This document shows positions 1 to 64,000 of a stretch of 64,000 nt of DNA, piece after piece. A program made the translations under genes and the position numbers. How positions within the stretch are numbered: the first letter of the stretch is position 1; every line of letters starts with the position of its first letter. Source of the stretch: Patescibacteria group bacterium (GTDB lineage: Bacteria; Patescibacteriota; Minisyncoccia; Moranbacterales; GWC2-37-73); NCBI GenBank assembly GCA_036391995.1, contig DASVYU010000015.1, positions 350 to 64,349 on the forward strand, read 5' to 3'. A model generated the notes under the pieces. It did not search any database. It had not been told where the DNA came from and saw only the letters and a program-made list of their open reading frames with translations.

Positions 1-1323
1 GGCAGCACCAGGAGAAAGCACCACTACATCCCCTTTCTCTGCCAAGGAGCGCGCCAACTTGACTGCAGCTTCCATTGAATCCACGATATCAAAATCCAAA
101 ACTTGGTTCTCAGGGTCCTTTTGCAACTCCAAGATTAATTTATCAGTCGCAGTGCCTTTGAGCAACACAAACCTTTTTGTTTTTTCAATCATAGCCCTCC
201 CGAGATCAGCAAAGTCCAAATTTTTGTCAGTGCCGCCCGCAATGAGCACGATCGGCTGCTCAAAAGAATCTAGGGCAGACATCGCTGCATCAGGAATCGT
301 GGCTGCAGTGTCGTTATAATATTTCACCTCCTCGAAATCCCGCACAAATTCCAGACGATGAGGCACCCCATTGAGCTGCTTAAGAGCTTTTTTTATAGCA
401 GCAGGACTTACGCCATAAGCAAAAGATGCTCCGACTGCTGCCATCACATTGGAAAGATTGTGATGCCCAGGAATCGGAATGTCTTTTGTAGCCAAAAGCT
501 TAAGCACGTCGATACCATCATTCAGATACATATATCCATCTTCTATGAAAACACTGCGGCTTCTTTTGAGCGGTTCATAGGAAAATTTAATCGTCTGAGA
601 TGGAGCTTCTTTGGCGATTTCGCGCACTGTCTGGTCATCGTAATTGAAAATAAGCCAATCTTTGGATTTCTGGTTGGTGAAAATATACTTCTTGTCAGCC
701 AAATATTTTTCCATAGTGCCGTAATAGTTCAAATGATCACGCATGATGTTCTTGAAAACGGCAATATGTGGACTAAGTTTGGCGCGTCCCAGAGCTGAAA
801 GTCTCCAACTGGAAAGCTCGAATACAACCACGCTGTCTTTTTTGAGCTCCAGCAATTTATCCAAAACAGATGTTTGTCCAATGCCTACTTTTGTGGGATT
901 TTTTCCGGCAGATTTCAAAATCTCATAGATAAGCGTCGCGGAAGTCGTCTTGCCCTTAGTGCCAGTCACTCCTATGATCGGATTTTTGCAAAGCTTGAAA
1001 AACAGACTGGAATCCATCTCGACCGGAATCTTGTTTTCCAACGCCAGCTTTACATGTTTGTCAGTCCAAGGAATAGCCGGGTTCTTGATTACCATGTCGG
1101 CATTCGTAAAGTCTTCTCTTCTATGTTGACCTAGGACATATTGGATGTTTTTGAGTCCTTTCAATTTATCCAATGAAGCTGCCAATTTTTCCTTAGGATT
1201 AAGGTCTGTGACAACAATCTTGGCGCCATGCTCGGAAAGGAATTTGACCACACCAACGCCGCCGCCATGCAAGCCGAGTCCAAAGACGGTTATTTTCCTG
1301 TTCTTAAAAAAAGATAGATCCAT
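1..1323 (-). CDS. murD: UDP-N-acetylmuramoyl-L-alanine--D-glutamate ligase (C-terminus truncated by window edge)
   Basis: Reverse-strand translation from the ATG at 1321-1323 starts MDLSFFKNRKITVFGLGLHGGGVGVVKFLSEHGAKIVVTDLN and continues through GVTGTKGKTTSATLIYEIL and HRLEFV. The Rossmann N-terminus plus the Mur ligase P-loop is typical of MurD. The ORF track shows only spurious plus-strand ORFs here. Confidence 0.8.
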   Translation of the reverse strand, partial: MDLSFFKNRKITVFGLGLHGGGVGVVKFLSEHGAKIVVTDLNPKEKLAASLDKLKGLKNIQYVLGQHRREDFTNADMVIKNPAIPWTDKHVKLALENKIPVEMDSSLFFKLCKNPIIGVTGTKGKTTSATLIYEILKSAGKNPTKVGIGQTSVLDKLLELKKDSVVVFELSSWRLSALGRAKLSPHIAVFKNIMRDHLNYYGTMEKYLADKKYIFTNQKSKDWLIFNYDDQTVREIAKEAPSQTIKFSYEPLKRSRSVFIEDGYMYLNDGIDVLKLLATKDIPIPGHHNLSNVMAAVGASFAYGVSPAAIKKALKQLNGVPHRLEFVRDFEEVKYYNDTAATIPDAAMSALDSFEQPIVLIAGGTDKNLDFADLGRAMIEKTKRFVLLKGTATDKLILELQKDPENQVLDFDIVDSMEAAVKLARSLAEKGDVVVLSPGAA

Positions 1324-1449
1324 AAGTCTTTTCATTATTATTCCCTCTCTCTTTCAGGGAGAGGGCTGGGGTGAGGATAAAAAGTTTTACCTCACCTGTC
1401 CTTCGGACATCCTCTCCTTGCAAAGGAGAGGACAAGATTGTGTAAAACT

Positions 1450-3045
1450 TTAAAATTCAAAAAGTGATGATTTTCTGCGTATTATTTCGCCGCTGCGTTG
1501 TCCATTGTAACTGCCATTTTCAACTGCGACTTTGCCATTAACAATCACCCATTCCATTCCTGTGGCATACTGATAGGGATTATCGAAAGTGGCATTATCT
1601 TGTATTGTTTGAGGATCAAAGACCACGACATCAGCATAATTCCCTTTAGCGATCGTGCCTCTTTTCATTATCTTGAATTTCTCCGCAGGAAATCCGCTCA
1701 TTTTATGGATTGCCTCCTCCCAACCAACAACACCTCTTTCGCGCGTGTATATGGACAATGCTCTTGGAAACGATCCGAAATTGCGAGGATGCACCAGCTC
1801 TCCGCTTTGCATATGTTCCGTGTTATAACCACTGCCATTGGAGGAAATGATCGAGAACGGATTGATCACGCCTTTGTCGACATTCTTTTCACTAAGCACC
1901 TCCATTGTCGTGACAACATGTCCCTCACTTGCCAAAAGCACATCAATCACCGCGTCTTCCACGCTCTTGCCTTGAGCCTTGGCAATATCCGCGATATTCT
2001 TGCGGTTCAATGTCTTGTTCAGTTTTGATGAAATCGAGATTGTGATCTTGGAATAATCCATTTCACCATCGCGCATTTCCTTAATGACCCGCTTGCGCGT
2101 TTCCTCATCTTTGAGTCTTGCAAGCATCATTGTGCGCCCACCTTCACTAACCCAATCCGGAAGTAAAATATAAAGAACGCTTCCAGTCGCAGTGTAAGGA
2201 TAGACATCGAAGTGCACATCGATCCCGCTTGTACGCGCAGTCTCAATAAGATTCAGAGCTTCTTCCATCAAAGGCCAGTTCTTTTTGCCCATGGCTTTTA
2301 GATGTGAGACCTGCAAGCGCACTCCTGTTTCTTGGGCGATGCGAATGGCTTCTTCCAGAGCCCTAATGAGATCATGGGACTCGCCGCGGATATGCGTGGT
2401 GTAAACACCGTCATATTTCTTGACTATCTCAGCCAGCTCTGCAATTTCGCGTGATGAAGCCAGCTTCGCATGAGTGTACACCAATCCCGTGGAAAAGCCA
2501 AGGGCACCCTCCTTCATAGCATTTGTGAGCATTTTCTTCATGAGCAGCATTTCCTGCGGACTTATATCGCGCACTTCATCGCCAACCAAGCCCCTGCGCA
2601 GCGTTCCATGTCCCACCAACGTAGCGAAATTCACAGACAACGGCTTTTTTTCAAGTTCCGACAGAAATTCCTTAACACTCAGCCAATTGAAATTGACGTT
2701 TTTAATATCAGCCCATTTCTGAATAGTCCTTATGTTCTCATGAGAAACAAGCGGAGCAAGAGAAGAACCGCAATTGCCACCAATAATCGTAGTGACTCCC
2801 TGATACACAAGACTTTCCAGCTGCGGATCAAGAAATATCCTCCAATAGGTGTCTGAATGGTTGTTTACATCAATGAATCCTGGAGCGACATATTTTCCCC
2901 TGGCATCAATCTCTTGTCTGGCATGTTCATTGTGCAAATCTCCGACTGCCGTTATTTCTCCCTCTTGGATGCCAACATCGCCCCTATACATAGGCTCTCC
3001 GCTGCCATCTATGATCGTTCCGCCTTTGATTATGATATCGTACAT
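1450..3045 (-). CDS. amidohydrolase, N-acyl-D-amino-acid deacylase (D-aminoacylase) family
   Basis: 531 aa. N-terminus MYDIIIKGGTIIDGSGEPMYRGDVGIQEGEITAVGDL followed by GFIDVNNHSD matches the metal-dependent amidohydrolase/D-aminoacylase fold. Confidence 0.65.
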   Translation of the reverse strand: MYDIIIKGGTIIDGSGEPMYRGDVGIQEGEITAVGDLHNEHARQEIDARGKYVAPGFIDVNNHSDTYWRIFLDPQLESLVYQGVTTIIGGNCGSSLAPLVSHENIRTIQKWADIKNVNFNWLSVKEFLSELEKKPLSVNFATLVGHGTLRRGLVGDEVRDISPQEMLLMKKMLTNAMKEGALGFSTGLVYTHAKLASSREIAELAEIVKKYDGVYTTHIRGESHDLIRALEEAIRIAQETGVRLQVSHLKAMGKKNWPLMEEALNLIETARTSGIDVHFDVYPYTATGSVLYILLPDWVSEGGRTMMLARLKDEETRKRVIKEMRDGEMDYSKITISISSKLNKTLNRKNIADIAKAQGKSVEDAVIDVLLASEGHVVTTMEVLSEKNVDKGVINPFSIISSNGSGYNTEHMQSGELVHPRNFGSFPRALSIYTRERGVVGWEEAIHKMSGFPAEKFKIMKRGTIAKGNYADVVVFDPQTIQDNATFDNPYQYATGMEWVIVNGKVAVENGSYNGQRSGEIIRRKSSLFEF

Positions 3046-3354
3046 ACCCTGTAGTAGAAATTCAAATGGGCTTTGCCCAAAAAAAATTCTTTTTTATTTG
3101 TGTTAAAAAATTTTATCTTGCTTCTTAAAACATGCCTGCTCTTAAACTTTTTGAATTTTCACTACAGGGCATATTTTTGTTTTTAGAAGGTTTGTTTTAT
3201 GTTCTTATTTTACATTTTTAAAAGAAGGTTAGCAACAACAAGAGCGTGAAGCAGCAAAGAAACATATTATTGGATGTACGCATTTTTTCTGCTGAAAAAA
3301 TTCTCCAATATCGCGCCGTCGCGCTCAATAGCCATCCAATAACATATTTCTTTG

Positions 3355-3385
3355 CTGAGAAAAGAGACGCTTCGCATAGCGTCTC
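3355..3385 (-). terminator. intrinsic terminator downstream of rnc (hairpin gagacgct/agcgtctc followed by a U-rich tract on the minus strand)
   Basis: 8-bp perfect stem with a 6-nt loop at 3364-3385. On the minus strand it is followed by cuuuucuca. It lies 30 nt past the rnc stop. Confidence 0.4.
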
Positions 3386-3415
3386 TCATGAATACAAAAT
3401 AAAAAATCTAGTTTT

Positions 3416-4099
3416 CTATATCCAGCCTTTCTTTTCTAATCCAGCTCTGGCTGCTTCACGCTGTGCATCCTGTTTGGAATTTCCTTCCCCCTCAGCAATC
3501 AATTCATCGCCCAGATACACGCCCATAATAAAATGCTTGTCATGATCAGGACCCCATTCCTTAAGTACACGATAGGACGGTGTTTGTTTGCTCATCTCCT
3601 GAGCCTTTTCTTGGAAATAACTCTTAGGATCAAGATAAAGCTTCTTGTCCAGGATCTCTTGCAGTCTTGTGGCTACATTTTCCAAAACGAATTTTTTAGC
3701 CACTTCATAGCCTTGATCCAAATAAGTCGCTCCTATGATGGCTTCCATGGCATTTGCCAGTAGATATTGCCTAGCGCGGCCGGTGTCTTTTGCTTCACCG
3801 CGGCTCATGAGTAGATATTTTTCTACTCCCAGATCCTGCGCGACTTTAGCCAACATTTCTCCATTCACCAATGCGCTGCGCCAACTTGTAAGTTCACCTT
3901 CCGGATTCTTATAATTATTGTAAAGATGTTCCGTAATGATGAGTTCCAAAACAGCATCTCCCAGAAACTCCAAGCGCTCATTGTGCTCGAGCTTGTAGTC
4001 GCGATTCTCATTCAAATAGCTGCGATGTGTCACGGCTTGCTGCAGCAATTCGATGTTGCTGAATTCTACGCCAATCTTCTTGGCCAATGAATTTATCAT
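3416..4099 (-). CDS. rnc: ribonuclease III
   Basis: 227 aa. RNase III signature ERLEFLGDAVLELIITEHLY plus a C-terminal dsRBD. Confidence 0.9.
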   Translation of the reverse strand: MINSLAKKIGVEFSNIELLQQAVTHRSYLNENRDYKLEHNERLEFLGDAVLELIITEHLYNNYKNPEGELTSWRSALVNGEMLAKVAQDLGVEKYLLMSRGEAKDTGRARQYLLANAMEAIIGATYLDQGYEVAKKFVLENVATRLQEILDKKLYLDPKSYFQEKAQEMSKQTPSYRVLKEWGPDHDKHFIMGVYLGDELIAEGEGNSKQDAQREAARAGLEKKGWI

Positions 4100-4181
4100 A
4101 CTTAAAGATAAAACTCGAAATTCGAAGCACGAAATGCTTTTAACATTTCGAAATCAGGATTTCGGATTTTATGGAAATAAA

Positions 4182-4697
4182 TTAATTACCAACTTCAGTT
4201 TCTTCAACAACCTCTTCTTTAACCGCAATCTCTTCCTCTTTTTTCTTATGGTTTTTGGAGGTGTCATCTTTCATAGGTTCGCCCATTTCGCGATATATTG
4301 TTCCTAACACGCCATTTACAAAACGTGCACTGCTTTCCCCACCGAATGTCTTGGCAAGCTCGATTGCTTCGTTGATGGCCACTTTTGGAGGCACCTCTTC
4401 GTAATTGCCATACATGAGCTCATAGATGCCCAGACGCAAAATGTTGCGATCGATGACAGTCACCTGCTCCAATGGCCATTCCGGCGCACACTTTTCAATC
4501 AAAGCATCGATGGCGGGCCTATTGGACAGCGTGCCATTAACCAAAGCAGCCACGAATTCATGCTCACCCAAACCTGGTGCAAACTCCTCCACATTGTGAT
4601 CAATGATTTCAGCAACCATTTCATCATGCTTGCCTTGAAAATCCCATTCGAAAAGGGATTGCATTGCGATCGATCTTTGGAGGTGCCTATTAGCCAT
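4182..4697 (-). CDS. nusB: transcription antitermination factor NusB (with K/E-rich C-terminal tail)
   Basis: 171 aa. [20 protein letters not shown] ... [26 protein letters not shown] is the NusB fold. Confidence 0.8.
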
Positions 4698-4721
4698 TTT
4701 TGTTTTTGTATATAAAGAAGA

Positions 4722-4919
4722 TTATTTCTTTTTTGCGACTTTCTTCAAAGTATTCACGACTTCCTTGCCTTTGTAGAATCCGCAGTTCTTGCAAGCCTTA
4801 TGAGGAAGCATAGCGCTGCCGCATTTTGGGCAAGTTATGGTCTTGACTGGTTCGATCGCAAAGCGTTCGCGCTTTCTGTCGCGACGAAGCTTGGTGTGGC
4901 GTTGTTTTTGTACTGACAT
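4722..4919 (-). CDS. rpmF: 50S ribosomal protein L32
   Basis: 65 aa. MSVQKQRHTKLRRDRKRERFAIEP plus the CPKCG...CKNCG zinc ribbon. Confidence 0.85.
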   Translation of the reverse strand: MSVQKQRHTKLRRDRKRERFAIEPVKTITCPKCGSAMLPHKACKNCGFYKGKEVVNTLKKVAKKK

Positions 4920-5063
4920 GTGTTTGAGTTATAAAGTCAAAAGTCAAAAGTAAAATCTCCTGCATTAACGGGTTTTTCCTTGTCCTTTGCTTCACTAAAT
5001 ATTATTACAAAATATCGAATACAGCGTAACATGAAATCTTAATTTTGGCAATAGTTAGCCATT

Positions 5064-5789
5064 TTATAGCCGTCCGCCATAACTTGCGGCTTCATTGAGG
5101 CATTTTCTGACAGGACCAAAGGATTTCCTATGTATTTCGCATGGGCCAAGCTTCGCCAGGGCATCCATATGCTCCTTGGTGCCATAACCCATATGCTTTT
5201 CCATGCCGTAGCCCGGGTATTTCTTCCCGAATTCCCTCATCATCCTGTCTCGAGTAACTTTAGCCACAATGGAAGCTGCTGCAATGGATTTTGAAAGCCT
5301 GTCTCCCCCGATAACTGCCTGTTGCTCAAAAGAAAAATTGGGAACCTCCTTGTTGCCGTCCACCAAAACAATTGTTTTTGGGGTATTTTGGGAATTTAGG
5401 GGTTTTAATTCTGACAACCTTAACAACTCTTGCACGGCTTTTTTCATGGAAAGAAAGCTGGCCTCCAGAATGTTGATGCGGTCGATTGTCTCATGATCGC
5501 ATAGCCCGATGCCCACATGGAAGTGTTCATGAATGAAATCAAACACTTTTTCCCTTTGCTTTTCACTGAGTTTCTTGGAATCTCTGACAAGATCCCACAT
5601 CTTACTAGCATCGGAGCTCAACTCCGAATCGGAGTTGAGCTCCGATAACAATGCTGAATTTTTAATGACCACTGCGGCCGCCACCACAGGACCGCAAAGC
5701 GGCCCGCGACCGACTTCGTCAGTCCCAATGATCAGATCGTAGCCGTTTTCAGCCAATATTTTTTCCAATTCAAATGTCGCAATTTCCAT
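5064..5789 (-). CDS. rnhB: ribonuclease HII, carrying an in-frame palindromic-element insertion
   Basis: 241 aa. DEVGRGPLCGPVVAAAVV RNase HII motif. Residues LSELNSDSELSSD are encoded by a perfect 35-bp palindrome at 5610-5646. Confidence 0.85.
   Translation of the reverse strand: MEIATFELEKILAENGYDLIIGTDEVGRGPLCGPVVAAAVVIKNSALLSELNSDSELSSDASKMWDLVRDSKKLSEKQREKVFDFIHEHFHVGIGLCDHETIDRINILEASFLSMKKAVQELLRLSELKPLNSQNTPKTIVLVDGNKEVPNFSFEQQAVIGGDRLSKSIAAASIVAKVTRDRMMREFGKKYPGYGMEKHMGYGTKEHMDALAKLGPCEIHRKSFGPVRKCLNEAASYGGRL
5610..5646. repeat. palindromic repeat element copy 1 (atcggagctcaactccga a tcggagttgagctccgat), in-frame inside rnhB
   Basis: Perfect 17-18 bp inverted arms. A second copy of the same family lies at 51630-51666. 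Confidence 0.85.
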
Positions 5790-5860
5790 ATGTGAGCATC
5801 ATAACGCACGAAACAAGAAACTGCCAAATTTATTGTAGACAATCTTAACAAAAGTTTTGC

Positions 5861-6769
5861 CTATTCTGCACAATCATCAATCATATTCTTTGGAAAATTA
5901 TATTGCGCAACTTGTTTACAATAAAGAACTCCGTTTCCCTGATAAGCAACTTTCCATTTTCCTTTAACCTTTGCTGCCAACAAAAAACCTGGCCCGAAAT
6001 TAACTCTCATATGAGAATCATCAGATGCCACAATATCAACATATTGATCATAGTCAGAACCTATCAGTTGATGAATGATTTCTTTTTGTTGCAAATTCGC
6101 AGTTTCACCTGTTTCATTAGTAAATTTGAAAGTGTTGATTAATTTATTGAATTTATCTAATAAAATTTTATCATTTGGATATTTATCAAAATCAACGTGA
6201 TACATCAAGTAAATATTAAAAATTTTATCATTTCTATCATTCTTAAAGGTAACAATTTTTGATTCTGTTTTTGAAATGCCAGAATGAGGCATGATACTTA
6301 TAATGACATTTTGATTATTTATTGTAGTTTCTGTTTCAGAAGCTGAACCTACTTCTATACCCAAATTCACATTCTTAACAAAATCTTTCAATGTTTTACC
6401 TTTTGGCAACACCCCAAGATAATCCATTCCGCCTTCACCACTCTCAAATGTAGCTTGTGACCCAAAATTTAAAACGTGACTACTAGAAGAAGGCAAATTA
6501 TTTAAAGCCACGCTCCATTCTTTCGGATAACTGAACTCAAATCCGTATTTATCATTCCTATATGTCTGCCAATTTGCAGTTTCATCAACTGCTTGATTTT
6601 TTACTTCCTGCTGGGGTTGGACTGGTGCCTGAGGTTTATTGTTAACTGCCACGTCTTGAGTTGGTGCTTGCGCACTTCTGCCTTGCAACCAGAAAATTGC
6701 TCCGATCACAATAGTCAAAAACAGAATGATTCCGATGGCGATTTCACTGGCGATTTTTTTGTTTTGCAT
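5861..6769 (-). CDS. hypothetical membrane-anchored extracytoplasmic protein
   Basis: 302 aa. N-terminal TM/signal anchor IAIGIILFLTIVIGAIFWL, then a Q/P-rich linker and a beta-rich domain. No recognisable family. Confidence 0.55.
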   Translation of the reverse strand: MQNKKIASEIAIGIILFLTIVIGAIFWLQGRSAQAPTQDVAVNNKPQAPVQPQQEVKNQAVDETANWQTYRNDKYGFEFSYPKEWSVALNNLPSSSSHVLNFGSQATFESGEGGMDYLGVLPKGKTLKDFVKNVNLGIEVGSASETETTINNQNVIISIMPHSGISKTESKIVTFKNDRNDKIFNIYLMYHVDFDKYPNDKILLDKFNKLINTFKFTNETGETANLQQKEIIHQLIGSDYDQYVDIVASDDSHMRVNFGPGFLLAAKVKGKWKVAYQGNGVLYCKQVAQYNFPKNMIDDCAE

Positions 6770-7259
6770 ATAGTTAGTTACGTATCAAATTACGTAATTA
6801 TTATACCATATTCATTGAGACGAAAGTAGAAAAAACCATTTTCCAGGCGACCGCTTGGTTTTTGGTCTTTTTGATGTTTTCGGAAACTTGTGATATACTT
6901 TTCTCATAAACATCTTGCAGAACCCAAAGGCATGCCCCTGGGCTATGAGGATAAGAAACATATGGCAACATCCACAGAATTATTTTATACATGCGCCCTA
7001 TTTTTAAAGTAGAGGCTTTTATTTTTGTTTTAAATCCAAAATCCCAATTTCTAATTTCCAATAAAATCCAAAAGCTCCAAATCAAAAAGTTTTGCCATTT
7101 GAATTTTGGGCTTTATTTGACATTAGGATTTTAGATTTAGGATTTTCAAAATATCCATTTAATTCTTTATGTTTATGAGCTCGTCCAAATATACCCATCT
7201 CCACCCCGTAAAATATTCTCGCTGCGCTCGAATTTCACGGGGCAGGCGTCCATAATCAT

Positions 7260-10200
7260 ATGTCAAAATATACTCATTTACACGTGCATAGCCATTACAG
7301 TCTTCTTGACGGTTTGGGCAAGATCGATGATTTGATGGACCGCGCCAAGGAACTAGGCATGGAATCGATCGCGCTTACTGACCACGGCGTGATGTATGGA
7401 GCTGTGGAACTTTTCATCAAGGCCAAAGAAAAAGGCATCAAGCCTATTTTGGGCTGCGAGATGTATGTTACCCCGAACGATCTTACCTCCAAGAATCCGA
7501 CTGCCGAAGACCGCAAGCGTTACCACTTAATTCTCCTCGTAAAAGACGATGAGGGTTACCACAACCTCATGAAGCTTGTTTCCATTGCCCATATAGACGG
7601 TTTCTACTACAAGCCCCGCATCGACAGAAAGGTTTTGCGCCAATATTCCAAAGGACTAGTGGGACTTTCTGCCTGCGTGGAAGGCGAAATTCCCGCCCAG
7701 ATCGTCATGGGAAATTATGACAAAGCCAGGGAATTGGCTTTGGAATATAAGGATATTTTCGATGAAGACAGCTTCTTTTTGGAAGTACAGAGTCATCCCA
7801 ATTTCCCCAACCAGAAGATCGCCAACGACGGCATTTTCAAATTAGCCCAGGAACTGAATCTGCCAGTGGTGGCCACCTGTGACGTACATTATGTGCGCAA
7901 GGAAGATGCCAGCGCACAAGACATTCTGCTTTGCGTGCAAACCAATCGCAAAGTAAATGAGAGTGACCGCATGAATCTTATGGATTTCGATCTCTCGCTG
8001 CGCTCCCCAGAAGAAGTCGCCGCTAGCTTTCCTGAACATCCGGAAGTGATTTCCAATACACAAAAAGTGGTTGACCTTTGTAACTTCCATCTCAAGCTCG
8101 GCGAGACGCAGCTGCCTCATTTCGATGTGCCCCAAGGTCACACAGCTCTCAGCTATCTCACCCAGATGTGCGAAAACGGACTCAGGAAAAGATATGGCGA
8201 AAACATCACGAGAGAACATCGGCAGCGCATGGAATATGAGCTAAGTGTCATAGAAAAAACCGGCTACGCCTCATACTTTTTGATCGTGCAAGATTTCGTA
8301 AACTGGGCCAAAGACAATGGCATCGTTGTGGGTCCAGGCCGCGGCAGCGCAGCTGGCAGTTTCGTTTCATATCTGGTTGGCATCACCAACATGGATCCTG
8401 TGAAATATAATTTGCTCTTCGAACGCTTCCTGAACCCCGAGCGCGTATCCATGCCCGATGTGGATATGGATTTTGCCGACGACAAGCGCGATCTAGTTCT
8501 TGAATATGTGCGCAAAAGATATGGGGAAGACCATGTCTCACAGATTATAACTTTCGGAACTATGGCAGCTCGTGCTGCCATCCGCGATACCGGACGTGCC
8601 CTAGGCTTCCCTTATGATTTCTGTGACAAGACTTCCAAGATGATCCCAATGTTCACTTCCATCAAGAAAGCTTTGGAAGAAGTGCCTGAATTCAAGGAGC
8701 ATTACAATTCCAGTTCTGACGCCAAGAAACTCATCGATAATGCTATGCGACTTGAAGGAGTCGTTCGCCACGCAGGCATGCATGCCTGCGGCGTCGTGAT
8801 CACCAAGAATCCCGTGACTGACTATTCCCCAATCCAGAACATTGCCGGTTCGCGCGAAGGCACAGTAACCCAATACTCCTCTTCAACCAAATCTTCCTAC
8901 GTGGAGAAGATTGGTCTCCTTAAAATGGACTTTTTGGGACTCAAAAACCTAACTATCATCCAAAACACTCTGCGCATCGTGCGCAAGACTCACAATCAAG
9001 ACATAGATATAGACAATATCCCGCTGGATGATGCTGAAGCTTTCAAGCTCCTGCAGGAAGCACACACTACGGGAGTCTTCCAATTGGAAAGCTCCGGAAT
9101 GAAACGCTATCTCAAACAATTGAAGCCTACTGTACTCGAGGATGTAATCGCTATGGTAGCCCTTTACCGCCCAGGACCTATGGATTGGATTCCTGATTTC
9201 ATTTCAGGCAAACATGGAACTAAAAAAGTACACTACATCCATCCCAAGCTGGAACCCATTCTGGCCAACACCTATGGGGTAGCAGTTTATCAGGAACAGG
9301 TCATGCAGATTGCGCGAGACTTGGCTGGCTTTTCCATGGGTGAAGCTGATGTGCTCAGAAAAGCCATGGGGAAAAAGATTCTTGACCTCATCCAGGAGCA
9401 GAAAATCAAATTCGTAGATGGCTGCGTAAAAAACGGAATCGATAAAACTATCGGCGAAAAAGTATTTTCCTTTATTGAGCCTTTTGCTGGTTACGGCTTC
9501 AATCGCTCCCATGCGGCTTGCTATGGACTCATTGGTTACCAGACAGCGTATCTTAAAGCTCATTTCCCCGCTGCTTTCATGGCTGCCCTTATGACTTCTG
9601 ACCAGGGGGATACTGACCGTATTGCTATTGAGGCTAGCGAATGCCGCGACATGGGCATTGAAGTGCTTGCTCCGGACATCAATGAAAGCTTCGAGGAATT
9701 CGCTGTGATACAGGATACTGATAATGTGGAACGCATCCGCTTCGGATTTAATGCTATCAAGAACGTAGGTCACGTGGTTGCTCACGAAATCGTGGCCGAA
9801 AGAAAAAAGGGCGGCAAATTCAAATCTCTCGGAGACCTTTTGGAAAGAGTGCAAACAAAGGATCTCAATAAGAAATCCATCGAAGCTCTTGCGAAAGTCG
9901 GCGCATTGGACAATATGGGCGAACGCAATCAGATCATTGAAAGCATGGAAAGCATCCTTTCGTACATAAAAAATATCCAGAAACTGAAAAATTCAAACCA
10001 AGCCAGTCTGTTTGGTGAAACAGCACTGGAAACTCCTCCTGTACCGCTCATCGAGACAGAACCCGCTTCAAAGAGCCAACGCCTCAAATGGGAAAAAGAA
10101 CTTCTAGGGCTTTATGTCAGCGACCATCCAGTAGCTGAATATCAGGCATATATAGACACTGTAGCCACACCGCTGGATAGACTGAACAAAGAGATGGTCG

Positions 10201-10802
10201 GCCAGAGAATAACAGTCGGCGGCGTCATCCAGAAGGCACAGAAGATCCTGACTAAAGCCCAGCAGACCATGTATTTCGTGATGCTAGAAGACACAAAAGG
10301 CAAGATCGAGCTGCTGATCTTCCCCAAAGTCTTGGAACGCATCGCCTCGCTTTGGGAAGCGGAAAAAATAATCCTAGCCGAAGGCCGGCTCAACGACAAA
10401 GACGGCGCCTTCAAATTGATCGTGGATGACGCCAAAGAACTCAACCGCGCCGAAATAGAAAATTACATGCGCATCGAAGCCACCAAGAAGGCCTATGGAC
10501 AAAAAGATGGGGATGACAACAATGATCCAAATGGATCAGCTTCACACAATGATGCGACAATGCAAGAAACCCCAAGCAATCAAACCGGCAGCAAATTGAT
10601 CGTCACGCTTCCCCACAATGCCACACCTGATATGCTGCATTCTTTGCAGAAGCTTTTCAATTCCTGCAAGACTGGCTCTTGCAAAGTTTTCCTGCATCAC
10701 CAAACCAACAAATTGGAAACGCCCTTTTTCATCGAGCATAATCCGACACTAGCAGAAGAAATCAGAAGCATCATCCGAAACGGAAATGTCGAATTAGCTT
10801 GA
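7260..10802 (+). CDS. dnaE: DNA polymerase III alpha subunit
   Basis: 1180 aa. PHP domain start MSKYTHLHVHSHYSLLDG, then the polIII alpha core and OB fold. Confidence 0.95.
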   Translation: MSKYTHLHVHSHYSLLDGLGKIDDLMDRAKELGMESIALTDHGVMYGAVELFIKAKEKGIKPILGCEMYVTPNDLTSKNPTAEDRKRYHLILLVKDDEGYHNLMKLVSIAHIDGFYYKPRIDRKVLRQYSKGLVGLSACVEGEIPAQIVMGNYDKARELALEYKDIFDEDSFFLEVQSHPNFPNQKIANDGIFKLAQELNLPVVATCDVHYVRKEDASAQDILLCVQTNRKVNESDRMNLMDFDLSLRSPEEVAASFPEHPEVISNTQKVVDLCNFHLKLGETQLPHFDVPQGHTALSYLTQMCENGLRKRYGENITREHRQRMEYELSVIEKTGYASYFLIVQDFVNWAKDNGIVVGPGRGSAAGSFVSYLVGITNMDPVKYNLLFERFLNPERVSMPDVDMDFADDKRDLVLEYVRKRYGEDHVSQIITFGTMAARAAIRDTGRALGFPYDFCDKTSKMIPMFTSIKKALEEVPEFKEHYNSSSDAKKLIDNAMRLEGVVRHAGMHACGVVITKNPVTDYSPIQNIAGSREGTVTQYSSSTKSSYVEKIGLLKMDFLGLKNLTIIQNTLRIVRKTHNQDIDIDNIPLDDAEAFKLLQEAHTTGVFQLESSGMKRYLKQLKPTVLEDVIAMVALYRPGPMDWIPDFISGKHGTKKVHYIHPKLEPILANTYGVAVYQEQVMQIARDLAGFSMGEADVLRKAMGKKILDLIQEQKIKFVDGCVKNGIDKTIGEKVFSFIEPFAGYGFNRSHAACYGLIGYQTAYLKAHFPAAFMAALMTSDQGDTDRIAIEASECRDMGIEVLAPDINESFEEFAVIQDTDNVERIRFGFNAIKNVGHVVAHEIVAERKKGGKFKSLGDLLERVQTKDLNKKSIEALAKVGALDNMGERNQIIESMESILSYIKNIQKLKNSNQASLFGETALETPPVPLIETEPASKSQRLKWEKELLGLYVSDHPVAEYQAYIDTVATPLDRLNKEMVGQRITVGGVIQKAQKILTKAQQTMYFVMLEDTKGKIELLIFPKVLERIASLWEAEKIILAEGRLNDKDGAFKLIVDDAKELNRAEIENYMRIEATKKAYGQKDGDDNNDPNGSASHNDATMQETPSNQTGSKLIVTLPHNATPDMLHSLQKLFNSCKTGSCKVFLHHQTNKLETPFFIEHNPTLAEEIRSIIRNGNVELA

Positions 10803-10833
10803 GACATATTCATTACGCAGCATGCTACGTAAC

Positions 10834-10863
10834 AAAAACACCCCAACCAGCGGGGTGTTTTTT
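10834..10863. terminator. bidirectional intrinsic terminator between convergent dnaE and L,D-transpeptidase genes
   Basis: aaaaa-cacccc-aaccagc-ggggtg-tttttt: a 6-bp GC stem flanked by an A-run and a T-run. Confidence 0.6.
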
Positions 10864-10868
10864 GCAAG

Positions 10869-11693
10869 TTATTTGTGCACAATGACTGTCGTGCCGACAT
10901 CCGCCCAATCATAAACTCTCTTGGCAGGACCCACACCCAAACGCACGCAGCCATGCGAAACCGGAATACCCAGATGATTCGCGCCTTCCTGGTAACCACC
11001 AGGCCAAACAGGAAGCTCATGGATGCCGAATTTTCCATCCGACACCAGAGCCATCCAATGAGGCATGAAAAGCGAATATGTACGCGACCAAGCACGCGGA
11101 ACCTTGTTCTGGATCTGATAAGTTCCAATCGGAGTGTCGTAACCTCTTTTGCCGGAAGAAATAAGATAAGCATCCACAGCTTGCCCATTCTCAAACAACA
11201 CCATGTTCTGATGGGAAAGGCTTATATCTATATATTTGCCATCCAAGATTTGCGGCTTGGCATATGTTTTGGCTTCTTCCAAACGAGTAGCAGGATTCTT
11301 ATCGCGTACAATCGGAACTTTTTCAATAGCCGCTTGCTGCGTTTGCGTCAATTCAGGCTTGCCATCATCCACAACTGCAAGCGGAGAATTTTCAGGAGTC
11401 GGTTGTGATTCAAGTGCTGGCTGTTGAGCTTCTGTTTTATAACCAAAAGAAGCGTCTGTTGCCTTTGTTGGATCAGGAGCTTTGACTTGCTGAGCTTTTG
11501 CATTAGGGCGCGACTGGCGAAGATGCGCTTGAATAAAGAATGTGGCAGCAACGGAAACGCTTATGACTGCTATTGCACCGAAAATTTTGCGGACCCGATG
11601 AGGATTATCCTTATGTGGAATAAATGAATGCATACTTTTTTTGTTTTTTGTGTTGGCTATGTATATTCTAGCATGCCTTGCTTTTTTAGACAT
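10869..11693 (-). CDS. L,D-transpeptidase (YkuD domain) with N-terminal TM anchor
   Basis: 274 aa. C-terminus LGIPVSHGCVRLGVGPAKRVYDW is the Ldt catalytic Cys motif. The start may be the internal MHSFIPHK near 11633. Confidence 0.75.
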   Translation of the reverse strand: MSKKARHARIYIANTKNKKSMHSFIPHKDNPHRVRKIFGAIAVISVSVAATFFIQAHLRQSRPNAKAQQVKAPDPTKATDASFGYKTEAQQPALESQPTPENSPLAVVDDGKPELTQTQQAAIEKVPIVRDKNPATRLEEAKTYAKPQILDGKYIDISLSHQNMVLFENGQAVDAYLISSGKRGYDTPIGTYQIQNKVPRAWSRTYSLFMPHWMALVSDGKFGIHELPVWPGGYQEGANHLGIPVSHGCVRLGVGPAKRVYDWADVGTTVIVHK

Positions 11694-11990
11694 TACAGGT
11701 TATATTTCATTCACAACCAAATGAGGCTGCGGCTTACCGACCCGCATGAAGGCTTCCGTTTAAGCAGCTTACGAATAAGCGCCAAAGTGCCCAAGCAATG
11801 CGGGAAATCGAGTGGAACCTCCTGTCGCTCTCGAGCGACTGGACTCGATGCAGGAAATTATTTCCTATCCTTTATTGTTTGAGCATTTTATTTTATAAAA
11901 AATTTAAAAGACTAAATTTGAAATTTTAAAACATTTAGTAATTTAAAACTTAAAATTTAAAATTATAACCAAATTTTTTCAATCAATTGT

Positions 11991-13733
11991 ATGAAAAGCA
12001 ATCAAGACAAATTAGAAATTCTCCGCCACTCCGCCGCCCACATCCTAGCCGCTGCCGTGTTGGAAATGTTCCCTGAAGCCAAGTTCGGCATCGGACCAGC
12101 TATAGAGAACGGCTTCTATTATGACTTCGAGCTTCCTCGCACCCTCATCCCTGAAGATCTGCCTTTGCTCGAAGAGAAAATGAAAGCCATTATCGCAGCC
12201 AACCATTCTTTCGAGCGCGCCGACATCAGCATCGAGAGCGCCTTAGAAAAATTCAAGGAAAGGGATCAGAAATACAAGTTGGAACTCATCGATGATCTCA
12301 AGAATCAAGGCGAGAAGACTGTTTCTATCTACAAATCAGGCCATTTCGTGGATCTTTGCGCTGGACCGCATGTGGACTCCACTGGAGAAATCAATGCTGA
12401 AGCTCTTATGCTCACCAAGATCTCCGGTGCATATTGGAAAGGAGATGCTGAAAAAGCCCAGCTTCAAAGAGTATATGGGGTGCTTTTTGAGACCAAGGAA
12501 GAGTTGGAGAATTACAAAACGCAGCAAGAGGAAGCTGCTAAAAGAGACCACAAGAAACTGGGACGAGAACTGGATTTATTCTCTTTTCATCCGGAAGCTC
12601 CCGGCATGGCATTCTGGCATCCGAAAGGCATGATCATCTGGAATGAATTGGAGAAATTCGGAAAAGCTCTGCGTAAAAAGTACGGCAGCCTTGAGATCCA
12701 AACTCCGCAGCTAGCCAAAAACACTCTCTGGAAAACTTCAGGCCATTGGGACCATTACAAGGACGATATGTTTTCTTTCAATGTTGAAGAAGATGTCTAT
12801 TGCCTCAAGCCAATGGATTGCCCATTCAATATCAAGATATACCAAACCCAGCAGCGCTCATACAAGGAATTGCCTATCCGGTACACTGAGATAGGACGCG
12901 TCATGCGTAACGAAAAATCAGGAGAACTGAATGGCTTGCTGCGCGTCAGAGGAATCACACAAGATGATGCCCACATTTTCGCCATGGAATCGCAAGTCGA
13001 GGAGGAAATAAGCTCTTTATTGAAGATGGTCAAGGAATATTATGCCGTTTTCAACATCCAGCCAAAATTCTTCCTGTCCACTAGGCCAGATGATTTCATG
13101 GGAGAGGCAGCCACCTGGGATCAAGCAGAACAGGATCTCAAGAGCGCACTTGCCAATGAAGAAATAACATACGGGCTCAAAGAAAAAGACGGCGCCTTTT
13201 ATGGACCCAAGATAGACATCAACATAAAAGATGCATTGGGAAGATCATGGCAATTGGCAACCATCCAGCTCGATTTCCAGCTTCCGCAGCGCTTCGAATT
13301 GGAATACATCAATAGCAACGGGCAAAAGAAAACTCCTGTCATGATACATGCTGCGATCTTCGGATCACTCGAGCGTTTTATCGGAATATATCTGGAACAC
13401 ACCGGAGGAAATTTGCCTCTTTGGCTCTCCCCTATCCAAGTCACCATTCTGCCTATCTCTACTGAAAAATTCGGAAACTACGCCAAGGAGGTAGAGACGC
13501 AATTGATTGCATCTGGCGTCCGTGTTGAGATCAATGACAAGGCAGATTCTCTAGGCAAAAGGATTTCTGAAACTGAAAAGCAGAAAGTGCCATATATCCT
13601 GGTTGTCGGCCAACGCGAGATGGATGAAAAGACTGTGAATGTCAGGGCGCGCGGAGTTAAAGAACAGCAAACACTAGCAATTGACGCCTTTGTGGAAAAA
13701 GTGGTAAAAGAAATTGAGGAAAAAAATAGTTAG
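11991..13733 (+). CDS. thrS: threonine--tRNA ligase (short form starting at the editing/N2 domain)
   Basis: 580 aa. HSAAHILAAAV, class II motifs and a C-terminal anticodon-binding domain. Confidence 0.9.
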   Translation: MKSNQDKLEILRHSAAHILAAAVLEMFPEAKFGIGPAIENGFYYDFELPRTLIPEDLPLLEEKMKAIIAANHSFERADISIESALEKFKERDQKYKLELIDDLKNQGEKTVSIYKSGHFVDLCAGPHVDSTGEINAEALMLTKISGAYWKGDAEKAQLQRVYGVLFETKEELENYKTQQEEAAKRDHKKLGRELDLFSFHPEAPGMAFWHPKGMIIWNELEKFGKALRKKYGSLEIQTPQLAKNTLWKTSGHWDHYKDDMFSFNVEEDVYCLKPMDCPFNIKIYQTQQRSYKELPIRYTEIGRVMRNEKSGELNGLLRVRGITQDDAHIFAMESQVEEEISSLLKMVKEYYAVFNIQPKFFLSTRPDDFMGEAATWDQAEQDLKSALANEEITYGLKEKDGAFYGPKIDINIKDALGRSWQLATIQLDFQLPQRFELEYINSNGQKKTPVMIHAAIFGSLERFIGIYLEHTGGNLPLWLSPIQVTILPISTEKFGNYAKEVETQLIASGVRVEINDKADSLGKRISETEKQKVPYILVVGQREMDEKTVNVRARGVKEQQTLAIDAFVEKVVKEIEEKNS

Positions 13734-13763
13734 TAGCTTAAATTTCCATATAGGAGGTGCCAG

Positions 13764-13967
13764 ATGTCGAGCCACACTTATTTGGCAGGAGAAGGTAAGT
13801 CCAGTGTGATCCTCACCAAGAAACTGGGCGTCATTGACGGAACGCCCAAGCCTCTTAATGAGCGCGGCTACAAACTGAAGGCAGATCCCAAAAGGGTTGC
13901 GCCCGGCAAGAGATCATCCAAGAAAAAACCCGCTCACACGGCCAATAAACTCCTCAAAAAGGTCTGA
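13764..13967 (+). CDS. hypothetical small lysine-rich protein
   Basis: 67 aa. Strong SD ataggaggtgccag 5 nt before the ATG, and a terminator follows immediately. Confidence 0.45.
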   Translation: MSSHTYLAGEGKSSVILTKKLGVIDGTPKPLNERGYKLKADPKRVAPGKRSSKKKPAHTANKLLKKV

Positions 13968-13988
13968 CTGTGCCGGTCCGTCAAAAAT

Positions 13989-14027
13989 CGGGAGTTGCGT
14001 TTAAACGCTGCTCCCCTATTTTTTTAA
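13989..14027 (+). terminator. intrinsic terminator after the thrS unit
   Basis: gggagttgcgtttaaacgctgctcccc hairpin followed by tattttttt. Confidence 0.65.
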
Positions 14028-14039
14028 TTGTAGCTATTT

Positions 14040-15356
14040 ATGAAATATTCAATCAAGACATTCGGCTGCGCTATGAATCATTCTGACAGCGAGAGATTGG
14101 CTTCCTTTTTGGAAAGCAAAGGTTTTGAGCTTGCAGAAAAAATAGACAGCGCGGACTTGGTCATCATCAACACGTGCGGCGTGCGTCAAATGGCTGAGGA
14201 CCGCGTGTATGGCATGATCCATAATATAAGAAAAAAAGAAAAACTAGAAGCTAAGAGCCAAAAGCTGAAAACTATAATTATGACGGGCTGTATTGCCCAT
14301 CGCAAAGATGTCCAACGCCGCATGAAAGGCAAGGTGGATCTGTTTACGGAAATAAAAGACTTTACGGATAATTTCAATAAACTCAAAATCGCAAATAAAG
14401 AAACGAAAACTACCAGTGAAACTATAGATTATCTCTCCATAAATCCTAAGCACACTAACTCCTTCCAAGCTTTTATTCCCATCATGACAGGCTGCAACAA
14501 TTTCTGCGCTTACTGTGTGGTGCCCCATGCACGCGGCAGAGAAACATCCCGGGCCGCCGAAGAAATCCTAAGCGAAGTGAAAAATATCATAGCTCAAGAC
14601 TGCAAGCACATCACGCTTCTCGGACAGAATGTTAACTCTTATCGCGGAACATTCAAAGGTAAGGAAATAAATTTTGCCAAGCTTCTGAAGATGATCGATA
14701 AGATCTCAGGAAAATTCTGGATCACATTCACCTCCTCACATCCCAAGGATATGAGCGACGAGCTGATCGAAACGATCGCAAAATGCAAGAAAGTATGCGA
14801 AAGCGTGCATCTTCCAGTGCAAGCCGGCAACGATGAAGTGCTGCGCAGAATGAACAGAAAATACACACAGAAACACTATCTCGGCCGCATCAGCAAAATA
14901 AGATCGTCTTTCAAGAAATATAAGCCGAAATTATTATTTTCAATCTCTTCGGATATTATCGTCGGATTCCCTGGCGAAACAAAAAAACAATTCGAGGATT
15001 CTGAAATAGTCATGAAAAAAGCCAAGTTTGACATGGTGTATTTCGGACAATTCTCACCACGCCCAGGCACTGCAGCTTGGCAGATGAAAAACAATATCTC
15101 CAAAAAAGAAAAAGAGCGCCGCGAAAAAGCGCTCAACGAAATCCTGAAAAAGACCGCGCTTGCCAACAGCAAGAAATATATCAGCACGACTCAGGAAGTA
15201 CTGCTCGAGAAAGAAAAGAATGGAGCATATTTCGGCAAGACTCGCTCACAGAAAAATGTAAAGATTGTCTCAAAAAAGAAAATCGCCATCGGAAATTTCA
15301 CAAAGGTGAAAATAACCAAAGCTAATATTTGGAATCTGGAAGGAGAAATAAAATAA
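14040..15356 (+). CDS. miaB: MiaB-family radical SAM methylthiotransferase (tRNA ms2i6A synthase-like)
   Basis: 438 aa. UPF0004 N-domain (KTFGCAMNHSDSE...INTCGVR), radical SAM CNNFCAYC and a C-terminal TRAM. It lies adjacent to miaA. Confidence 0.7.
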   Translation: MKYSIKTFGCAMNHSDSERLASFLESKGFELAEKIDSADLVIINTCGVRQMAEDRVYGMIHNIRKKEKLEAKSQKLKTIIMTGCIAHRKDVQRRMKGKVDLFTEIKDFTDNFNKLKIANKETKTTSETIDYLSINPKHTNSFQAFIPIMTGCNNFCAYCVVPHARGRETSRAAEEILSEVKNIIAQDCKHITLLGQNVNSYRGTFKGKEINFAKLLKMIDKISGKFWITFTSSHPKDMSDELIETIAKCKKVCESVHLPVQAGNDEVLRRMNRKYTQKHYLGRISKIRSSFKKYKPKLLFSISSDIIVGFPGETKKQFEDSEIVMKKAKFDMVYFGQFSPRPGTAAWQMKNNISKKEKERREKALNEILKKTALANSKKYISTTQEVLLEKEKNGAYFGKTRSQKNVKIVSKKKIAIGNFTKVKITKANIWNLEGEIK

Positions 15357-15357
15357 G

Positions 15358-15383
15358 GACCACACCTACGTTTAGTGTGGTCC
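15358..15383. terminator. bidirectional terminator hairpin between convergent miaB and response-regulator genes
   Basis: ggaccacac-ctacgttta-gtgtggtcc: a 9-bp perfect stem. Confidence 0.5.
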
Positions 15384-15403
15384 TAAAGTTCAAATATTCA
15401 TCC

Positions 15404-15781
15404 CTATTGTTGGCTGAGAAGCCTGTTTATGCATTTGTGAAGTTCACTGAAATCCAGCGGCTTCTCAAAAAATGCATCTGCTCTTTTGACAGCACTTCTG
15501 AGATCATCAGGAAGGCTGCAACTAATAAGAATAACAGGAATGTCATCCCCGCCGAGACGGAGAGTGGACAAAAGCGTTATACCATCAGTTACACAGTCAG
15601 CTTCGGGCATAAATACATCCGAAACTATAAGGTCGGGCTTTACTTCTCGTAAGATGCCCATAGCTTCCCTACCATTTTCCGCTTGACTGACCTCATGGCC
15701 ATACTTACGCTTCAGAATCTCCGCAATCAAGTATCTTGTCGTAGGATCATCATCAACCACCAGAATCTTACTCATGTCCAA
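15404..15781 (-). CDS. stand-alone response regulator receiver (CheY-like REC) domain protein
   Basis: 125 aa. ILVVDDDPTTRYLIAEIL ... DLIVSDVFMP ... PVILISC is a REC domain. Confidence 0.75.
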   Translation of the reverse strand: MDMSKILVVDDDPTTRYLIAEILKRKYGHEVSQAENGREAMGILREVKPDLIVSDVFMPEADCVTDGITLLSTLRLGGDDIPVILISCSLPDDLRSAVKRADAFFEKPLDFSELHKCINRLLSQQ

Positions 15782-15872
15782 ACTCCTTTCCTCAGATGAG
15801 ATTAAAAATACGGGAAGTCAATTACTTGCCCTTTGTAAAAAATTGTATTTATTGAGTTTTTAATGACCAAAT

Positions 15873-16820
15873 TTGCCTTCTTGCTTGTCCATAGTATACT
15901 CTCAAGATATGCCCAATGCAAAACCAAAAATTATCATTATCCTTGGCCCAACCGCTTCGGGAAAATCCGATGCAGCCATTAAACTTGCCAAGAAATTCAA
16001 TGGCGAAATCATTTCAGCTGACAGCCGCCAGGTTTTCCGCAAAATGGACATAGGCACAGGCAAAGTTCCTGGCGCCTTACAAAAAGGCATTTTTATCTCG
16101 GATGGAATTGCACATCATCTGATCGATGTTGCTGATCCAGGCGAAGAGTTAAACATATCACATTTTATTGAAATTGTCAATAAGACTATACCCGACATTT
16201 TGAAGCGCGGAAAGCTCCCCATCATATGCGGCGGCACCGGATTCTGGATCAAAGCGATCGTCGACAACACTGCCCTGCCTGAAGTCAAACCTGACGAAAA
16301 GTTACGTAACTTGCTACGTAGCAAATCAGCAGAAGAACTTTTTGTCCAGCTGCAGAAACTCGACAGTGAGCGTGCCGAGATCATCGACAAAAACAACTCT
16401 GTGCGCCTGATCCGCGCCATTGAAATTGCAACTGCTTTAGGCAAAGTACCACAAACAAAATCAACTGATTCAAAATACGAGTTTTTGCAAATAGGACTAG
16501 AGGTGCCACGCGAATTGTTAAATGCGAAAATAAAAAAGCGCTTAGAAGCTCGTTTTAATGAGGGCATGATCGATGAAGTGAAGAACTTACTCAGCACAGG
16601 AGTGAGTCCCGAATGGCTGGAAAGAATAGGCCTCGAATATCGCTGGATTGCCAGATATCTGCAAAATAAAATTGATTTGAAAGAAATGCAGAAAAAGCTT
16701 TATTTCGACATCATCCACTATGCCAAACGCCAGATGACTTGGTTCAAAAAAGACCAAAGGATCATGTGGCTCAAGGATTATTCCGAAATAGAAACTGTCG
16801 TCAAAAACTTCTTAAAATAA
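15873..16820 (+). CDS. miaA: tRNA dimethylallyltransferase
   Basis: P-loop IIIILGPTASGKSD then SADSRQVFRKMDIGTGK. The likely true start is the in-frame ATG at about 15909 (MPNAKPK). Confidence 0.85.
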   Translation: MPSCLSIVYSQDMPNAKPKIIIILGPTASGKSDAAIKLAKKFNGEIISADSRQVFRKMDIGTGKVPGALQKGIFISDGIAHHLIDVADPGEELNISHFIEIVNKTIPDILKRGKLPIICGGTGFWIKAIVDNTALPEVKPDEKLRNLLRSKSAEELFVQLQKLDSERAEIIDKNNSVRLIRAIEIATALGKVPQTKSTDSKYEFLQIGLEVPRELLNAKIKKRLEARFNEGMIDEVKNLLSTGVSPEWLERIGLEYRWIARYLQNKIDLKEMQKKLYFDIIHYAKRQMTWFKKDQRIMWLKDYSEIETVVKNFLK

Positions 16821-16864
16821 AACTGGGGGCTGACGCGTGGCGTCAGCCCTTTGAATCTCCGCCG

Positions 16865-17098
16865 CTATGCAGCGCGATGGAAAATAGGATGCCGGGCGAA
16901 CTCAATTTTCGTTGTATGTTTCCCGCATACATCATTGGGTGACCCGGTCAGAGTATCCAAACATTCCATCCGTTGGATCCTATCGCAGTTGGTGACGCAT
17001 AAACCCTTGGAACATCCGAATAGTTCTCCGCATTTCGTGCAAAGCAATGCTTCTCTTTGCTTGCCTCGCACCACCACGTAAGTTTCGATTCTTCGCAT
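16865..17098 (-). CDS. hypothetical cysteine-rich small protein (7 Cys in 77 aa)
   Basis: A good SD, aaaggtgg, lies 5 nt before the ATG at 17098. CTKCGELFGCSKGLCVTNCD suggests a Zn or Fe-S site. No family recognised. Confidence 0.45.
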   Translation of the reverse strand: MRRIETYVVVRGKQREALLCTKCGELFGCSKGLCVTNCDRIQRMECLDTLTGSPNDVCGKHTTKIEFARHPIFHRAA

Positions 17099-17311
17099 GA
17101 CAGCCACCTTTCTGCGCCTCACAGGACGCCGTTAAAAGTGAAAAGAACAAAAAATCGCCTGTTGGCGACTGCTTAAAAGAACCTTATTCTACCATTCCTA
17201 TGTTGTGTTATGTTTTTCATAGGCTTTTTCATATTATACACCCCGCAAAACAGCATTCCAAATTGACTTATGCACAGCCTATTTTTGCCTTGTTTTCGGC
17301 ACTTTTACCTC

Positions 17312-17340
17312 TTGACATAGTGATTATTTTCTGCTATAAA
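17312..17340 (+). promoter_or_regulatory. near-consensus sigma70 promoter (TTGACA-17 bp-TATAAA) for the 17383 gene
   Basis: cTTGACAtagtgattattttctgcTATAAAt, about 40 nt upstream of a strong SD (aaaggagga) and ATG. Confidence 0.6.
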
Positions 17341-17382
17341 TATAAGTTATTTAAAAACACACCAACAGAAAAGGAGGACGTC

Positions 17383-17730
17383 ATGGCAAACATAGATAGA
17401 AACACAACTGTAGGCTGTATGCGCGAGGCAAAGCGTGGTGAAAACAACACACTCATAATCAAGCTTTTGCCGAAGGCGGATCCGATGGCCATAATCCATG
17501 GCATCTGCTTGCGGGTATACAAGACAGTTAGCAACGCCTTGGTAAACGAAGGCATTGCCAAGCTTCTTTGTAAAGCTGGAGTGCCAGTATCTGATGCAGC
17601 CAGAGCGGCTAAGGAGAATGGTCAACTGGTCATTCCCCTGTCGATAGAAATGCCACCCAACTGTAATATTCTCTTCTTCTATAGAAAAGGAGGCAGAAGT
17701 GTGAGCGGAATCCCGTTCACGATTCCATAG
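17383..17730 (+). CDS. hypothetical protein
   Basis: 115 aa (MANIDRNTTVGCMREAKRG...). Strong RBS aaaggaggacgtcATG, with a consensus promoter upstream and a terminator downstream. The ORF-track entry 17200..17730 is an upstream extension in the same frame. Confidence 0.6.
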   Translation: MANIDRNTTVGCMREAKRGENNTLIIKLLPKADPMAIIHGICLRVYKTVSNALVNEGIAKLLCKAGVPVSDAARAAKENGQLVIPLSIEMPPNCNILFFYRKGGRSVSGIPFTIP

Positions 17731-17764
17731 GAGCACAACAGGAGGAGGGATAACAAAAAAGCGG

Positions 17765-17800
17765 ACCAGCTATCATGCCGGCCCGCTTTTTAAATTTCCT
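17765..17800. terminator. bidirectional terminator between convergent genes
   Basis: aaaaaagcggaccagc-tatcat-gccggcccgcttttt: an imperfect GC-rich stem flanked by A5 and T5. Confidence 0.45.
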
Positions 17801-17809
17801 TTTTCGTTT

Positions 17810-18268
17810 TTACATGTTCGCTCTCAATTTTTCAGTATCAACGGCTTCAAATTCAGCAAATTTAATTTTCACTTGCGCCAGACGTTCATCAAGTTCCTTA
17901 TATCCTTCATTCTTATAAATAGCATCCAGGCTCTTTATTTGCTCGGCAACGTCAGCCACTTTAGCATTAAAAAGACTCGCCTGCAAAGAATCACCATCGG
18001 AGCGTACCCCGTCAAAAAGAGTGTCCAGAGCAGACAGGTCTATCTCCAAAGACTTGATGCTGGCTTCATAATTGCCTCTTTCAGCTTCGACATCTTTTTG
18101 AGTTTCAGGACTGATCTGCGCAGCCAATTTTCTTGCCTCATTTTCAACATCTTTTTCGCGTAAATTTACTGTAGCACGCAAAGCCTCACGCTTACTCAAA
18201 TCATCTTCACCAGTCTTAGGATCAACCATTGGAGAGAATTTTCCTTCAAAATAATTCTTGTTTCCCAT
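17810..18268 (-). CDS. hypothetical coiled-coil protein
   Basis: 152 aa, E/K-rich and helical. It is co-oriented immediately downstream of gatB. Confidence 0.5.
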   Translation of the reverse strand: MGNKNYFEGKFSPMVDPKTGEDDLSKREALRATVNLREKDVENEARKLAAQISPETQKDVEAERGNYEASIKSLEIDLSALDTLFDGVRSDGDSLQASLFNAKVADVAEQIKSLDAIYKNEGYKELDERLAQVKIKFAEFEAVDTEKLRANM

Positions 18269-18335
18269 GTTTTTGGTTGTTAATGGATTACACCTACCTT
18301 ATTATATTATACACATATTTTTATCTTTTGTCAAA

Positions 18336-19805
18336 TTAAGAAAGCTTTTTTCTGAGCATTTCCATCACCACTCCCGGATTAGCCTTACCTTGCGTCTGCT
18401 TCATGACCTGCCCCATCAGGAACTGCAGCGCGTTCTGCTTGCCGGCTTTGAAGTCCGCCACGGACTGTTCATTGGCAGAAAGCACGCTGTCCACAGCTTC
18501 TTCCAAAGCGCCGGTGTCGCTCATCTGTCCCAAGTTCTTTTCCTCCACAATCTGCGAAGGGTCGCCACCCGTGTGATACATTTCCTTGAGTACCACCTGC
18601 GCCGCACTGGAATTGATTTTGCCATCCGCCACCATACCAATGAGCTCAGCATAATTTTCCGCGTTGATCTTGAGATCACGCACATCATGCTTGTTTTCCA
18701 TCAAATGCTTCCTAAGTTCTGAAATGATATAATTCACGGCCAGCTTGATCACTTTCTCCTTGAATGCTTCAATCTCATGCGAAGCGATCTTTTCTTCGAT
18801 CTCACTCAGCACGCTTTCAAAATAATCTGCCAGATCTTTCTGTGCAGTCAACACGGAAACTTCCTGGGCGTTTAGTCCATATTGATCAGCAAATCTCTTT
18901 TCCTTTTCAGCTGGCAGTTCAGGCAAGCGCAACCTCAATTCTTCGACATATTCCTTGGTAAATTCCATTGGCGGAATGTCAGGTTCTGGGAAATAGCGAT
19001 AGTCATGCGCAGACTCTTTCTTTCTTTGCGAGACAGTTACATTCTTGACGCTGTCCCATCCGCGTGTTTCCTGCACGATCTCTTCACCATTGTCCAAAGC
19101 AGCAGTCTGCCTTTCAATTTCATAGTTGATGGCTTTCTCTACGAAGCGGAAAGAGTTGATGTTCTTTACTTCTACCTTGGTGCCGGAAAGTTTTTCTTCG
19201 CCCTCTTTGTGCAGTGAAAGATTCACTTCGCATCTCATGTTGCCTTTTTCCATGTCCGCATCGGAAATTCCCAGATAGCGACAGATCTGCTGCAAGCGCG
19301 TACAAAATTCACGGGCTTCTTCTCCGGTTTCAATGTCAGGCTCAGTGACCAGTTCCATGAGCGGCACACCGGCGCGGTTATAGTCCACCAGGGTGTAGTC
19401 AGCGCCTTCTGGATGAATAAGCTTGCCAGTATCCTCCTCCATGTGAATGCGAGTAATACCTATCCTTTTGCCATTGATGTCAATGTGTCCCAGTCCGCAT
19501 AGTGGCTGATCGTATTGCGAGATCTGATAGCCTTTCGGAAGATCGGGATAGAAATAGTTCTTGCGGTCGAATTTGGATTTGAGATTCAATTCGCAATTAA
19601 GAGCCAATCCTGCAAGCTGCACGAATTCGATCGCTTGGCGATTAGGCACCGGCAATGTGCCTGGCTGGCCAGTACAGACGGGACAGATATGGATGTTCGG
19701 TTCCTTTTCTTGTCCGAGACCGTTTTTGGAATTACAAAACATCTTGGAATGCGTCTTGAGCTCCACATGGATTTCCATGCCGATGACTGGGATATATTTT
19801 GCCAT
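18336..19805 (-). CDS. gatB: aspartyl/glutamyl-tRNA(Asn/Gln) amidotransferase subunit B
   Basis: 489 aa. MAKYIPVIGMEIHVELKT ... and a C-terminal YqeY-like domain. Confidence 0.9.
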   Translation of the reverse strand: MAKYIPVIGMEIHVELKTHSKMFCNSKNGLGQEKEPNIHICPVCTGQPGTLPVPNRQAIEFVQLAGLALNCELNLKSKFDRKNYFYPDLPKGYQISQYDQPLCGLGHIDINGKRIGITRIHMEEDTGKLIHPEGADYTLVDYNRAGVPLMELVTEPDIETGEEAREFCTRLQQICRYLGISDADMEKGNMRCEVNLSLHKEGEEKLSGTKVEVKNINSFRFVEKAINYEIERQTAALDNGEEIVQETRGWDSVKNVTVSQRKKESAHDYRYFPEPDIPPMEFTKEYVEELRLRLPELPAEKEKRFADQYGLNAQEVSVLTAQKDLADYFESVLSEIEEKIASHEIEAFKEKVIKLAVNYIISELRKHLMENKHDVRDLKINAENYAELIGMVADGKINSSAAQVVLKEMYHTGGDPSQIVEEKNLGQMSDTGALEEAVDSVLSANEQSVADFKAGKQNALQFLMGQVMKQTQGKANPGVVMEMLRKKLS

Positions 19806-19823
19806 AATTTTGAAATATTAAAC

Positions 19824-20435
19824 TTATTTTTTCTTCTTGACCTTTTTCCAATCTCCTTGATTAAATCTATTTCTTCCTAAAACGTGCCAGTCATGAACAT
19901 CGGACTTAGCAATCAAGCTCCAATATTTTTTTGCAGTTTCTGTATAAAGTTTCGGTTTAACAAGAACTTCTCTTGGTTTTATAAACTTATCAGAAATAGT
20001 TTGAATCCGCTGTTCCATGAGTTCAAGATTTACATCCAGATTATCAGCATCTTTTACGAGTTTTGCTTCGATTGATTCTCTTTTTTCATATTCTTTCCAA
20101 ACTTTAAGGAAATCTTCTTCCAAAACCGTACTTTCCAACATATCCCTTATAGCGAGCTCTTCTTTTAAATCAGCATATTGTCTTGAGATGTAATCCACCT
20201 CTCCAGTTCTGCTTTCTGTGATATCGTGAACAAGAGCCATCTTTAAAACTTTTTCTTCGTCTTTAACGCCTTCTTTCTTTGCAATAGCTAGAGCAATCCA
20301 AATAACTCTTAAAGTATGTTCAGCAACATTGGATGTTTCCGATTGAAAAAATCTTCTCCACATTCTGTTAATTAGACGAAGTTGGCCTATTTCATAGAAA
20401 AATTCAATATCTCTTTTTTCTTGTATTTTTTTCAT
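19824..20435 (-). CDS. HD-domain phosphohydrolase (YfbR-like 5'-deoxynucleotidase family)
   Basis: 203 aa. H..RV ... HDITE HD motif (AEHTLRVIWIALAIA ... LVHDITESRTGE). Confidence 0.7.
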   Translation of the reverse strand: MKKIQEKRDIEFFYEIGQLRLINRMWRRFFQSETSNVAEHTLRVIWIALAIAKKEGVKDEEKVLKMALVHDITESRTGEVDYISRQYADLKEELAIRDMLESTVLEEDFLKVWKEYEKRESIEAKLVKDADNLDVNLELMEQRIQTISDKFIKPREVLVKPKLYTETAKKYWSLIAKSDVHDWHVLGRNRFNQGDWKKVKKKK

Positions 20436-20439
20436 AGCG

Positions 20440-20925
20440 CTATTTTTCCAATTCTAAAAATGTATATTCAAAATTTTCGTCACTGCTTTTTCTTTCTGAA
20501 ACCACTTTGGTGAATTCTCCATATTCCGGAAAAAATGTGTCGGCATCAAAATCCTTTTCCACCACAGTAAGATATAGCTTATCAGCCATGCCGATCGTCT
20601 GCGCATACACACTGCCGCCACCACAGATAAAGATCTCTTCTTTTTCAATCTCCTTGGCTTTGGCAAAAACCTCCTCGAATGTGTGCGCCACAATCACCCC
20701 TTCCACCTGGAAAGCAGGATCATTGGTCAAGACTATGGTTGTGCGATTCGGCAAAGGCTTGCCGATGGATTCATATGTCTTCTGTCCCATGACGATCACA
20801 TGTCCAGACGTGGTCTCTTTGAAGTGCTTGAAATCCTCTGGGATATGCCATAGCAACTGGTTGTTTTTGCCTATCGCCCTGTTTCTGGCGATGGCGCAAA
20901 TGATGCTTATTTTAGGGGTATTCAT
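20440..20925 (-). CDS. folA: dihydrofolate reductase
   Basis: 161 aa. ISIICAIARNRAIGKNNQLLWHIPEDFKHFKETTSGHVIVMGQKTYESIG. Confidence 0.9.
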   Translation of the reverse strand: MNTPKISIICAIARNRAIGKNNQLLWHIPEDFKHFKETTSGHVIVMGQKTYESIGKPLPNRTTIVLTNDPAFQVEGVIVAHTFEEVFAKAKEIEKEEIFICGGGSVYAQTIGMADKLYLTVVEKDFDADTFFPEYGEFTKVVSERKSSDENFEYTFLELEK

Positions 20926-21090
20926 GTTTTTTTGCCTTGCCTCGCCAAAGTCGCATGCGACGACGGCGGGATTTTCCTTGTGTTTTCCATGATATCATAC
21001 AAAAACCAGCATGGCAAAAGCGTTTTTGGCTTATCCACTGGCTAAAATAACAAGTATTTTGTATAATGGCCATACTTAAGACAAACCCTT

Positions 21091-21675
21091 ATGGATATTG
21101 AAATAACAAGCCTTATCGGCAGCGGACAGCTCATACCCTCAGATGACATAGGTAGGGTCGCAACGCTTCTCAAAGAAAATGGCCACAAAGTCGTCCTGAC
21201 GCAAGGAGTGTGGGATCTTATCCATGAAGGACATGCTCAATATCTTCAAAAAGCCAAGGCTCTCGGTGATGTCCTGATCGTAGGCGTCGACACGGATGAA
21301 GTCGTGAAATTCCGCAAGGGTCCTTCACGCCCGATCGTGCCAGAGCAAGAAAGGGTCAAAATGATTTCCCATTTGAAGCATGTCGACTTGATCGTCATGA
21401 AAGAATCCAAAACAGATCACGGTAAGCTTATCAGAGATATCCAACCCGACGTATTAGTGATTTCAGAATCAACTCCTCCCAACGTGAATGGCAAAAGCTT
21501 TCTTGAGGAGATATGCGAGGAGCACACCCCTTTCTGTAAGCAGATCGTCAACATGGAACCGCAATCGACGACTTCAACCACTGCACGCATCAGACTCCTG
21601 ACAATAAAAGGAGCTGAAGACTTAGCCAAGGAATTGCAGGAGGTTATAGCAAAATTCCTGTATAACAAAAAATAA
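21091..21675 (+). CDS. HIGH-motif cytidylyltransferase-like nucleotidyltransferase
   Basis: 194 aa. VVLTQGVWDLIHEGHAQYLQKAKALGDVLIVGVDTD is the (H/T)xGH nucleotidyltransferase fold. Confidence 0.6.
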   Translation: MDIEITSLIGSGQLIPSDDIGRVATLLKENGHKVVLTQGVWDLIHEGHAQYLQKAKALGDVLIVGVDTDEVVKFRKGPSRPIVPEQERVKMISHLKHVDLIVMKESKTDHGKLIRDIQPDVLVISESTPPNVNGKSFLEEICEEHTPFCKQIVNMEPQSTTSTTARIRLLTIKGAEDLAKELQEVIAKFLYNKK

Positions 21676-21690
21676 ATATTGCTCAAATAA

Positions 21691-22539
21691 ATGGCTGAAA
21701 AGAAGATACTCATAGCATTGGTTCCCGTCATTCATATCAGATATCTGGAATTATTCAAGAAATATCCGGATCATCTTTATATCCTAGACAATTCAATCTT
21801 GGAAAAATGGGAGCGCTTTGAAAATCTAAAAAGAGATCTGCGCACCATCAACCAGAATACTATTTGCAACCTCATCAAGAAATCTGGCATTTTCAAGGAA
21901 GTCGATCTTCTAACAGTCGACAGTCTGTCGGATATAGAAAAAGATGCTTCAATCGTCATGCCAGATGAGGATGTGTCACATTGGTTTGCGGAAAAATTCC
22001 TACCTGGCAGAAAAGTAGAATTTGAAAACGTATTCCTCAGATGGAATAAGCCTGTGTCTACTCAAGAACTGGAGGTTTCCAACGACAGGACAATCACAAG
22101 CGAAAAAGCCCATCAGGAACTAATCAATCAAGCCAAGGAGCTGCAAGAAAAAAGCGCCAATTGGTGGAGGCAGATCGGCACACTTGTCACAGACAATGAA
22201 GGTTCAGTGATTCTTTCAGCATTCAATAGACACGTACCAACACAAGAAAATATGGCGGTTTATGGAGACCTCAGGATGTGCTTTGATGCCGGCGAAAACC
22301 ATCATTTGTCTAATTCCATCCATGCCGAAGCATCCCTGATTGGAAAAGCTGCCAAAGAAGGAATCAGCCTCAACAACACAAATCTATACGTCACCACATT
22401 CCCCTGCCCAACTTGTGCCAAATTGATCGCAGAAGCAGGCATCAAGAAAGTATACTACGAAAGCGGCTATTCCCTTTCAGATGCGGAAGATGTCCTTAAG
22501 AATGCAGGGGTTGAATTTATTTTAGTTAAAGAAGCTTAA
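21691..22539 (+). CDS. dCMP deaminase-like protein (CDA-fold zinc deaminase) with about 140-aa N-terminal extension of unknown function
   Basis: 282 aa. C-terminus HAEASLIGKAAKEG ... LYVTTFPCPTCAKLIAEAGIKKVYY has the H(A)E/PCxxC zinc motifs of ComEB-type dCMP deaminase. Confidence 0.7.
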   Translation: MAEKKILIALVPVIHIRYLELFKKYPDHLYILDNSILEKWERFENLKRDLRTINQNTICNLIKKSGIFKEVDLLTVDSLSDIEKDASIVMPDEDVSHWFAEKFLPGRKVEFENVFLRWNKPVSTQELEVSNDRTITSEKAHQELINQAKELQEKSANWWRQIGTLVTDNEGSVILSAFNRHVPTQENMAVYGDLRMCFDAGENHHLSNSIHAEASLIGKAAKEGISLNNTNLYVTTFPCPTCAKLIAEAGIKKVYYESGYSLSDAEDVLKNAGVEFILVKEA

Positions 22540-22562
22540 CTTATATTAATTTACTTAAATAA

Positions 22563-22600
22563 AAAGAGCCCGTAAATCATAAGAGATTTCGGGCTCATTA
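22563..22600. terminator. bidirectional terminator hairpin between convergent genes
   Basis: gagcccg-(17 nt)-cgggctc, preceded by aaataaaaa. Confidence 0.35.
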
Positions 22601-22619
22601 AGTCAGGATTTATATTTCC

Positions 22620-23072
22620 TTAACCGACTCTTGTAAGCACAATTCCTTCATCACTAGCGACAATCAGCTGCGCATGCAGATGCTGCACTGTTGCGCCAGT
22701 CTTGCCGGTGCTGTCCGAGCGCATCAGCAATGTACTGTGAGTTATTCCCAGCTCTTGCTTCACTTTTTTAATGACATCCCAAAGATTCACAATTTCCTCT
22801 TGTGTCATTTCTTCAGGTGTCAGGATATGACGCTTGATAACCAAAACAAGATGCTCTTTAGTGTTGTCATACGGCCAAGCATTCCGAGTCGCGATCCAAG
22901 AATCATTTTCCACCAGTATCGGGTTGGAATGATAGGCTGGCTCTATTTTTTCAACAAAATCATGACAAAACGGACACACTCCGTCCGTGATGATTTTCTT
23001 CATCACATCAATCTGCTCCTCTTTGCGAGCATTGCTTAAATCCAGTCCGCTTTCATTCATATCTTCCCTCAT
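22620..23072 (-). CDS. HIT-family (histidine triad) nucleotide hydrolase
   Basis: 150 aa. CPFC zinc motif and histidine triad VQHLHAQLI. Confidence 0.75.
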   Translation of the reverse strand: MREDMNESGLDLSNARKEEQIDVMKKIITDGVCPFCHDFVEKIEPAYHSNPILVENDSWIATRNAWPYDNTKEHLVLVIKRHILTPEEMTQEEIVNLWDVIKKVKQELGITHSTLLMRSDSTGKTGATVQHLHAQLIVASDEGIVLTRVG

Positions 23073-23078
23073 ATATTT

Positions 23079-24059
23079 TTATATTGGAGTTGGAATTTTA
23101 AACCAAGGCTCTGTCGGCTGATAATCTTCCAGCACGAAATCTTCCTTGCGGAAATCCTGGATCCTTGTCACTTCCCTATTCGGCTTCAGTTTCACTGTCG
23201 GAAATGCAGTCGGCTTTATGGACAAAATCTTATCTACTGATTCAGTCTGGACATCGTAATAGTGAGGGTTTGAAATAAAGTGCGTATATTTCGTAAATTT
23301 GTAACCCAGAAGATGTGCCACCATCAAACCAAGCGCAGACCATTCAATCAGATTCAGCTGCAAGCCGACTGGCACATCAGCCGAGCGCTGGGTATGCGTC
23401 ATTTCCAATTCTTTCTGCTTGTCAAAAAGCACGAAGTGCACGAAATTGCCATGGCAAGGCGCAACAACCACTTCTCGCTCGAATCCTTGTTCGGGATCAC
23501 CCATGGAAAGCGGCGGATTCCAAGTAGTCAGCACATGGGTGCGCAAGAATGGAGCTTTTTCCATTTGCCTCTGCACAGCAGTTACTTGATCGAATTCACC
23601 TTGAGATGTTTGAAAATGACCAAGGGAGCCACCGTAAGATCCATTACCCAAATCTCCTTCTTCCAAACCGAAGTTCGCACACTTCTCTTTCGTGACCCAA
23701 TCTTTCCAGAAAATTGATGGGCAGCCAAATTCCTTAAGGCCGCTCAAAGTGCTTTGTCCATTCAGAAATGCCACCAGTTCACCAATAGCTCCGTAGAATG
23801 ACTTGCTCAAATCTCGCTCAGTCAGAACAGGAAAGCCGTTGCTCATGTCATATTGCAGCATGTATCCCGTGATTTCTTTGGAATTCTGATGACCAGAATT
23901 AGCGTTCTCACTAAGCCTGGCGTGTATAGGCATTTTGTCTTTTCCTGTTGTCTTTATTTTTTTAAGTAACTCTTGATACTGGAAATCAGGAATTCTCTGC
24001 TCAAATGGCAAATAGTCAATGCCGCCCTCTGTTTTATTTTCAATTTCCCTGTTTTCCAT
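23079..24059 (-). CDS. thyA: thymidylate synthase (ThyA family), divergent with N-terminal extension/insertion
   Basis: 326 aa. DQVTAVQRQ...THVLTTWN, catalytic VVAPCHGNFVHFV, QRSADVPVGLQLNLIEWSALG (Asn retained) and HYYD all align to canonical ThyA blocks. Confidence 0.8.
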   Translation of the reverse strand: MENREIENKTEGGIDYLPFEQRIPDFQYQELLKKIKTTGKDKMPIHARLSENANSGHQNSKEITGYMLQYDMSNGFPVLTERDLSKSFYGAIGELVAFLNGQSTLSGLKEFGCPSIFWKDWVTKEKCANFGLEEGDLGNGSYGGSLGHFQTSQGEFDQVTAVQRQMEKAPFLRTHVLTTWNPPLSMGDPEQGFEREVVVAPCHGNFVHFVLFDKQKELEMTHTQRSADVPVGLQLNLIEWSALGLMVAHLLGYKFTKYTHFISNPHYYDVQTESVDKILSIKPTAFPTVKLKPNREVTRIQDFRKEDFVLEDYQPTEPWFKIPTPI

Positions 24060-24085
24060 ATTTTTCTCCTTTGTTTTTTAGCAAA

Positions 24086-24637
24086 TTATATATTCTGACT
24101 TATAATTTTGTCAATCTGCTCATACAACTCAGCATAAGTGCCGTTGTTGTCCAAAACATAGTCGGCATAATTCCTCAAATCAGGAATGGTCAATTCGGTT
24201 TCATATTGATGAGATGCCTTGAACTGATCAAATGTCATTAAGCCATCATTTGCCTTTTCCCTTCTTTCACTAACACGCTCATACCGCAGTTTCATATCGG
24301 CATCCACAAAAGCAAATTTGAATTCAGGAACTTGTCTCAAGAATGTCATGTCTTCAATTCGTCTGATGCCTTGCACAACCACGATATCAGCAGTATCCTC
24401 AACGGAATCGTGATACATGACTTTCGCCAGAATATCTTCCCCAAAATTCTTCCTAAGAGCAAAGGAAAGCGGCGTAAGATTCTCACGCGTTTTCTCAAGA
24501 TAAAGACGCTCTAAGATATCGCTCAATATCTGTGAAAAATTATGCGAGTGCGCACCATAAGTATTGACCAGATGTTTAGAGATAGCTTCCTTGCCACTTC
24601 CCATCTCTCCTGCAATTCCCAAAATAAGTTTCGCCAT
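24086..24637 (-). CDS. P-loop nucleotide kinase (dNMP kinase / CoaE-like)
   Basis: 183 aa. Walker A ILGIAGEMGSGKEAISKHL and overall similarity to phage-type deoxynucleotide monophosphate kinases. Confidence 0.5.
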   Translation of the reverse strand: MAKLILGIAGEMGSGKEAISKHLVNTYGAHSHNFSQILSDILERLYLEKTRENLTPLSFALRKNFGEDILAKVMYHDSVEDTADIVVVQGIRRIEDMTFLRQVPEFKFAFVDADMKLRYERVSERREKANDGLMTFDQFKASHQYETELTIPDLRNYADYVLDNNGTYAELYEQIDKIISQNI

Positions 24638-24717
24638 ATTGACTAGAAGTTATTACTAAGTACTCCCATTGTACACATCAAAATACATCGAGTCAAAGCC
24701 AAATTAGACCACAAAAA

Positions 24718-24745
24718 AGACGCCACGCAAGGCGTCTTTGGAAGT
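24718..24745 (-). terminator. intrinsic terminator after rplA
   Basis: On the minus strand: agacgccttgcgtggcgtcttttttgtgg. Confidence 0.6.
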
Positions 24746-24763
24746 CTTGAAACTAATTTGCAA

Positions 24764-25459
24764 CTAGAGCTGCACTTTAATGGAAGGTCCCATTGTGGAG
24801 CAGACAGCGATCATAGTCACATATTTGCCTTTAGCTCCAGCTGGCTTGGCTTTCTGAAGAGCATCCATGAAAGCTTCGTAGTTTTCCTTGAGCTTGGCGG
24901 CATCAAAAGAAACTTTGCCGATTACTTGATGCACATTAGCCGTATTGTCATTCTTGAAGCTCATTTTGCCTTTCTTAAGCATCTCCACAGCCTCCTTGAT
25001 TTTGTCAGTCACTGTGTCAGTCTTAGGGCTTGGCATGAGTCCACGGGGTCCAAGGATTTTGGCCACCTGCGCCAATTTAGGCATCATTTCAGGCGAAGCC
25101 ACCAAAACATCAAAAGCTTCCGCTTTGCCATTTTTAATCTTTTCAATAAGTTCCTCTCCTCCTACGATGTCAGCTCCTGCATCCTGTGCATCCTTGGTTT
25201 TGCTTGAAGTCACAACTGCGATCTTTACAGCTTTACCAACTCCATGAGGCAAAACGACTGATCCACGAACTTGCTGATCGCCTTGCTTTGGATCGATAGC
25301 CAATTTTACATGCACTTCAACTGATTCATCAAACTTGGCGATTTTTGATTCGCGCACGAGCTGCATAGCCTCTTCAGCGCTGTACAACTTGTTGCTTTCG
25401 ATCTTTTCCGAGACTGCTCGGTACTTTTTTCCTCTCTTCATAGTTTTTGCGTGGTACAA
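24764..25459 (-). CDS. rplA: 50S ribosomal protein L1
   Basis: 231 aa. MKRGKKYRAVSEKIE ... VEVHVKLAIDPKQGDQQVRGSVVLPHGVGK. Confidence 0.9.
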   Translation of the reverse strand: MYHAKTMKRGKKYRAVSEKIESNKLYSAEEAMQLVRESKIAKFDESVEVHVKLAIDPKQGDQQVRGSVVLPHGVGKAVKIAVVTSSKTKDAQDAGADIVGGEELIEKIKNGKAEAFDVLVASPEMMPKLAQVAKILGPRGLMPSPKTDTVTDKIKEAVEMLKKGKMSFKNDNTANVHQVIGKVSFDAAKLKENYEAFMDALQKAKPAGAKGKYVTMIAVCSTMGPSIKVQL

Positions 25460-25498
25460 ACGCCCCGATCCGTCAGAGCTCCCACAAAAAATAAATTA
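25460..25498 (-). promoter_or_regulatory. possible L1 autoregulatory mRNA site in rplK-rplA spacer
   Basis: Minus-strand leader gggagcucugacggaucggggcg resembles the GGGAG...GACGG L1-binding motif shared by the 23S rRNA L1 stalk and L11-operon leaders. Confidence 0.3.
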
Positions 25499-25924
25499 TT
25501 AGTCTTCAATCTTGATTCCCATTGAACGAGCTGTTCCTGCAATGATCTGCATTGCACCTTCCACATCGTTCGCATTGAGGTCAACCATCTTAGTCTTAGC
25601 GATCTCTTCCAGTTGAGCTTTGGTCACTTTGCCAACTTTGTCCTTAAGCGGATTGGCAGCTCCTTTGCCTGCGCCTGCGGCTTTCTTCAAGAGTTCAGCG
25701 GCTGGAGCAGTTTTCATGATAAAGTCGAATGAGCGATCTTCATACACTGTGATTTCCACTGGCACTACTTCACCCATCTTGTCCTTGGTTGCATCATTGA
25801 AGCGAGTGCAGAATTCCTGGATCGCAATACCGTGCTGACCAAGCACTGGTCCTACTGGAGGCGCTGGATTAGCTTTTCCTCCCACGATCTGGAGCTTGAT
25901 GACTACTTTTATTTTCTTTGCCAT
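25499..25924 (-). CDS. rplK: 50S ribosomal protein L11
   Basis: 141 aa. [33 protein letters not shown]. Confidence 0.9.
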
Positions 25925-26042
25925 ATTCGTCTAATAAATCTTTAATTATATTTCAGGCCGAGCCGCATGGTTTTTTGCGAGAAGCAATCAGCGAATTTCC
26001 ACATAGGCCGATTTCGCAACTCCGCGCGGTTACCATCAAAAC

Positions 26043-26588
26043 TTACATCTTTCTTATCTGCAAAAAGTCCAGTTCCACAGGCGTTTCGCGTCCGAAGATG
26101 GAAACGAGAACTTTGACTTTGCCTTTCTCTTCATCAAATTCCTGCACTTTGCCATCGAAATCTTTGAATGGTCCATCATTGATCTTGACTGAATCACCAA
26201 CCTTGAGATCAATCTTGTATTTCGGCTCAGCCACACCCATGCGCCTCTTTAGCATCTCAATCTCAGCAGGATCCACAGGAGTAGGAGTTGTTCCAAGGCC
26301 GATGAATCCGGTCACATTAGGCGTGTTGCGCACCACATACCAGGAAGCATCCGTTACCATCATATCCACCAAGACATATCCAGGATAGATCTTTTCCTCC
26401 ACAGTCGTTCTCTTGCCATTCTTGATTTTTATTTTCTTCTCAGTCGGAACCATCACATCGAAGATGAGGTCTTGCATATCCATGGATTCAATACGCTGCT
26501 TCATGTTGCGAGCAACATTGTCCTCATAGCCAGAGTAGGTGTGGATCACATACCATGCGCGTCCGTGATGTTGGGTCTGCTTAGCCAT
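26043..26588 (-). CDS. nusG: transcription termination/antitermination factor NusG
   Basis: 181 aa. NGN domain (WYVIHTYSGYE) and C-terminal KOW (VGDSVKINDGPFKDFDGKV). Confidence 0.9.
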   Translation of the reverse strand: MAKQTQHHGRAWYVIHTYSGYEDNVARNMKQRIESMDMQDLIFDVMVPTEKKIKIKNGKRTTVEEKIYPGYVLVDMMVTDASWYVVRNTPNVTGFIGLGTTPTPVDPAEIEMLKRRMGVAEPKYKIDLKVGDSVKINDGPFKDFDGKVQEFDEEKGKVKVLVSIFGRETPVELDFLQIRKM

Positions 26589-26609
26589 TTTTGTAAATAT
26601 TATTTCTAA

Positions 26610-26798
26610 TTATTTGATAATGAATGTCTTCAAAATGTAACTGAAAACATAATCCAACCCTCCCAAAAGCAATGCCATTACCACACTGACAGAAACCACC
26701 AGGATCGTATAGTTGATTGCCTGTTTTTGAGTAGGCCAATTCACTTTCATAAGTTCAGCCTTGGCTTCTTGGAAAAATGTTACCACTTTGTTGGTCAT
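26610..26798 (-). CDS. secE: preprotein translocase subunit SecE
   Basis: 62 aa with a single TM (ILVVSVSVVMALLLGGLDYV). Canonical secE-nusG-rplK-rplA order. Confidence 0.8.
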   Translation of the reverse strand: MTNKVVTFFQEAKAELMKVNWPTQKQAINYTILVVSVSVVMALLLGGLDYVFSYILKTFIIK

Positions 26799-26807
26799 AT
26801 TTTTAGG

Positions 26808-26838
26808 GTTTTTTAAAAAGCCCTGGGGGCTTTCTTAT
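26808..26838 (-). promoter_or_regulatory. leader hairpin with U-run (terminator-like) between secE promoter and secE start
   Basis: Minus strand: aaagccc-cca-gggcuuuuu, located 9 nt before the secE ATG and downstream of the TTGACA/TATATT promoter. Confidence 0.45.
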
Positions 26839-26844
26839 GGCTTA

Positions 26845-26873
26845 AATATACAGCATAGCCGGTTTTTTGTCAA
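26845..26873 (-). promoter_or_regulatory. sigma70-like promoter (TTGACA-17 bp-TATATT) for secE-nusG-rplK-rplA
   Basis: Minus strand: TTGACAaaaaaccggctatgctgTATATT. Confidence 0.55.
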
Positions 26874-26882
26874 TAATCAAAA

Positions 26883-26900
26883 AATCCCCTAACAGGGATC
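26883..26900 (-). terminator. intrinsic terminator after tRNA-Ile
   Basis: Minus strand: gatccc-tgttag-gggat-tttttt, directly 3' of tRNA-Ile. Confidence 0.55.
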
Positions 26901-26906
26901 GTTTTG

Positions 26907-26980
26907 TGGGCTTACCAAGATTCGAACTTGGGACCTCGTCATTATCAGTGACGCGCTCTAACCAACTGAGCTATAAGCCC
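26907..26980 (-). tRNA. tRNA-Ile (anticodon GAT), no encoded CCA
   Basis: gggcttatagctcagttggttagagcgcgtcaCTGATAAtgacgaggtcccaagttcgaatcttggtaagcccA. The full cloverleaf folds by hand, with discriminator A. Confidence 0.9.
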
Positions 26981-26998
26981 TTGAATGGGCACTTTTTG

Positions 26999-27071
26999 TG
27001 GACCGGACAGGACTCGAACCCGCTACCTCCTCAGTGCAAATGAGGCGCTCTACCAGGTGAGCTACCGGCCC
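26999..27071 (-). tRNA. tRNA-Ala (anticodon TGC), no encoded CCA
   Basis: gggccggtagctcacctggtagagcgcctcaTTTGCACtgaggaggtagcgggttcgagtcctgtccggtccA. The G3:U70 identity pair is present. Confidence 0.9.
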
Positions 27072-27092
27072 TTATTTGCTACAAAAACTATT

Positions 27093-27118
27093 ATACAAGA
27101 AAGAAAATATTTGTCCAT
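27093..27118 (-). promoter_or_regulatory. putative promoter (TGGACA-16 bp-TATAAT) for the tRNA-Ala/tRNA-Ile unit
   Basis: Minus strand: tGGACAaatattttctttcttgTATAATagtttttgtagcaaataa, followed by the tRNA-Ala 5' end. Confidence 0.45.
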
Positions 27119-27266
27119 ACCCGCCTAAAACTCCTCTTGACATAGGGTGTATAATAAAGACAATATCCGAGGAATGCGAGGTTCTTTCACAACCTAAAAA
27201 GGAGGTGAGATCCTATTTAACATCTTAACTTCGCATTTCCTGACTCCCTCAATACCGAGGTCCGCC

Positions 27267-27587
27267 ATGAAAAACAAGAAAAATCGACTGAAAATGGCAT
27301 CCACGAAAAGAAGAGAATCCGCACGTCTAGACAATGCCGAGAAGGAGGACGAAACAAGAAGTGGGAGTATTGCGGGACAAATGGCTACCAACAAGTTCGT
27401 TCAGGGTCAAGATTGGCTACACAATCAAGTAAACAAAGGCCTTGAAAAAGCCGGCAAAGGAAACCCCGCACAAGATAGCCCTGAAACAAAGGCAATCTTG
27501 AGCCGTTTAAAACCCAAGCCTCATCCGGAACTCGCCTATGATGAGCCTGGTTTGTATCCAGACAAATCACAAATCTTCTCAAGATGA
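27267..27587 (+). CDS. hypothetical hydrophilic protein (low confidence)
   Basis: 106 aa, K/E-rich with no TM. A hairpin (gaagcccg...cgggcttc) lies between it and the convergent trxB. No SD is adjacent to the ATG. Confidence 0.3.
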   Translation: MKNKKNRLKMASTKRRESARLDNAEKEDETRSGSIAGQMATNKFVQGQDWLHNQVNKGLEKAGKGNPAQDSPETKAILSRLKPKPHPELAYDEPGLYPDKSQIFSR

Positions 27588-27643
27588 AACAGAAGCCCGA
27601 CGCAACAGCGCCGGGCTTCATCAAATTCCAAGACTTACAAGAC

Positions 27644-28573
27644 TTATTTGGCTAAATATTTCTGAATGCTTTGCGCTGCAATTGCACCTTCGGCTGCAGC
27701 CGTCACGATCTGCTTGAATTTATTCGAGCCCGTCGTAATGTCACCAGCCGCCCAAACTCCCTTGCGGCTTGTTTTTCCGTCAGGCTGCACGACGATGTAG
27801 CCATCAGCATCGACTTCTATTTCCAGATCCTTTGCCAGATCAACGTTAGGATCAGCCCCTATCTCCACGAATACTCCGTCAATTTTCAGCGTTTCGCTCC
27901 CTTCATGAGGACTGTCCAGCTCGACTTCTTCAAGCTTTTCAGCGCCTTTGATTTCCTTGATGTTGGTATTGTACAACACTTTCACCTTCGGATTTTTCTC
28001 AATGGCATTCATCCAAAAACTTTCACACCTCAACTTTTCACCGCGATATATGACATATACTTTTTCAGCTATATCTGCCAAATAGACAGCTGCTCCAGCC
28101 GCGCTATCATTGCCTCCCACGACAGCCACTGTCTTGCCACGATAGAAAAATCCATCGCATGTCGCGCAATACGAAACTCCCTTGCCGGAAAATTCTTTCT
28201 CTCCTGGCACACCCAAATGGCGATGCTTTGTGCCCATAGCCAAAATAATCGAGCGTGCTTCTATTTTTTTGCCATTACTCAAGAATAAGGTAAACATACC
28301 ATTTTCTTCCGTGATCTCATCCACCAAGGCTGTTTCCATTTGAGCTTCCAAACTCTTGGCATGTTCCATTGCATCCTGTGCGAACTGGAATCCTGCAACG
28401 TTTTTCGTGCCAAGCCAGTTGCCTATCTCATGAGTCTGAGAAGCTGCACCGCCCGCAATACCACCAATTATCACATTCTTCAGTCCATAACGAGAAGCAT
28501 AGACTGAAGCGGAAAGCCCAGCTGGACCAGCTCCAACAATCGCAATATCAAATTGTTTTTTTTCATCAGTCAT
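27644..28573 (-). CDS. trxB: thioredoxin-disulfide reductase
   Basis: 309 aa. FAD site IAIVGAGPAGLSASVYASR, redox CATCDG, NADPH site VVGGNDSAAGAAVYL. Confidence 0.9.
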   Translation of the reverse strand: MTDEKKQFDIAIVGAGPAGLSASVYASRYGLKNVIIGGIAGGAASQTHEIGNWLGTKNVAGFQFAQDAMEHAKSLEAQMETALVDEITEENGMFTLFLSNGKKIEARSIILAMGTKHRHLGVPGEKEFSGKGVSYCATCDGFFYRGKTVAVVGGNDSAAGAAVYLADIAEKVYVIYRGEKLRCESFWMNAIEKNPKVKVLYNTNIKEIKGAEKLEEVELDSPHEGSETLKIDGVFVEIGADPNVDLAKDLEIEVDADGYIVVQPDGKTSRKGVWAAGDITTGSNKFKQIVTAAAEGAIAAQSIQKYLAK

Positions 28574-28591
28574 ATTAGTCCTTTTTTACTT

Positions 28592-28921
28592 TTAGAGTTT
28601 TGCTTCCAATTCCTGCTTCAATGCCTCCTTGGGACGGAAGCCGACGAAATCAGCAACTACTTCGCCATTCTTGAAAAGCTTCATGTTAGGAATGCTCATG
28701 ATCTGATATTTCATGGCCAAAGCCTGATGATCCGGGTTTTCCACGTCCAACTTGGCAATTTTAACTTTGCCTTCCGTTTCCCCCGCCAATTCATCAAGCA
28801 CCGGCGCCATCATGCGGCATGGCCCGCACCAAGGAGCCCAAAAGTCTACCAACACAGGCAGATCGGATTTGATTACTTCCTGTTCGAATGTCTTGTCTGT
28901 GAGTTCTAATGCTTTGCTCAT
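28592..28921 (-). CDS. trxA: thioredoxin
   Basis: 109 aa. WAPWCGPCRMMAP. Confidence 0.9.
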   Translation of the reverse strand: MSKALELTDKTFEQEVIKSDLPVLVDFWAPWCGPCRMMAPVLDELAGETEGKVKIAKLDVENPDHQALAMKYQIMSIPNMKLFKNGEVVADFVGFRPKEALKQELEAKL

Positions 28922-29044
28922 ACTTTTTATAAATTTTAAATTATTAATTTTAAATTTGAAATGAATTTTGAATGACTAAATGTTTTAAAACTTAGAATTT
29001 ATTATTTGAATTAAAATTTAAAACTTAGCCTTTAAAATTAAGTT

Positions 29045-29302
29045 TTAGCTTAATTTCAACAATTTCAAAATCTGTTTCTCATCTATCTTCTTGCGTTCAG
29101 ACAGCTTGCAAACCAATTCATCCTGCAGGATTTCAGCTCCGAGTCCCGCCACCGCTTCACGGACCGCCAAAACCTGGGTAATGATCTTGTCGCAAGAACC
29201 GCCTTCTTCCAACATTTTTTTGAGTCCCCTGACTTGCCCCTCGATTCTGGAAACCCTGTTCAGGAGCTTCTCATTCGATGGCTGATTCGATTTGTTCGCC
29301 AT
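29045..29302 (-). CDS. CsoR/RcnR-family metal-sensing transcriptional repressor
   Basis: 85 aa. LNRVSRIEGQVRGLKKMLEEGGSCDKIITQVLAVREAVAGL has the DUF156 helical-bundle motif with a conserved Cys. Confidence 0.75.
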   Translation of the reverse strand: MANKSNQPSNEKLLNRVSRIEGQVRGLKKMLEEGGSCDKIITQVLAVREAVAGLGAEILQDELVCKLSERKKIDEKQILKLLKLS

Positions 29303-29311
29303 ATGTATTTG

Positions 29312-29761
29312 TTATAAGTTATCTATCGCTCTTTTGAGTTTTTCCTCTATTTCTACCGCCACAGCAGCCAACTCCTCATGATCAACCATCGCAAGCATTT
29401 GCCTTGGCATTATGGCACTGACAACTGTTTCTTCGTTGCTTTGATAAATGATCACGTTGCAAGGCAACAGTAATCCCAATTCCTTGTCAGTCGATAGTAA
29501 TGCATGGGCTGACTGCGGATGACAAGCTCCCAGAATCAGATAGTCTTCAAAATCAACATCCAGTTTCTTCTTGAAAGTCGCCTTGGCATCTATTTCAGTA
29601 ATGATTCCAAAACCCTCATTAGTCAGCGCCTCACGCATCTTTTTTTCCACTTCAGCAAAAGACTGCCTGAATTTTCTTTTGTATCCAAGCTCCATAAATA
29701 TATCTTTTTCTTGTGTTTGAAAATTGAAAATTATTATTTGGAAATTCCGCGTATGCGGCAT
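29312..29761 (-). CDS. DUF302-domain protein
   Basis: YLILGACHPQSAHALL matches the DUF302 GAC(N/H)P motif. The start may be the internal MELGYKRKF near 29695. Confidence 0.6.
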   Translation of the reverse strand: MPHTRNFQIIIFNFQTQEKDIFMELGYKRKFRQSFAEVEKKMREALTNEGFGIITEIDAKATFKKKLDVDFEDYLILGACHPQSAHALLSTDKELGLLLPCNVIIYQSNEETVVSAIMPRQMLAMVDHEELAAVAVEIEEKLKRAIDNL

Positions 29762-29809
29762 ATACCCTCTGGGGGTATATTAACATGAGCCAAAATACCT
29801 GTCAACACT

Positions 29810-30511
29810 TTATTTTTTGCCCACGAGAAGTATGTTTCTGCCATTTATGATTTCACAGCGCTCGATTTCAAAACCAGCTGCTGAGAAAAGTTTTTGCAAT
29901 TCTTTTTTAGTGAAAGCATGATGGAAGCGCTGGAACACCCTGCCCTGATTGTCAGTGAAAGACACTTCGCAATCATTCCAATCCAATTCCGATTTTCCCA
30001 GCAACTTATTTTTCCAATTTTCGAAAATATTACCGATATATTTTTGCTGCCACAAATACCAGACAGTCACAACAATGACGCCTTCATTTTTTGTTACCCT
30101 ATATAGCTCTCGAGCCATGTCTTCTCTGTATTTTCGGGATGGGAAATGATGGAAAACCGCAATCGAATATATGCTATTGAAAAATCCACCCTCAAATGCT
30201 AGAGTAGTCTGATTGGGATTTAGCTTGGAAAAGCTGTGATCAGGATATTTCTGCTGAGCGAATTCAATAAGTTTCTCTGAAACATCCACGCCGAAATATT
30301 CGATATCCTTTTCACCAATAAGTTCCAGAAGCCTGCCGTTGCCGCAGCCATAGTCCAGCACTTTGTCGCCAGCCTTGGCATAGTCCGCAACAAATTCCAA
30401 GCCGCGCCAAAAATGCTTGCGCGTCTGGGAGAATTTCTTGGCAATCAGGTCATATCCAGCCTCAGTCTCATTCAATATTTTTTTCGCTATTTCCCTCTTC
30501 ATTACTTTCAA
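29810..30511 (-). CDS. class I SAM-dependent methyltransferase
   Basis: 233 aa. Motif I VLDYGCGNGRLLELIG. Confidence 0.75.
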   Translation of the reverse strand: MKVMKREIAKKILNETEAGYDLIAKKFSQTRKHFWRGLEFVADYAKAGDKVLDYGCGNGRLLELIGEKDIEYFGVDVSEKLIEFAQQKYPDHSFSKLNPNQTTLAFEGGFFNSIYSIAVFHHFPSRKYREDMARELYRVTKNEGVIVVTVWYLWQQKYIGNIFENWKNKLLGKSELDWNDCEVSFTDNQGRVFQRFHHAFTKKELQKLFSAAGFEIERCEIINGRNILLVGKK

Positions 30512-30533
30512 ACTTTATGAACTTTATAACTTT

Positions 30534-32162
30534 ATGAACTCATCGTACGACAACTTCATCATCTCTGCAATCGAAGAGCTTCCGGAAAAGAAGGAGGATT
30601 TTGCATACCTAAAAAAGAAGCTATGCAAGCGCTTCGGCGTGTCCATGCCGACCAATGCCGATCTGCGCGACAGATATAACCAATTGGTAAGCGCAAAGAA
30701 AATCAAGCAATCTCCGACTTTCGAGAAGATGCTGCTGAGCCGCGCGGTGCGCACCCAATCAGGCGTAGCCGTGGTCGCCGTGTTGACCAAACCATCCACC
30801 TGCCCCGGCAATTGTCTCTACTGCCCGACCGAAAAAGGGATGCCCAAAAGTTATCTCTCCAATGAGCCGGCCGTCATGCGCGCCATCGATTCACAGTTTG
30901 ATCCATACTTGCAAGTGCACAACCGCCTGCGTTCTTTGGAACTCAATGGCCATGCCACGGACAAGATCGAGCTCATCGTGATGGGCGGGACATTTTCCTA
31001 TTTTCCAAAATCTTATCAAAAGAAATTCATCACGCAGTGTTTCAGCGCTGCCAATGATTACCCAAAAGCAAACCACAGAGGTCCTAAAACTCAATCGAGG
31101 TCGGACCTCGACTCAGCTTTGATGCGCGAACAGAAAAAGAATGAGAAAGCGAAGCATCGCATCATTGGCCTCACATTGGAAACCAGACCGGACTACATAG
31201 ACAAAAAAGAAATCCTCAATTTCAGGGATTTGGGCTGTACCAGAGTAGAACTGGGCGTTCAGAGCATCTATGACGACGTTTTGCAGCTCAATAGACGCGG
31301 GCATGACGTCCAAGAGACCGCTAGAGCCACGAAAATGCTCCGGGATGCCGGTTTTAAGCTGAATTATCACATGATGCCGGGCCTGCCAGGAAGCACCTCC
31401 AAGCGCGATTTTGAGATGTTCAAAGCCCTTTTCCAAGACCCCCGTTTCCAGCCTGATATGCTCAAGATATACCCTACCGTTGTCCTCAAAAATAGTGATC
31501 TTTATGACCTCTGGAAAGCCGGCAAATACAAGCCGCTCACAGACAAAACTTTTGAAAAATTGGCTATCAAAATAAAGAACGAAGCCATTGCGCCTTATGT
31601 GAGAATCGCTCGCCTGGTGCGCGACGTACCGACTTCCTCCATCATTGCTGGTCCGATCGTTTCCAATCTTAGACAGATCATCGAACATAAAGCTCATTGC
31701 CCTTGCATCCGCTGCCGCGAAGTAAAGAATGAATATCAAATCAAGGAAAAAATAATCCTCGATAGGATCAACTATGAAGCAGCTGATGGCAAAGAGATAT
31801 TCCTGCAATATGTCTCGCCTGACAAAAAGAAACTGTTCGCGCTGCTGCGCTTGAGAATACCTGGTGAAGTTGGGGGCATTAGGGAATTTAGGGAGTTTCA
31901 ACCTGCTTTCAAGGTTCTTGAAAATGCGGCGCTTATACGCGAAGTACACACCTATGGTAAGCTCGCCAAAATAGATTCCAAAGATGCTTCTTCCCCGCAG
32001 CACATCGGCCTGGGCAGAAAGCTCCTGCAAGAAGCTGAAAGGATCGCCAAAGAAGAATTCGATCTCAAAAAGATTGTAGTAATTTCAGGCGTCGGTGTGA
32101 GAGGATATTATAGGAAGAACGGCTATAGACTAAAAGATACTTATATGGTAAAGAGTATTTAG
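30534..32162 (+). CDS. elp3: ELP3-family radical SAM/GNAT protein (tRNA uridine-34 acetyltransferase / carboxymethyluridine synthase homologue)
   Basis: The radical SAM domain (CPGNCLYCPTE...IELIVMGGTF...ETRPDY...GCTRVELGVQS...GHMMPGLP) and the C-terminal GNAT (HIGLGRKLLQEAERIAKEEF...VISGVGVRGYYRKNGY...YMVKSI) align block-for-block with eukaryotic/archaeal Elp3. Start corrected to the ATG at 30534; the upstream ORF-track extension overlaps the previous gene. Confidence 0.8.
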   Translation: MNSSYDNFIISAIEELPEKKEDFAYLKKKLCKRFGVSMPTNADLRDRYNQLVSAKKIKQSPTFEKMLLSRAVRTQSGVAVVAVLTKPSTCPGNCLYCPTEKGMPKSYLSNEPAVMRAIDSQFDPYLQVHNRLRSLELNGHATDKIELIVMGGTFSYFPKSYQKKFITQCFSAANDYPKANHRGPKTQSRSDLDSALMREQKKNEKAKHRIIGLTLETRPDYIDKKEILNFRDLGCTRVELGVQSIYDDVLQLNRRGHDVQETARATKMLRDAGFKLNYHMMPGLPGSTSKRDFEMFKALFQDPRFQPDMLKIYPTVVLKNSDLYDLWKAGKYKPLTDKTFEKLAIKIKNEAIAPYVRIARLVRDVPTSSIIAGPIVSNLRQIIEHKAHCPCIRCREVKNEYQIKEKIILDRINYEAADGKEIFLQYVSPDKKKLFALLRLRIPGEVGGIREFREFQPAFKVLENAALIREVHTYGKLAKIDSKDASSPQHIGLGRKLLQEAERIAKEEFDLKKIVVISGVGVRGYYRKNGYRLKDTYMVKSI

Positions 32163-32200
32163 TTCATGAAATCTAAAAATCTAAAAGGGAGGAAAAATCT

Positions 32201-32611
32201 ATGCCAAAAATTATCCTTGCTTCAGGCCCAGTCATCATCGAGGACGACAAAGTGCTTCTGGACAAGCATGGCCTAGACCCGTTCTGGAAATTCTGCGGTG
32301 GCCGCTTCGACGACCTCGAGCAATCTCTCATCGAGCACGCCCAGAATAGAGCTTTTCTGGAACTCGGAATCGAGGTTGAGATCATCAACAGAAAACCTTT
32401 TGTCATGTGGACACAAAAAGAAGCCGCACCGGACGGAAAAATAGACGTAGTGTTGTTTCACTTCTTGGCCAGACATGAAGGAGAGATTTCACCAGGCGAA
32501 GATATCAGGGATTGGAAATGGATCCCAATCTCGGAGCTTGATGAGCTTGAGAAGAAAGGCGAGCTTGCTCCGAACATCATCCCCACACTCAAACATTTCC
32601 GCATTATCTAA
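32201..32611 (+). CDS. NUDIX-fold hydrolase (divergent Nudix box)
   Basis: 136 aa. GGRFDDLEQSLIEHAQNRAFLELGI approximates GX5EX7REUXEEXGU. Strong SD gggagg. Confidence 0.5.
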   Translation: MPKIILASGPVIIEDDKVLLDKHGLDPFWKFCGGRFDDLEQSLIEHAQNRAFLELGIEVEIINRKPFVMWTQKEAAPDGKIDVVLFHFLARHEGEISPGEDIRDWKWIPISELDELEKKGELAPNIIPTLKHFRII

Positions 32612-32635
32612 AAAACCTGTTTCATTGAAACACAC

Positions 32636-32667
32636 AAGCAGCCCTCAAAAGCTGCTTTTTCTTTTTT
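32636..32667 (+). terminator. intrinsic terminator after the nudix-like gene
   Basis: agcagc-cctcaaaa-gctgct followed by ttttcttttttatt. Confidence 0.6.
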
Positions 32668-32737
32668 ATTCCACAAATATCGCATTATTCCACTTTCGGA
32701 CGATCGTCTTTTTGTGGAATAATCGTTCAGATCAATG

Positions 32738-33769
32738 TCACTTTCCTGCTAACTGGCCGCAAGCGGCAGCTATCTCATCGCCCAGGCTTTTCCTGATCGT
32801 CGCATTGATGCCGAGCGACAACAGATTCTTTTTGAATGTCTGCGCACGCTCTTTTCTGGAAGGCATGAAGATATCGGAAGTCGTGTTGTAGCGGATCAGA
32901 TTCACATGCAGCAAATGAGCATGGCCGATGGACTTCAGATAACTTGCCAAATTCTTGGCATCAATCGCTCTGTCATTCAATCCTTCTAGGAGAATATATT
33001 CCATAAAGACTTTTCTATTTGTGAGTTCAAAATAATTACGCAAAGCGTTTTTTAGACTCTCCATATCATCCCTTTTATTGACCGGCATAAAAGAGCTGCG
33101 CTGCTCATCAGTGGCAAAATGCAGCGATATCGCCAGATTGACTTGCGGGAATTCCGCGGCCAATTTCGCGATACCTTCCGTGATGCCGGAAGTAGAAACA
33201 GAAAGCGAGCGCGAGCCGAAACCGAAAAGCTTATCATCGATCAGGTTGCGGATGCTCTCTGAAACATTTTCCCAATTGAGAAATGGCTCCCCCATACCCA
33301 TATACACGATGTTGGAAAAATTACCTTCAATATTGTTGCGCTTTAGATATTGTCTCCAGAACAAGATCTGATCAGTGATTTCTTCTGCAGTCAGGTTTCT
33401 CCCGAATCCCATCTTCCCCGTCGCACAGAAGCGGCAGCCCATTGCACAACCTACTTGGCAAGAAATGCAAGCTGACCATGTGCCCGGCTTGGGAGAAATC
33501 AAAACAGTTTCAATCAGATTTCCATCAGCAAGTTTCAAAAGCACTTTCATGGAATCATTATTTTTAGAAACCAGAACTTTTTGCGGCTCGAATGAAAGCA
33601 GCTGCAATTCATTTTGCATTTTTTCTCTTAAGTCCTTAGGCAGCGTTGAAATTTCAGCAAACGACGAAACGCCATCTTGGAAGATGGCCTTCTGAATCTG
33701 CCCCAGACGAAATTTGGGCAATTTGTTCTCTTCTGTGAATTGTTCCAGTTTTCGCGTATCCATAACCAA
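32738..33769 (-). CDS. rlmN: 23S rRNA (adenine2503-C2)-methyltransferase, radical SAM RlmN/Cfr family
   Basis: 343 aa. ACISCQVGCAMGCRFCATG CX3CX2C, plus MGMGEP and the C-terminal catalytic Cys. Confidence 0.85.
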   Translation of the reverse strand: MVMDTRKLEQFTEENKLPKFRLGQIQKAIFQDGVSSFAEISTLPKDLREKMQNELQLLSFEPQKVLVSKNNDSMKVLLKLADGNLIETVLISPKPGTWSACISCQVGCAMGCRFCATGKMGFGRNLTAEEITDQILFWRQYLKRNNIEGNFSNIVYMGMGEPFLNWENVSESIRNLIDDKLFGFGSRSLSVSTSGITEGIAKLAAEFPQVNLAISLHFATDEQRSSFMPVNKRDDMESLKNALRNYFELTNRKVFMEYILLEGLNDRAIDAKNLASYLKSIGHAHLLHVNLIRYNTTSDIFMPSRKERAQTFKKNLLSLGINATIRKSLGDEIAAACGQLAGK

Positions 33770-33775
33770 CCAAGT

Positions 33776-35614
33776 CTATTCTACTGTGACTGATTTTGCA
33801 AGATTGCGTGGCTTGTCCACGTCGTAACCTTTTGACACCCCTACATGATAAGCGAAAAGCTGCAGCGGGATGACAGCAAGAAGCGGCGTGAGCATTTCCA
33901 GTGTTTTAGGAATATAAATGACATCATCAGCATGTTTTGAGATTTCCTTGTCACCTTTAGTAGCAACTGCCAGAATCCTGCCACTGCGCGCTTTGATTTC
34001 CTGCATGCCTGAAATATTCTTTTCATACACGCTATCCCTGGGCGCCACGAATACTGAAGGAAAATTCTTATCTATGAGTGCGATCGGCCCATGCTTCATC
34101 TCCCCGCTGGCATAGCCTTCGGCATGCACGTAGGAAATCTCCTTGATCTTGAGCGCTCCCTCCAAAGCGATCGGGAAATTATATTTCCTTCCCATGTAAA
34201 GGAAATTATTGAACTGCGCATATTTCTTGGCGATCTTCCTGATGTCTTTTTCTTGCGCAAGGATCTCTTCGATATATTTCGGAATCTTTTCCAATTCCTT
34301 GGCGATCCTTTGGCCAGTTACCAGCGACATATCTCGCTGCATGCCCAAGAAGATCGTGAGCAGCGCCAGGATGCTGAGCTGCGAAGTGAAGGCTTTAGTT
34401 GAAGCCACGCCTATCTCAGGTCCAGCATGATTATATACGCCCGCATCATCTTCGCGCGCAATCGTCGAACCGACAGTGTTGATAATGCCCAGCGTCAGTG
34501 CGCCTTTCTCCTTGGCTTCGCGGATCGCTGCCAAAGTATCGGCAGTTTCACCTGATTGCGAAATAGCGATCACGGCCGCATGCTTGTCGAGTAGCGGTTT
34601 GCGATAACGGAACTCACTTGCATATTCCACTTCCACTGGAATGCCAGCATATTCCTCCAGCATATATTCTCCAACCAATCCTGCATAATATGACGTGCCG
34701 CAACTCACGATGATGATACGCCTGATGTTTCTGAGTTTCTTTTCCACATCCTTGAGTCCGCCCAGTTTAGCCAACCCTTCGCTTTTCACTAATCTGCCGC
34801 GTATAGCATTCTTAACTGCTTCAGGCTGCTCGAATATTTCTTTGAGCATGAAGTGGGCATAGCCTTGCTTTTGTGCTTGTTCCATGGACCAATCCAATTT
34901 GGAAACATTTTTGGCAACCGGCTTATCTTTGATCGTAAACACATTGAAATTACCTTCTTCCAAAACTGCAACTTCCCCATCTTCCAGATACACCACCCTG
35001 TCGGTGTGCCTCACAATCGCACTAGCATCAGAAGCGATGACGAATTCATCCGCGCCAATACCTAGCAGCAAGGGACTGCCTAAGCGCGCCGCAACGATCT
35101 GCCCTGGATTTTTTTGATCGATCACCGCGATGCCATATGTCCCACGGATGTGCTGCAAAGTCTTGAGGACAGCATCCTTAAGACTGAGATTCTTTTCTTG
35201 TTTCTGGTATTGCTCAATCAGATGCGCAATGACCTCACTATCAGTCTCCGAAGAAAAATCGTGTCCTTTCTTCTTGAGAAATTCTTTCAATTCCAAATAA
35301 TTCTCGATGATGCCATTATGCACGACTTGTATCATGCCCGAGCAATCACTGTGTGGATGGGAATTCTTATCGCAAGGCTTGCCATGCGTGGCCCAGCGGG
35401 TATGCGCGATGCCAGAAGTGGCAGCAAGATCCCTGCTTCCAAGTTTATTCTCCAATTCCGCAACCTTACCAGTCGCCTTGAAAGTCAGCATTTTATCTTC
35501 TTCAATCACCGCTAAGCCTGCGCTGTCATAACCGCGATATTCCAAACGCTTGAGTCCTTCCAGAAGGATAGGTGCCGCCTTCTGTTTTCCGATATAGCCA
35601 ACAATTCCACACAT
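33776..35614 (-). CDS. glmS: glutamine--fructose-6-phosphate aminotransferase
   Basis: MCGIVGYIG Ntn-glutaminase start; the ATG is 12 codons inside the ORF-track start. Two SIS domains; ends ...VTVE. Confidence 0.9.
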   Translation of the reverse strand: MCGIVGYIGKQKAAPILLEGLKRLEYRGYDSAGLAVIEEDKMLTFKATGKVAELENKLGSRDLAATSGIAHTRWATHGKPCDKNSHPHSDCSGMIQVVHNGIIENYLELKEFLKKKGHDFSSETDSEVIAHLIEQYQKQEKNLSLKDAVLKTLQHIRGTYGIAVIDQKNPGQIVAARLGSPLLLGIGADEFVIASDASAIVRHTDRVVYLEDGEVAVLEEGNFNVFTIKDKPVAKNVSKLDWSMEQAQKQGYAHFMLKEIFEQPEAVKNAIRGRLVKSEGLAKLGGLKDVEKKLRNIRRIIIVSCGTSYYAGLVGEYMLEEYAGIPVEVEYASEFRYRKPLLDKHAAVIAISQSGETADTLAAIREAKEKGALTLGIINTVGSTIAREDDAGVYNHAGPEIGVASTKAFTSQLSILALLTIFLGMQRDMSLVTGQRIAKELEKIPKYIEEILAQEKDIRKIAKKYAQFNNFLYMGRKYNFPIALEGALKIKEISYVHAEGYASGEMKHGPIALIDKNFPSVFVAPRDSVYEKNISGMQEIKARSGRILAVATKGDKEISKHADDVIYIPKTLEMLTPLLAVIPLQLFAYHVGVSKGYDVDKPRNLAKSVTVE

Positions 35615-35695
35615 ATTGATAAATATAGAATTGCAGAGCGCTAGGCGCAAAACAATCTTTTTTATTATTTATTCAAAACACCAAGTAGTTATTGG

Positions 35696-36880
35696 TTATT
35701 CTTTGTCTATTTTTAATTTGACCGAATTTGCAAACTTCAAGAGATCAGATTGGAAAGTGAGTGTTATTTTGTTTTTAATCTCCTGCTTCTCTTGCGCGAA
35801 TGCAATCAGTTTTTCCAATAATTCACCGATCTCAATACCACTCTTTTTCCATAAATGGTGATAAAGAGTTCCAGGCATCGTGTTTATTTCGTTTGCATAT
35901 ACAGCTTGGGTTTCTTTGTTGTAAAGAAAATCAATGCGCGCAATCCCACTGCATCCGCAAAGCTTAAAGATTGCAACTGCCATATCTTGGACTTCTTTGG
36001 TTTTTTCAGCTGAAAGATCTGCTGGTATCACAAGACTACTTTGGGCATTACCAAGTTGAGCACCTCCATTTTCTAAATATTTGTCCTCATAATTAAAATG
36101 ATCACCGGAAAAAACCGCCTCCTGGACAAGAGATGCGACAGGATCATCATTTCCCAACACAGCACAAGTGATGTCAGACATGTTTTCCACACTTTCTTCA
36201 ACTATGACCTTGTCATCATAATGAAGCGCGATTTCACAAGCGTTTTCCAATTCATCTCTGTTCTTAACTTTTGTAATTCCTATTGAAGATCCCAGTCTCG
36301 CAGGCTTCACAAATATCGGCCAAATCAATTTATCTATTTCAGCCAAAACTGCAGATTTGCCTTTTTCCCATTCATGAAAACTGAAATGCATGAATTTCGC
36401 CGTAGGAATACCCTCGCTGCGATACATCATCTTGGTTGCCGCTTTATCCATCGCCAACGCAGAAGAAAGCACGTCGCATCCCACATATGGAATACTCATG
36501 AGTTCAAACAATCCTTGAATCGTACCATCCTCGCCATTTGTTCCATGAAAAGCCGGGAAAGCAATGTCAATAACCACCTCCTGAGAAAACATGCCTTCTT
36601 TTTTAAAAACCATCCTTCCTTTTGCTGCCAACTCCAGCTTGCATGGTTTCATTTCCTTCAGCTCAACATCCTTTTGAGGATTTGTGAAAAATTTCAAAGA
36701 ACCCAACCTTTCATCAGCAAACCACTCGCCGTCCTTATTCAAATAAACAGGCACAACATTATAGCCAAGCTTTTTGAGTTCCGAAATTATAAGTTGGCCG
36801 GTAATTATAGATACATCATGCTCAGGGCTTCGACTGCCGAAAAACACCCCGATATTCAAATTCTTATTCTGCTCTTTCAT
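35696..36880 (-). CDS. ddl: D-alanine--D-alanine ligase
   Basis: 394 aa. ATP-grasp fold, NIGVFFGSRSPEHDVSI. Confidence 0.85.
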   Translation of the reverse strand: MKEQNKNLNIGVFFGSRSPEHDVSIITGQLIISELKKLGYNVVPVYLNKDGEWFADERLGSLKFFTNPQKDVELKEMKPCKLELAAKGRMVFKKEGMFSQEVVIDIAFPAFHGTNGEDGTIQGLFELMSIPYVGCDVLSSALAMDKAATKMMYRSEGIPTAKFMHFSFHEWEKGKSAVLAEIDKLIWPIFVKPARLGSSIGITKVKNRDELENACEIALHYDDKVIVEESVENMSDITCAVLGNDDPVASLVQEAVFSGDHFNYEDKYLENGGAQLGNAQSSLVIPADLSAEKTKEVQDMAVAIFKLCGCSGIARIDFLYNKETQAVYANEINTMPGTLYHHLWKKSGIEIGELLEKLIAFAQEKQEIKNKITLTFQSDLLKFANSVKLKIDKE

Positions 36881-36884
36881 ATTT

Positions 36885-38249
36885 TTAAAAATAATTATCA
36901 GTAAGATCGTTTTGGAAAATTATAGTGTCACCGCTTTTTATAACGCTGCCAAGATCAGCATGCGCTTGCTCGGTATTCTCGTAAAGCCGTAAATTTTCAA
37001 ATTTTTCTTCTTGGAGCCCCTCGATAATATATGGCGTCATGGGTGATTTTATAAGTAACACCTGATCAGCCTCATGAGCATACAGCCTCCCAATTTCCCT
37101 GTGTATTGCAGGCATGGCATCTCCAAGCTCAACAATGCCAGGCGTAAGAACCAGCTTTCTACCTCCAGCTCTGGAAAGTACCTTTATTCCACTTTTAATG
37201 CCATCAAAATTGCCATTATAGCTGTCATCGATAACCATGACGTTGGTGGCACTATTGTACAGCGGCTCCAAACGATGCGCAACCGGTTTTATTCCACTCA
37301 CAGCATCACTTATTTCACCCATAGACATGCCTAGCTTTTTCGCAATAACACTGCACAGCAGTATGAGTGTGATATTATGTTCAGCCAAAAGCTTCGTTTG
37401 AAAATCACAATTATCATAACTAAATTTCAAACCCTTGAAATTTTCCAACGCCTCAATATTGCCAGCTGATCCCAAAGAAATACCCGATGTGTTTTTCAAG
37501 TCAAATCTTTCCGAATTGTCCCTGACATTAACATCGTCTAAATTCAAAACCGATAAAGCTTTTGTGTTTTGAGGTAATTCGAATTTTGTCTGTATAGTAT
37601 TATCAATGTTTCCGAAACGTTCAAGATGGGCTTCGTTTATGCCTGTTAAAATCGAATAGTCAGGCTTCACCATATTGCATATCGCTGCGATCTCCCCTTT
37701 GCAATATGCTCCCATCTCAACGATAAATACTTGGCTTTTTTGAATCTGCTCCTTCTTTCTTATTATGAAATCCGCTATCCCAATATCCGTATTCACATTC
37801 TCAGGAGTTTTTATTACGGAAAATTTCTTCTCCAGAATATGAGCCAGAATTTCCTTGGTGCTTGTTTTACCATAACTTCCAGTAATGCCTACGATCTCAA
37901 TGCCAGCCTGAGAAAGAATGCTTTTTGCTGAGCCTATTCTTTTGTTTTTAAGAATTTCATCTACCGGCATTATCAAAACAAGCGAAATTCCTATCACAAA
38001 AGGAAGTAAAGCAAGGAGTGCGGCCACGATAAAAAATCCATACCATCCAAAAAACGAAAAACCAATAATGCTTGCACTGATAAGTATAGCCCATGTAATA
38101 ATCTGGAGAAGTCGCGCTTTGGCTGTCCAGGTTATTTTTTGCCGCTGCTCAAGTTCCCACCATTCCAAATGACTGTAGGCGAATTTCAAAAACCGCGAAA
38201 AATAATAATTTTCGCTTTGCAGTATATAAATAAGATTTCTAATAATCAT
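36885..38249 (-). CDS. murF: Mur ligase family protein (MurF-like) with hydrophobic N-terminal segment
   Basis: 454 aa. GITGSYGKTSTKEIL P-loop and Mur ligase middle/C domains, co-oriented after ddl. About 100 N-terminal residues contain two predicted TM helices. Confidence 0.65.
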   Translation of the reverse strand: MIIRNLIYILQSENYYFSRFLKFAYSHLEWWELEQRQKITWTAKARLLQIITWAILISASIIGFSFFGWYGFFIVAALLALLPFVIGISLVLIMPVDEILKNKRIGSAKSILSQAGIEIVGITGSYGKTSTKEILAHILEKKFSVIKTPENVNTDIGIADFIIRKKEQIQKSQVFIVEMGAYCKGEIAAICNMVKPDYSILTGINEAHLERFGNIDNTIQTKFELPQNTKALSVLNLDDVNVRDNSERFDLKNTSGISLGSAGNIEALENFKGLKFSYDNCDFQTKLLAEHNITLILLCSVIAKKLGMSMGEISDAVSGIKPVAHRLEPLYNSATNVMVIDDSYNGNFDGIKSGIKVLSRAGGRKLVLTPGIVELGDAMPAIHREIGRLYAHEADQVLLIKSPMTPYIIEGLQEEKFENLRLYENTEQAHADLGSVIKSGDTIIFQNDLTDNYF

Positions 38250-39016
38250 GATGTTTGCGGAAAAAATTTCTTATCAAATTCCGTCTTGTTATCCAAAAAC
38301 ACGTAGTGTCCAGCCTCGGGAATCACGAACAGCTCTGAATTTTCCAGGAGCTCATTCATGAGACGCGCGTCCGAAACTGGCGTTTCCTTGTCATTCTCTC
38401 CCCAAATAAGCACTGCTTTCGCTTTCACGCTTCTCATGTCTTCACGCAAGTCATTATTGATGACATTTTGAAAAGTAGCTGCCATTTCTCCCGCATTTAT
38501 ATAATCTTCGCTGCCGATAGCAGAGTAGAATCCTTTTCGTATTTTTAGCCTTAGATCCTTCAATACCGGCAATGCAAAAAATATATTGAATATTCTCGCA
38601 CCTATCTTATAGAAAAAGATTTTAGTGTTTTTATTCCTAATTCCAGCACTGCCGATCAAAACAATTTTTTCAACCTCAGGATGAGCTGAGCAGTATTTAA
38701 TGATTACACTTCCCCCAAATGAATGTCCAACAAAAATGGCTTTTTTTATCTTGTTTTTCTCCAGAAATTTCTCCAAGAAATCCGAGTAATCCTTGGTTGT
38801 CCATGCATTTTTAGGGACTTCACTTTTTCCAAATCCTGGAAGATCGATTGCGATAAAATTTTCACATTGGGAAAATACTCCTTTCAAATGCATCGCCTGT
38901 GAACCCCAGCCATGCAAAAAAACAAGCGTTTTTTCATTATCCAACAAGTCGCTTTGATAAAAATGCACCTTGAGATTGTCTATTATCACGCTCTTTTCAA
39001 TCATTTTTTTGTGCAA
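38246..39016 (-). CDS. alpha/beta-fold hydrolase
   Basis: 256 aa. LVFLHGWGSQ and the nucleophile elbow GHSFGG. Confidence 0.75.
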   Translation of the reverse strand: MHKKMIEKSVIIDNLKVHFYQSDLLDNEKTLVFLHGWGSQAMHLKGVFSQCENFIAIDLPGFGKSEVPKNAWTTKDYSDFLEKFLEKNKIKKAIFVGHSFGGSVIIKYCSAHPEVEKIVLIGSAGIRNKNTKIFFYKIGARIFNIFFALPVLKDLRLKIRKGFYSAIGSEDYINAGEMAATFQNVINNDLREDMRSVKAKAVLIWGENDKETPVSDARLMNELLENSELFVIPEAGHYVFLDNKTEFDKKFFPQTS

Positions 39017-39653
39017 TTCGCTTGATTATATTTTCAGCCTCCTTGAGGCTGTGCACTTCGAAATTGCAACACTCCTCTCTTGCCATCTCCTGATAGCGTC
39101 CTTCTGGACGCTTCACGAAGATCGTGATGATGTCTGGGAATTTTTCTTTCACGTCATGGATCTGCTCTATGCGGTCATCCAGAAAGAAGATTTTTTCATT
39201 TTTTGAAGCGCATTCTTTTTCCAAAATGTTTTCGATTTCTTCAGCCTTGGAGCTTTCTGTGATGACAATATCCTTTATATATTCAGAAATCTTGGAATTC
39301 ATGATCTTCTTGGTCTGGAATTCCTTTTCGCCAAAGGAGACTATGCATATATTCCCATCACCAATTTCATGAACAAATCCTGGGACATCTGCAAATACAT
39401 ACGCCGACATGTCAGCTATATATTCATTCACCAGCCTCGTCAACTTCTCCGCATCGATTCCCATTTCTCCATTGATGCGCTTGATCTGCTTCCACGGATC
39501 AAAAGTCTTGATGGCCCGAGTGTCATTGGGATCATTGTAATATTTGTCGAAAATATCAGTCGGAACGCCGTTTTCCAGAAACATATTCTTAAAATCCTCC
39601 TTGAATCGTTTTGTGTTGAAGATGACGTCGTCGAAATCTATGAATACTTTCAT
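38997..39653 (-). CDS. HAD-superfamily hydrolase
   Basis: 218 aa. Motif I FIDFDDVIFNT. Confidence 0.65.
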   Translation of the reverse strand: MKVFIDFDDVIFNTKRFKEDFKNMFLENGVPTDIFDKYYNDPNDTRAIKTFDPWKQIKRINGEMGIDAEKLTRLVNEYIADMSAYVFADVPGFVHEIGDGNICIVSFGEKEFQTKKIMNSKISEYIKDIVITESSKAEEIENILEKECASKNEKIFFLDDRIEQIHDVKEKFPDIITIFVKRPEGRYQEMAREECCNFEVHSLKEAENIIKRIAQKND

Positions 39654-39659
39654 GCCTTT

Positions 39660-40196
39660 TTATGATAATATTTTCAAAATCCAAATGGTCAAGAATCCAT
39701 ATCCAGTCCCAAGAATAATGCCAGCCAATATATCCGTAGGATAATGCATCCCATTGCGCAAACGCGACCAACCAATAAGAAAAGCAACAAGAATGGCACT
39801 TAACCAAAGGAAAGGATAGAAATGGACAAGCACAATAAGACCCCCAACCATGCTGGACATGTGCGATGAAGGAAAAGATGAATCTGAAAATCTCCTGCCT
39901 ATCGGCTGGATTTCTTCAGGATACCTTTTGTAAGGCCTCATGCGAGAAAGAGCCAAGGCGCGCGCGCCACGTTTTAAAACAAGTTCACTAACAATGAAAT
40001 GAACCAAGAAAACAATCGCCAGGCCAGAACCCACAACCACAGCAGAGAGTATGTTATTCGAAGCAATCGCTACAAGCACAACCAGCCAAAAAACCACCAA
40101 CATAGTTATGTTACTGATCGCCCTACTCAGCGGATCGAAGAATTTCAATCTTCTGCCGTTTAGATATTTGACTATTTTTTTCTCTAAATTATGCAT
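39660..40196 (-). CDS. PAP2-family lipid phosphatase
   Basis: SFPSSHMS and HYPTDILAG PAP2 motifs, with multiple TMs. Start set at MHNLEKK to avoid the 80-nt overlap implied by the longer ORF. Confidence 0.7.
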   Translation of the reverse strand: MHNLEKKIVKYLNGRRLKFFDPLSRAISNITMLVVFWLVVLVAIASNNILSAVVVGSGLAIVFLVHFIVSELVLKRGARALALSRMRPYKRYPEEIQPIGRRFSDSSFPSSHMSSMVGGLIVLVHFYPFLWLSAILVAFLIGWSRLRNGMHYPTDILAGIILGTGYGFLTIWILKILS

Positions 40197-40204
40197 AATC
40201 GATT

Positions 40205-41656
40205 TTACAATACACTCATGATCACCATGACCACAAGCGCCACGGCCATAGCCAAAACTCCAAGCCATCCGAAAATCCTGACCCATCCGGGATGACGCTC
40301 TTCTCCCATCACCTTCGGATCATCTCCCACTTTCATAATCAGATAGAGCAAAGGCACCGCGATCACACCATTAAGAAAAGCTGAATAATAAAGGGCAGTA
40401 ATCGGATTGATGCTGAAGAAATTGAAAAGTCCTCCGAAAATGATCGAAAGCGCAATGACAACATAAAATCCTTTAGCTTGAGAGAACTTGAGTTCCAAAC
40501 CCTCATTCCAATTGAGCACCTCAGCCAAAGCATACGCTCCACTGCCTGCCAGCACTGGAATGGCCAACAGTCCTGTGCCTATGATACCCATGGCAAAAAG
40601 TGCTGCCGCATGTTTGCCAGCAAATGGCGCCAATGCCAAGGCTGCATCTTGAGCTGAATCTATATTGGTAATGCCATGAGTGAACAAAACTTGCGCTGTC
40701 GTCAAAACAATGAAGAAGAAAACGACGTTCGCCAAAAGCATTCCGGTATAAACATCTGTGCGCATATGAGTTATGCGATCTCGCATACCGCGCTTCATGT
40801 GTTTGCTGCCAGTCAAAAGCTTGCCCTCTTCCACTTCTTCGGATGCTTGCCAGAAGAAAAGATATGGCGTTATCGTCGTCCCGAAAACTGCCACCATGGC
40901 AAAAAGATAATCCTTGTTTAATGAAAGATGTGGAACAAAAGCATTCTTTAAAACATCAATCCAGTGAGGATTAGCCATGATGCCAGTAGCAATATAAGCA
41001 AAGACAGAAATAGTCAAAAACTTCAGCACTCTCACATAGAGGTGATATTCCACCAATATCTCCAGCAACGTTATCACAGCCGTTAGAACGATTATTATCA
41101 TGTAGAAGCTTACGTTCGTAAACATACCTATGGAAGCAGCCATAGCTCCCAGATCAGCTCCGATATTCACAATGTTAGCAATGAGCAGCAATGTGACAGC
41201 ACTTATCAATACTTTGCGGTTATAGTGAAGTTTCAGCACGCCCGCCAAACCCTTGTTTGTCACAACTCCTATGCGAGCACAAACTTCCTGGATTGCCGTC
41301 ATGACCGGCAAAAGCCAAGCGGCCATCCACAAGATCGAGAGTCCAAAAGCTGCTCCCACAGAAGAATATGTTCCAATACCTCCCGGATCATCATCAGAAG
41401 CCCCGGTCACAAGTCCCGGACCAAGCGCTTTCACAAACAAACGCGCCCTGCTCAGCGGCGTGCCTATGAGTTTCTTGGCGATCGCCACTTCAGGCGCAGC
41501 AATACGGATCGTGCCATCCACTGCCCGCACCACTCCGATTTCACCAAGAACCAACAGTTTCTTGGCCAAGATCAATGGAATGCCCAATTCGCGGCGGAAT
41601 TCCGAAAGAGTGAGGAGCTTGGTTTCATTTCCCGGCTGAGAATTTTGTTTTTCCAT
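40205..41656 (-). CDS. NRAMP-family divalent metal cation transporter with about 60-aa N-terminal extension
   Basis: 483 aa. ALGPGLVTGASDDDPGGIGTYSS matches the Nramp DPGN-region motif; about 11 TMs. Confidence 0.8.
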   Translation of the reverse strand: MEKQNSQPGNETKLLTLSEFRRELGIPLILAKKLLVLGEIGVVRAVDGTIRIAAPEVAIAKKLIGTPLSRARLFVKALGPGLVTGASDDDPGGIGTYSSVGAAFGLSILWMAAWLLPVMTAIQEVCARIGVVTNKGLAGVLKLHYNRKVLISAVTLLLIANIVNIGADLGAMAASIGMFTNVSFYMIIIVLTAVITLLEILVEYHLYVRVLKFLTISVFAYIATGIMANPHWIDVLKNAFVPHLSLNKDYLFAMVAVFGTTITPYLFFWQASEEVEEGKLLTGSKHMKRGMRDRITHMRTDVYTGMLLANVVFFFIVLTTAQVLFTHGITNIDSAQDAALALAPFAGKHAAALFAMGIIGTGLLAIPVLAGSGAYALAEVLNWNEGLELKFSQAKGFYVVIALSIIFGGLFNFFSINPITALYYSAFLNGVIAVPLLYLIMKVGDDPKVMGEERHPGWVRIFGWLGVLAMAVALVVMVIMSVL

Positions 41657-41673
41657 CTTGATATGAATGAAAT

Positions 41674-42696
41674 TTAAATGATTTCTTTTATGATATTCTC
41701 ATATTCCCCCAATTCCAAAATAAGCATCAACACCTTGGCCAACTTGTCACTGTCATGACGTATGAGCGATCTTTTAATCAAGGTATCTCCTTTTTTTTGA
41801 GCAATTCCTTTATTTCGCAGCAGGTCAGCGCATACGATCCTGCAGTGCCTATCAGTACGCTTATCTCTATCAAACCGAACAATCAATTCCCGCTGCATTT
41901 TGTATTTTTCCACAAGAATCTTATTGGGCTGTTTCATATTGAAAGTCACAAAATCAATCCTTTCGCTGCCCAAATATTTGTTCATGGCATCCACATAGTC
42001 ATCCAAATCAAAATTTTCCGTATGCCCTTCTTTATTGACCAAATTGCAGTTATAAATAACCGTGGCTTTCGATTTTCTTATCGCCTCAGAAATCCCTTTT
42101 ACCAAAAAATTAGGAACAATGCTTGAATAATGATTACCAGGTCCAATGATTATCACGTCAGCTTCAGCAATTCTTTTTAAAGCCAAAGGATTGGCTTTCA
42201 CTACAGAGGAATACCCCAGAGTAAACTTGGAATTTTTCTGAATAGCATAAGTGTCGATGTTTGCCTGTCCAACCAGAATCTTTTTATTACCAACTTTAAC
42301 ACAAAGACGAGCATCCTGATTAGTAACAGGAATAACCTCCCCTTTCACATTTAAAATTTTTATGGCTTCCCTTACTCCTTTGGAAAATCCGCCGCTTGTC
42401 TTTTCTAAGGCAGATAGGAGCAGATTTCCAAAACTATGGCCTTTAAGTCCGCCTTCTTCAAAGCGGTAATTCATCAGTTCACGCAAAGTCTCGGAAGAAT
42501 CACTCAGGGCCACCAAACATTGCCTCACATCTCCCGGCGGCAGCACGCCCAATTCATCGCGCAGCACGCCGGTTGATCCGCCGTCATCAGCCATAGAAAC
42601 AATGGCCGTGATATCTACGGGATATTTCTTGAGACCGCTCAGCAGCGTGAAGCTGCCAGTCCCTCCACCGATTGTAACGATTTTTTTTCTTTTCAT
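41674..42696 (-). CDS. YvcK/CofD-family protein (gluconeogenesis factor-like, UPF0052)
   Basis: 340 aa. IVTIGGGTGSFTLLSGLK...AIVSMADDGGSTG. Confidence 0.75.
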   Translation of the reverse strand: MKRKKIVTIGGGTGSFTLLSGLKKYPVDITAIVSMADDGGSTGVLRDELGVLPPGDVRQCLVALSDSSETLRELMNYRFEEGGLKGHSFGNLLLSALEKTSGGFSKGVREAIKILNVKGEVIPVTNQDARLCVKVGNKKILVGQANIDTYAIQKNSKFTLGYSSVVKANPLALKRIAEADVIIIGPGNHYSSIVPNFLVKGISEAIRKSKATVIYNCNLVNKEGHTENFDLDDYVDAMNKYLGSERIDFVTFNMKQPNKILVEKYKMQRELIVRFDRDKRTDRHCRIVCADLLRNKGIAQKKGDTLIKRSLIRHDSDKLAKVLMLILELGEYENIIKEII

Positions 42697-42833
42697 TTAC
42701 CCTGTTAAATAAGATTTGAATCTCTTTTTCAGAAAAACAACTTATCAAATTACGTTTTGTTTATTTTAATTTCATTCACTCTGATAAATATCCTTTATTC
42801 AAATCTTAATTTTATTTTTTTAAAAAAATAAAA

Positions 42834-43523
42834 TTATTTAACAGGGTGAAATTTTTCTATTATTTTTTGCGCCTTCTCGAGATCTTCTGGATTGCCTATT
42901 GGAAACCAGCCAGTGGCTTTTTCTACAACAATTTTATGCTTATCCATCATTTTTATCATGGTTTGAGGTAAGCCGTATTCCCCGTTGGGTATTCTAACCA
43001 ATGGATAATTGAAAAAATCCTTGTTCAATTTATACAGGGCAATATTTGCCAGAGCCGGTGCTGGAATATCAGGATTTTCAACAATATCACTGAGATTATT
43101 CTTTTCGTCGAAATATATTACTCCGAATCTTTTCGGCTCTTCAACTTCCAAGCCCAGCACGGCCAGTTTGTGCTGCATGACTCGCTCTATATCTTTCTTC
43201 ATGTAAAGATCATCTCCCATCATCACCAGAAAATCATTGCGAAGAATGTCTTTAGCCAGATGCAATGCCGCACCACTGCCTTCCAGTTTTTCCTGCACGA
43301 CGTAGGAAATTTTCTTGCCCGCATACTCATTGCCAAAATATCTCTGGATTTGATCCCGAAGATATCCAACAACAAGAATAACTTCATCCACTTCTTCAGG
43401 TAGCGTTTCTATCTTATACGCCAAAATGGGTTTTCCTTTTATTTCAAGCATCGGCTTGGGGGTGTCTACAGTGAGCTGCCCCATGCGAGTCCCTCTGCCA
43501 GCCGCCAATATCACGATCTGCAT
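42834..43523 (-). CDS. sugar-phosphate nucleotidyltransferase
   Basis: 229 aa. MQIVILAAGRGTRMG ... PKPMLEI. Confidence 0.75.
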   Translation of the reverse strand: MQIVILAAGRGTRMGQLTVDTPKPMLEIKGKPILAYKIETLPEEVDEVILVVGYLRDQIQRYFGNEYAGKKISYVVQEKLEGSGAALHLAKDILRNDFLVMMGDDLYMKKDIERVMQHKLAVLGLEVEEPKRFGVIYFDEKNNLSDIVENPDIPAPALANIALYKLNKDFFNYPLVRIPNGEYGLPQTMIKMMDKHKIVVEKATGWFPIGNPEDLEKAQKIIEKFHPVK

Positions 43524-43564
43524 AAGCGTCTTCCATATAATTACCTTTTTATTCTAACAAAAAA

Positions 43565-43607
43565 GAGCCTTTTGTACACATGGATTACCACTTTGTACAA
43601 AAGGCTC
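43565..43607 (-). terminator. intrinsic terminator ending the HTH/sigma-r4 two-gene unit
   Basis: 14-bp perfect stem gagccttttgtaca/tgtacaaaaggctc, followed on the minus strand by ttttttgtt. Confidence 0.6.
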
Positions 43608-43612
43608 GAATT

Positions 43613-44221
43613 TCACTCCACAAAGGATTTCAATTTGTAAGCTCGCGATGGATGGCGAAGTTTCCTCATGGCCTTAACAAAAATTTGCCTCACCCTTTGG
43701 GATGTAACATCAAATTCCGGCGCTATGAGTATGAAGCTTTTATTATAATCCTCGCCTCCTATACCAAAATACATTCTAACAATACGTTCCTCACGCGGAG
43801 TTAATGTTGACAGCACAAAATCGATCTTTTCCTTGAGATTGTTCAACTCATATACTTCGTACTGTTCAGGCTCTACAGCAATTTGGGTGCATTTATGAAA
43901 TGATATATGCTCAGCTCTCATTTCAATAGACAGGCTTGTTTTTTCTAGACTGTACAACTCCAAGGGAAAAAGCCAGTCCACATCAACAAAGAAAATATCC
44001 GCCAAACGTTGGCACATAGTCCTATATTTCCCAGTTGTTTTACGAATTGGGGATTTTTTAAGGTTTATGTATAAGCCAAGTTCCGTGTGGCCAAATGCCT
44101 TTTCCTGACAAAAACTTGCAACTGACGGAAAGCTTCCCAAAATGAGATCGAGCAGCCTCTTGTTGTGCAGTGAAATATCCAAGCGAAGCTCGCTTCCGGC
44201 CATTATTTCTTCCTTATTCAT
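43613..44221 (-). CDS. protein with C-terminal sigma-70 region 4 (HTH) domain and unrecognised N-terminal domain
   Basis: 202 aa. C-terminus REERIVRMYFGIGGEDYNKSFILIAPEFDVTSQRVRQIFVKAMRKLRHPSRAYKLKSFVE is a textbook sigma70 r4.2. No regions 2 or 3 are present. Confidence 0.65.
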   Translation of the reverse strand: MNKEEIMAGSELRLDISLHNKRLLDLILGSFPSVASFCQEKAFGHTELGLYINLKKSPIRKTTGKYRTMCQRLADIFFVDVDWLFPLELYSLEKTSLSIEMRAEHISFHKCTQIAVEPEQYEVYELNNLKEKIDFVLSTLTPREERIVRMYFGIGGEDYNKSFILIAPEFDVTSQRVRQIFVKAMRKLRHPSRAYKLKSFVE

Positions 44222-44681
44222 GACTTCCCTCCATTATTTTCATTGGAATTGGTATGCCTGATAGCGGTTCTGTGCAGTAACTTTCCATCAAGGAAATCAG
44301 TTTCGGCAATTCTTCCAATGTCGCAGGTCTTTCTGTTTTTGAACATTTTACCTTTAGGTACATATCGATAGGAAAAAGCTCTTCAACTTCGACATTGAAA
44401 TATTCTGCGATTTTCAATGCTGCATGAATATATTCGCCCGACCTGCCAAACCGGCTATTTTTAGAATGCATTGGAATGATTTTTATATTCAAAAGATCAC
44501 CAATAACATTCTGACCAATGCCGATCTTTCTTGAAAAAGCTGCTACATTAACCCTTCCTTTTCCTCCAAATCCATGCTCCTTCATGAGCCCAAAGAGACG
44601 ATTGTTTCTTGTACATGCTCTTATAAGCACTTCTTCCTGGTGAAGCTGTTCCATGGCGAAATCCTCCTTATCATGATCCAC
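44214..44681 (-). CDS. XRE-family helix-turn-helix protein
   Basis: 155 aa. VNVAAFSRKIGIGQNVIGDLLN ... YIHAALKIAEYFNVEVEELF. Overlaps the downstream gene by 8 nt. Confidence 0.5.
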   Translation of the reverse strand: MDHDKEDFAMEQLHQEEVLIRACTRNNRLFGLMKEHGFGGKGRVNVAAFSRKIGIGQNVIGDLLNIKIIPMHSKNSRFGRSGEYIHAALKIAEYFNVEVEELFPIDMYLKVKCSKTERPATLEELPKLISLMESYCTEPLSGIPIPMKIMEGSHE

Positions 44682-44689
44682 AAAAATGG

Positions 44690-44725
44690 ATGTTTGTTAA
44701 ACAACGCCTTACTCTAGCAAATATC
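44690..44725 (-). promoter_or_regulatory. putative promoter (TTGACA-17 bp-TAGAGT) for the HTH/sigma-r4 unit
   Basis: Minus strand: cTTGACAaagacgatgatatttgcTAGAGTaagg, immediately downstream of the leuS terminator. Confidence 0.45.
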
Positions 44726-44737
44726 ATCGTCTTTGTC

Positions 44738-44768
44738 AAGCAAAAAACCGCCTTAATAGGCGGTTTTT
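44738..44768 (-). terminator. intrinsic terminator after leuS
   Basis: aaaaaaccgcc-ttaata-ggcggtttttt: a perfect 7-bp stem with flanking A and T runs. Confidence 0.7.
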
Positions 44769-44790
44769 TGCTTTAGATAAGCCTAGTTTT

Positions 44791-47214
44791 CTAATCAACC
44801 ACGATGTTTATCAATTTCCCTGGCACGAAAATGATCTTTTTGATTTCCTTGCCTTGGGTGAAAGCTTTGACTTTTTCGCTTTCTAGGGCGGTTTCTTTGG
44901 CTTCGTCTTCAGTCACATCAGGCGCGATCATCAAGCGCTCACGCACCTTGCCATTTACCTGCACTACCATTTCAACCTCTTCCTCTTTCATTAGCTCCGC
45001 ATCAGCCTTGGGCCACTCAGCTTTCGTCACACTTGTCTGGTGTCCGAGTTTTTCCCAAAGTTCCTCTGCGATATGAGGAGCGAATGGAGAAATCATAGCA
45101 ACCAGCGCTTCAAAATCACCAGCAGCGATCTCCTTTTCCTTTTCAAATGCATTCACCAATATCATAAGAGAGCTAATGGCCGTATTGTAACGGAAACTTT
45201 CTATGTTATCGGTAACTTTTTTTATGGTCTTGTGAATAAGAGCTTTGTTTTTTCCATTTTCAGGCAGCTGACCATCAGAAATCTTTTCCTGCAGTTTCCA
45301 TATTTTTTCCAAAAACCTTACTATTCCAACAATGCCTTGAGTGCTCCATGGCTTCATATCTTCCAGCGGTCCCATGAACATTTCATACATCCTAAGAACA
45401 TCCGCACCCACTTCAGCCACTACAGTATCAGGATTAACAACGTTACCCTTAGACTTGCTCATCTTGTTTCCATCTTCTGCCAAAATAATCCCCTGATGTC
45501 TCAATTTAGAGAACGGCTCGTCAAAATCAAGATATCCCAGATGATGCAGCGCTTTAGTAAAGAATCTGGCATACAACAAATGAAGCACTGTGTGTTCAGC
45601 CCCTCCTACATAAAGGTCGACGGGAAGCCATTTATTTATTTTCTCGCTAGCCGCAAACTCATCGGCATTTTTCGGATCCGCATAGCGGAAATAATACCAA
45701 GACGAGCACACGAATGTATCCATGGTGTCTACTTCTCTTTTGGCTTTTTTTCCACAACTAGGGCAATTTACCTCATGAAAAGTTTTTGAATTAACCAATG
45801 GAGATTCACCTGTCGGCTTGAAGTCAACATCTGTTGGCAAAACTACTGGCAAATCATTTTCAGGGACAGGAACAGCACCGCAATCCTCGCAATATATGAT
45901 CGGAATTGGTGCGCCCCAATAGCGCTGACGAGAAACAAGCCAATCGCGCAGACGATAGTTCACTTTCTTTTTCCCGACATTCTCCTTCTCCAACCAATCA
46001 GCCATTTTCTGCCGCGCCTCAGCCGAATCAAGCCCTGTATAATCAGAGGAATTTATCAACACTCCATCATCTGTAAATGCTTGCTTTGAAATATCCCCGC
46101 CGGAAACGACTTCCTTGATCGCAAGATTATATTTTTTAGCAAATGCATAATCCCTTTCATCATGAGCAGGCACAGCCATAACCGCACCAGTCCCATATCC
46201 GCCCAGCACATAATCAGCAACGAAAAGTGGGACAGCTTCTCCGGTAAACGGGTTAATGACTTCAACGCCTTCAAGTCTCACGCCTGTTTTTTCCTTCTGT
46301 AGCTCCGTACGTTCAAGCTCAGTCTTGTTCTGCGCTTCAATCAGATATTTCTCAACCTCAGCAAAATTTGAAATTTTCGATTTAAGATTCGAGATAACAG
46401 GATGCTCTGGCGCAACAACGACATATGTAATGCCAAAAGCCGTGTCTACACGAGTCGTGTATACTTCTATTGCTTCCTCGCTATCTTTGATTCTGAATCC
46501 AAACTGTGTCCCTTCACTTTTACCAATCCAGTTGCGCTGCGCTGCCTTGGTCGAATCCGGCCAATCAACTTTTTCCAATCCATTCAAAAGACCGATCGTT
46601 TCTCCTTTATTTTCAATAAAATCAGTTATCCTGAAAAACCATTGCTCCAGATCTTTTTGTATCACTTCGCTATTGCATCGTTCACACTTACCATCTATCA
46701 CCTGCTCATTCGCCAGAACCGTCTTACACGAAGGACACCAATTGACTTTTGCTTTTTTCTTGTAGGCAAATCCGTTCTTGTATAACTGCAAGAAAATCCA
46801 CTGCGTCCACTTGTAGTATCCGGGATCAGATGTGTTGATCTCACGCGACCAATCATAAGAAAAACCGAGTGAGTTTATTTGTTTAGTGAAATTTGCAATC
46901 GCTTTCTTTGTTGTTTCCGATGGATGCACTCCCGTTTTGATGGCAAAGTTCTCCGCAGGGAGACCAAAAGCATCCCAGCCTTGCGGATGCAACACATTGA
47001 ACCCTTTCATGCGGAAATAGCGTGAGATTATATCCGTAGCGGTATAACTCTCCACGTGCCCAATGTGCAGACCATCACCTGACGGATATGGGAACATATC
47101 CAAGATGTACTTCTTTTCATTAGTGCTCAAATCATCAGCTGCATATATGGATGGATCATTTTTCCATTTTTGCTGCCACTTATTTTCAATTTCCTTTGGT
47201 AAATATTTTTCCAT
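44791..47214 (-). CDS. leuS: leucine--tRNA ligase
   Basis: 807 aa. PYPSGDGLHIGHVESYTATD HIGH and KMSKS motifs. Confidence 0.95.
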   Translation of the reverse strand: MEKYLPKEIENKWQQKWKNDPSIYAADDLSTNEKKYILDMFPYPSGDGLHIGHVESYTATDIISRYFRMKGFNVLHPQGWDAFGLPAENFAIKTGVHPSETTKKAIANFTKQINSLGFSYDWSREINTSDPGYYKWTQWIFLQLYKNGFAYKKKAKVNWCPSCKTVLANEQVIDGKCERCNSEVIQKDLEQWFFRITDFIENKGETIGLLNGLEKVDWPDSTKAAQRNWIGKSEGTQFGFRIKDSEEAIEVYTTRVDTAFGITYVVVAPEHPVISNLKSKISNFAEVEKYLIEAQNKTELERTELQKEKTGVRLEGVEVINPFTGEAVPLFVADYVLGGYGTGAVMAVPAHDERDYAFAKKYNLAIKEVVSGGDISKQAFTDDGVLINSSDYTGLDSAEARQKMADWLEKENVGKKKVNYRLRDWLVSRQRYWGAPIPIIYCEDCGAVPVPENDLPVVLPTDVDFKPTGESPLVNSKTFHEVNCPSCGKKAKREVDTMDTFVCSSWYYFRYADPKNADEFAASEKINKWLPVDLYVGGAEHTVLHLLYARFFTKALHHLGYLDFDEPFSKLRHQGIILAEDGNKMSKSKGNVVNPDTVVAEVGADVLRMYEMFMGPLEDMKPWSTQGIVGIVRFLEKIWKLQEKISDGQLPENGKNKALIHKTIKKVTDNIESFRYNTAISSLMILVNAFEKEKEIAAGDFEALVAMISPFAPHIAEELWEKLGHQTSVTKAEWPKADAELMKEEEVEMVVQVNGKVRERLMIAPDVTEDEAKETALESEKVKAFTQGKEIKKIIFVPGKLINIVVD

Positions 47215-47462
47215 AAAACATTAGGTTATGTTTCTAAAAAATTTTTGCTTTTTTCACGAAACTGATTTTCTCTTGAGGCCATAATGAACGACAGTTCATT
47301 CCGAGCGAGCAATCACGACCCTTTGATTGCGAGCGCGCCGAAAGAGAAAACAGTTGAGATGAAAAAAATAAAAATATATACGAACACCTATAACAATAAC
47401 AAAAAACAACTATTTCAACTTAGTTGTTCTCATCGTAGCACTTATTCATTGAATAATCAACT

Positions 47463-48281
47463 CTATTTTTCCTTTTGTTGAGCCTCAAAAGCGAGGTAGA
47501 CATTCTCCAAAAGACAGGCGATCGTGACCGGACCCACACCGCCAGGGACAGGAGTCAAAAAGCCTGATTTTCCTTCTGTTGAAGCAAAATCCACATCTCC
47601 CAGCACGTGCTGCCCGACTTTCTCAATGCCTCCATCAATCACAATAGCGCCCTCTTTGAACATTTCACCCCTCAAAAGCCCTGGTGAGCCCACAGCGCTT
47701 ACCACGACATCCGCCTCCTTTATCTTCCCCAAATTGGAAGCTAAATCTGCCACCAAGATGTATTCTGGGGCTATATTTTCACCCGCAAGCATTTGGCACA
47801 TTGTTTTTCCAAATTCATCGGAATTGGCCACTACCACGGCTTTTTTACCAGTCAGATACCGCTCGGCACTCTTGATCATTTTCAAAATAGCTCGTGGAAA
47901 CACCGGCTCCAAATATCCGACCATGCCAAGAAATCCGTCTGCATCTTTTTGAGGATCGATGGCGGAAATTATTTTTTCCGCGTCCAAGCCTTGAGGCAAA
48001 GGCAGCTGCACGATCATACCATGAATATTGCCATCAACATTCAGTCTTGCAATCAGATCCAGAAGTTCTTCTTCTGAAACATCCTCGGCCAGTTCATATA
48101 ATGAAAATTTCATGCCTATCTCCTCCGCGCGCTTGCCTTTAAGAGACACGTATATCTGCGAAGCTTTGTCGGCTCCAACCAAAACCACAGCCAAGCCCGG
48201 TTTTTCTTCATGCAAAAAAATATCGCCCTTCAAGCGACCCAAAATATCGTCCGCGATAGGTTTTCCATAAAGTAAGTTCAT
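47463..48281 (-). CDS. folD: bifunctional methylenetetrahydrofolate dehydrogenase/cyclohydrolase
   Basis: MNLLYGKPIADDIL ... VVLVGADKASQIYV. Start set at the ATG 12 codons inside the ORF-track start. Confidence 0.85.
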   Translation of the reverse strand: MNLLYGKPIADDILGRLKGDIFLHEEKPGLAVVLVGADKASQIYVSLKGKRAEEIGMKFSLYELAEDVSEEELLDLIARLNVDGNIHGMIVQLPLPQGLDAEKIISAIDPQKDADGFLGMVGYLEPVFPRAILKMIKSAERYLTGKKAVVVANSDEFGKTMCQMLAGENIAPEYILVADLASNLGKIKEADVVVSAVGSPGLLRGEMFKEGAIVIDGGIEKVGQHVLGDVDFASTEGKSGFLTPVPGGVGPVTIACLLENVYLAFEAQQKEK

Positions 48282-48366
48282 GCAGACATTAAAGCATATA
48301 AACATGCAAACATGCAAACATCGCTTTTACTTCAACAAACCTTCAAATTGTTTTTTTAGGAAAATC

Positions 48367-48678
48367 TTAGGCGAATTTTTTCTCAAGCTTTTCAACCCGA
48401 TATTTAAGAGTGTTATGTTCTGTTTTATCAACTTTCTTGTTGAGCTCAGCTTCAATATTTTCAACAGTTGATTTTATCCCCTTAACATCTGTTTCCAAAG
48501 TTTCCATTCTGGATTCAAGTCCTCCAATCTTGGATTCAAGTCCTCCAATCCGAGATTCAAGTCCTACGATCTTGGATTCAACCCCTCCAATCCTGTTGCC
48601 CATATCCAAAAAACCTTCTTGTACAATCCTGGCAAGATCATCCATTCCTATTTCTTTTTTTGTTTTCTTTTCACTCAT
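48367..48678 (-). CDS. hypothetical small protein with tandem 7-residue repeats (GLESKIG)n
   Basis: 103 aa. IGGVESKIVGLESRIGGLESKIGGLESRMETLE is encoded by five or more 21-bp DNA repeats (ttggattcaagtcctccaatc). Confidence 0.5.
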   Translation of the reverse strand: MSEKKTKKEIGMDDLARIVQEGFLDMGNRIGGVESKIVGLESRIGGLESKIGGLESRMETLETDVKGIKSTVENIEAELNKKVDKTEHNTLKYRVEKLEKKFA

Positions 48679-48720
48679 AATAAAATTGTAGTACCAGCCA
48701 ACACAAACGTCAACAATAGA

Positions 48721-49968
48721 CTACTTATAGCGCAAAGCGTCCAATGGGTCAATTTTGCTAGCGCGACGTGCTGGCACAAAGCCTGTGAAGAAACCAACTA
48801 CAGCGGAGAATCCTATGATAGCCAAAACGAACCACATAGGGCTATAGAACAAGCTGACTTTTTGTCCACCAAAGCGAGTGGCCACGATATTGATCAAAGT
48901 GTTGAAGCCCACCCCTCCCAACCATCCGATCGCAACTCCCGACAAACCTCCAAGGAAACCCATGATTGCGGATTCCATGAAGAACATGACAGAAATAACC
49001 CTGTCTGATGCTCCGATTGATTTCATAATCCCGATTTCTTCCGTCCTTTCCAAAAGGGTGATGGTCATGGTATTGAACATACCAATAGCAGAAACCACCA
49101 AGGCGATGAAGCCGAAGATCATCAGAATGATCTGTATCCAAGTGAATATCTGATTGGCCTGATCAACAGTTTCAGAAAGCGAAGAAACCAGCAACCCATA
49201 ACCGAGGATCGTGTCGCGAATCATTGCCATTTGGGTATTGGAATGCGTCTTAACTTTCAATTGGCCATACCTGTCTATATTCAACTCCCCGAGAGATGCC
49301 GAATTTATATAAACGATATTATCCTCCCCATCCACAACTCCAACGACGGTATATTTTTTGTCACTATCGACGCGATTGAAATCGCTTTGAGAAGTCGAAT
49401 CGGATTGTGAAGTCGAGCTGTCTGCTTGCTTATCACCAGCAGATGCTTCGATATTTTTAGGAATGAAGAATGAGAAAGTCATTTCCTTGCCCATCATCTC
49501 ATCAGCGCTTTTGCCAAAAACCTGAGCTACAGCGCTGCTTATTATGATTCCTTCTGGATTATTATCATCCAACAAACCACCTTTCGTAGGCTTGAATCCA
49601 CCGAGTTTCAAAAATGAAGGCTTGGTGCCGATTGTCACGAGATCAGCGGAAAGATCATCCAGATGTCCCTGGGTTGTTATTTGGAAAGCAGGACTCACTT
49701 CATCAACCCCAGACAAAGCCTTGATCTTATCTATCATTTCATTATCCAAACTGACAACACCAGATTTGGCTTCAGACACATCAAGCGTCAGCAAAGAATC
49801 AGAAGTAGTTATCCTTTCCAACAGTGTTTTTTGCAAACCATAACCCAAAGAAACAAGAAAAAGGATCGCCCCGATACCTATGCTCATACCTAAAATGGTC
49901 AAGAGCGTCCTGGACGTCCTGGCCTTGAACATGCGCGTGGATAATTTGAATAGATCTGCAAATTTCAT
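48721..49968 (-). CDS. ABC transporter permease, FtsX/MacB-like
   Basis: 415 aa. N-terminal TM, large periplasmic loop, and three C-terminal TMs (FtsX domain). Confidence 0.8.
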   Translation of the reverse strand: MKFADLFKLSTRMFKARTSRTLLTILGMSIGIGAILFLVSLGYGLQKTLLERITTSDSLLTLDVSEAKSGVVSLDNEMIDKIKALSGVDEVSPAFQITTQGHLDDLSADLVTIGTKPSFLKLGGFKPTKGGLLDDNNPEGIIISSAVAQVFGKSADEMMGKEMTFSFFIPKNIEASAGDKQADSSTSQSDSTSQSDFNRVDSDKKYTVVGVVDGEDNIVYINSASLGELNIDRYGQLKVKTHSNTQMAMIRDTILGYGLLVSSLSETVDQANQIFTWIQIILMIFGFIALVVSAIGMFNTMTITLLERTEEIGIMKSIGASDRVISVMFFMESAIMGFLGGLSGVAIGWLGGVGFNTLINIVATRFGGQKVSLFYSPMWFVLAIIGFSAVVGFFTGFVPARRASKIDPLDALRYK

Positions 49969-51279
49969 TTACGCGGAATATTTTAATAGCATAATTAGCT
50001 CCACCTCACGTACGACTTTTTCTGCTGTGCCTTTATAAAGACCAGCACCACCTAGCGACTTCGGCGCATCAAGCCTTTGTTGCAGTCCAAATCTGTCTAT
50101 CTTGTTTTCTGTTCGCAATTTTATGAATGAGCGGAACCTGAGCATAACATCATCATCCAATTTCAAATGGCAGGTTTCAATCAGATAATCGCAAAAAGGA
50201 ACAAGGCTGTCATCACCACTTTCATTGAGTTTCTGCACATTTTCCAGAATGGTTTTCACGCGCTGAGTGAAGTGCATGGCTCGGAGCCTATTCCAACCAG
50301 CACCACCTTTTTCCAGATCAAGATCCAGTTTCTCAAAAAGTCCCGCTCCATCGATATTACTGAATAAGAATTCTTTTATGATATTTTCCGCAGATGTGAT
50401 TTGCTCTTCAGTCAGCTCAGAAGTGATATGGGAAAGAAGCTGCTTAGCCTTGAAAGGAATCAGCAACACTCCCACTTGCTGCAAAGAAAGATTCTTGAAA
50501 GTACGCATAAGGAGCTTAAGTTCTCCTGATATTTCATCGGGAGTCGAAGTAATATCCCTAATGACAGCTTCCTTGGGTCGCTTCTCTTGGTTAATTTCCT
50601 CGCTGACTTTTTTCCCGTCTTTCATGTGGATGATGCGATCAGCGTACACCAAGTGTTCGGGATTGTGGGTAACCATAATGAGCGTCTTTTTGTCCTGCTC
50701 GTTGATTTCCTTGAAAATGTCGAGCACGTTTTGGGCCGATTCGGAGTCCAAGTTTCCCACTGGTTCGTCAGCCAATATGATGTCCGGATTATTCACCAAA
50801 GCTCGCGCGATCGAAACACGTTGCTTCTGTCCTCCGGACAGCTGCGCCGGAAATCGGTGTGCCTGCTCAGCAATACCGAAGCGTCGCAGCAGCTCCATGG
50901 CTTTTTCTCTGCGCTCCTTTAGATTCTCCCCGCGAAAAACTTTCGGCAAACAGACATTATCCAACACGGTCAATGTTTCAATCAAATAGAAAGCCTGAAA
51001 AACCATGCCTATCTTGGTCTGGTGAAATTCCACTTTCTCGCGCTTGCTCATCTGCGCCAGATTCTTACCTTCCACAACTACATCCCCAAACGTCGGCGCC
51101 TGCAAACCTGAAATGCCGTATAGCAAAGTCGACTTTCCGCAACCGGAAGGACCGAAGATAATGATATATTCTTCAGGATATATTTCCACACTGACACCAT
51201 CCAAGGAACGCACTTCATTGGATTTGCCTTTGTTGTAGATAACCCTGAGCTGATCTACTTTTATGCACGGATCTGACAT
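49969..51279 (-). CDS. ABC transporter ATP-binding protein (MacB/LolD-like) with about 200-aa C-terminal extension
   Basis: 436 aa. Walker A GPSGCGKST, signature LSGGQKQRV, Walker B ILADEP. Confidence 0.85.
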   Translation of the reverse strand: MSDPCIKVDQLRVIYNKGKSNEVRSLDGVSVEIYPEEYIIIFGPSGCGKSTLLYGISGLQAPTFGDVVVEGKNLAQMSKREKVEFHQTKIGMVFQAFYLIETLTVLDNVCLPKVFRGENLKERREKAMELLRRFGIAEQAHRFPAQLSGGQKQRVSIARALVNNPDIILADEPVGNLDSESAQNVLDIFKEINEQDKKTLIMVTHNPEHLVYADRIIHMKDGKKVSEEINQEKRPKEAVIRDITSTPDEISGELKLLMRTFKNLSLQQVGVLLIPFKAKQLLSHITSELTEEQITSAENIIKEFLFSNIDGAGLFEKLDLDLEKGGAGWNRLRAMHFTQRVKTILENVQKLNESGDDSLVPFCDYLIETCHLKLDDDVMLRFRSFIKLRTENKIDRFGLQQRLDAPKSLGGAGLYKGTAEKVVREVELIMLLKYSA

Positions 51280-51407
51280 TTTTTTGTTTCTTTTTGTATC
51301 TGGAAACCCAAAAATATTCCTCTGAACGTTTTCGAGAAACTAACGATCTACCCACAGCCTTACATAGTTTAGATTATAACACAAAATAAAAAAGATCGAC
51401 AGGACTT

Positions 51408-52652
<1,245 letters not shown>

Positions 52653-52674
52653 TTATTTGTAAACAAATGCCATG

Positions 52675-54624
52675 CTACTGTGAAACTTTTCCGCCGCCAT
52701 AGCCCACACTCGAATCTTCATATAGCTGAGTGTTTTTCGCTCCAGCCTGCAGCGACAGGTCCTTGCCAGTGAAAGTGTCAGTAGCTGTAAAATTCGATTG
52801 ATTGACAAGTGAAACCGGTCCGCCGACCTGATTGGTCTGCGGAGTCACTCCGACCTGGAAATCCATTTCCTTGACTGGCGAAAGCACTCCTGCTCCAGCG
52901 GAAACATTGCCAACATTCCATGTGATTTGATTGGTCCTACTGTTGTAGTTTACTTTGGCATCACTCGGATAAATGGAACCTGTCCACCTTACGCCCGAAG
53001 GTAAAGAAGAAGTTATTGTCGCATTGGCAATATCATTGGAAATATTGGTAATGGAAAAATGCATAGTGAAAGTCGTTTCTTTTCCTACCTGGATCGGAAT
53101 CGGACCAGTGTTCTTTATCTGCTGGTCGTTGTAATATCCCTTGACATCGAATAAGACTTTTGAGGCCAGCTTAAGATCAAGTTGGTTGCTGCCGATTATC
53201 TTATTGGAATCGATAGGAGTTGGAATGTCAGGACTGTCTATCTTGGCGATAGATGAGACTATGAAATTCTTATCACTGGAATTATTGACTGGAATGATGG
53301 ATTTGACCGGAATCTGAAAATGGACTTCTCCGCCAGCGCCAGGATTAATATTGGCCAGACTCGGAACATCGGAGGCTTTCCAAGTGATCGTGTTGCTAGC
53401 GCCATCAAAAGCTCCTTTTTCTATGTTTATTTTAGAAAAATCCAACACTTTGCCGTTTATCTGTTCCGTTATGATCGCATCGCGAAGTCCCGTTGAACTT
53501 GTATTTTTATATGAAATCGTATATTTCAACACATCCCCAGCCTGCACTACGCCATCAGTATTACTATCCAGTTTCTGCACGACAGCCAAAGAAGGTGAGA
53601 CCATGCTCGTTGCACTGTCATTCTTATTGTAGACAGCCAGCTGTCCATTGCTGCCGACATGACCCAATGACACACTGATGTTTTTGCTTTCGCCAGTTCC
53701 ACCGTGCATCTGCCCTTGAACGCGGATCTGTCCGCCTTGTCCTGCCTCCAAATTGCCCAACAGCCAATTAGTATCCTGTGATGCAGCAGGCTGAGCACCG
53801 ATTATTTTAAAACCTGAAGGAAAATCAACATGTATCTGGATCGCACTCAATCTGCGCGTATCCAGATTCTTATAGTCGATCACGTATTCCACCTTGTCCC
53901 CATCAACCGCCTGCTTGGGAGCAGTCACTTCAAGGAGCACGGGCGAGGTAGTAATGTTCACTCCCAATTGTCCCTCCATAGAAAGCTGCTCGCTGCCATT
54001 AGACGGAGTGAAAAGCAAAGTGGCGCGCAGATACACAGGCGAATCCTTGGGAGCATAGAAAATTCCCTTGAGTTCAACTTGCCCTTCACTGCTCGGCGCG
54101 ATGTCAGGGATGAATATTTTGCCAGTCGAAGGACTCAGGGATTTGAGATTCAAATTATCGATCGGTTGGAAATTTTCAGAATAACTCAGATCTATCTCGG
54201 GATTTTTCAGCGTCACTCTGTTGTCATTCTTGTAATGGATGATGTATTGCATTTGCTGCGTACTATCAGCCTCCTTGGGACCTTCGAAATATATGGAGAC
54301 GCGATCCTGGTGGAAAGCATTCTTTGCCCACCATCTGTAAAAGATGGTTCCGCCGACAGCCAACACAATGATAGATAAAATGGACAAGCCGATCCATAAT
54401 TTCTTCTTCTGTTTTGGCGTCAATCCTTTCTGCGCCCTGTCCCACTCCTTGTTCTCATCAAATGGACTGGTTTGCCCAGCAGCCACAAAAGGATCATATT
54501 GGCTCTGCTCATGCGTATGCTGCGCAAGAGATTGGGAATCCTGATTATACAATTCCCTATTCAAATCATTAAGAGGCATGGCTTTTTTTATTTCTATTTT
54601 AATCTTTGTCTTATTATACCACAA
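52675..54624 (-). CDS. hypothetical large membrane-anchored surface protein
   Basis: 649 aa. Cytoplasmic N-tail, one TM (LWIGLSILSIIVLAVGGTIFY), then about 550 aa of beta-rich T/S/N/G-rich extracellular sequence. Confidence 0.55.
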   Translation of the reverse strand: MWYNKTKIKIEIKKAMPLNDLNRELYNQDSQSLAQHTHEQSQYDPFVAAGQTSPFDENKEWDRAQKGLTPKQKKKLWIGLSILSIIVLAVGGTIFYRWWAKNAFHQDRVSIYFEGPKEADSTQQMQYIIHYKNDNRVTLKNPEIDLSYSENFQPIDNLNLKSLSPSTGKIFIPDIAPSSEGQVELKGIFYAPKDSPVYLRATLLFTPSNGSEQLSMEGQLGVNITTSPVLLEVTAPKQAVDGDKVEYVIDYKNLDTRRLSAIQIHVDFPSGFKIIGAQPAASQDTNWLLGNLEAGQGGQIRVQGQMHGGTGESKNISVSLGHVGSNGQLAVYNKNDSATSMVSPSLAVVQKLDSNTDGVVQAGDVLKYTISYKNTSSTGLRDAIITEQINGKVLDFSKINIEKGAFDGASNTITWKASDVPSLANINPGAGGEVHFQIPVKSIIPVNNSSDKNFIVSSIAKIDSPDIPTPIDSNKIIGSNQLDLKLASKVLFDVKGYYNDQQIKNTGPIPIQVGKETTFTMHFSITNISNDIANATITSSLPSGVRWTGSIYPSDAKVNYNSRTNQITWNVGNVSAGAGVLSPVKEMDFQVGVTPQTNQVGGPVSLVNQSNFTATDTFTGKDLSLQAGAKNTQLYEDSSVGYGGGKVSQ

Positions 54625-54627
54625 ATT

Positions 54628-55383
54628 CTACAGATTCCAGCGCAAGAATTCATCCAGCATAAGTCGAGCGCTATCATGATCAGCTTGCGAGGCTTTTATT
54701 TTGGAAAGAGAGCGCATTTCATTGCCCAAAAACAGGCGCAGCATCTTCACAGCATCAGGGCGGACAGAAATTGTGCCTTGAGAGCTTTGCTTGCAGTTTT
54801 CACATAGCACGCCGCCATGACGGGCGCTAAAATAAATGCTTTCTTTGGATAGGCCAGCGCCACAAATTACACAAGAAGACACCTCAATGGTGTAGCCGAG
54901 CGCATTCAGCAATTTCATAATGAAACCTAGACGCAAAATTTCATATTTTTCAATATCAAAACTGATGACGCTTGCATTTATGGTTTCCAGAAAACTCTTG
55001 AGCAAATTGAAAGTGTTCTCATCCGGGTGCTCGAAATCCACAAGCTTGTCGAATGTTTTCAAAGCATCGAATGTCTTGAGAAGCGCATCACAATCGCTTT
55101 TAAGAAAAGTGAAATTATCTTCCACGATCGAACCGGTTATTTTTCCCAAACCCTTGGTGCGCATAAGAGTGACATCAGCCAAGGTGATGTTTTCCAAGGA
55201 AGCTGCCAGCTTAGCATGCGGCTTGCGCACGCCTTTGGCTAAGGATTTAATCTTGCCGCCCTCCTGAGTGTAGAGCGTATAGATACGGTCGGTCTCGCCC
55301 ACATCGCGCTTATTTAAGATAATACCGGTATATTTATATTCCATATTGCCATTATACAAGCTAAACCCGAACAAAAAAAGCAA
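54628..55383 (-). CDS. recO: DNA repair protein RecO
   Basis: The OB N-domain and the zinc-finger C..C...C..C (CVICGAG...CENC) are both present. The likely ATG start is MEYKYTG, 13 codons in. Confidence 0.8.
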   Translation of the reverse strand: MLFLFGFSLYNGNMEYKYTGIILNKRDVGETDRIYTLYTQEGGKIKSLAKGVRKPHAKLAASLENITLADVTLMRTKGLGKITGSIVEDNFTFLKSDCDALLKTFDALKTFDKLVDFEHPDENTFNLLKSFLETINASVISFDIEKYEILRLGFIMKLLNALGYTIEVSSCVICGAGLSKESIYFSARHGGVLCENCKQSSQGTISVRPDAVKMLRLFLGNEMRSLSKIKASQADHDSARLMLDEFLRWNL

Positions 55384-55428
55384 AGACGTCCTATATGGAG
55401 CGTCTTTGCTAAAAGATCTCTATTCCTA

Positions 55429-58338
55429 TTATCGCTTGATGGCTATCCAAACATTCTCGCCATCTATTGTAAATTCCTTAGCAAGGTCAGCACTTTCGTT
55501 TTTTCCCTCATCCAAGCTATCAGAAAGCGTTTCTTTGCGGATAAGGTCGCCGAATTTGGCAAACACTTCCAGCATTCCATTATACCAGATATTGATGCGA
55601 TTGTCAACATCATATCCGGCTTCCTTGCGCATCTCCTGGATATGACGGATGATCTCCCGCGCCTTGCCTTCCATGATCAGATCTTTGCTAAGCTCGGTAT
55701 CCAGAACCACATTCGCTTCTTGGGCAGTGTCAACGACGACCTCCTTCACATTCAACTCCTCCTTGATGATGTCGGTCAATTCTTCGCCGAAAGATTCCTT
55801 GATTGAAACCTTAGCCAAAGGCTGGCGCACTTTGACCTTAGCCACAGCTCTTAGCTGCAATCCCTCGCTGACGACTTCGCGCACCTTGCGCATGTCATCA
55901 TTAAGCAAGCCGTCGATATGTGTGCGATCCCCTGTCGGCAGATCCTCCAAGTGCACCGATTCTTTGCCGGTAAGGTTCTTGAATATCTCTTCCGCAACAA
56001 ACGGTGTGAACGGCGCCATCAGCTTAGAAAGCGTCACCAGCACGTGGTGCAGGGTTGCATAAGCTTCGTTCTTGTCAGTGTCATTCTCACTCTTCCAGAA
56101 ACGCTTGCGCGACCTTCTCACATACCAATTAGAAAGATCATCCACGAAGCGCGGGAAAAGACGGGCCGCGCGATTGAGCTCATATTTTTCCATAGCATCA
56201 TGATAATTCTCAATCAGAGAATTGAGTTCGGAAAGGATCCAGCGATCCAGCAGATTGTTGGCTGCGGAATGCTTGAATTTCTCCTCATGTTCCCATTTGT
56301 CGATATTGGCATAGAGAACAAAGAAAGAATAGCTGTTCCAAAGCATGCGCATCATTCCGCTGACCAGCTGCGCCACATCCTTTTCGGAGAAGTTTAGATT
56401 CTGCGCTGCCACCACAGGCGAAGACATGAGATAGAAGCGCAATACATCCGCTCCGTATTTGTCGAAAACCAGAGTGGGATCAGGATAATTATTCAAGCGC
56501 TTGCTCATCTTTTTCCCATCTTCTGCCAGCACGATGCCATTTACAATCACATGATCGAAAGCCGGAGAACTCTTGAGCGCAGTCGCAATCACATGCAGAT
56601 AATAGAACCAAGCGCGAGTCTGATCCACGCCTTCCGCGATGAAATCAGCCGGAAAGCCTTGCTCGAATTTCTCACTGTTCTCGAAAGGATAATGCAGCTG
56701 CGCATATGGCATGGAACCGCTATCAAACCAGGTATCCAAAACATCAGGCACTCTTCTCATTTCGCCGCCGCATTTGTCGCAAGCGAAAACGATCTTATCC
56801 ACGACATGCTTGTGCAGATCCGTTACTTCCTGTCCGCTAGCTGCGCCAAGTTCTGCCACAGAGCCGAAAACTTTCGTCTCTCCACATTCACATCTCCAGA
56901 TCGGCATGACTGAAGCCCAGAAGCGCTGACGACTGATGGACCAGTCGCGTGCACCGGAAAGCCATTTGCCGAAGCGCCCTTCTTTGATGTGTTCAGGCGA
57001 CCAATGGATCTTATGCGCCAATTCCAAAGCCTCCGGCTTAATGTCGGTCACTTTCACGAACCATGATGACGTCGCGTAGTTTATGAGCGGCGTGTCGCAT
57101 CTCCAGCAGTGCGGATAGCTGTGTTCGTATTTCTCCTTGGCAAAAAGCAAACCGTTCTTGGCCAGATATTTGATGATTTCCACATCGGTCGTGGTGTGAT
57201 CGCCTTTAGGTTTCACGTGCAAACCTGCGAATTCCCCAGCTTCCTCCTTGATCACGCCATTCATGCCAACATGCTGCACGAATGGCAGATTATCGCTCTG
57301 TCCCAATTTCAAGTCATCTTCACCGAAAGCTGGTGCGATATGCACCACGCCTGTACCATCCTCAGTTGTCACGAAATCAGCTCCATATACTTTCCAACCT
57401 CTTTCGAAATTCTCGATCGAAGGTTTGGCATAATAATCAAACAGCGGCTTGTATGCTTTGCCAATAAGCTCAGACCCCTTAACTTCTTTGGTTATGTTTA
57501 TTTTCTTGTCCTTGAAAAGTTCATTTGCGCGATCTTTGGCCACAACAAATATCTCATCTTTGAATTCTCCGTCCTTCTCCACATTCACCGTTTCCACATA
57601 AACATAGTCGATATCAAAGCCTACTGCCAAGGCCACATTCCCGATCAGTGTCCAAGGCGTCGTCGTCCAAGCCAGAATGGAAACACCCGGTTCATCCACG
57701 AGTTCGAATTTGGCAATGGCTGACAAATCTTTCACATCCATATAGCCCTCGCTGACTTCCTGCTGCGAAAGCGTCGTCTCGCAGCGCGGACAAACATGCA
57801 TGGAGCGATAGCCTTCGTAGATCAGCCCTTTGTCCCAGAGCTGCTTGAATACCCACCACACCGATTCCATGTATGGCAGATCCATGGTCTTGTAGGAATT
57901 CTCCATGTCAGCCCAACGTCCCAAGCGATTAATCACTATTTTCCAATCATCCACATATTGCAAGACTTTCGAGCGGCACAGCTCGTTGAATTTTTCCACC
58001 CCCAATTTCTCGATGTCGCTCTTGGCCACTGAACCCAATTCCTTTTCCACGATGTTCTCGATCGGCAAACCATGGCAATCCCAACCCCATTTCCTTTCCA
58101 CCTGGAAACCGCGCATGGTCCAATAGCGCGGCACCACATCTTTCATGGTCGAAGCCACGATATGCCCATAATGAGGCATGCCGGTTGCAAACGGCGGACC
58201 ATCGAAGAAAGAATAGCGTTGCGCATCCTTCCTGTTCTCTATGGATTTCTCGAATATCTTGTTCTCGTTCCAGAATTTCAGCACTTCTTCTTCCATTTTC
58301 GGAAGACTTTGTTTGGGATCTACTTTTTTGAATGCCAT
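55429..58338 (-). CDS. ileS: isoleucine--tRNA ligase (type 2, eukaryote-like)
   Basis: 969 aa. FFDGPPFATGMPHYGHIVA HIGH and KMSKR motifs. Confidence 0.95.
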   Translation of the reverse strand: MAFKKVDPKQSLPKMEEEVLKFWNENKIFEKSIENRKDAQRYSFFDGPPFATGMPHYGHIVASTMKDVVPRYWTMRGFQVERKWGWDCHGLPIENIVEKELGSVAKSDIEKLGVEKFNELCRSKVLQYVDDWKIVINRLGRWADMENSYKTMDLPYMESVWWVFKQLWDKGLIYEGYRSMHVCPRCETTLSQQEVSEGYMDVKDLSAIAKFELVDEPGVSILAWTTTPWTLIGNVALAVGFDIDYVYVETVNVEKDGEFKDEIFVVAKDRANELFKDKKINITKEVKGSELIGKAYKPLFDYYAKPSIENFERGWKVYGADFVTTEDGTGVVHIAPAFGEDDLKLGQSDNLPFVQHVGMNGVIKEEAGEFAGLHVKPKGDHTTTDVEIIKYLAKNGLLFAKEKYEHSYPHCWRCDTPLINYATSSWFVKVTDIKPEALELAHKIHWSPEHIKEGRFGKWLSGARDWSISRQRFWASVMPIWRCECGETKVFGSVAELGAASGQEVTDLHKHVVDKIVFACDKCGGEMRRVPDVLDTWFDSGSMPYAQLHYPFENSEKFEQGFPADFIAEGVDQTRAWFYYLHVIATALKSSPAFDHVIVNGIVLAEDGKKMSKRLNNYPDPTLVFDKYGADVLRFYLMSSPVVAAQNLNFSEKDVAQLVSGMMRMLWNSYSFFVLYANIDKWEHEEKFKHSAANNLLDRWILSELNSLIENYHDAMEKYELNRAARLFPRFVDDLSNWYVRRSRKRFWKSENDTDKNEAYATLHHVLVTLSKLMAPFTPFVAEEIFKNLTGKESVHLEDLPTGDRTHIDGLLNDDMRKVREVVSEGLQLRAVAKVKVRQPLAKVSIKESFGEELTDIIKEELNVKEVVVDTAQEANVVLDTELSKDLIMEGKAREIIRHIQEMRKEAGYDVDNRINIWYNGMLEVFAKFGDLIRKETLSDSLDEGKNESADLAKEFTIDGENVWIAIKR

Positions 58339-58350
58339 ATGATTTTCTTC

Positions 58351-58764
58351 TTATTTTTTAATACTAACAAAATCGTTTAATGCAAGCTTGGTAATCCTTG
58401 TAATTTTAGGATTATTTAAAAAATTTTCAGCAGTATCTTCAATAATAGCCTGCCCTTCATGTAGCACTAAGAAATTCTTGGCTACATTTTTTACAACAAA
58501 CACATGTATATTGTGTTCAACACCGTCTAATTCAATTGTTTTAAGGTAATCATTTAATTTATAAAACTCATGTCCAGACAATTCTAGCTCTAGCTCTTCA
58601 TTTAGCTCTCGTTCCAATGCCTGCATCTCGTTTTCACTACCCTCAACAGCACCACCAAACATGGCAATCCTGCCAGGATTCAATATCTTGGCGTTGTCAT
58701 CTTTATGTTGCAAAAGAATCTTGCCTTCTTTAGTTATAAGCAAAGCATGGCTAGCATTTAGCAT
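58351..58764 (-). CDS. NUDIX hydrolase
   Basis: 137 aa. Canonical Nudix box GGAVEGSENEMQALERELNEELEL. Only 12 nt upstream of ileS, same strand. Confidence 0.8.
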   Translation of the reverse strand: MLNASHALLITKEGKILLQHKDDNAKILNPGRIAMFGGAVEGSENEMQALERELNEELELELSGHEFYKLNDYLKTIELDGVEHNIHVFVVKNVAKNFLVLHEGQAIIEDTAENFLNNPKITRITKLALNDFVSIKK

Positions 58765-58782
58765 ATTTTTGAAAATATAAAT

Positions 58783-59008
58783 AAAAAACGCCCTTATTCA
58801 GCATAAGGACGCCTTGAAAGCGTGGTACCACCTTAATTTAGCTTTTAGCTTCTAGCTTTTAGCTTTCAGGAATCCCCCCAAAAGCTAACGCGGCTAGCAG
58901 CTACAAGCTCTCATTTGCGGCTGTTACGGGCCTGCCCGTCAGAGTCTAATTTCCCGAAGGATTTCTTTCTGCAGCTCGGGAGTGATAGCTCCGTCATCGC
59001 TTTTGATA
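58783..59008 (-). promoter_or_regulatory. T-box riboswitch leader (Ile-type) controlling the nudix-ileS operon
   Basis: Minus strand: the T-box sequence aaauuaaggUGGUACCacgc, then antiterminator pairing acgc/gcgu and aagg/ccuu, mutually exclusive with the terminator ggcguccuu-augcugaa-uaagggcg-uuuuuu. AUC triplets lie in the upstream stem-loop region (gagcuAUCAcu and gaaAUCcuu). A TTTACA-17-TAGTAT promoter sits at about 59016-59044. Confidence 0.75.
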
Positions 59009-59018
59009 TATCCAAATA

Positions 59019-60188
59019 CTACTGCTTTTTGAAACTTTTGTAAATTCCCACGATTTCGCGCGCTGTCTTGTCCCAATCGAACTTCTTGGCTTGTGCCAAT
59101 CCCAATGAGCGGTAACGATTGCGCAGCGATTCGTCTTCGGCAAATTTGCTCATGGCTGATACCATATCATTCACGTCGCGCGGATTAACGAAATGCGCGG
59201 CACTGTCAGCGATTTCAGGCATGGAAGCCACATCTGAAACGATGGCTGGCGTCTGGGTCGCGAAAGCTTCCAGCACTGTCATCCCAAATCCTTCGTGCAA
59301 CGTCGGCATGATGAAGAATTCAGCTTTGCGGAAAAGCGGCACCAATTCATCCCCGATCACATAACCCGTAAAAACAACATCTTTAGCCAGTCCCAGATTC
59401 TTGATCATCTGCACATATTGCTTAGTAGCCCAGCCGCGCTTGCCAGCCAGCACCAACTGATAGTCGAATTTCCCGTTGTTCTTCTTTTTCTGCTCAGCTT
59501 TGAATCTTGCAAAAGCTTCCAATAATCTGGCAATATTTTTAGACGGCTCCAATGTTCCCAAGAACAAGATATACTTTTTCTCTATGCCATATTTTCCCAG
59601 CACTTTAGCCACATCAGATTCCGGTTCTTCAAAGAAGCGCTCATCCAATCCGCTATACACTACCTGGATCAATTCCGAAGGGATAGAGAGGAATTTCTCC
59701 ACATCCTTTTTGAGCGACTCGGAAACAGCCACGACCTTATCGGCTTTCTTGGCCATCAGGCGCATGACAGCTTTGTCGCGAGCCCTTTTCACAGGCGGCA
59801 ATTCCTTCGGGATGCGCATAGGCGCCATGTCATGGAAAGTCACAACCAGGTTGCCGCGATAACTCAAAGGTATGCGATTAAGTGAGGATGTGGCATGCAG
59901 CACGTCCAAATTCTCTTTTTGGAGCGTAGCCAGACCCAGGATCTCATTATAGGCTCCCGGCAGATATTTCTTGTAGTCGGAAAAAGGATAAAACTTGATC
60001 TTCACATTAGGACGCGAGAACTTTTTGACATCCTTTTCGCGCACGCGGAAGTCGAAGAACAGCACGTATTCGTTCTCCGTGTCATTTTTCAGAAGATGCC
60101 TGATAAGCTGGTATGTGTAGTGCCCCACGCCGATAGCATCCCCCTTTTCGGGGTTCAGGATCGAGCGGGCGTCAATTCCGATTCTCAT
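59019..60188 (-). CDS. glycosyltransferase family 4 (GT-B, group 1)
   Basis: 389 aa. EGFGMTVLEAFATQTPAIVSDVASMPEI matches the E-X7-E region. Confidence 0.8.
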   Translation of the reverse strand: MRIGIDARSILNPEKGDAIGVGHYTYQLIRHLLKNDTENEYVLFFDFRVREKDVKKFSRPNVKIKFYPFSDYKKYLPGAYNEILGLATLQKENLDVLHATSSLNRIPLSYRGNLVVTFHDMAPMRIPKELPPVKRARDKAVMRLMAKKADKVVAVSESLKKDVEKFLSIPSELIQVVYSGLDERFFEEPESDVAKVLGKYGIEKKYILFLGTLEPSKNIARLLEAFARFKAEQKKKNNGKFDYQLVLAGKRGWATKQYVQMIKNLGLAKDVVFTGYVIGDELVPLFRKAEFFIMPTLHEGFGMTVLEAFATQTPAIVSDVASMPEIADSAAHFVNPRDVNDMVSAMSKFAEDESLRNRYRSLGLAQAKKFDWDKTAREIVGIYKSFKKQ

Positions 60189-60282
60189 ATTTTTGCTTCA
60201 GACCCAACAGGCGCAAGCGGCTGATGAGCCTTCAATATTACACCTTATTGTGCTTCCTTGAGATTCGTTTGTCAAGAAGAAA

Positions 60283-61932
60283 TCACATCTTTTCAGGAGC
60301 GTCTACTCCCACAAGTCTAAGCGTTTCAGCTAACACTATTCTAGCAGCTTCCACCAAAGAAAGTCTAGCTTTCGTAAGCTCAGGATTTTCCTCATCGATC
60401 ACGCGGCAAGCGTCATAGAAAGAGTGGAATTTATCAGCCAGAGAAATCGCATAATGCGGCAATTTGTGCACAGCATAGGTCTCAGAAACTTCCGCCACCA
60501 GTTCTGGAAACTTGTCCAATTCCTTGATCAGGTTCAACTCCCTCTCATGCTGCAATAAAGATAAATCTACATCTTGTTTGGAAATTGGAAATTGGAAATT
60601 GGAAATTCCAGCTTCTCGAGCCTTCTCGAGAATGCTGGATATGCGAGCGTGGGCATATTGGACATAGAAAACAGGATTTTTCTGCGAGCGTTCCGCTGCC
60701 AAACCCATATCGAAATTCATATGCGTGTCCGGCGAATACATCAGGAAGAAAAATCTGGTGACATCATGTCCCAATTCATCAATCAGATCATCAATGTAGA
60801 CAACATTGCCTGCGCGCTTACTCATTCTGACTTCCTTGCCGTCTTTCATGAGACGCACCAACTGCACAATATTGAAACGTACTCTTTCCGGCGCAACACC
60901 CAAGGCTTGAGCGGCAGCAGAAAAACGCACGATGTACCCATGATGATCAGCTCCCCAAGTTTCAACAAGATCAGTGAAACCTCTTTCCACTTTATTGAGA
61001 ATATATCCGCAATCAGAAGCGAAATATGTCTTCTGACCATTGGCTTTCACCAGAACTCTGTCCTTGTCATCTCCAAAATCAGTGGTTCTCAGCCACAATG
61101 CCCCTTCTTCTTCAAAGGTCAAACCTTTTTTGCTGAGAATTTCAATAGCCCTGTCTACAAAACCTTCATCACACAGAGATTTTTCAGATATCCATTCATC
61201 AAAAGAGATTTGCATTTTTTCCGCAGCAGTCTTTTTGATGAAATTTTCCAAAATATATTCAGCCGCTTTTTCTCCAACCTCTCTAACATCTTTGCCATCT
61301 GCCATCTCAGCATTGAGCTTGTCTATATATTCGCCGCCATAAACAGCTTCCTCATCTTTCAAGACGCTGTGACCAAGCTTCATGACTTGTTCACCAGCAT
61401 CGTTTACGTAATATTCATTCGCAACTTCAAAGCCTGCTTTTCTGAGCACGCGCGAAAGAGAATCACCGAAAAATCCGCCGCGACCATTGCCTAAATGCAT
61501 AGGTCCGGTCGGATTGGCTGAAATGAATTCATTGTTAATTTTAACACCACTACCAATCTCATTGCTGCCGAATTTTTCCTTTTCAGAGTTTATTTTCTCA
61601 ACAACATCCTGCAAATATTTCCTAGAAAGATAGAAATTGATATGTCCTGGCGGTGCAATTTCAATTTTTTCAATATACGAATCTTTCAACTTTTCACTTT
61701 CAACTTTCAGCTCATTGGCTATTTCCAAAGGATTTTTTTTGAGCTGCTTGGACAATATCATGGCCACATTGGTCGTGTAATCGCCGAAAGCATCATTCTT
61801 GGGATGATCCACGATTATTTCAGCAATTTCAAAAGCAGGCCAATTATTGGCTTTTTTTGCCTCAAACAAGGCATTTTTTATAATTTCTTGTATAGTATTT
61901 TTCATACTGGTATTATTCCATATTGATGCCAT
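60283..61932 (-). CDS. argS: arginine--tRNA ligase
   Basis: 549 aa. HIGH-region PTGPMHLGNGRGG, and a DALR anticodon-binding C-terminus ending ...PEKM. Confidence 0.9.
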   Translation of the reverse strand: MASIWNNTSMKNTIQEIIKNALFEAKKANNWPAFEIAEIIVDHPKNDAFGDYTTNVAMILSKQLKKNPLEIANELKVESEKLKDSYIEKIEIAPPGHINFYLSRKYLQDVVEKINSEKEKFGSNEIGSGVKINNEFISANPTGPMHLGNGRGGFFGDSLSRVLRKAGFEVANEYYVNDAGEQVMKLGHSVLKDEEAVYGGEYIDKLNAEMADGKDVREVGEKAAEYILENFIKKTAAEKMQISFDEWISEKSLCDEGFVDRAIEILSKKGLTFEEEGALWLRTTDFGDDKDRVLVKANGQKTYFASDCGYILNKVERGFTDLVETWGADHHGYIVRFSAAAQALGVAPERVRFNIVQLVRLMKDGKEVRMSKRAGNVVYIDDLIDELGHDVTRFFFLMYSPDTHMNFDMGLAAERSQKNPVFYVQYAHARISSILEKAREAGISNFQFPISKQDVDLSLLQHERELNLIKELDKFPELVAEVSETYAVHKLPHYAISLADKFHSFYDACRVIDEENPELTKARLSLVEAARIVLAETLRLVGVDAPEKM

Positions 61933-61995
61933 TTAGGCAAGAAAAAATCCCTCAAAGGAGGGATTTTTTAGATTCTAAAACTTTTACTGTTCGGA

Positions 61996-63108
61996 TCAAG
62001 GAGCAACTTCCTTCCAACCTCCTACGCTGCGCTGTGCACAATCTGAATCAGTAGCACAAGTTGCCTTCCCAGCAGGAATCAAGGTCATACATGTGCTGTT
62101 ATTAGAAACATCAGTGGCATCAAAGCCTCCCGTGGACAAGTTGCATTTCGCATTTGAATCACAGGTTTTAGCGTGACATCCAGTTGTGATATTGACAGGA
62201 TCCGACTGCACGCCATCACAAGTAAGAATGAACGTCTCCGACTTGTGGCTGGAATCAATCACCACAGGATCGCCATTTCCGGTTGAGTTGGTGCTTTTCG
62301 ATCCTTTCCATAGATTTCGATCAGGCGCTGTACTTGCTGTGCAGGAGCTTGCATTAGTTGAAGTCCATGTCAAATAAATGGTCTGCGGAAGGGGATTATT
62401 ATCTATATTTATGGTAGAAACTGGATTTCCACTGGAATCCTTTGCTTTCAAAGTAACAGTTGTAACACCGGAACTTGTTAATGTTGCACCGTTAAAATCA
62501 ATATACCCGAGACCATTGGCCATATTATTTGCACTGCCAGCAGTTTCGCCATTCCAAGCAAAACCAGTCAGAACATTTCCGTTTATAGAAACACCATTCA
62601 TATGAATCCAACCGTCCCAACCGCCTGAATTACCAACAGCACTGGCTTTGGCAATTTCCACAAACCTTGCCCAGCCAACCAAATTATTCCCTATTCGTTT
62701 CACTCCACCATTAGCATTAACCCCATCACTACTATTAGGTGCTGCACATGAGGCAGCAGCATAACCTTGTCCTTGATTACAATTATCTTGCGGATTAAAA
62801 TCTATGTAACCAAGGTTAGAAGTCCAGGCGTATCCACTCATTTTGCCAGTGGTATTGTCAAGATTCACACCGTAAGATCCTCCTCCGGAACCGGAATTGG
62901 TGTCATTCATGCTTATCCAGCCTGCGCCGGTTTCTGTTCCTACCGTGTCATCTTTGCTTCCACCCCAAAGCCAGCCAGTCATGTTGTCACCAGTTCCAGC
63001 CTTGATTCTCGCAGCTCCAGCCGCAACAAAAACGATTGCAAAAACAGCGACAGAAAGCACGATCTTCTTGAATTGTCTTTTGGATTTGTTTTTGGCTGTT
63101 TTTTTCAT
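61996..63108 (-). CDS. hypothetical secreted/anchored Gly-Ser-Asn-rich repeat protein with Cys-rich C-terminal domain
   Basis: 370 aa. N-terminal signal anchor, repeated G(Y/F)AW(T/N)...(N/G)LGYIDFN motifs, and a C-terminus with 10 or more Cys. Confidence 0.5.
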   Translation of the reverse strand: MKKTAKNKSKRQFKKIVLSVAVFAIVFVAAGAARIKAGTGDNMTGWLWGGSKDDTVGTETGAGWISMNDTNSGSGGGSYGVNLDNTTGKMSGYAWTSNLGYIDFNPQDNCNQGQGYAAASCAAPNSSDGVNANGGVKRIGNNLVGWARFVEIAKASAVGNSGGWDGWIHMNGVSINGNVLTGFAWNGETAGSANNMANGLGYIDFNGATLTSSGVTTVTLKAKDSSGNPVSTINIDNNPLPQTIYLTWTSTNASSCTASTAPDRNLWKGSKSTNSTGNGDPVVIDSSHKSETFILTCDGVQSDPVNITTGCHAKTCDSNAKCNLSTGGFDATDVSNNSTCMTLIPAGKATCATDSDCAQRSVGGWKEVAP

Positions 63109-63152
63109 TGCGATTTTCTTAGGCTTTTATTTTTTCAAAATTTCACGTTTCG

Positions 63153-63455
63153 CTATTTTTTTTGCGGAGCCTGCGGCTGCAGAGCCTGCTGTTGGAGCTG
63201 GTTGGCTTGCTGCAAGCACTGGCCGCTCACCACCTGTACTTTTGTCTCATTGCTGCGCACTTCGAATGGCTGGCATCCTTCTTTCTTGGCTTGATCAATT
63301 ACCTGATTGATGGCATCGCCATAGCCCTGCTGATAGGAGGCCTGCATACCGCGGATCTTGAATCCTTGGTATTGATCCCAAATGACATAGCCTGTAGCAG
63401 CCAGGAACCAAATAATCAAAACGGTCTTTATAACATCTTGTCTTGTCACATGCAT
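63153..63455 (-). CDS. hypothetical small membrane-anchored protein
   Basis: 100 aa with a single N-terminal TM (VLIIWFLAATGYVIW) and a Q-rich tail. Confidence 0.4.
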   Translation of the reverse strand: MHVTRQDVIKTVLIIWFLAATGYVIWDQYQGFKIRGMQASYQQGYGDAINQVIDQAKKEGCQPFEVRSNETKVQVVSGQCLQQANQLQQQALQPQAPQKK

Positions 63456-63482
63456 AGCAGTTTCAGTTAGTGTAAAAACACA

Positions 63483-63989
63483 TTAATTTAAATCGATTTC
63501 AGTTGCTGTAAATTCAGCAGCGTTGCTTATGTCACCTTCGGCTCTTACATTCACATTTTGTCCAGGCTTAAGATCAGACGCTGAAATTTCCTTCAAATCA
63601 AATATGGATGGTGGCGTAGGTTGCTGCGCAGTATCATTGCTTCCTGTAACCTGTTCAAGCATCTTGCTTTGAAATTCCTGCCTTTCTTTTTGAAATTGTT
63701 CCTGATCCTTTTGTGTAATCAGCACCACTTTGGTTTGGCCATTTATACGGACCATACGATTTTCCAGACTCGGATCACTGAGCGGATCGGAGGATGCGAC
63801 CGACTTCAATGTTACCACATCAGCAGAAACGGCAGCAATTATGCCTCTGACATAATTAGACCGCAAACTTTGTGCTTCTTTTAATGCGCCGCTGTTGCTT
63901 TCTTGCAGCTTTCTCTTGGCAGCATCCCAGCCTTTTTGATATGTATCTGACCCCTTAAAGAATCCTCCAAGCTTCGTCTTTGAAGACAT
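63483..63989 (-). CDS. hypothetical protein
   Basis: 168 aa ORF with an ATG at 63987-63989. No recognisable domain. Confidence 0.4.
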   Translation of the reverse strand: MSSKTKLGGFFKGSDTYQKGWDAAKRKLQESNSGALKEAQSLRSNYVRGIIAAVSADVVTLKSVASSDPLSDPSLENRMVRINGQTKVVLITQKDQEQFQKERQEFQSKMLEQVTGSNDTAQQPTPPSIFDLKEISASDLKPGQNVNVRAEGDISNAAEFTATEIDLN

Positions 63990-64000
63990 ATGCCCGCCTG

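What the first reader, a model, noticed from the sequence alone, without database searches (positions are those of the whole stretch)
58783..59044. Canonical T-box riboswitch (Ile specifier) upstream of a nudix-ileS operon, with its own promoter
Read on the minus strand, the 254-bp spacer between the GT4 gene and the nudix gene contains the hallmark T-box sequence AAUUAAGGUGGUACCACGC (consensus AAUUAGGGUGGNACCGCG). The 7-nt UGGUACC bulge is flanked by two short helices, ACGC/GCGU and AAGG/CCUU, and forms the antiterminator. Its 3' strand (GGCGUCCUU) is also the 5' strand of a strong terminator hairpin (ggcguccuuaugcugaauaagggcg) followed by U6, 9 nt before the nudix ATG. The bulge N is U, which would pair with the discriminator A73 of the tRNA-Ile(GAU) encoded in this same window. 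AUC triplets occur in the upstream stem region (gagcuAUCAcu and gaaAUCcuu), and a TTTACA-17-TAGTAT promoter lies about 225 nt upstream of the terminator. The leader also contains (AAAGCUA)n tandem repeats. T-box elements are characteristic of Firmicutes, with scattered occurrences in other phyla. To my knowledge they have not been characterised in a CPR/Patescibacteria-like genome, nor has a Nudix hydrolase been reported as the first cistron of a T-box-regulated ileS operon.
Basis: partly seen in the sequence, partly recalled or inferred. Interest (0 to 1): 0.8.

Follow-up and report, generated by a model that had tools for sequence, protein, structure and literature searches.

The report
Minimal terminator-type Ile T-box in CPR
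The leader in front of the nudix-ileS operon of this ultrasmall (Moranbacteria/CPR) bacterium is a real tRNA-Ile-sensing T-box riboswitch, but a stripped-down one that lacks the usual tRNA-elbow docking arm yet still appears to act by transcription termination, a combination the field treats as the exception and that standard annotation misses.

Summary
Window 59044-58783 (minus strand) carries a promoter-like site, a T-box leader and an intrinsic terminator ahead of nudix-ileS. "Canonical" is wrong. Rfam T-box scores 52.9 bits, below its 93-bit gathering score, because about 70 nt of Stem I are absent. Stem I is a K-turn, a 4-bp helix and a 6-nt terminal loop CU-AUC-A. This matches the "ultrashort" Stem I known from actinobacterial ileS T-boxes, which act on translation. 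Stem II with its S-turn, the IIA/B pseudoknot, a 70-nt repeat-built Stem III, the UGGU bulge and the antiterminator are all present.

The expression platform is a 13-bp hairpin plus U6 that re-uses the antiterminator's 3' strand. It contains no Shine-Dalgarno sequence.

My own covariance models find the same architecture upstream of ileS in 38 of 80 Patescibacteria loci. Covariation is strong, AUC sits in the loop in all 39 leaders, terminators follow 28 of 34 antiterminators against 8 of 170 controls, and the promoter position is conserved. Rfam at its gathering score finds none of them.

The Nudix first cistron is a local insertion, not a conserved feature. Three related leaders with an ACC (Thr) loop precede thrS. 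No paper in the searchable library links T-boxes with CPR.

Verdict: a new variant of a known kind.

The parts
59039..59044 (-). -35-like hexamer TTTACA, inside the 3' end of the GT4 gene
   Evidence: Promoter scan. A comparable -35/-10 pair is found in 29 of 35 related leaders against 56 of 350 control windows.
59016..59021 (-). -10-like hexamer TAGTAT with a 17-nt spacer. It overlaps the GT4 stop codon TAG (59021-59019). The predicted transcription start is about 59009, just before Stem I.
   Evidence: Across relatives the -10 ends a median of 6 nt before the leader model start, and the spacer is 17 nt in 27 of 29.
58973..59001 (-). Ultrashort Stem I. It comprises the C-stem AGC/GCU, a K-turn (bulge GAU, tandem G.A/A.G), the 4-bp helix GGAG/CUCC and the 6-nt terminal loop CUAUCA.
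   Evidence: The Rfam alignment deletes 76 Stem I model positions. Model R1 scores 96.6 bits. The C-stem and specifier helix covary.
58984..58986 (-). Specifier codon AUC (Ile), followed by the conserved purine A58983. It is complementary to anticodon GAU.
   Evidence: AUC sits in the terminal or specifier loop in all 39 leaders, while the flanking helix covaries.
58939..58972 (-). Stem II with the S-turn internal loop (AAGAAA / AUUAGA) and the upper helix UCC-UUCG-GGA
   Evidence: Every pair of the base and upper helices shows compensatory changes.
58919..58938 (-). Stem IIA/B pseudoknot CGGGCAGGCCCGUAACAGCC (IIA is CGG/CCG; IIB is GGC with GCC)
   Evidence: IIA is 100% paired. IIB is 88% paired against 13-53% when partners are slid, with A-U, G-C, C-G and G-U at the variable pair.
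58910..58918 (-). Linker ending in the purine-A-G motif (GAG) before Stem III
   Evidence: Relatives have AAG or GAG here. The role of this motif is described in PMC11297988.
58840..58909 (-). Elongated Stem III, a 70-nt hairpin of 28 bp (-34 kcal/mol). Its 3' strand is the (AAAGCUA)n tandem repeat.
   Evidence: Close relatives have similarly long, repeat-built Stem IIIs with different repeat units.
58805..58834 (-). T-box sequence (58834-58821) and antiterminator. Helix A1 is AAGG/CCUU, the bulge is UGGUACC (UGGU 58830-58827 pairs with tRNA 3' ACCA), and helix A2 is ACGC/GCGU.
   Evidence: Covariation: 99.6% paired and 45 double-sided changes against 13.5 in shuffles. Fold energy is -4.5 kcal/mol.
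58783..58815 (-). Intrinsic terminator, a 13-bp hairpin (58815-58785) whose 5' arm re-uses the antiterminator's 3' strand, with U6 at 58788-58783
   Evidence: -15.5 kcal/mol. Terminators follow 28 of 34 related antiterminators against 8 of 170 controls, and 26 overlap the antiterminator.
58351..58764 (-). First cistron, a 137-aa Nudix hydrolase with a near-intact Nudix box
   Evidence: Pfam NUDIX at 31.6 bits. Translation. Not conserved at this position in relatives.
55429..58338 (-). ileS, a type-2 isoleucyl-tRNA synthetase of 969 aa. It starts 12 nt after the nudix stop and is the conserved regulated gene.
   Evidence: Pfam. PDB comparison gives 811 bits to IleRS2 against 327 bits to IleRS1. 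The closest relatives are Moraniibacteriota MAGs at 76-78% identity.
26906..26980 (-). tRNA-Ile(GAU), the predicted ligand. Its discriminator is A73 and CCA is not encoded.

Best explanation
This is a functional tRNA-Ile-responsive T-box riboswitch that controls the nudix-ileS (probably also recO) transcript by transcription attenuation. It has a minimal decoding module.

Proposed sequence of events:
1. Transcription starts about 59009 from its own sigma-70-like promoter.
2. The first 85 nt fold into an ultrashort Stem I, which presents AUC-A in a terminal loop, together with Stem II (S-turn) and the IIA/B pseudoknot. These form the anticodon-binding groove described for actinobacterial ileS T-boxes. 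No tRNA-elbow platform is encoded.
3. A 70-nt Stem III follows, then the T-box bulge.
4. If the bound tRNA-Ile(GAU) is uncharged, its 3' ACCA pairs with UGGU (58830-58827) and stabilises the weak antiterminator (-4.5 kcal/mol). RNA polymerase then reads through into nudix-ileS.
5. If the tRNA is charged or absent, the stronger terminator (-15.5 kcal/mol plus U6) forms and transcription stops at about 58783.

Shown here: the sequence and structure elements, their covariation, the conserved Specifier, terminator, promoter and gene association, and the matching tRNA.

Inferred: tRNA binding, the read-out, and that regulation is co-transcriptional. I also infer, more weakly, that the long Stem III compensates for the missing elbow contact. 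It could do so by strengthening tRNA binding, or by giving polymerase extra transcription time between the decoding domain and the terminator.
For: - Rfam T-box matches its full length at E = 6.3e-11, with the Stem I distal region deleted.
- Decoding-domain model R1 finds one hit per locus, always upstream of ileS on the same strand, in the window and 38 of 80 Patescibacteria loci.
- In that alignment 96.2% of cells are paired against 25-46% when partners are slid. There are 188 double-sided changes against 54 +/- 7 in shuffles (0 of 500 shuffles reach it), and 16 of 19 pairs show compensatory change.
- AUC is in the loop in 39 of 39 leaders while the helix varies.
- The IIB pseudoknot is supported.
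- Antiterminator helices are 99.6% paired and covary.
- A terminator plus U-tract follows 28 of 34 antiterminators against 8 of 170 controls, and 26 overlap the antiterminator's 3' strand.
- The terminator is more stable than the antiterminator, as in known T-boxes.
- tRNA-Ile(GAU) with A73 is in the window.
- A promoter-like site occurs in 29 of 35 leaders against 56 of 350 controls, at a fixed distance.
- The terminator helix contains no Shine-Dalgarno sequence or start codon. The 18 nt between U6 and the AUG are A/U only, apart from one C.
- Published work shows that an ultrashort Stem I with Stem II and IIA/B suffices to bind tRNA-Ile (PMC7583486; 10.1101/2023.02.28.530422). The same preprint shows that lengthening Stem III by 11 bp tightens binding about 6-fold.
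Against: - No experiment has been done. The organism is uncultured and there are no transcript data.
- The Rfam score is below the curated gathering score.
- The field's kinetic argument says transcriptional T-boxes need the elbow platform for fast tRNA capture (PMC7583486 sec. 6.2). A terminator-type switch without it may be leaky or slow, or may need an unknown helper.
- My covariation counts use alignments fitted to my own models, which bias them toward the structure. The slid-partner controls mitigate this.
- Six of 34 relatives have only complex terminator-like folds, and 2 have terminators that do not overlap the antiterminator.
- The promoter hexamers lie partly in the GT4 coding sequence, so part of their conservation among close relatives could be protein-coding.
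Confidence: 0.85

Rival explanations
1. The element is a translational T-box like the actinobacterial ultrashort ileS leaders. On this reading the 3' hairpin acts as a sequestrator of the ribosome-binding site, not as a transcription terminator.
For: The decoding module is of the ultrashort type. The literature describes that type as translational (10.1101/2023.02.28.530422; PMC7583486; PMC11297988).
Against: - The hairpin is followed immediately by U6, and by a U-run of at least 5 in nearly all relatives.
- It ends 21 nt upstream of the AUG.
- Neither the helix nor the spacer contains a purine-rich Shine-Dalgarno sequence.
- Where relatives do have an SD-like AAGGA (L005, L023, L028), it lies downstream of the U-tract, outside the helix.
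Confidence: 0.05
2. The element is a decayed, non-functional T-box remnant. Stem I was lost during genome reduction, and the 3' hairpin now serves only as a constitutive attenuator or as the terminator of the upstream GT4 gene.
For: The score is below Rfam's gathering score. CPR genomes are reduced. The platform considered essential for transcriptional T-boxes is missing.
Against: - A relic would not keep AUC invariant in 39 leaders spanning IleRS identities down to about 51%.
- It would not keep every helix paired through compensatory changes.
- It would not keep a promoter at a fixed distance.
- It would not keep the terminator overlapping the antiterminator.
- A constitutive terminator in front of the essential single-copy ileS would be deleterious.
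Confidence: 0.04
3. The element is a T-box that needs an additional, unidentified partner to work co-transcriptionally without the elbow platform. That partner could be a protein such as a K-turn-binding L7Ae-type protein, or in many relatives the extra hairpin inserted beside the specifier hairpin. In effect this would be a mechanistically distinct subclass.
For: - The K-turn is conserved.
- 17 of 39 leaders carry an additional hairpin inside the Stem I junction.
- L023, L028 and L029 have a rearranged discriminator.
- The kinetic argument applies.
Against: The window's own leader has no extra hairpin. Actinobacterial ultrashort leaders bind tRNA without any cofactor in vitro. Nothing in the window points to a partner.
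Confidence: 0.06

Closest known systems
Ultrashort (US) Stem I ileS T-box riboswitches of Actinobacteria (M. smegmatis, M. tuberculosis, N. farcinica ileS; Sherwood, Grundy & Henkin 2015; structures 6UFG, 6UFM)
   Same: - The Specifier AUC sits in the terminal loop of a very short Stem I, with no distal double-T-loop platform.
- Stem II with an S-turn and the IIA/B pseudoknot are present.
- The purine-A-G linker, Stem III, the UGGU bulge and tRNA-Ile as ligand are shared.
- The regulated gene is ileS, here of the type-2 (eukaryote-like) kind (literature).
   Different: - The expression platform is an intrinsic terminator plus U-tract, not an SD sequestrator.
- The host is Patescibacteria/CPR, not Actinobacteria.
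- Stem III is greatly elongated by tandem repeats in this clade.
- The same design is also used for thrS in related organisms.
- I could not read Sherwood 2015, so I cannot exclude that it mentions a few actinobacterial US leaders with terminators.
Canonical transcriptional T-box leaders of Firmicutes (Rfam RF00230; e.g. B. subtilis tyrS, S. aureus ileS)
   Same: - The T-box 14-mer, the 7-nt bulge, and the antiterminator/terminator competition with the terminator more stable.
- A K-turn at the Stem I base, and a Specifier followed by a purine.
- Stem II and IIA/B.
- The position upstream of an aminoacyl-tRNA synthetase gene, with its own promoter.
   Different: About 70 nt of Stem I are absent. 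This includes the specifier internal loop's S-turn context, the AG bulge and the distal loop that stack on the tRNA elbow. The score is 52.9 bits against the 93-bit gathering score. Rfam at that threshold finds 0 of 13 related leaders.
glyQS T-boxes (minimal transcriptional T-boxes lacking Stem II and IIA/B)
   Same: Both are naturally reduced T-boxes that act by transcription termination.
   Different: glyQS leaders keep the long Stem I with the elbow platform and drop Stem II. This element does the reverse: it keeps Stem II and IIA/B and drops the platform.

Membership tests
T-box leader (broad family, RF00230) | Conserved T-box sequence with a UGGN bulge inside an antiterminator helix | tested here: met
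   AAGGUGGUACCACG at 58834-58821. Helices A1 and A2 are 99.6% paired with compensatory changes across 35 sequences.
T-box leader (broad family, RF00230) | Specifier codon in Stem I that matches the amino acid of the regulated gene, followed by a purine | tested here: met
   AUC-A at 58986-58983 upstream of ileS. AUC is present in 39 of 39 related leaders.
T-box leader (broad family, RF00230) | UGGN position N complementary to the discriminator base of the cognate tRNA | tested here: met
   N is U. The window's tRNA-Ile(GAU) has A73.
T-box leader (broad family, RF00230) | Mutually exclusive terminator and antiterminator folds, with the terminator more stable | tested here: met
   The folds share the strand 58815-58805. 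Energies are -15.5 and -4.5 kcal/mol. 26 of 34 relatives show the same overlap.
T-box leader (broad family, RF00230) | Long Stem I with a distal platform (AG bulge plus distal loop, interdigitated T-loops) that docks the tRNA elbow | tested here: not met
   76 model positions are replaced by 6 nt in the Rfam alignment. The predicted transcription start at about 59009 leaves no room for them.
T-box leader (broad family, RF00230) | Score at or above Rfam's gathering score (93 bits) | tested here: not met
   52.9 bits. No hit in the whole-window gathering scan or in 13 related loci.
T-box leader (broad family, RF00230) | Antitermination dependent on uncharged tRNA | not testable with these tools
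   This needs in vitro transcription or reporter assays.
Ultrashort (US) ileS T-box class | Specifier in the terminal loop of a short Stem I, with the platform absent | tested here: met
   GGAG-CUAUCA-CUCC. The helix covaries (GC, CG, AU and UA at each pair) while AUC stays fixed. The class definition is taken from 10.1101/2023.02.28.530422.
Ultrashort (US) ileS T-box class | Stem II with an S-turn and the IIA/B pseudoknot present | tested here: met
Ultrashort (US) ileS T-box class | Regulates ileS and responds to tRNA-Ile | tested here: met
   All 39 hits lie upstream of ileS. Response to tRNA-Ile is inferred from the AUC/GAU and UGGU/ACCA matches.
Ultrashort (US) ileS T-box class | Translational control through an SD sequestrator and anti-sequestrator | tested here: not met
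   The platform is a hairpin followed by U6. There is no SD sequence in the helix or spacer.
Ultrashort (US) ileS T-box class | Sequence-level homology to characterised actinobacterial leaders (for example a hit with TBDB's translational_ILE.cm) | not tested

The most novel reading that the evidence does not exclude
Patescibacteria (CPR) carry their own widespread lineage of minimal T-boxes, with an ultrashort Stem I and the codon in a terminal loop, coupled to intrinsic terminators. They are used for at least ileS and thrS, and current Rfam-based annotation does not detect them. If they really switch co-transcriptionally without any tRNA-elbow contact, the accepted kinetic rule that transcriptional T-boxes need the platform does not hold. 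In that case elongated Stem III hairpins or inserted hairpins may be the compensating device. The shared ultrashort-Stem-I and type-2-IleRS unit in Actinobacteria and Patescibacteria would also bear on the origin of T-boxes, either as an ancestral minimal form or through transfer between the two phyla.
Probability: 0.45. Interest if true: 0.78.

Novelty: new variant of a known kind. Interest (0 to 1): 0.62.

Why it matters
1. It gives a natural counter-example to a mechanistic generalisation in the riboswitch field. Reviews argue that terminator-type T-boxes need the Stem I platform to capture tRNA fast enough, and that ultrashort Stem I is tolerated only where regulation is translational (PMC7583486). 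About 39 independent natural sequences with a terminator and no platform make that idea directly testable in vitro.

2. It is, to my knowledge and within the searchable literature, the first concrete cis-regulatory RNA switch described for Patescibacteria. Regulation in this group is called 'virtually unknown' (PMC11665869). It shows that these amino-acid-auxotrophic epibionts monitor tRNA-Ile charging.

3. It exposes an annotation blind spot. Rfam's gathering score misses the whole class, and TBDB's short-Stem-I model was run only on Actinobacteria.

4. The thrS examples suggest the ultrashort design is more general than 'ileS only'.

5. Compact, self-contained tRNA-sensing terminators of about 220 nt are attractive parts for synthetic biology.

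Tried and rejected
- Whole-window Rfam scan at the gathering score found no T-box. The hit appeared only in a local E-value scan.
I split it into a decoding-domain model R1 and a discriminator model R2.
- The MAFFT alignment of 15 leaders shifted the Stem I register. I used a 7-sequence subgroup as seed and let Infernal realign.
- The second AUC ('gaaAUCcuu') was rejected as a Specifier. [quoted passage not shown]
- Nudix as a conserved first cistron was rejected.
- The L071 8655-8691(-) hit with R2 (E = 0.72) was rejected as a T-box. It has no downstream ORF and no Rfam hit.
- The key primary papers were not held: Sherwood 2015 and 2018, Vitreschak 2008 and Battaglia 2019.
- I tried to extract an M. 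tuberculosis or M. smegmatis ileS leader sequence from supplements or by a full-text sequence search, and found nothing usable. No direct sequence or model comparison with actinobacterial US leaders was therefore made.
- The metagenome scan with the ThrRS fragment returned mostly distant ThrRS from other phyla with canonical T-boxes. Only L081 and L082 shared the ultrashort design.
Full report
**1. What is there**

On the minus strand, GT4 glycosyltransferase (59019-60188) is followed by a 254-nt spacer. After the spacer come a 137-aa Nudix gene (58351-58764), a 969-aa isoleucyl-tRNA synthetase (55429-58338, starting 12 nt after the nudix stop) and recO. The IleRS is the type-2, eukaryote-like kind. 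It scores 811 bits against P. megaterium IleRS2 and 751 against T. thermophilus, but 327 against S. aureus IleRS1. The closest IleRS relatives, at 76-78% identity, are Candidatus Moraniibacteriota and Parcubacteria MAGs, so the window comes from a CPR/Patescibacteria genome.

**2. Checking the observation**

- the T-box sequence and 7-nt UGGUACC bulge;
- both antiterminator helices;
- the 13-bp terminator with U6;
- the TTTACA-17-TAGTAT site;
- the 7-nt tandem repeat;
- tRNA-Ile(GAU) with A73 elsewhere in the window.

At Rfam's gathering score the window has no T-box. A local scan gives a full-length RF00230 match (model 1-219) at 52.9 bits, E = 6.3e-11, against a gathering score of 93.

The alignment explains the shortfall. 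76 consensus positions of Stem I are replaced by 6 nt. There are three minor corrections. U6 ends 18 nt before the nudix AUG, not 9. The second 'AUC' lies in Stem II. The tandem repeats are one strand of Stem III.

**3. Anatomy** (coordinates)

- Stem I (59001-58973) consists of a 3-bp C-stem, a K-turn (GAU bulge, tandem G.A), a 4-bp helix GGAG/CUCC and the terminal loop CU-AUC-A. There is no specifier internal loop, AG bulge or distal loop.
- Stem II (58972-58939) carries the S-turn (AAGAAA / AUUAGA).
- The IIA/B pseudoknot is at 58938-58919.
- A linker follows, ending in GAG.
- Stem III (58909-58840) is a 70-nt, 28-bp hairpin of -34 kcal/mol. Its 3' strand is the (AAAGCUA)n repeat.
- The T-box and antiterminator occupy 58834-58805 (-4.5 kcal/mol).
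- The terminator is at 58815-58785 (-15.5 kcal/mol), with U6.

The terminator's 5' arm is the antiterminator's 3' strand, so the two folds exclude each other. The hairpin and the 18-nt A/U-rich spacer (a single C) before the AUG contain no Shine-Dalgarno sequence.

**4. Comparative evidence**

I fetched 80 Patescibacteria ileS loci and built two covariance models.

*Decoding-domain model R1.* It finds exactly one hit per locus, always upstream of ileS on the same strand, in the window and 38 loci. That is 38 of the 74 loci with enough upstream sequence. On that alignment:
- 96.2% of cells are paired, against 25-46% when partners are slid;
- there are 188 double-sided changes against 54 +/- 7 in shuffles;
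- 16 of 19 pairs show compensatory change.

The specifier helix changes freely (GGAG/CUCC, GAGG/CCUC, CCCG/CGGG, UCUGA/UCAGA, CUUUAG/CUAAAG and others). The loop keeps AUC in all 39 leaders, usually followed by A. The IIB pseudoknot is 88% paired against 13-53% when slid.

*Discriminator model R2.* It finds 34 ileS leaders. In the window it hits only 58805-58842. Helices A1 and A2 are 99.6% paired, with 45 double-sided changes against 13.5 +/- 3 in shuffles.

*Terminators and promoters.* A terminator-like hairpin plus U-tract follows 28 of 34 antiterminators, against 8 of 170 control windows. 26 of them re-use the antiterminator strand. Most of the remaining six still fold into more complex hairpins in front of a U-run. 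A -35/-10 pair precedes 29 of 35 leaders, against 56 of 350 controls. The spacer is 17 nt in 27 of 29, and the -10 ends a median of 6 nt before the leader. Transcription therefore starts right at Stem I, and no longer Stem I can be hidden upstream.

**5. Mechanism**

The best-supported reading is a tRNA-Ile-sensing transcription attenuator:
1. [quoted passage not shown]
2. The uncharged 3' end ACCA pairs with UGGU and stabilises the antiterminator.
3. Otherwise the terminator forms.

The structural roles of these elements are established for actinobacterial ileS T-boxes (PMC7583486; PMC11297988; 10.1101/2023.02.28.530422). Here they are inferred from conservation.

The rival readings are translational control, a dead relic and dependence on a cofactor. 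They are weighed in the structured sections of this report, and none fits the U-tracts, the absence of an SD in the helix, or the pervasive covariation.

**6. Comparison with what is known**

The decoding half matches the 'ultrashort (US)' class. The Henkin and Su groups define it as translational T-boxes with the Specifier in the terminal loop, all regulating ileS. The expression half matches canonical transcriptional T-boxes.

[quoted passage not shown] 6.2). This element, and about 38 relatives, combine what that argument keeps apart.

One clue concerns Stem III. In the window's clade, Stem III plus linker is 67-102 nt, against 14-38 nt in the other leaders. Adding 11 bp to Stem III of the M. 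smegmatis leader raised tRNA affinity about 6-fold. A long Stem III would also delay synthesis of the terminator. Both ideas are inference.

**7. Novelty and its limits**

- No paper in the searchable library combines T-box with Patescibacteria, CPR or Parcubacteria.
- A 2024 perspective on Patescibacteria mentions riboswitches only as engineering tools.
- Rfam's gathering score finds 0 of 13 positive loci. In an E-value scan it misses the divergent ileS leaders in L036, L059 and L071 altogether.
- TBDB ran its hairpin-loop-specifier model only on Actinobacteria.

The limits are as follows. I could not read Sherwood 2015, which may mention some actinobacterial US leaders with terminators. Subscription literature is not searchable. 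Everything here is computational. I therefore rate the finding as a new variant of a known kind, of real interest to T-box and CPR specialists. It is not categorically new.

**8. The Nudix point**

The Nudix first cistron is not a conserved feature. 28 of 39 leaders directly precede ileS. The closest relatives with upstream sequence (L002, L003, L012) have no nudix. The other intervening ORFs are HIT-domain proteins (L021, L024), a Trp-repressor-like protein (L017), 23S-IVP proteins (L020, L030), one unrelated Nudix (L026) and four unknowns. Nudix and HIT are both nucleotide hydrolase families and both recur next to an aminoacyl-tRNA synthetase gene. That is curious, but I did not pursue it.

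Noticed in passing
L059:600-830 (minus strand); L081:~1240-1470; L082:~1290-1500: Ultrashort-Stem-I T-boxes with an ACC (Thr) codon plus A in the terminal loop: GAGGCGG-CUACCAA-CCGCCU, CUGGGG-UUACCAG-CCACAG and CCGUGG-CCACCAA-CUACGG. Each has a UGGA bulge and a terminator plus U-run, upstream of a short ThrRS (Pfam tRNA_SAD confirmed for the L059 ORF only). The literature says all US-class T-boxes regulate ileS. Rfam scores the L059 element at 39 bits.
   Followed up: partly
L021:3575-3997, L024:3566-3991 (HIT); window 58351-58764, L026:3538-3981 (Nudix): Small nucleotide-hydrolase genes of two unrelated families (HIT and Nudix) have been inserted independently between the T-box and ileS in different lineages. 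The two Nudix proteins are not orthologous. This may point to a link with Ap4A or aminoacyl-adenylate by-products of the synthetase, but that is untested.
   Followed up: partly
L003, L004, L009, L012, L020, L022, L023, L024, L028, L030, L031, L036, L049, L050, L053, L076, L078 (Stem I region): In 17 of 39 leaders an extra hairpin of variable sequence is inserted between the specifier hairpin and the 3' strand of the Stem I C-stem, which makes a three-way junction. L020 and L030 instead have a small hairpin above an internal specifier loop ('intermediate' Stem I). The function is unknown. It could be a substitute tRNA contact.
   Followed up: no
L023:~3900-3990, L028:~3890-3990, L029:~3890-3990: This is a variant discriminator. 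The bulge UGGUACC is kept but the flanking helices differ (..GC/UU-UGGUACC-UC..). A GCACCU...AGGUGU helix followed by a U-run encloses the whole antiterminator region, which suggests a different switching topology.
   Followed up: no
window 58840-58909; L002, L003, L005, L006, L009, L012 Stem III regions: In the window's clade, Stem III is expanded to about 70-100 nt by short tandem repeats whose unit differs between genomes (AAGCUA-type, UACAUAAUAC-type, GCGAUAU-type). Each is mirrored by complementary repeats on the other strand. The helix seems to grow by slippage while staying paired.
   Followed up: partly
L004, L008-L010, L016, L018-L021, L024-L026, L038, L042-L044 and others (record titles): Many MAGs whose IleRS and ileS leaders are clearly patescibacterial carry record titles such as 'uncultured Bdellovibrionales', 'uncultured Gammaproteobacteria' or 'uncultured Candidatus Saccharibacteria' (binchicken co-assemblies). 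These are probably mislabelled taxonomic placeholders.
   Followed up: no
window 26906-27071 (minus strand): tRNA-Ala(UGC) and tRNA-Ile(GAU) lie 18 nt apart, and neither encodes CCA. This is the pair usually found in the 16S-23S spacer. I did not check for flanking rRNA, and the Rfam gathering scan of the window found no rRNA.
   Followed up: no
window 60283-61932 (minus strand): An arginyl-tRNA synthetase gene lies just upstream of GT4. Neither my T-box models nor Rfam find a T-box in front of it, so ileS is the only T-box-controlled synthetase gene in this 64-kb window.
   Followed up: yes
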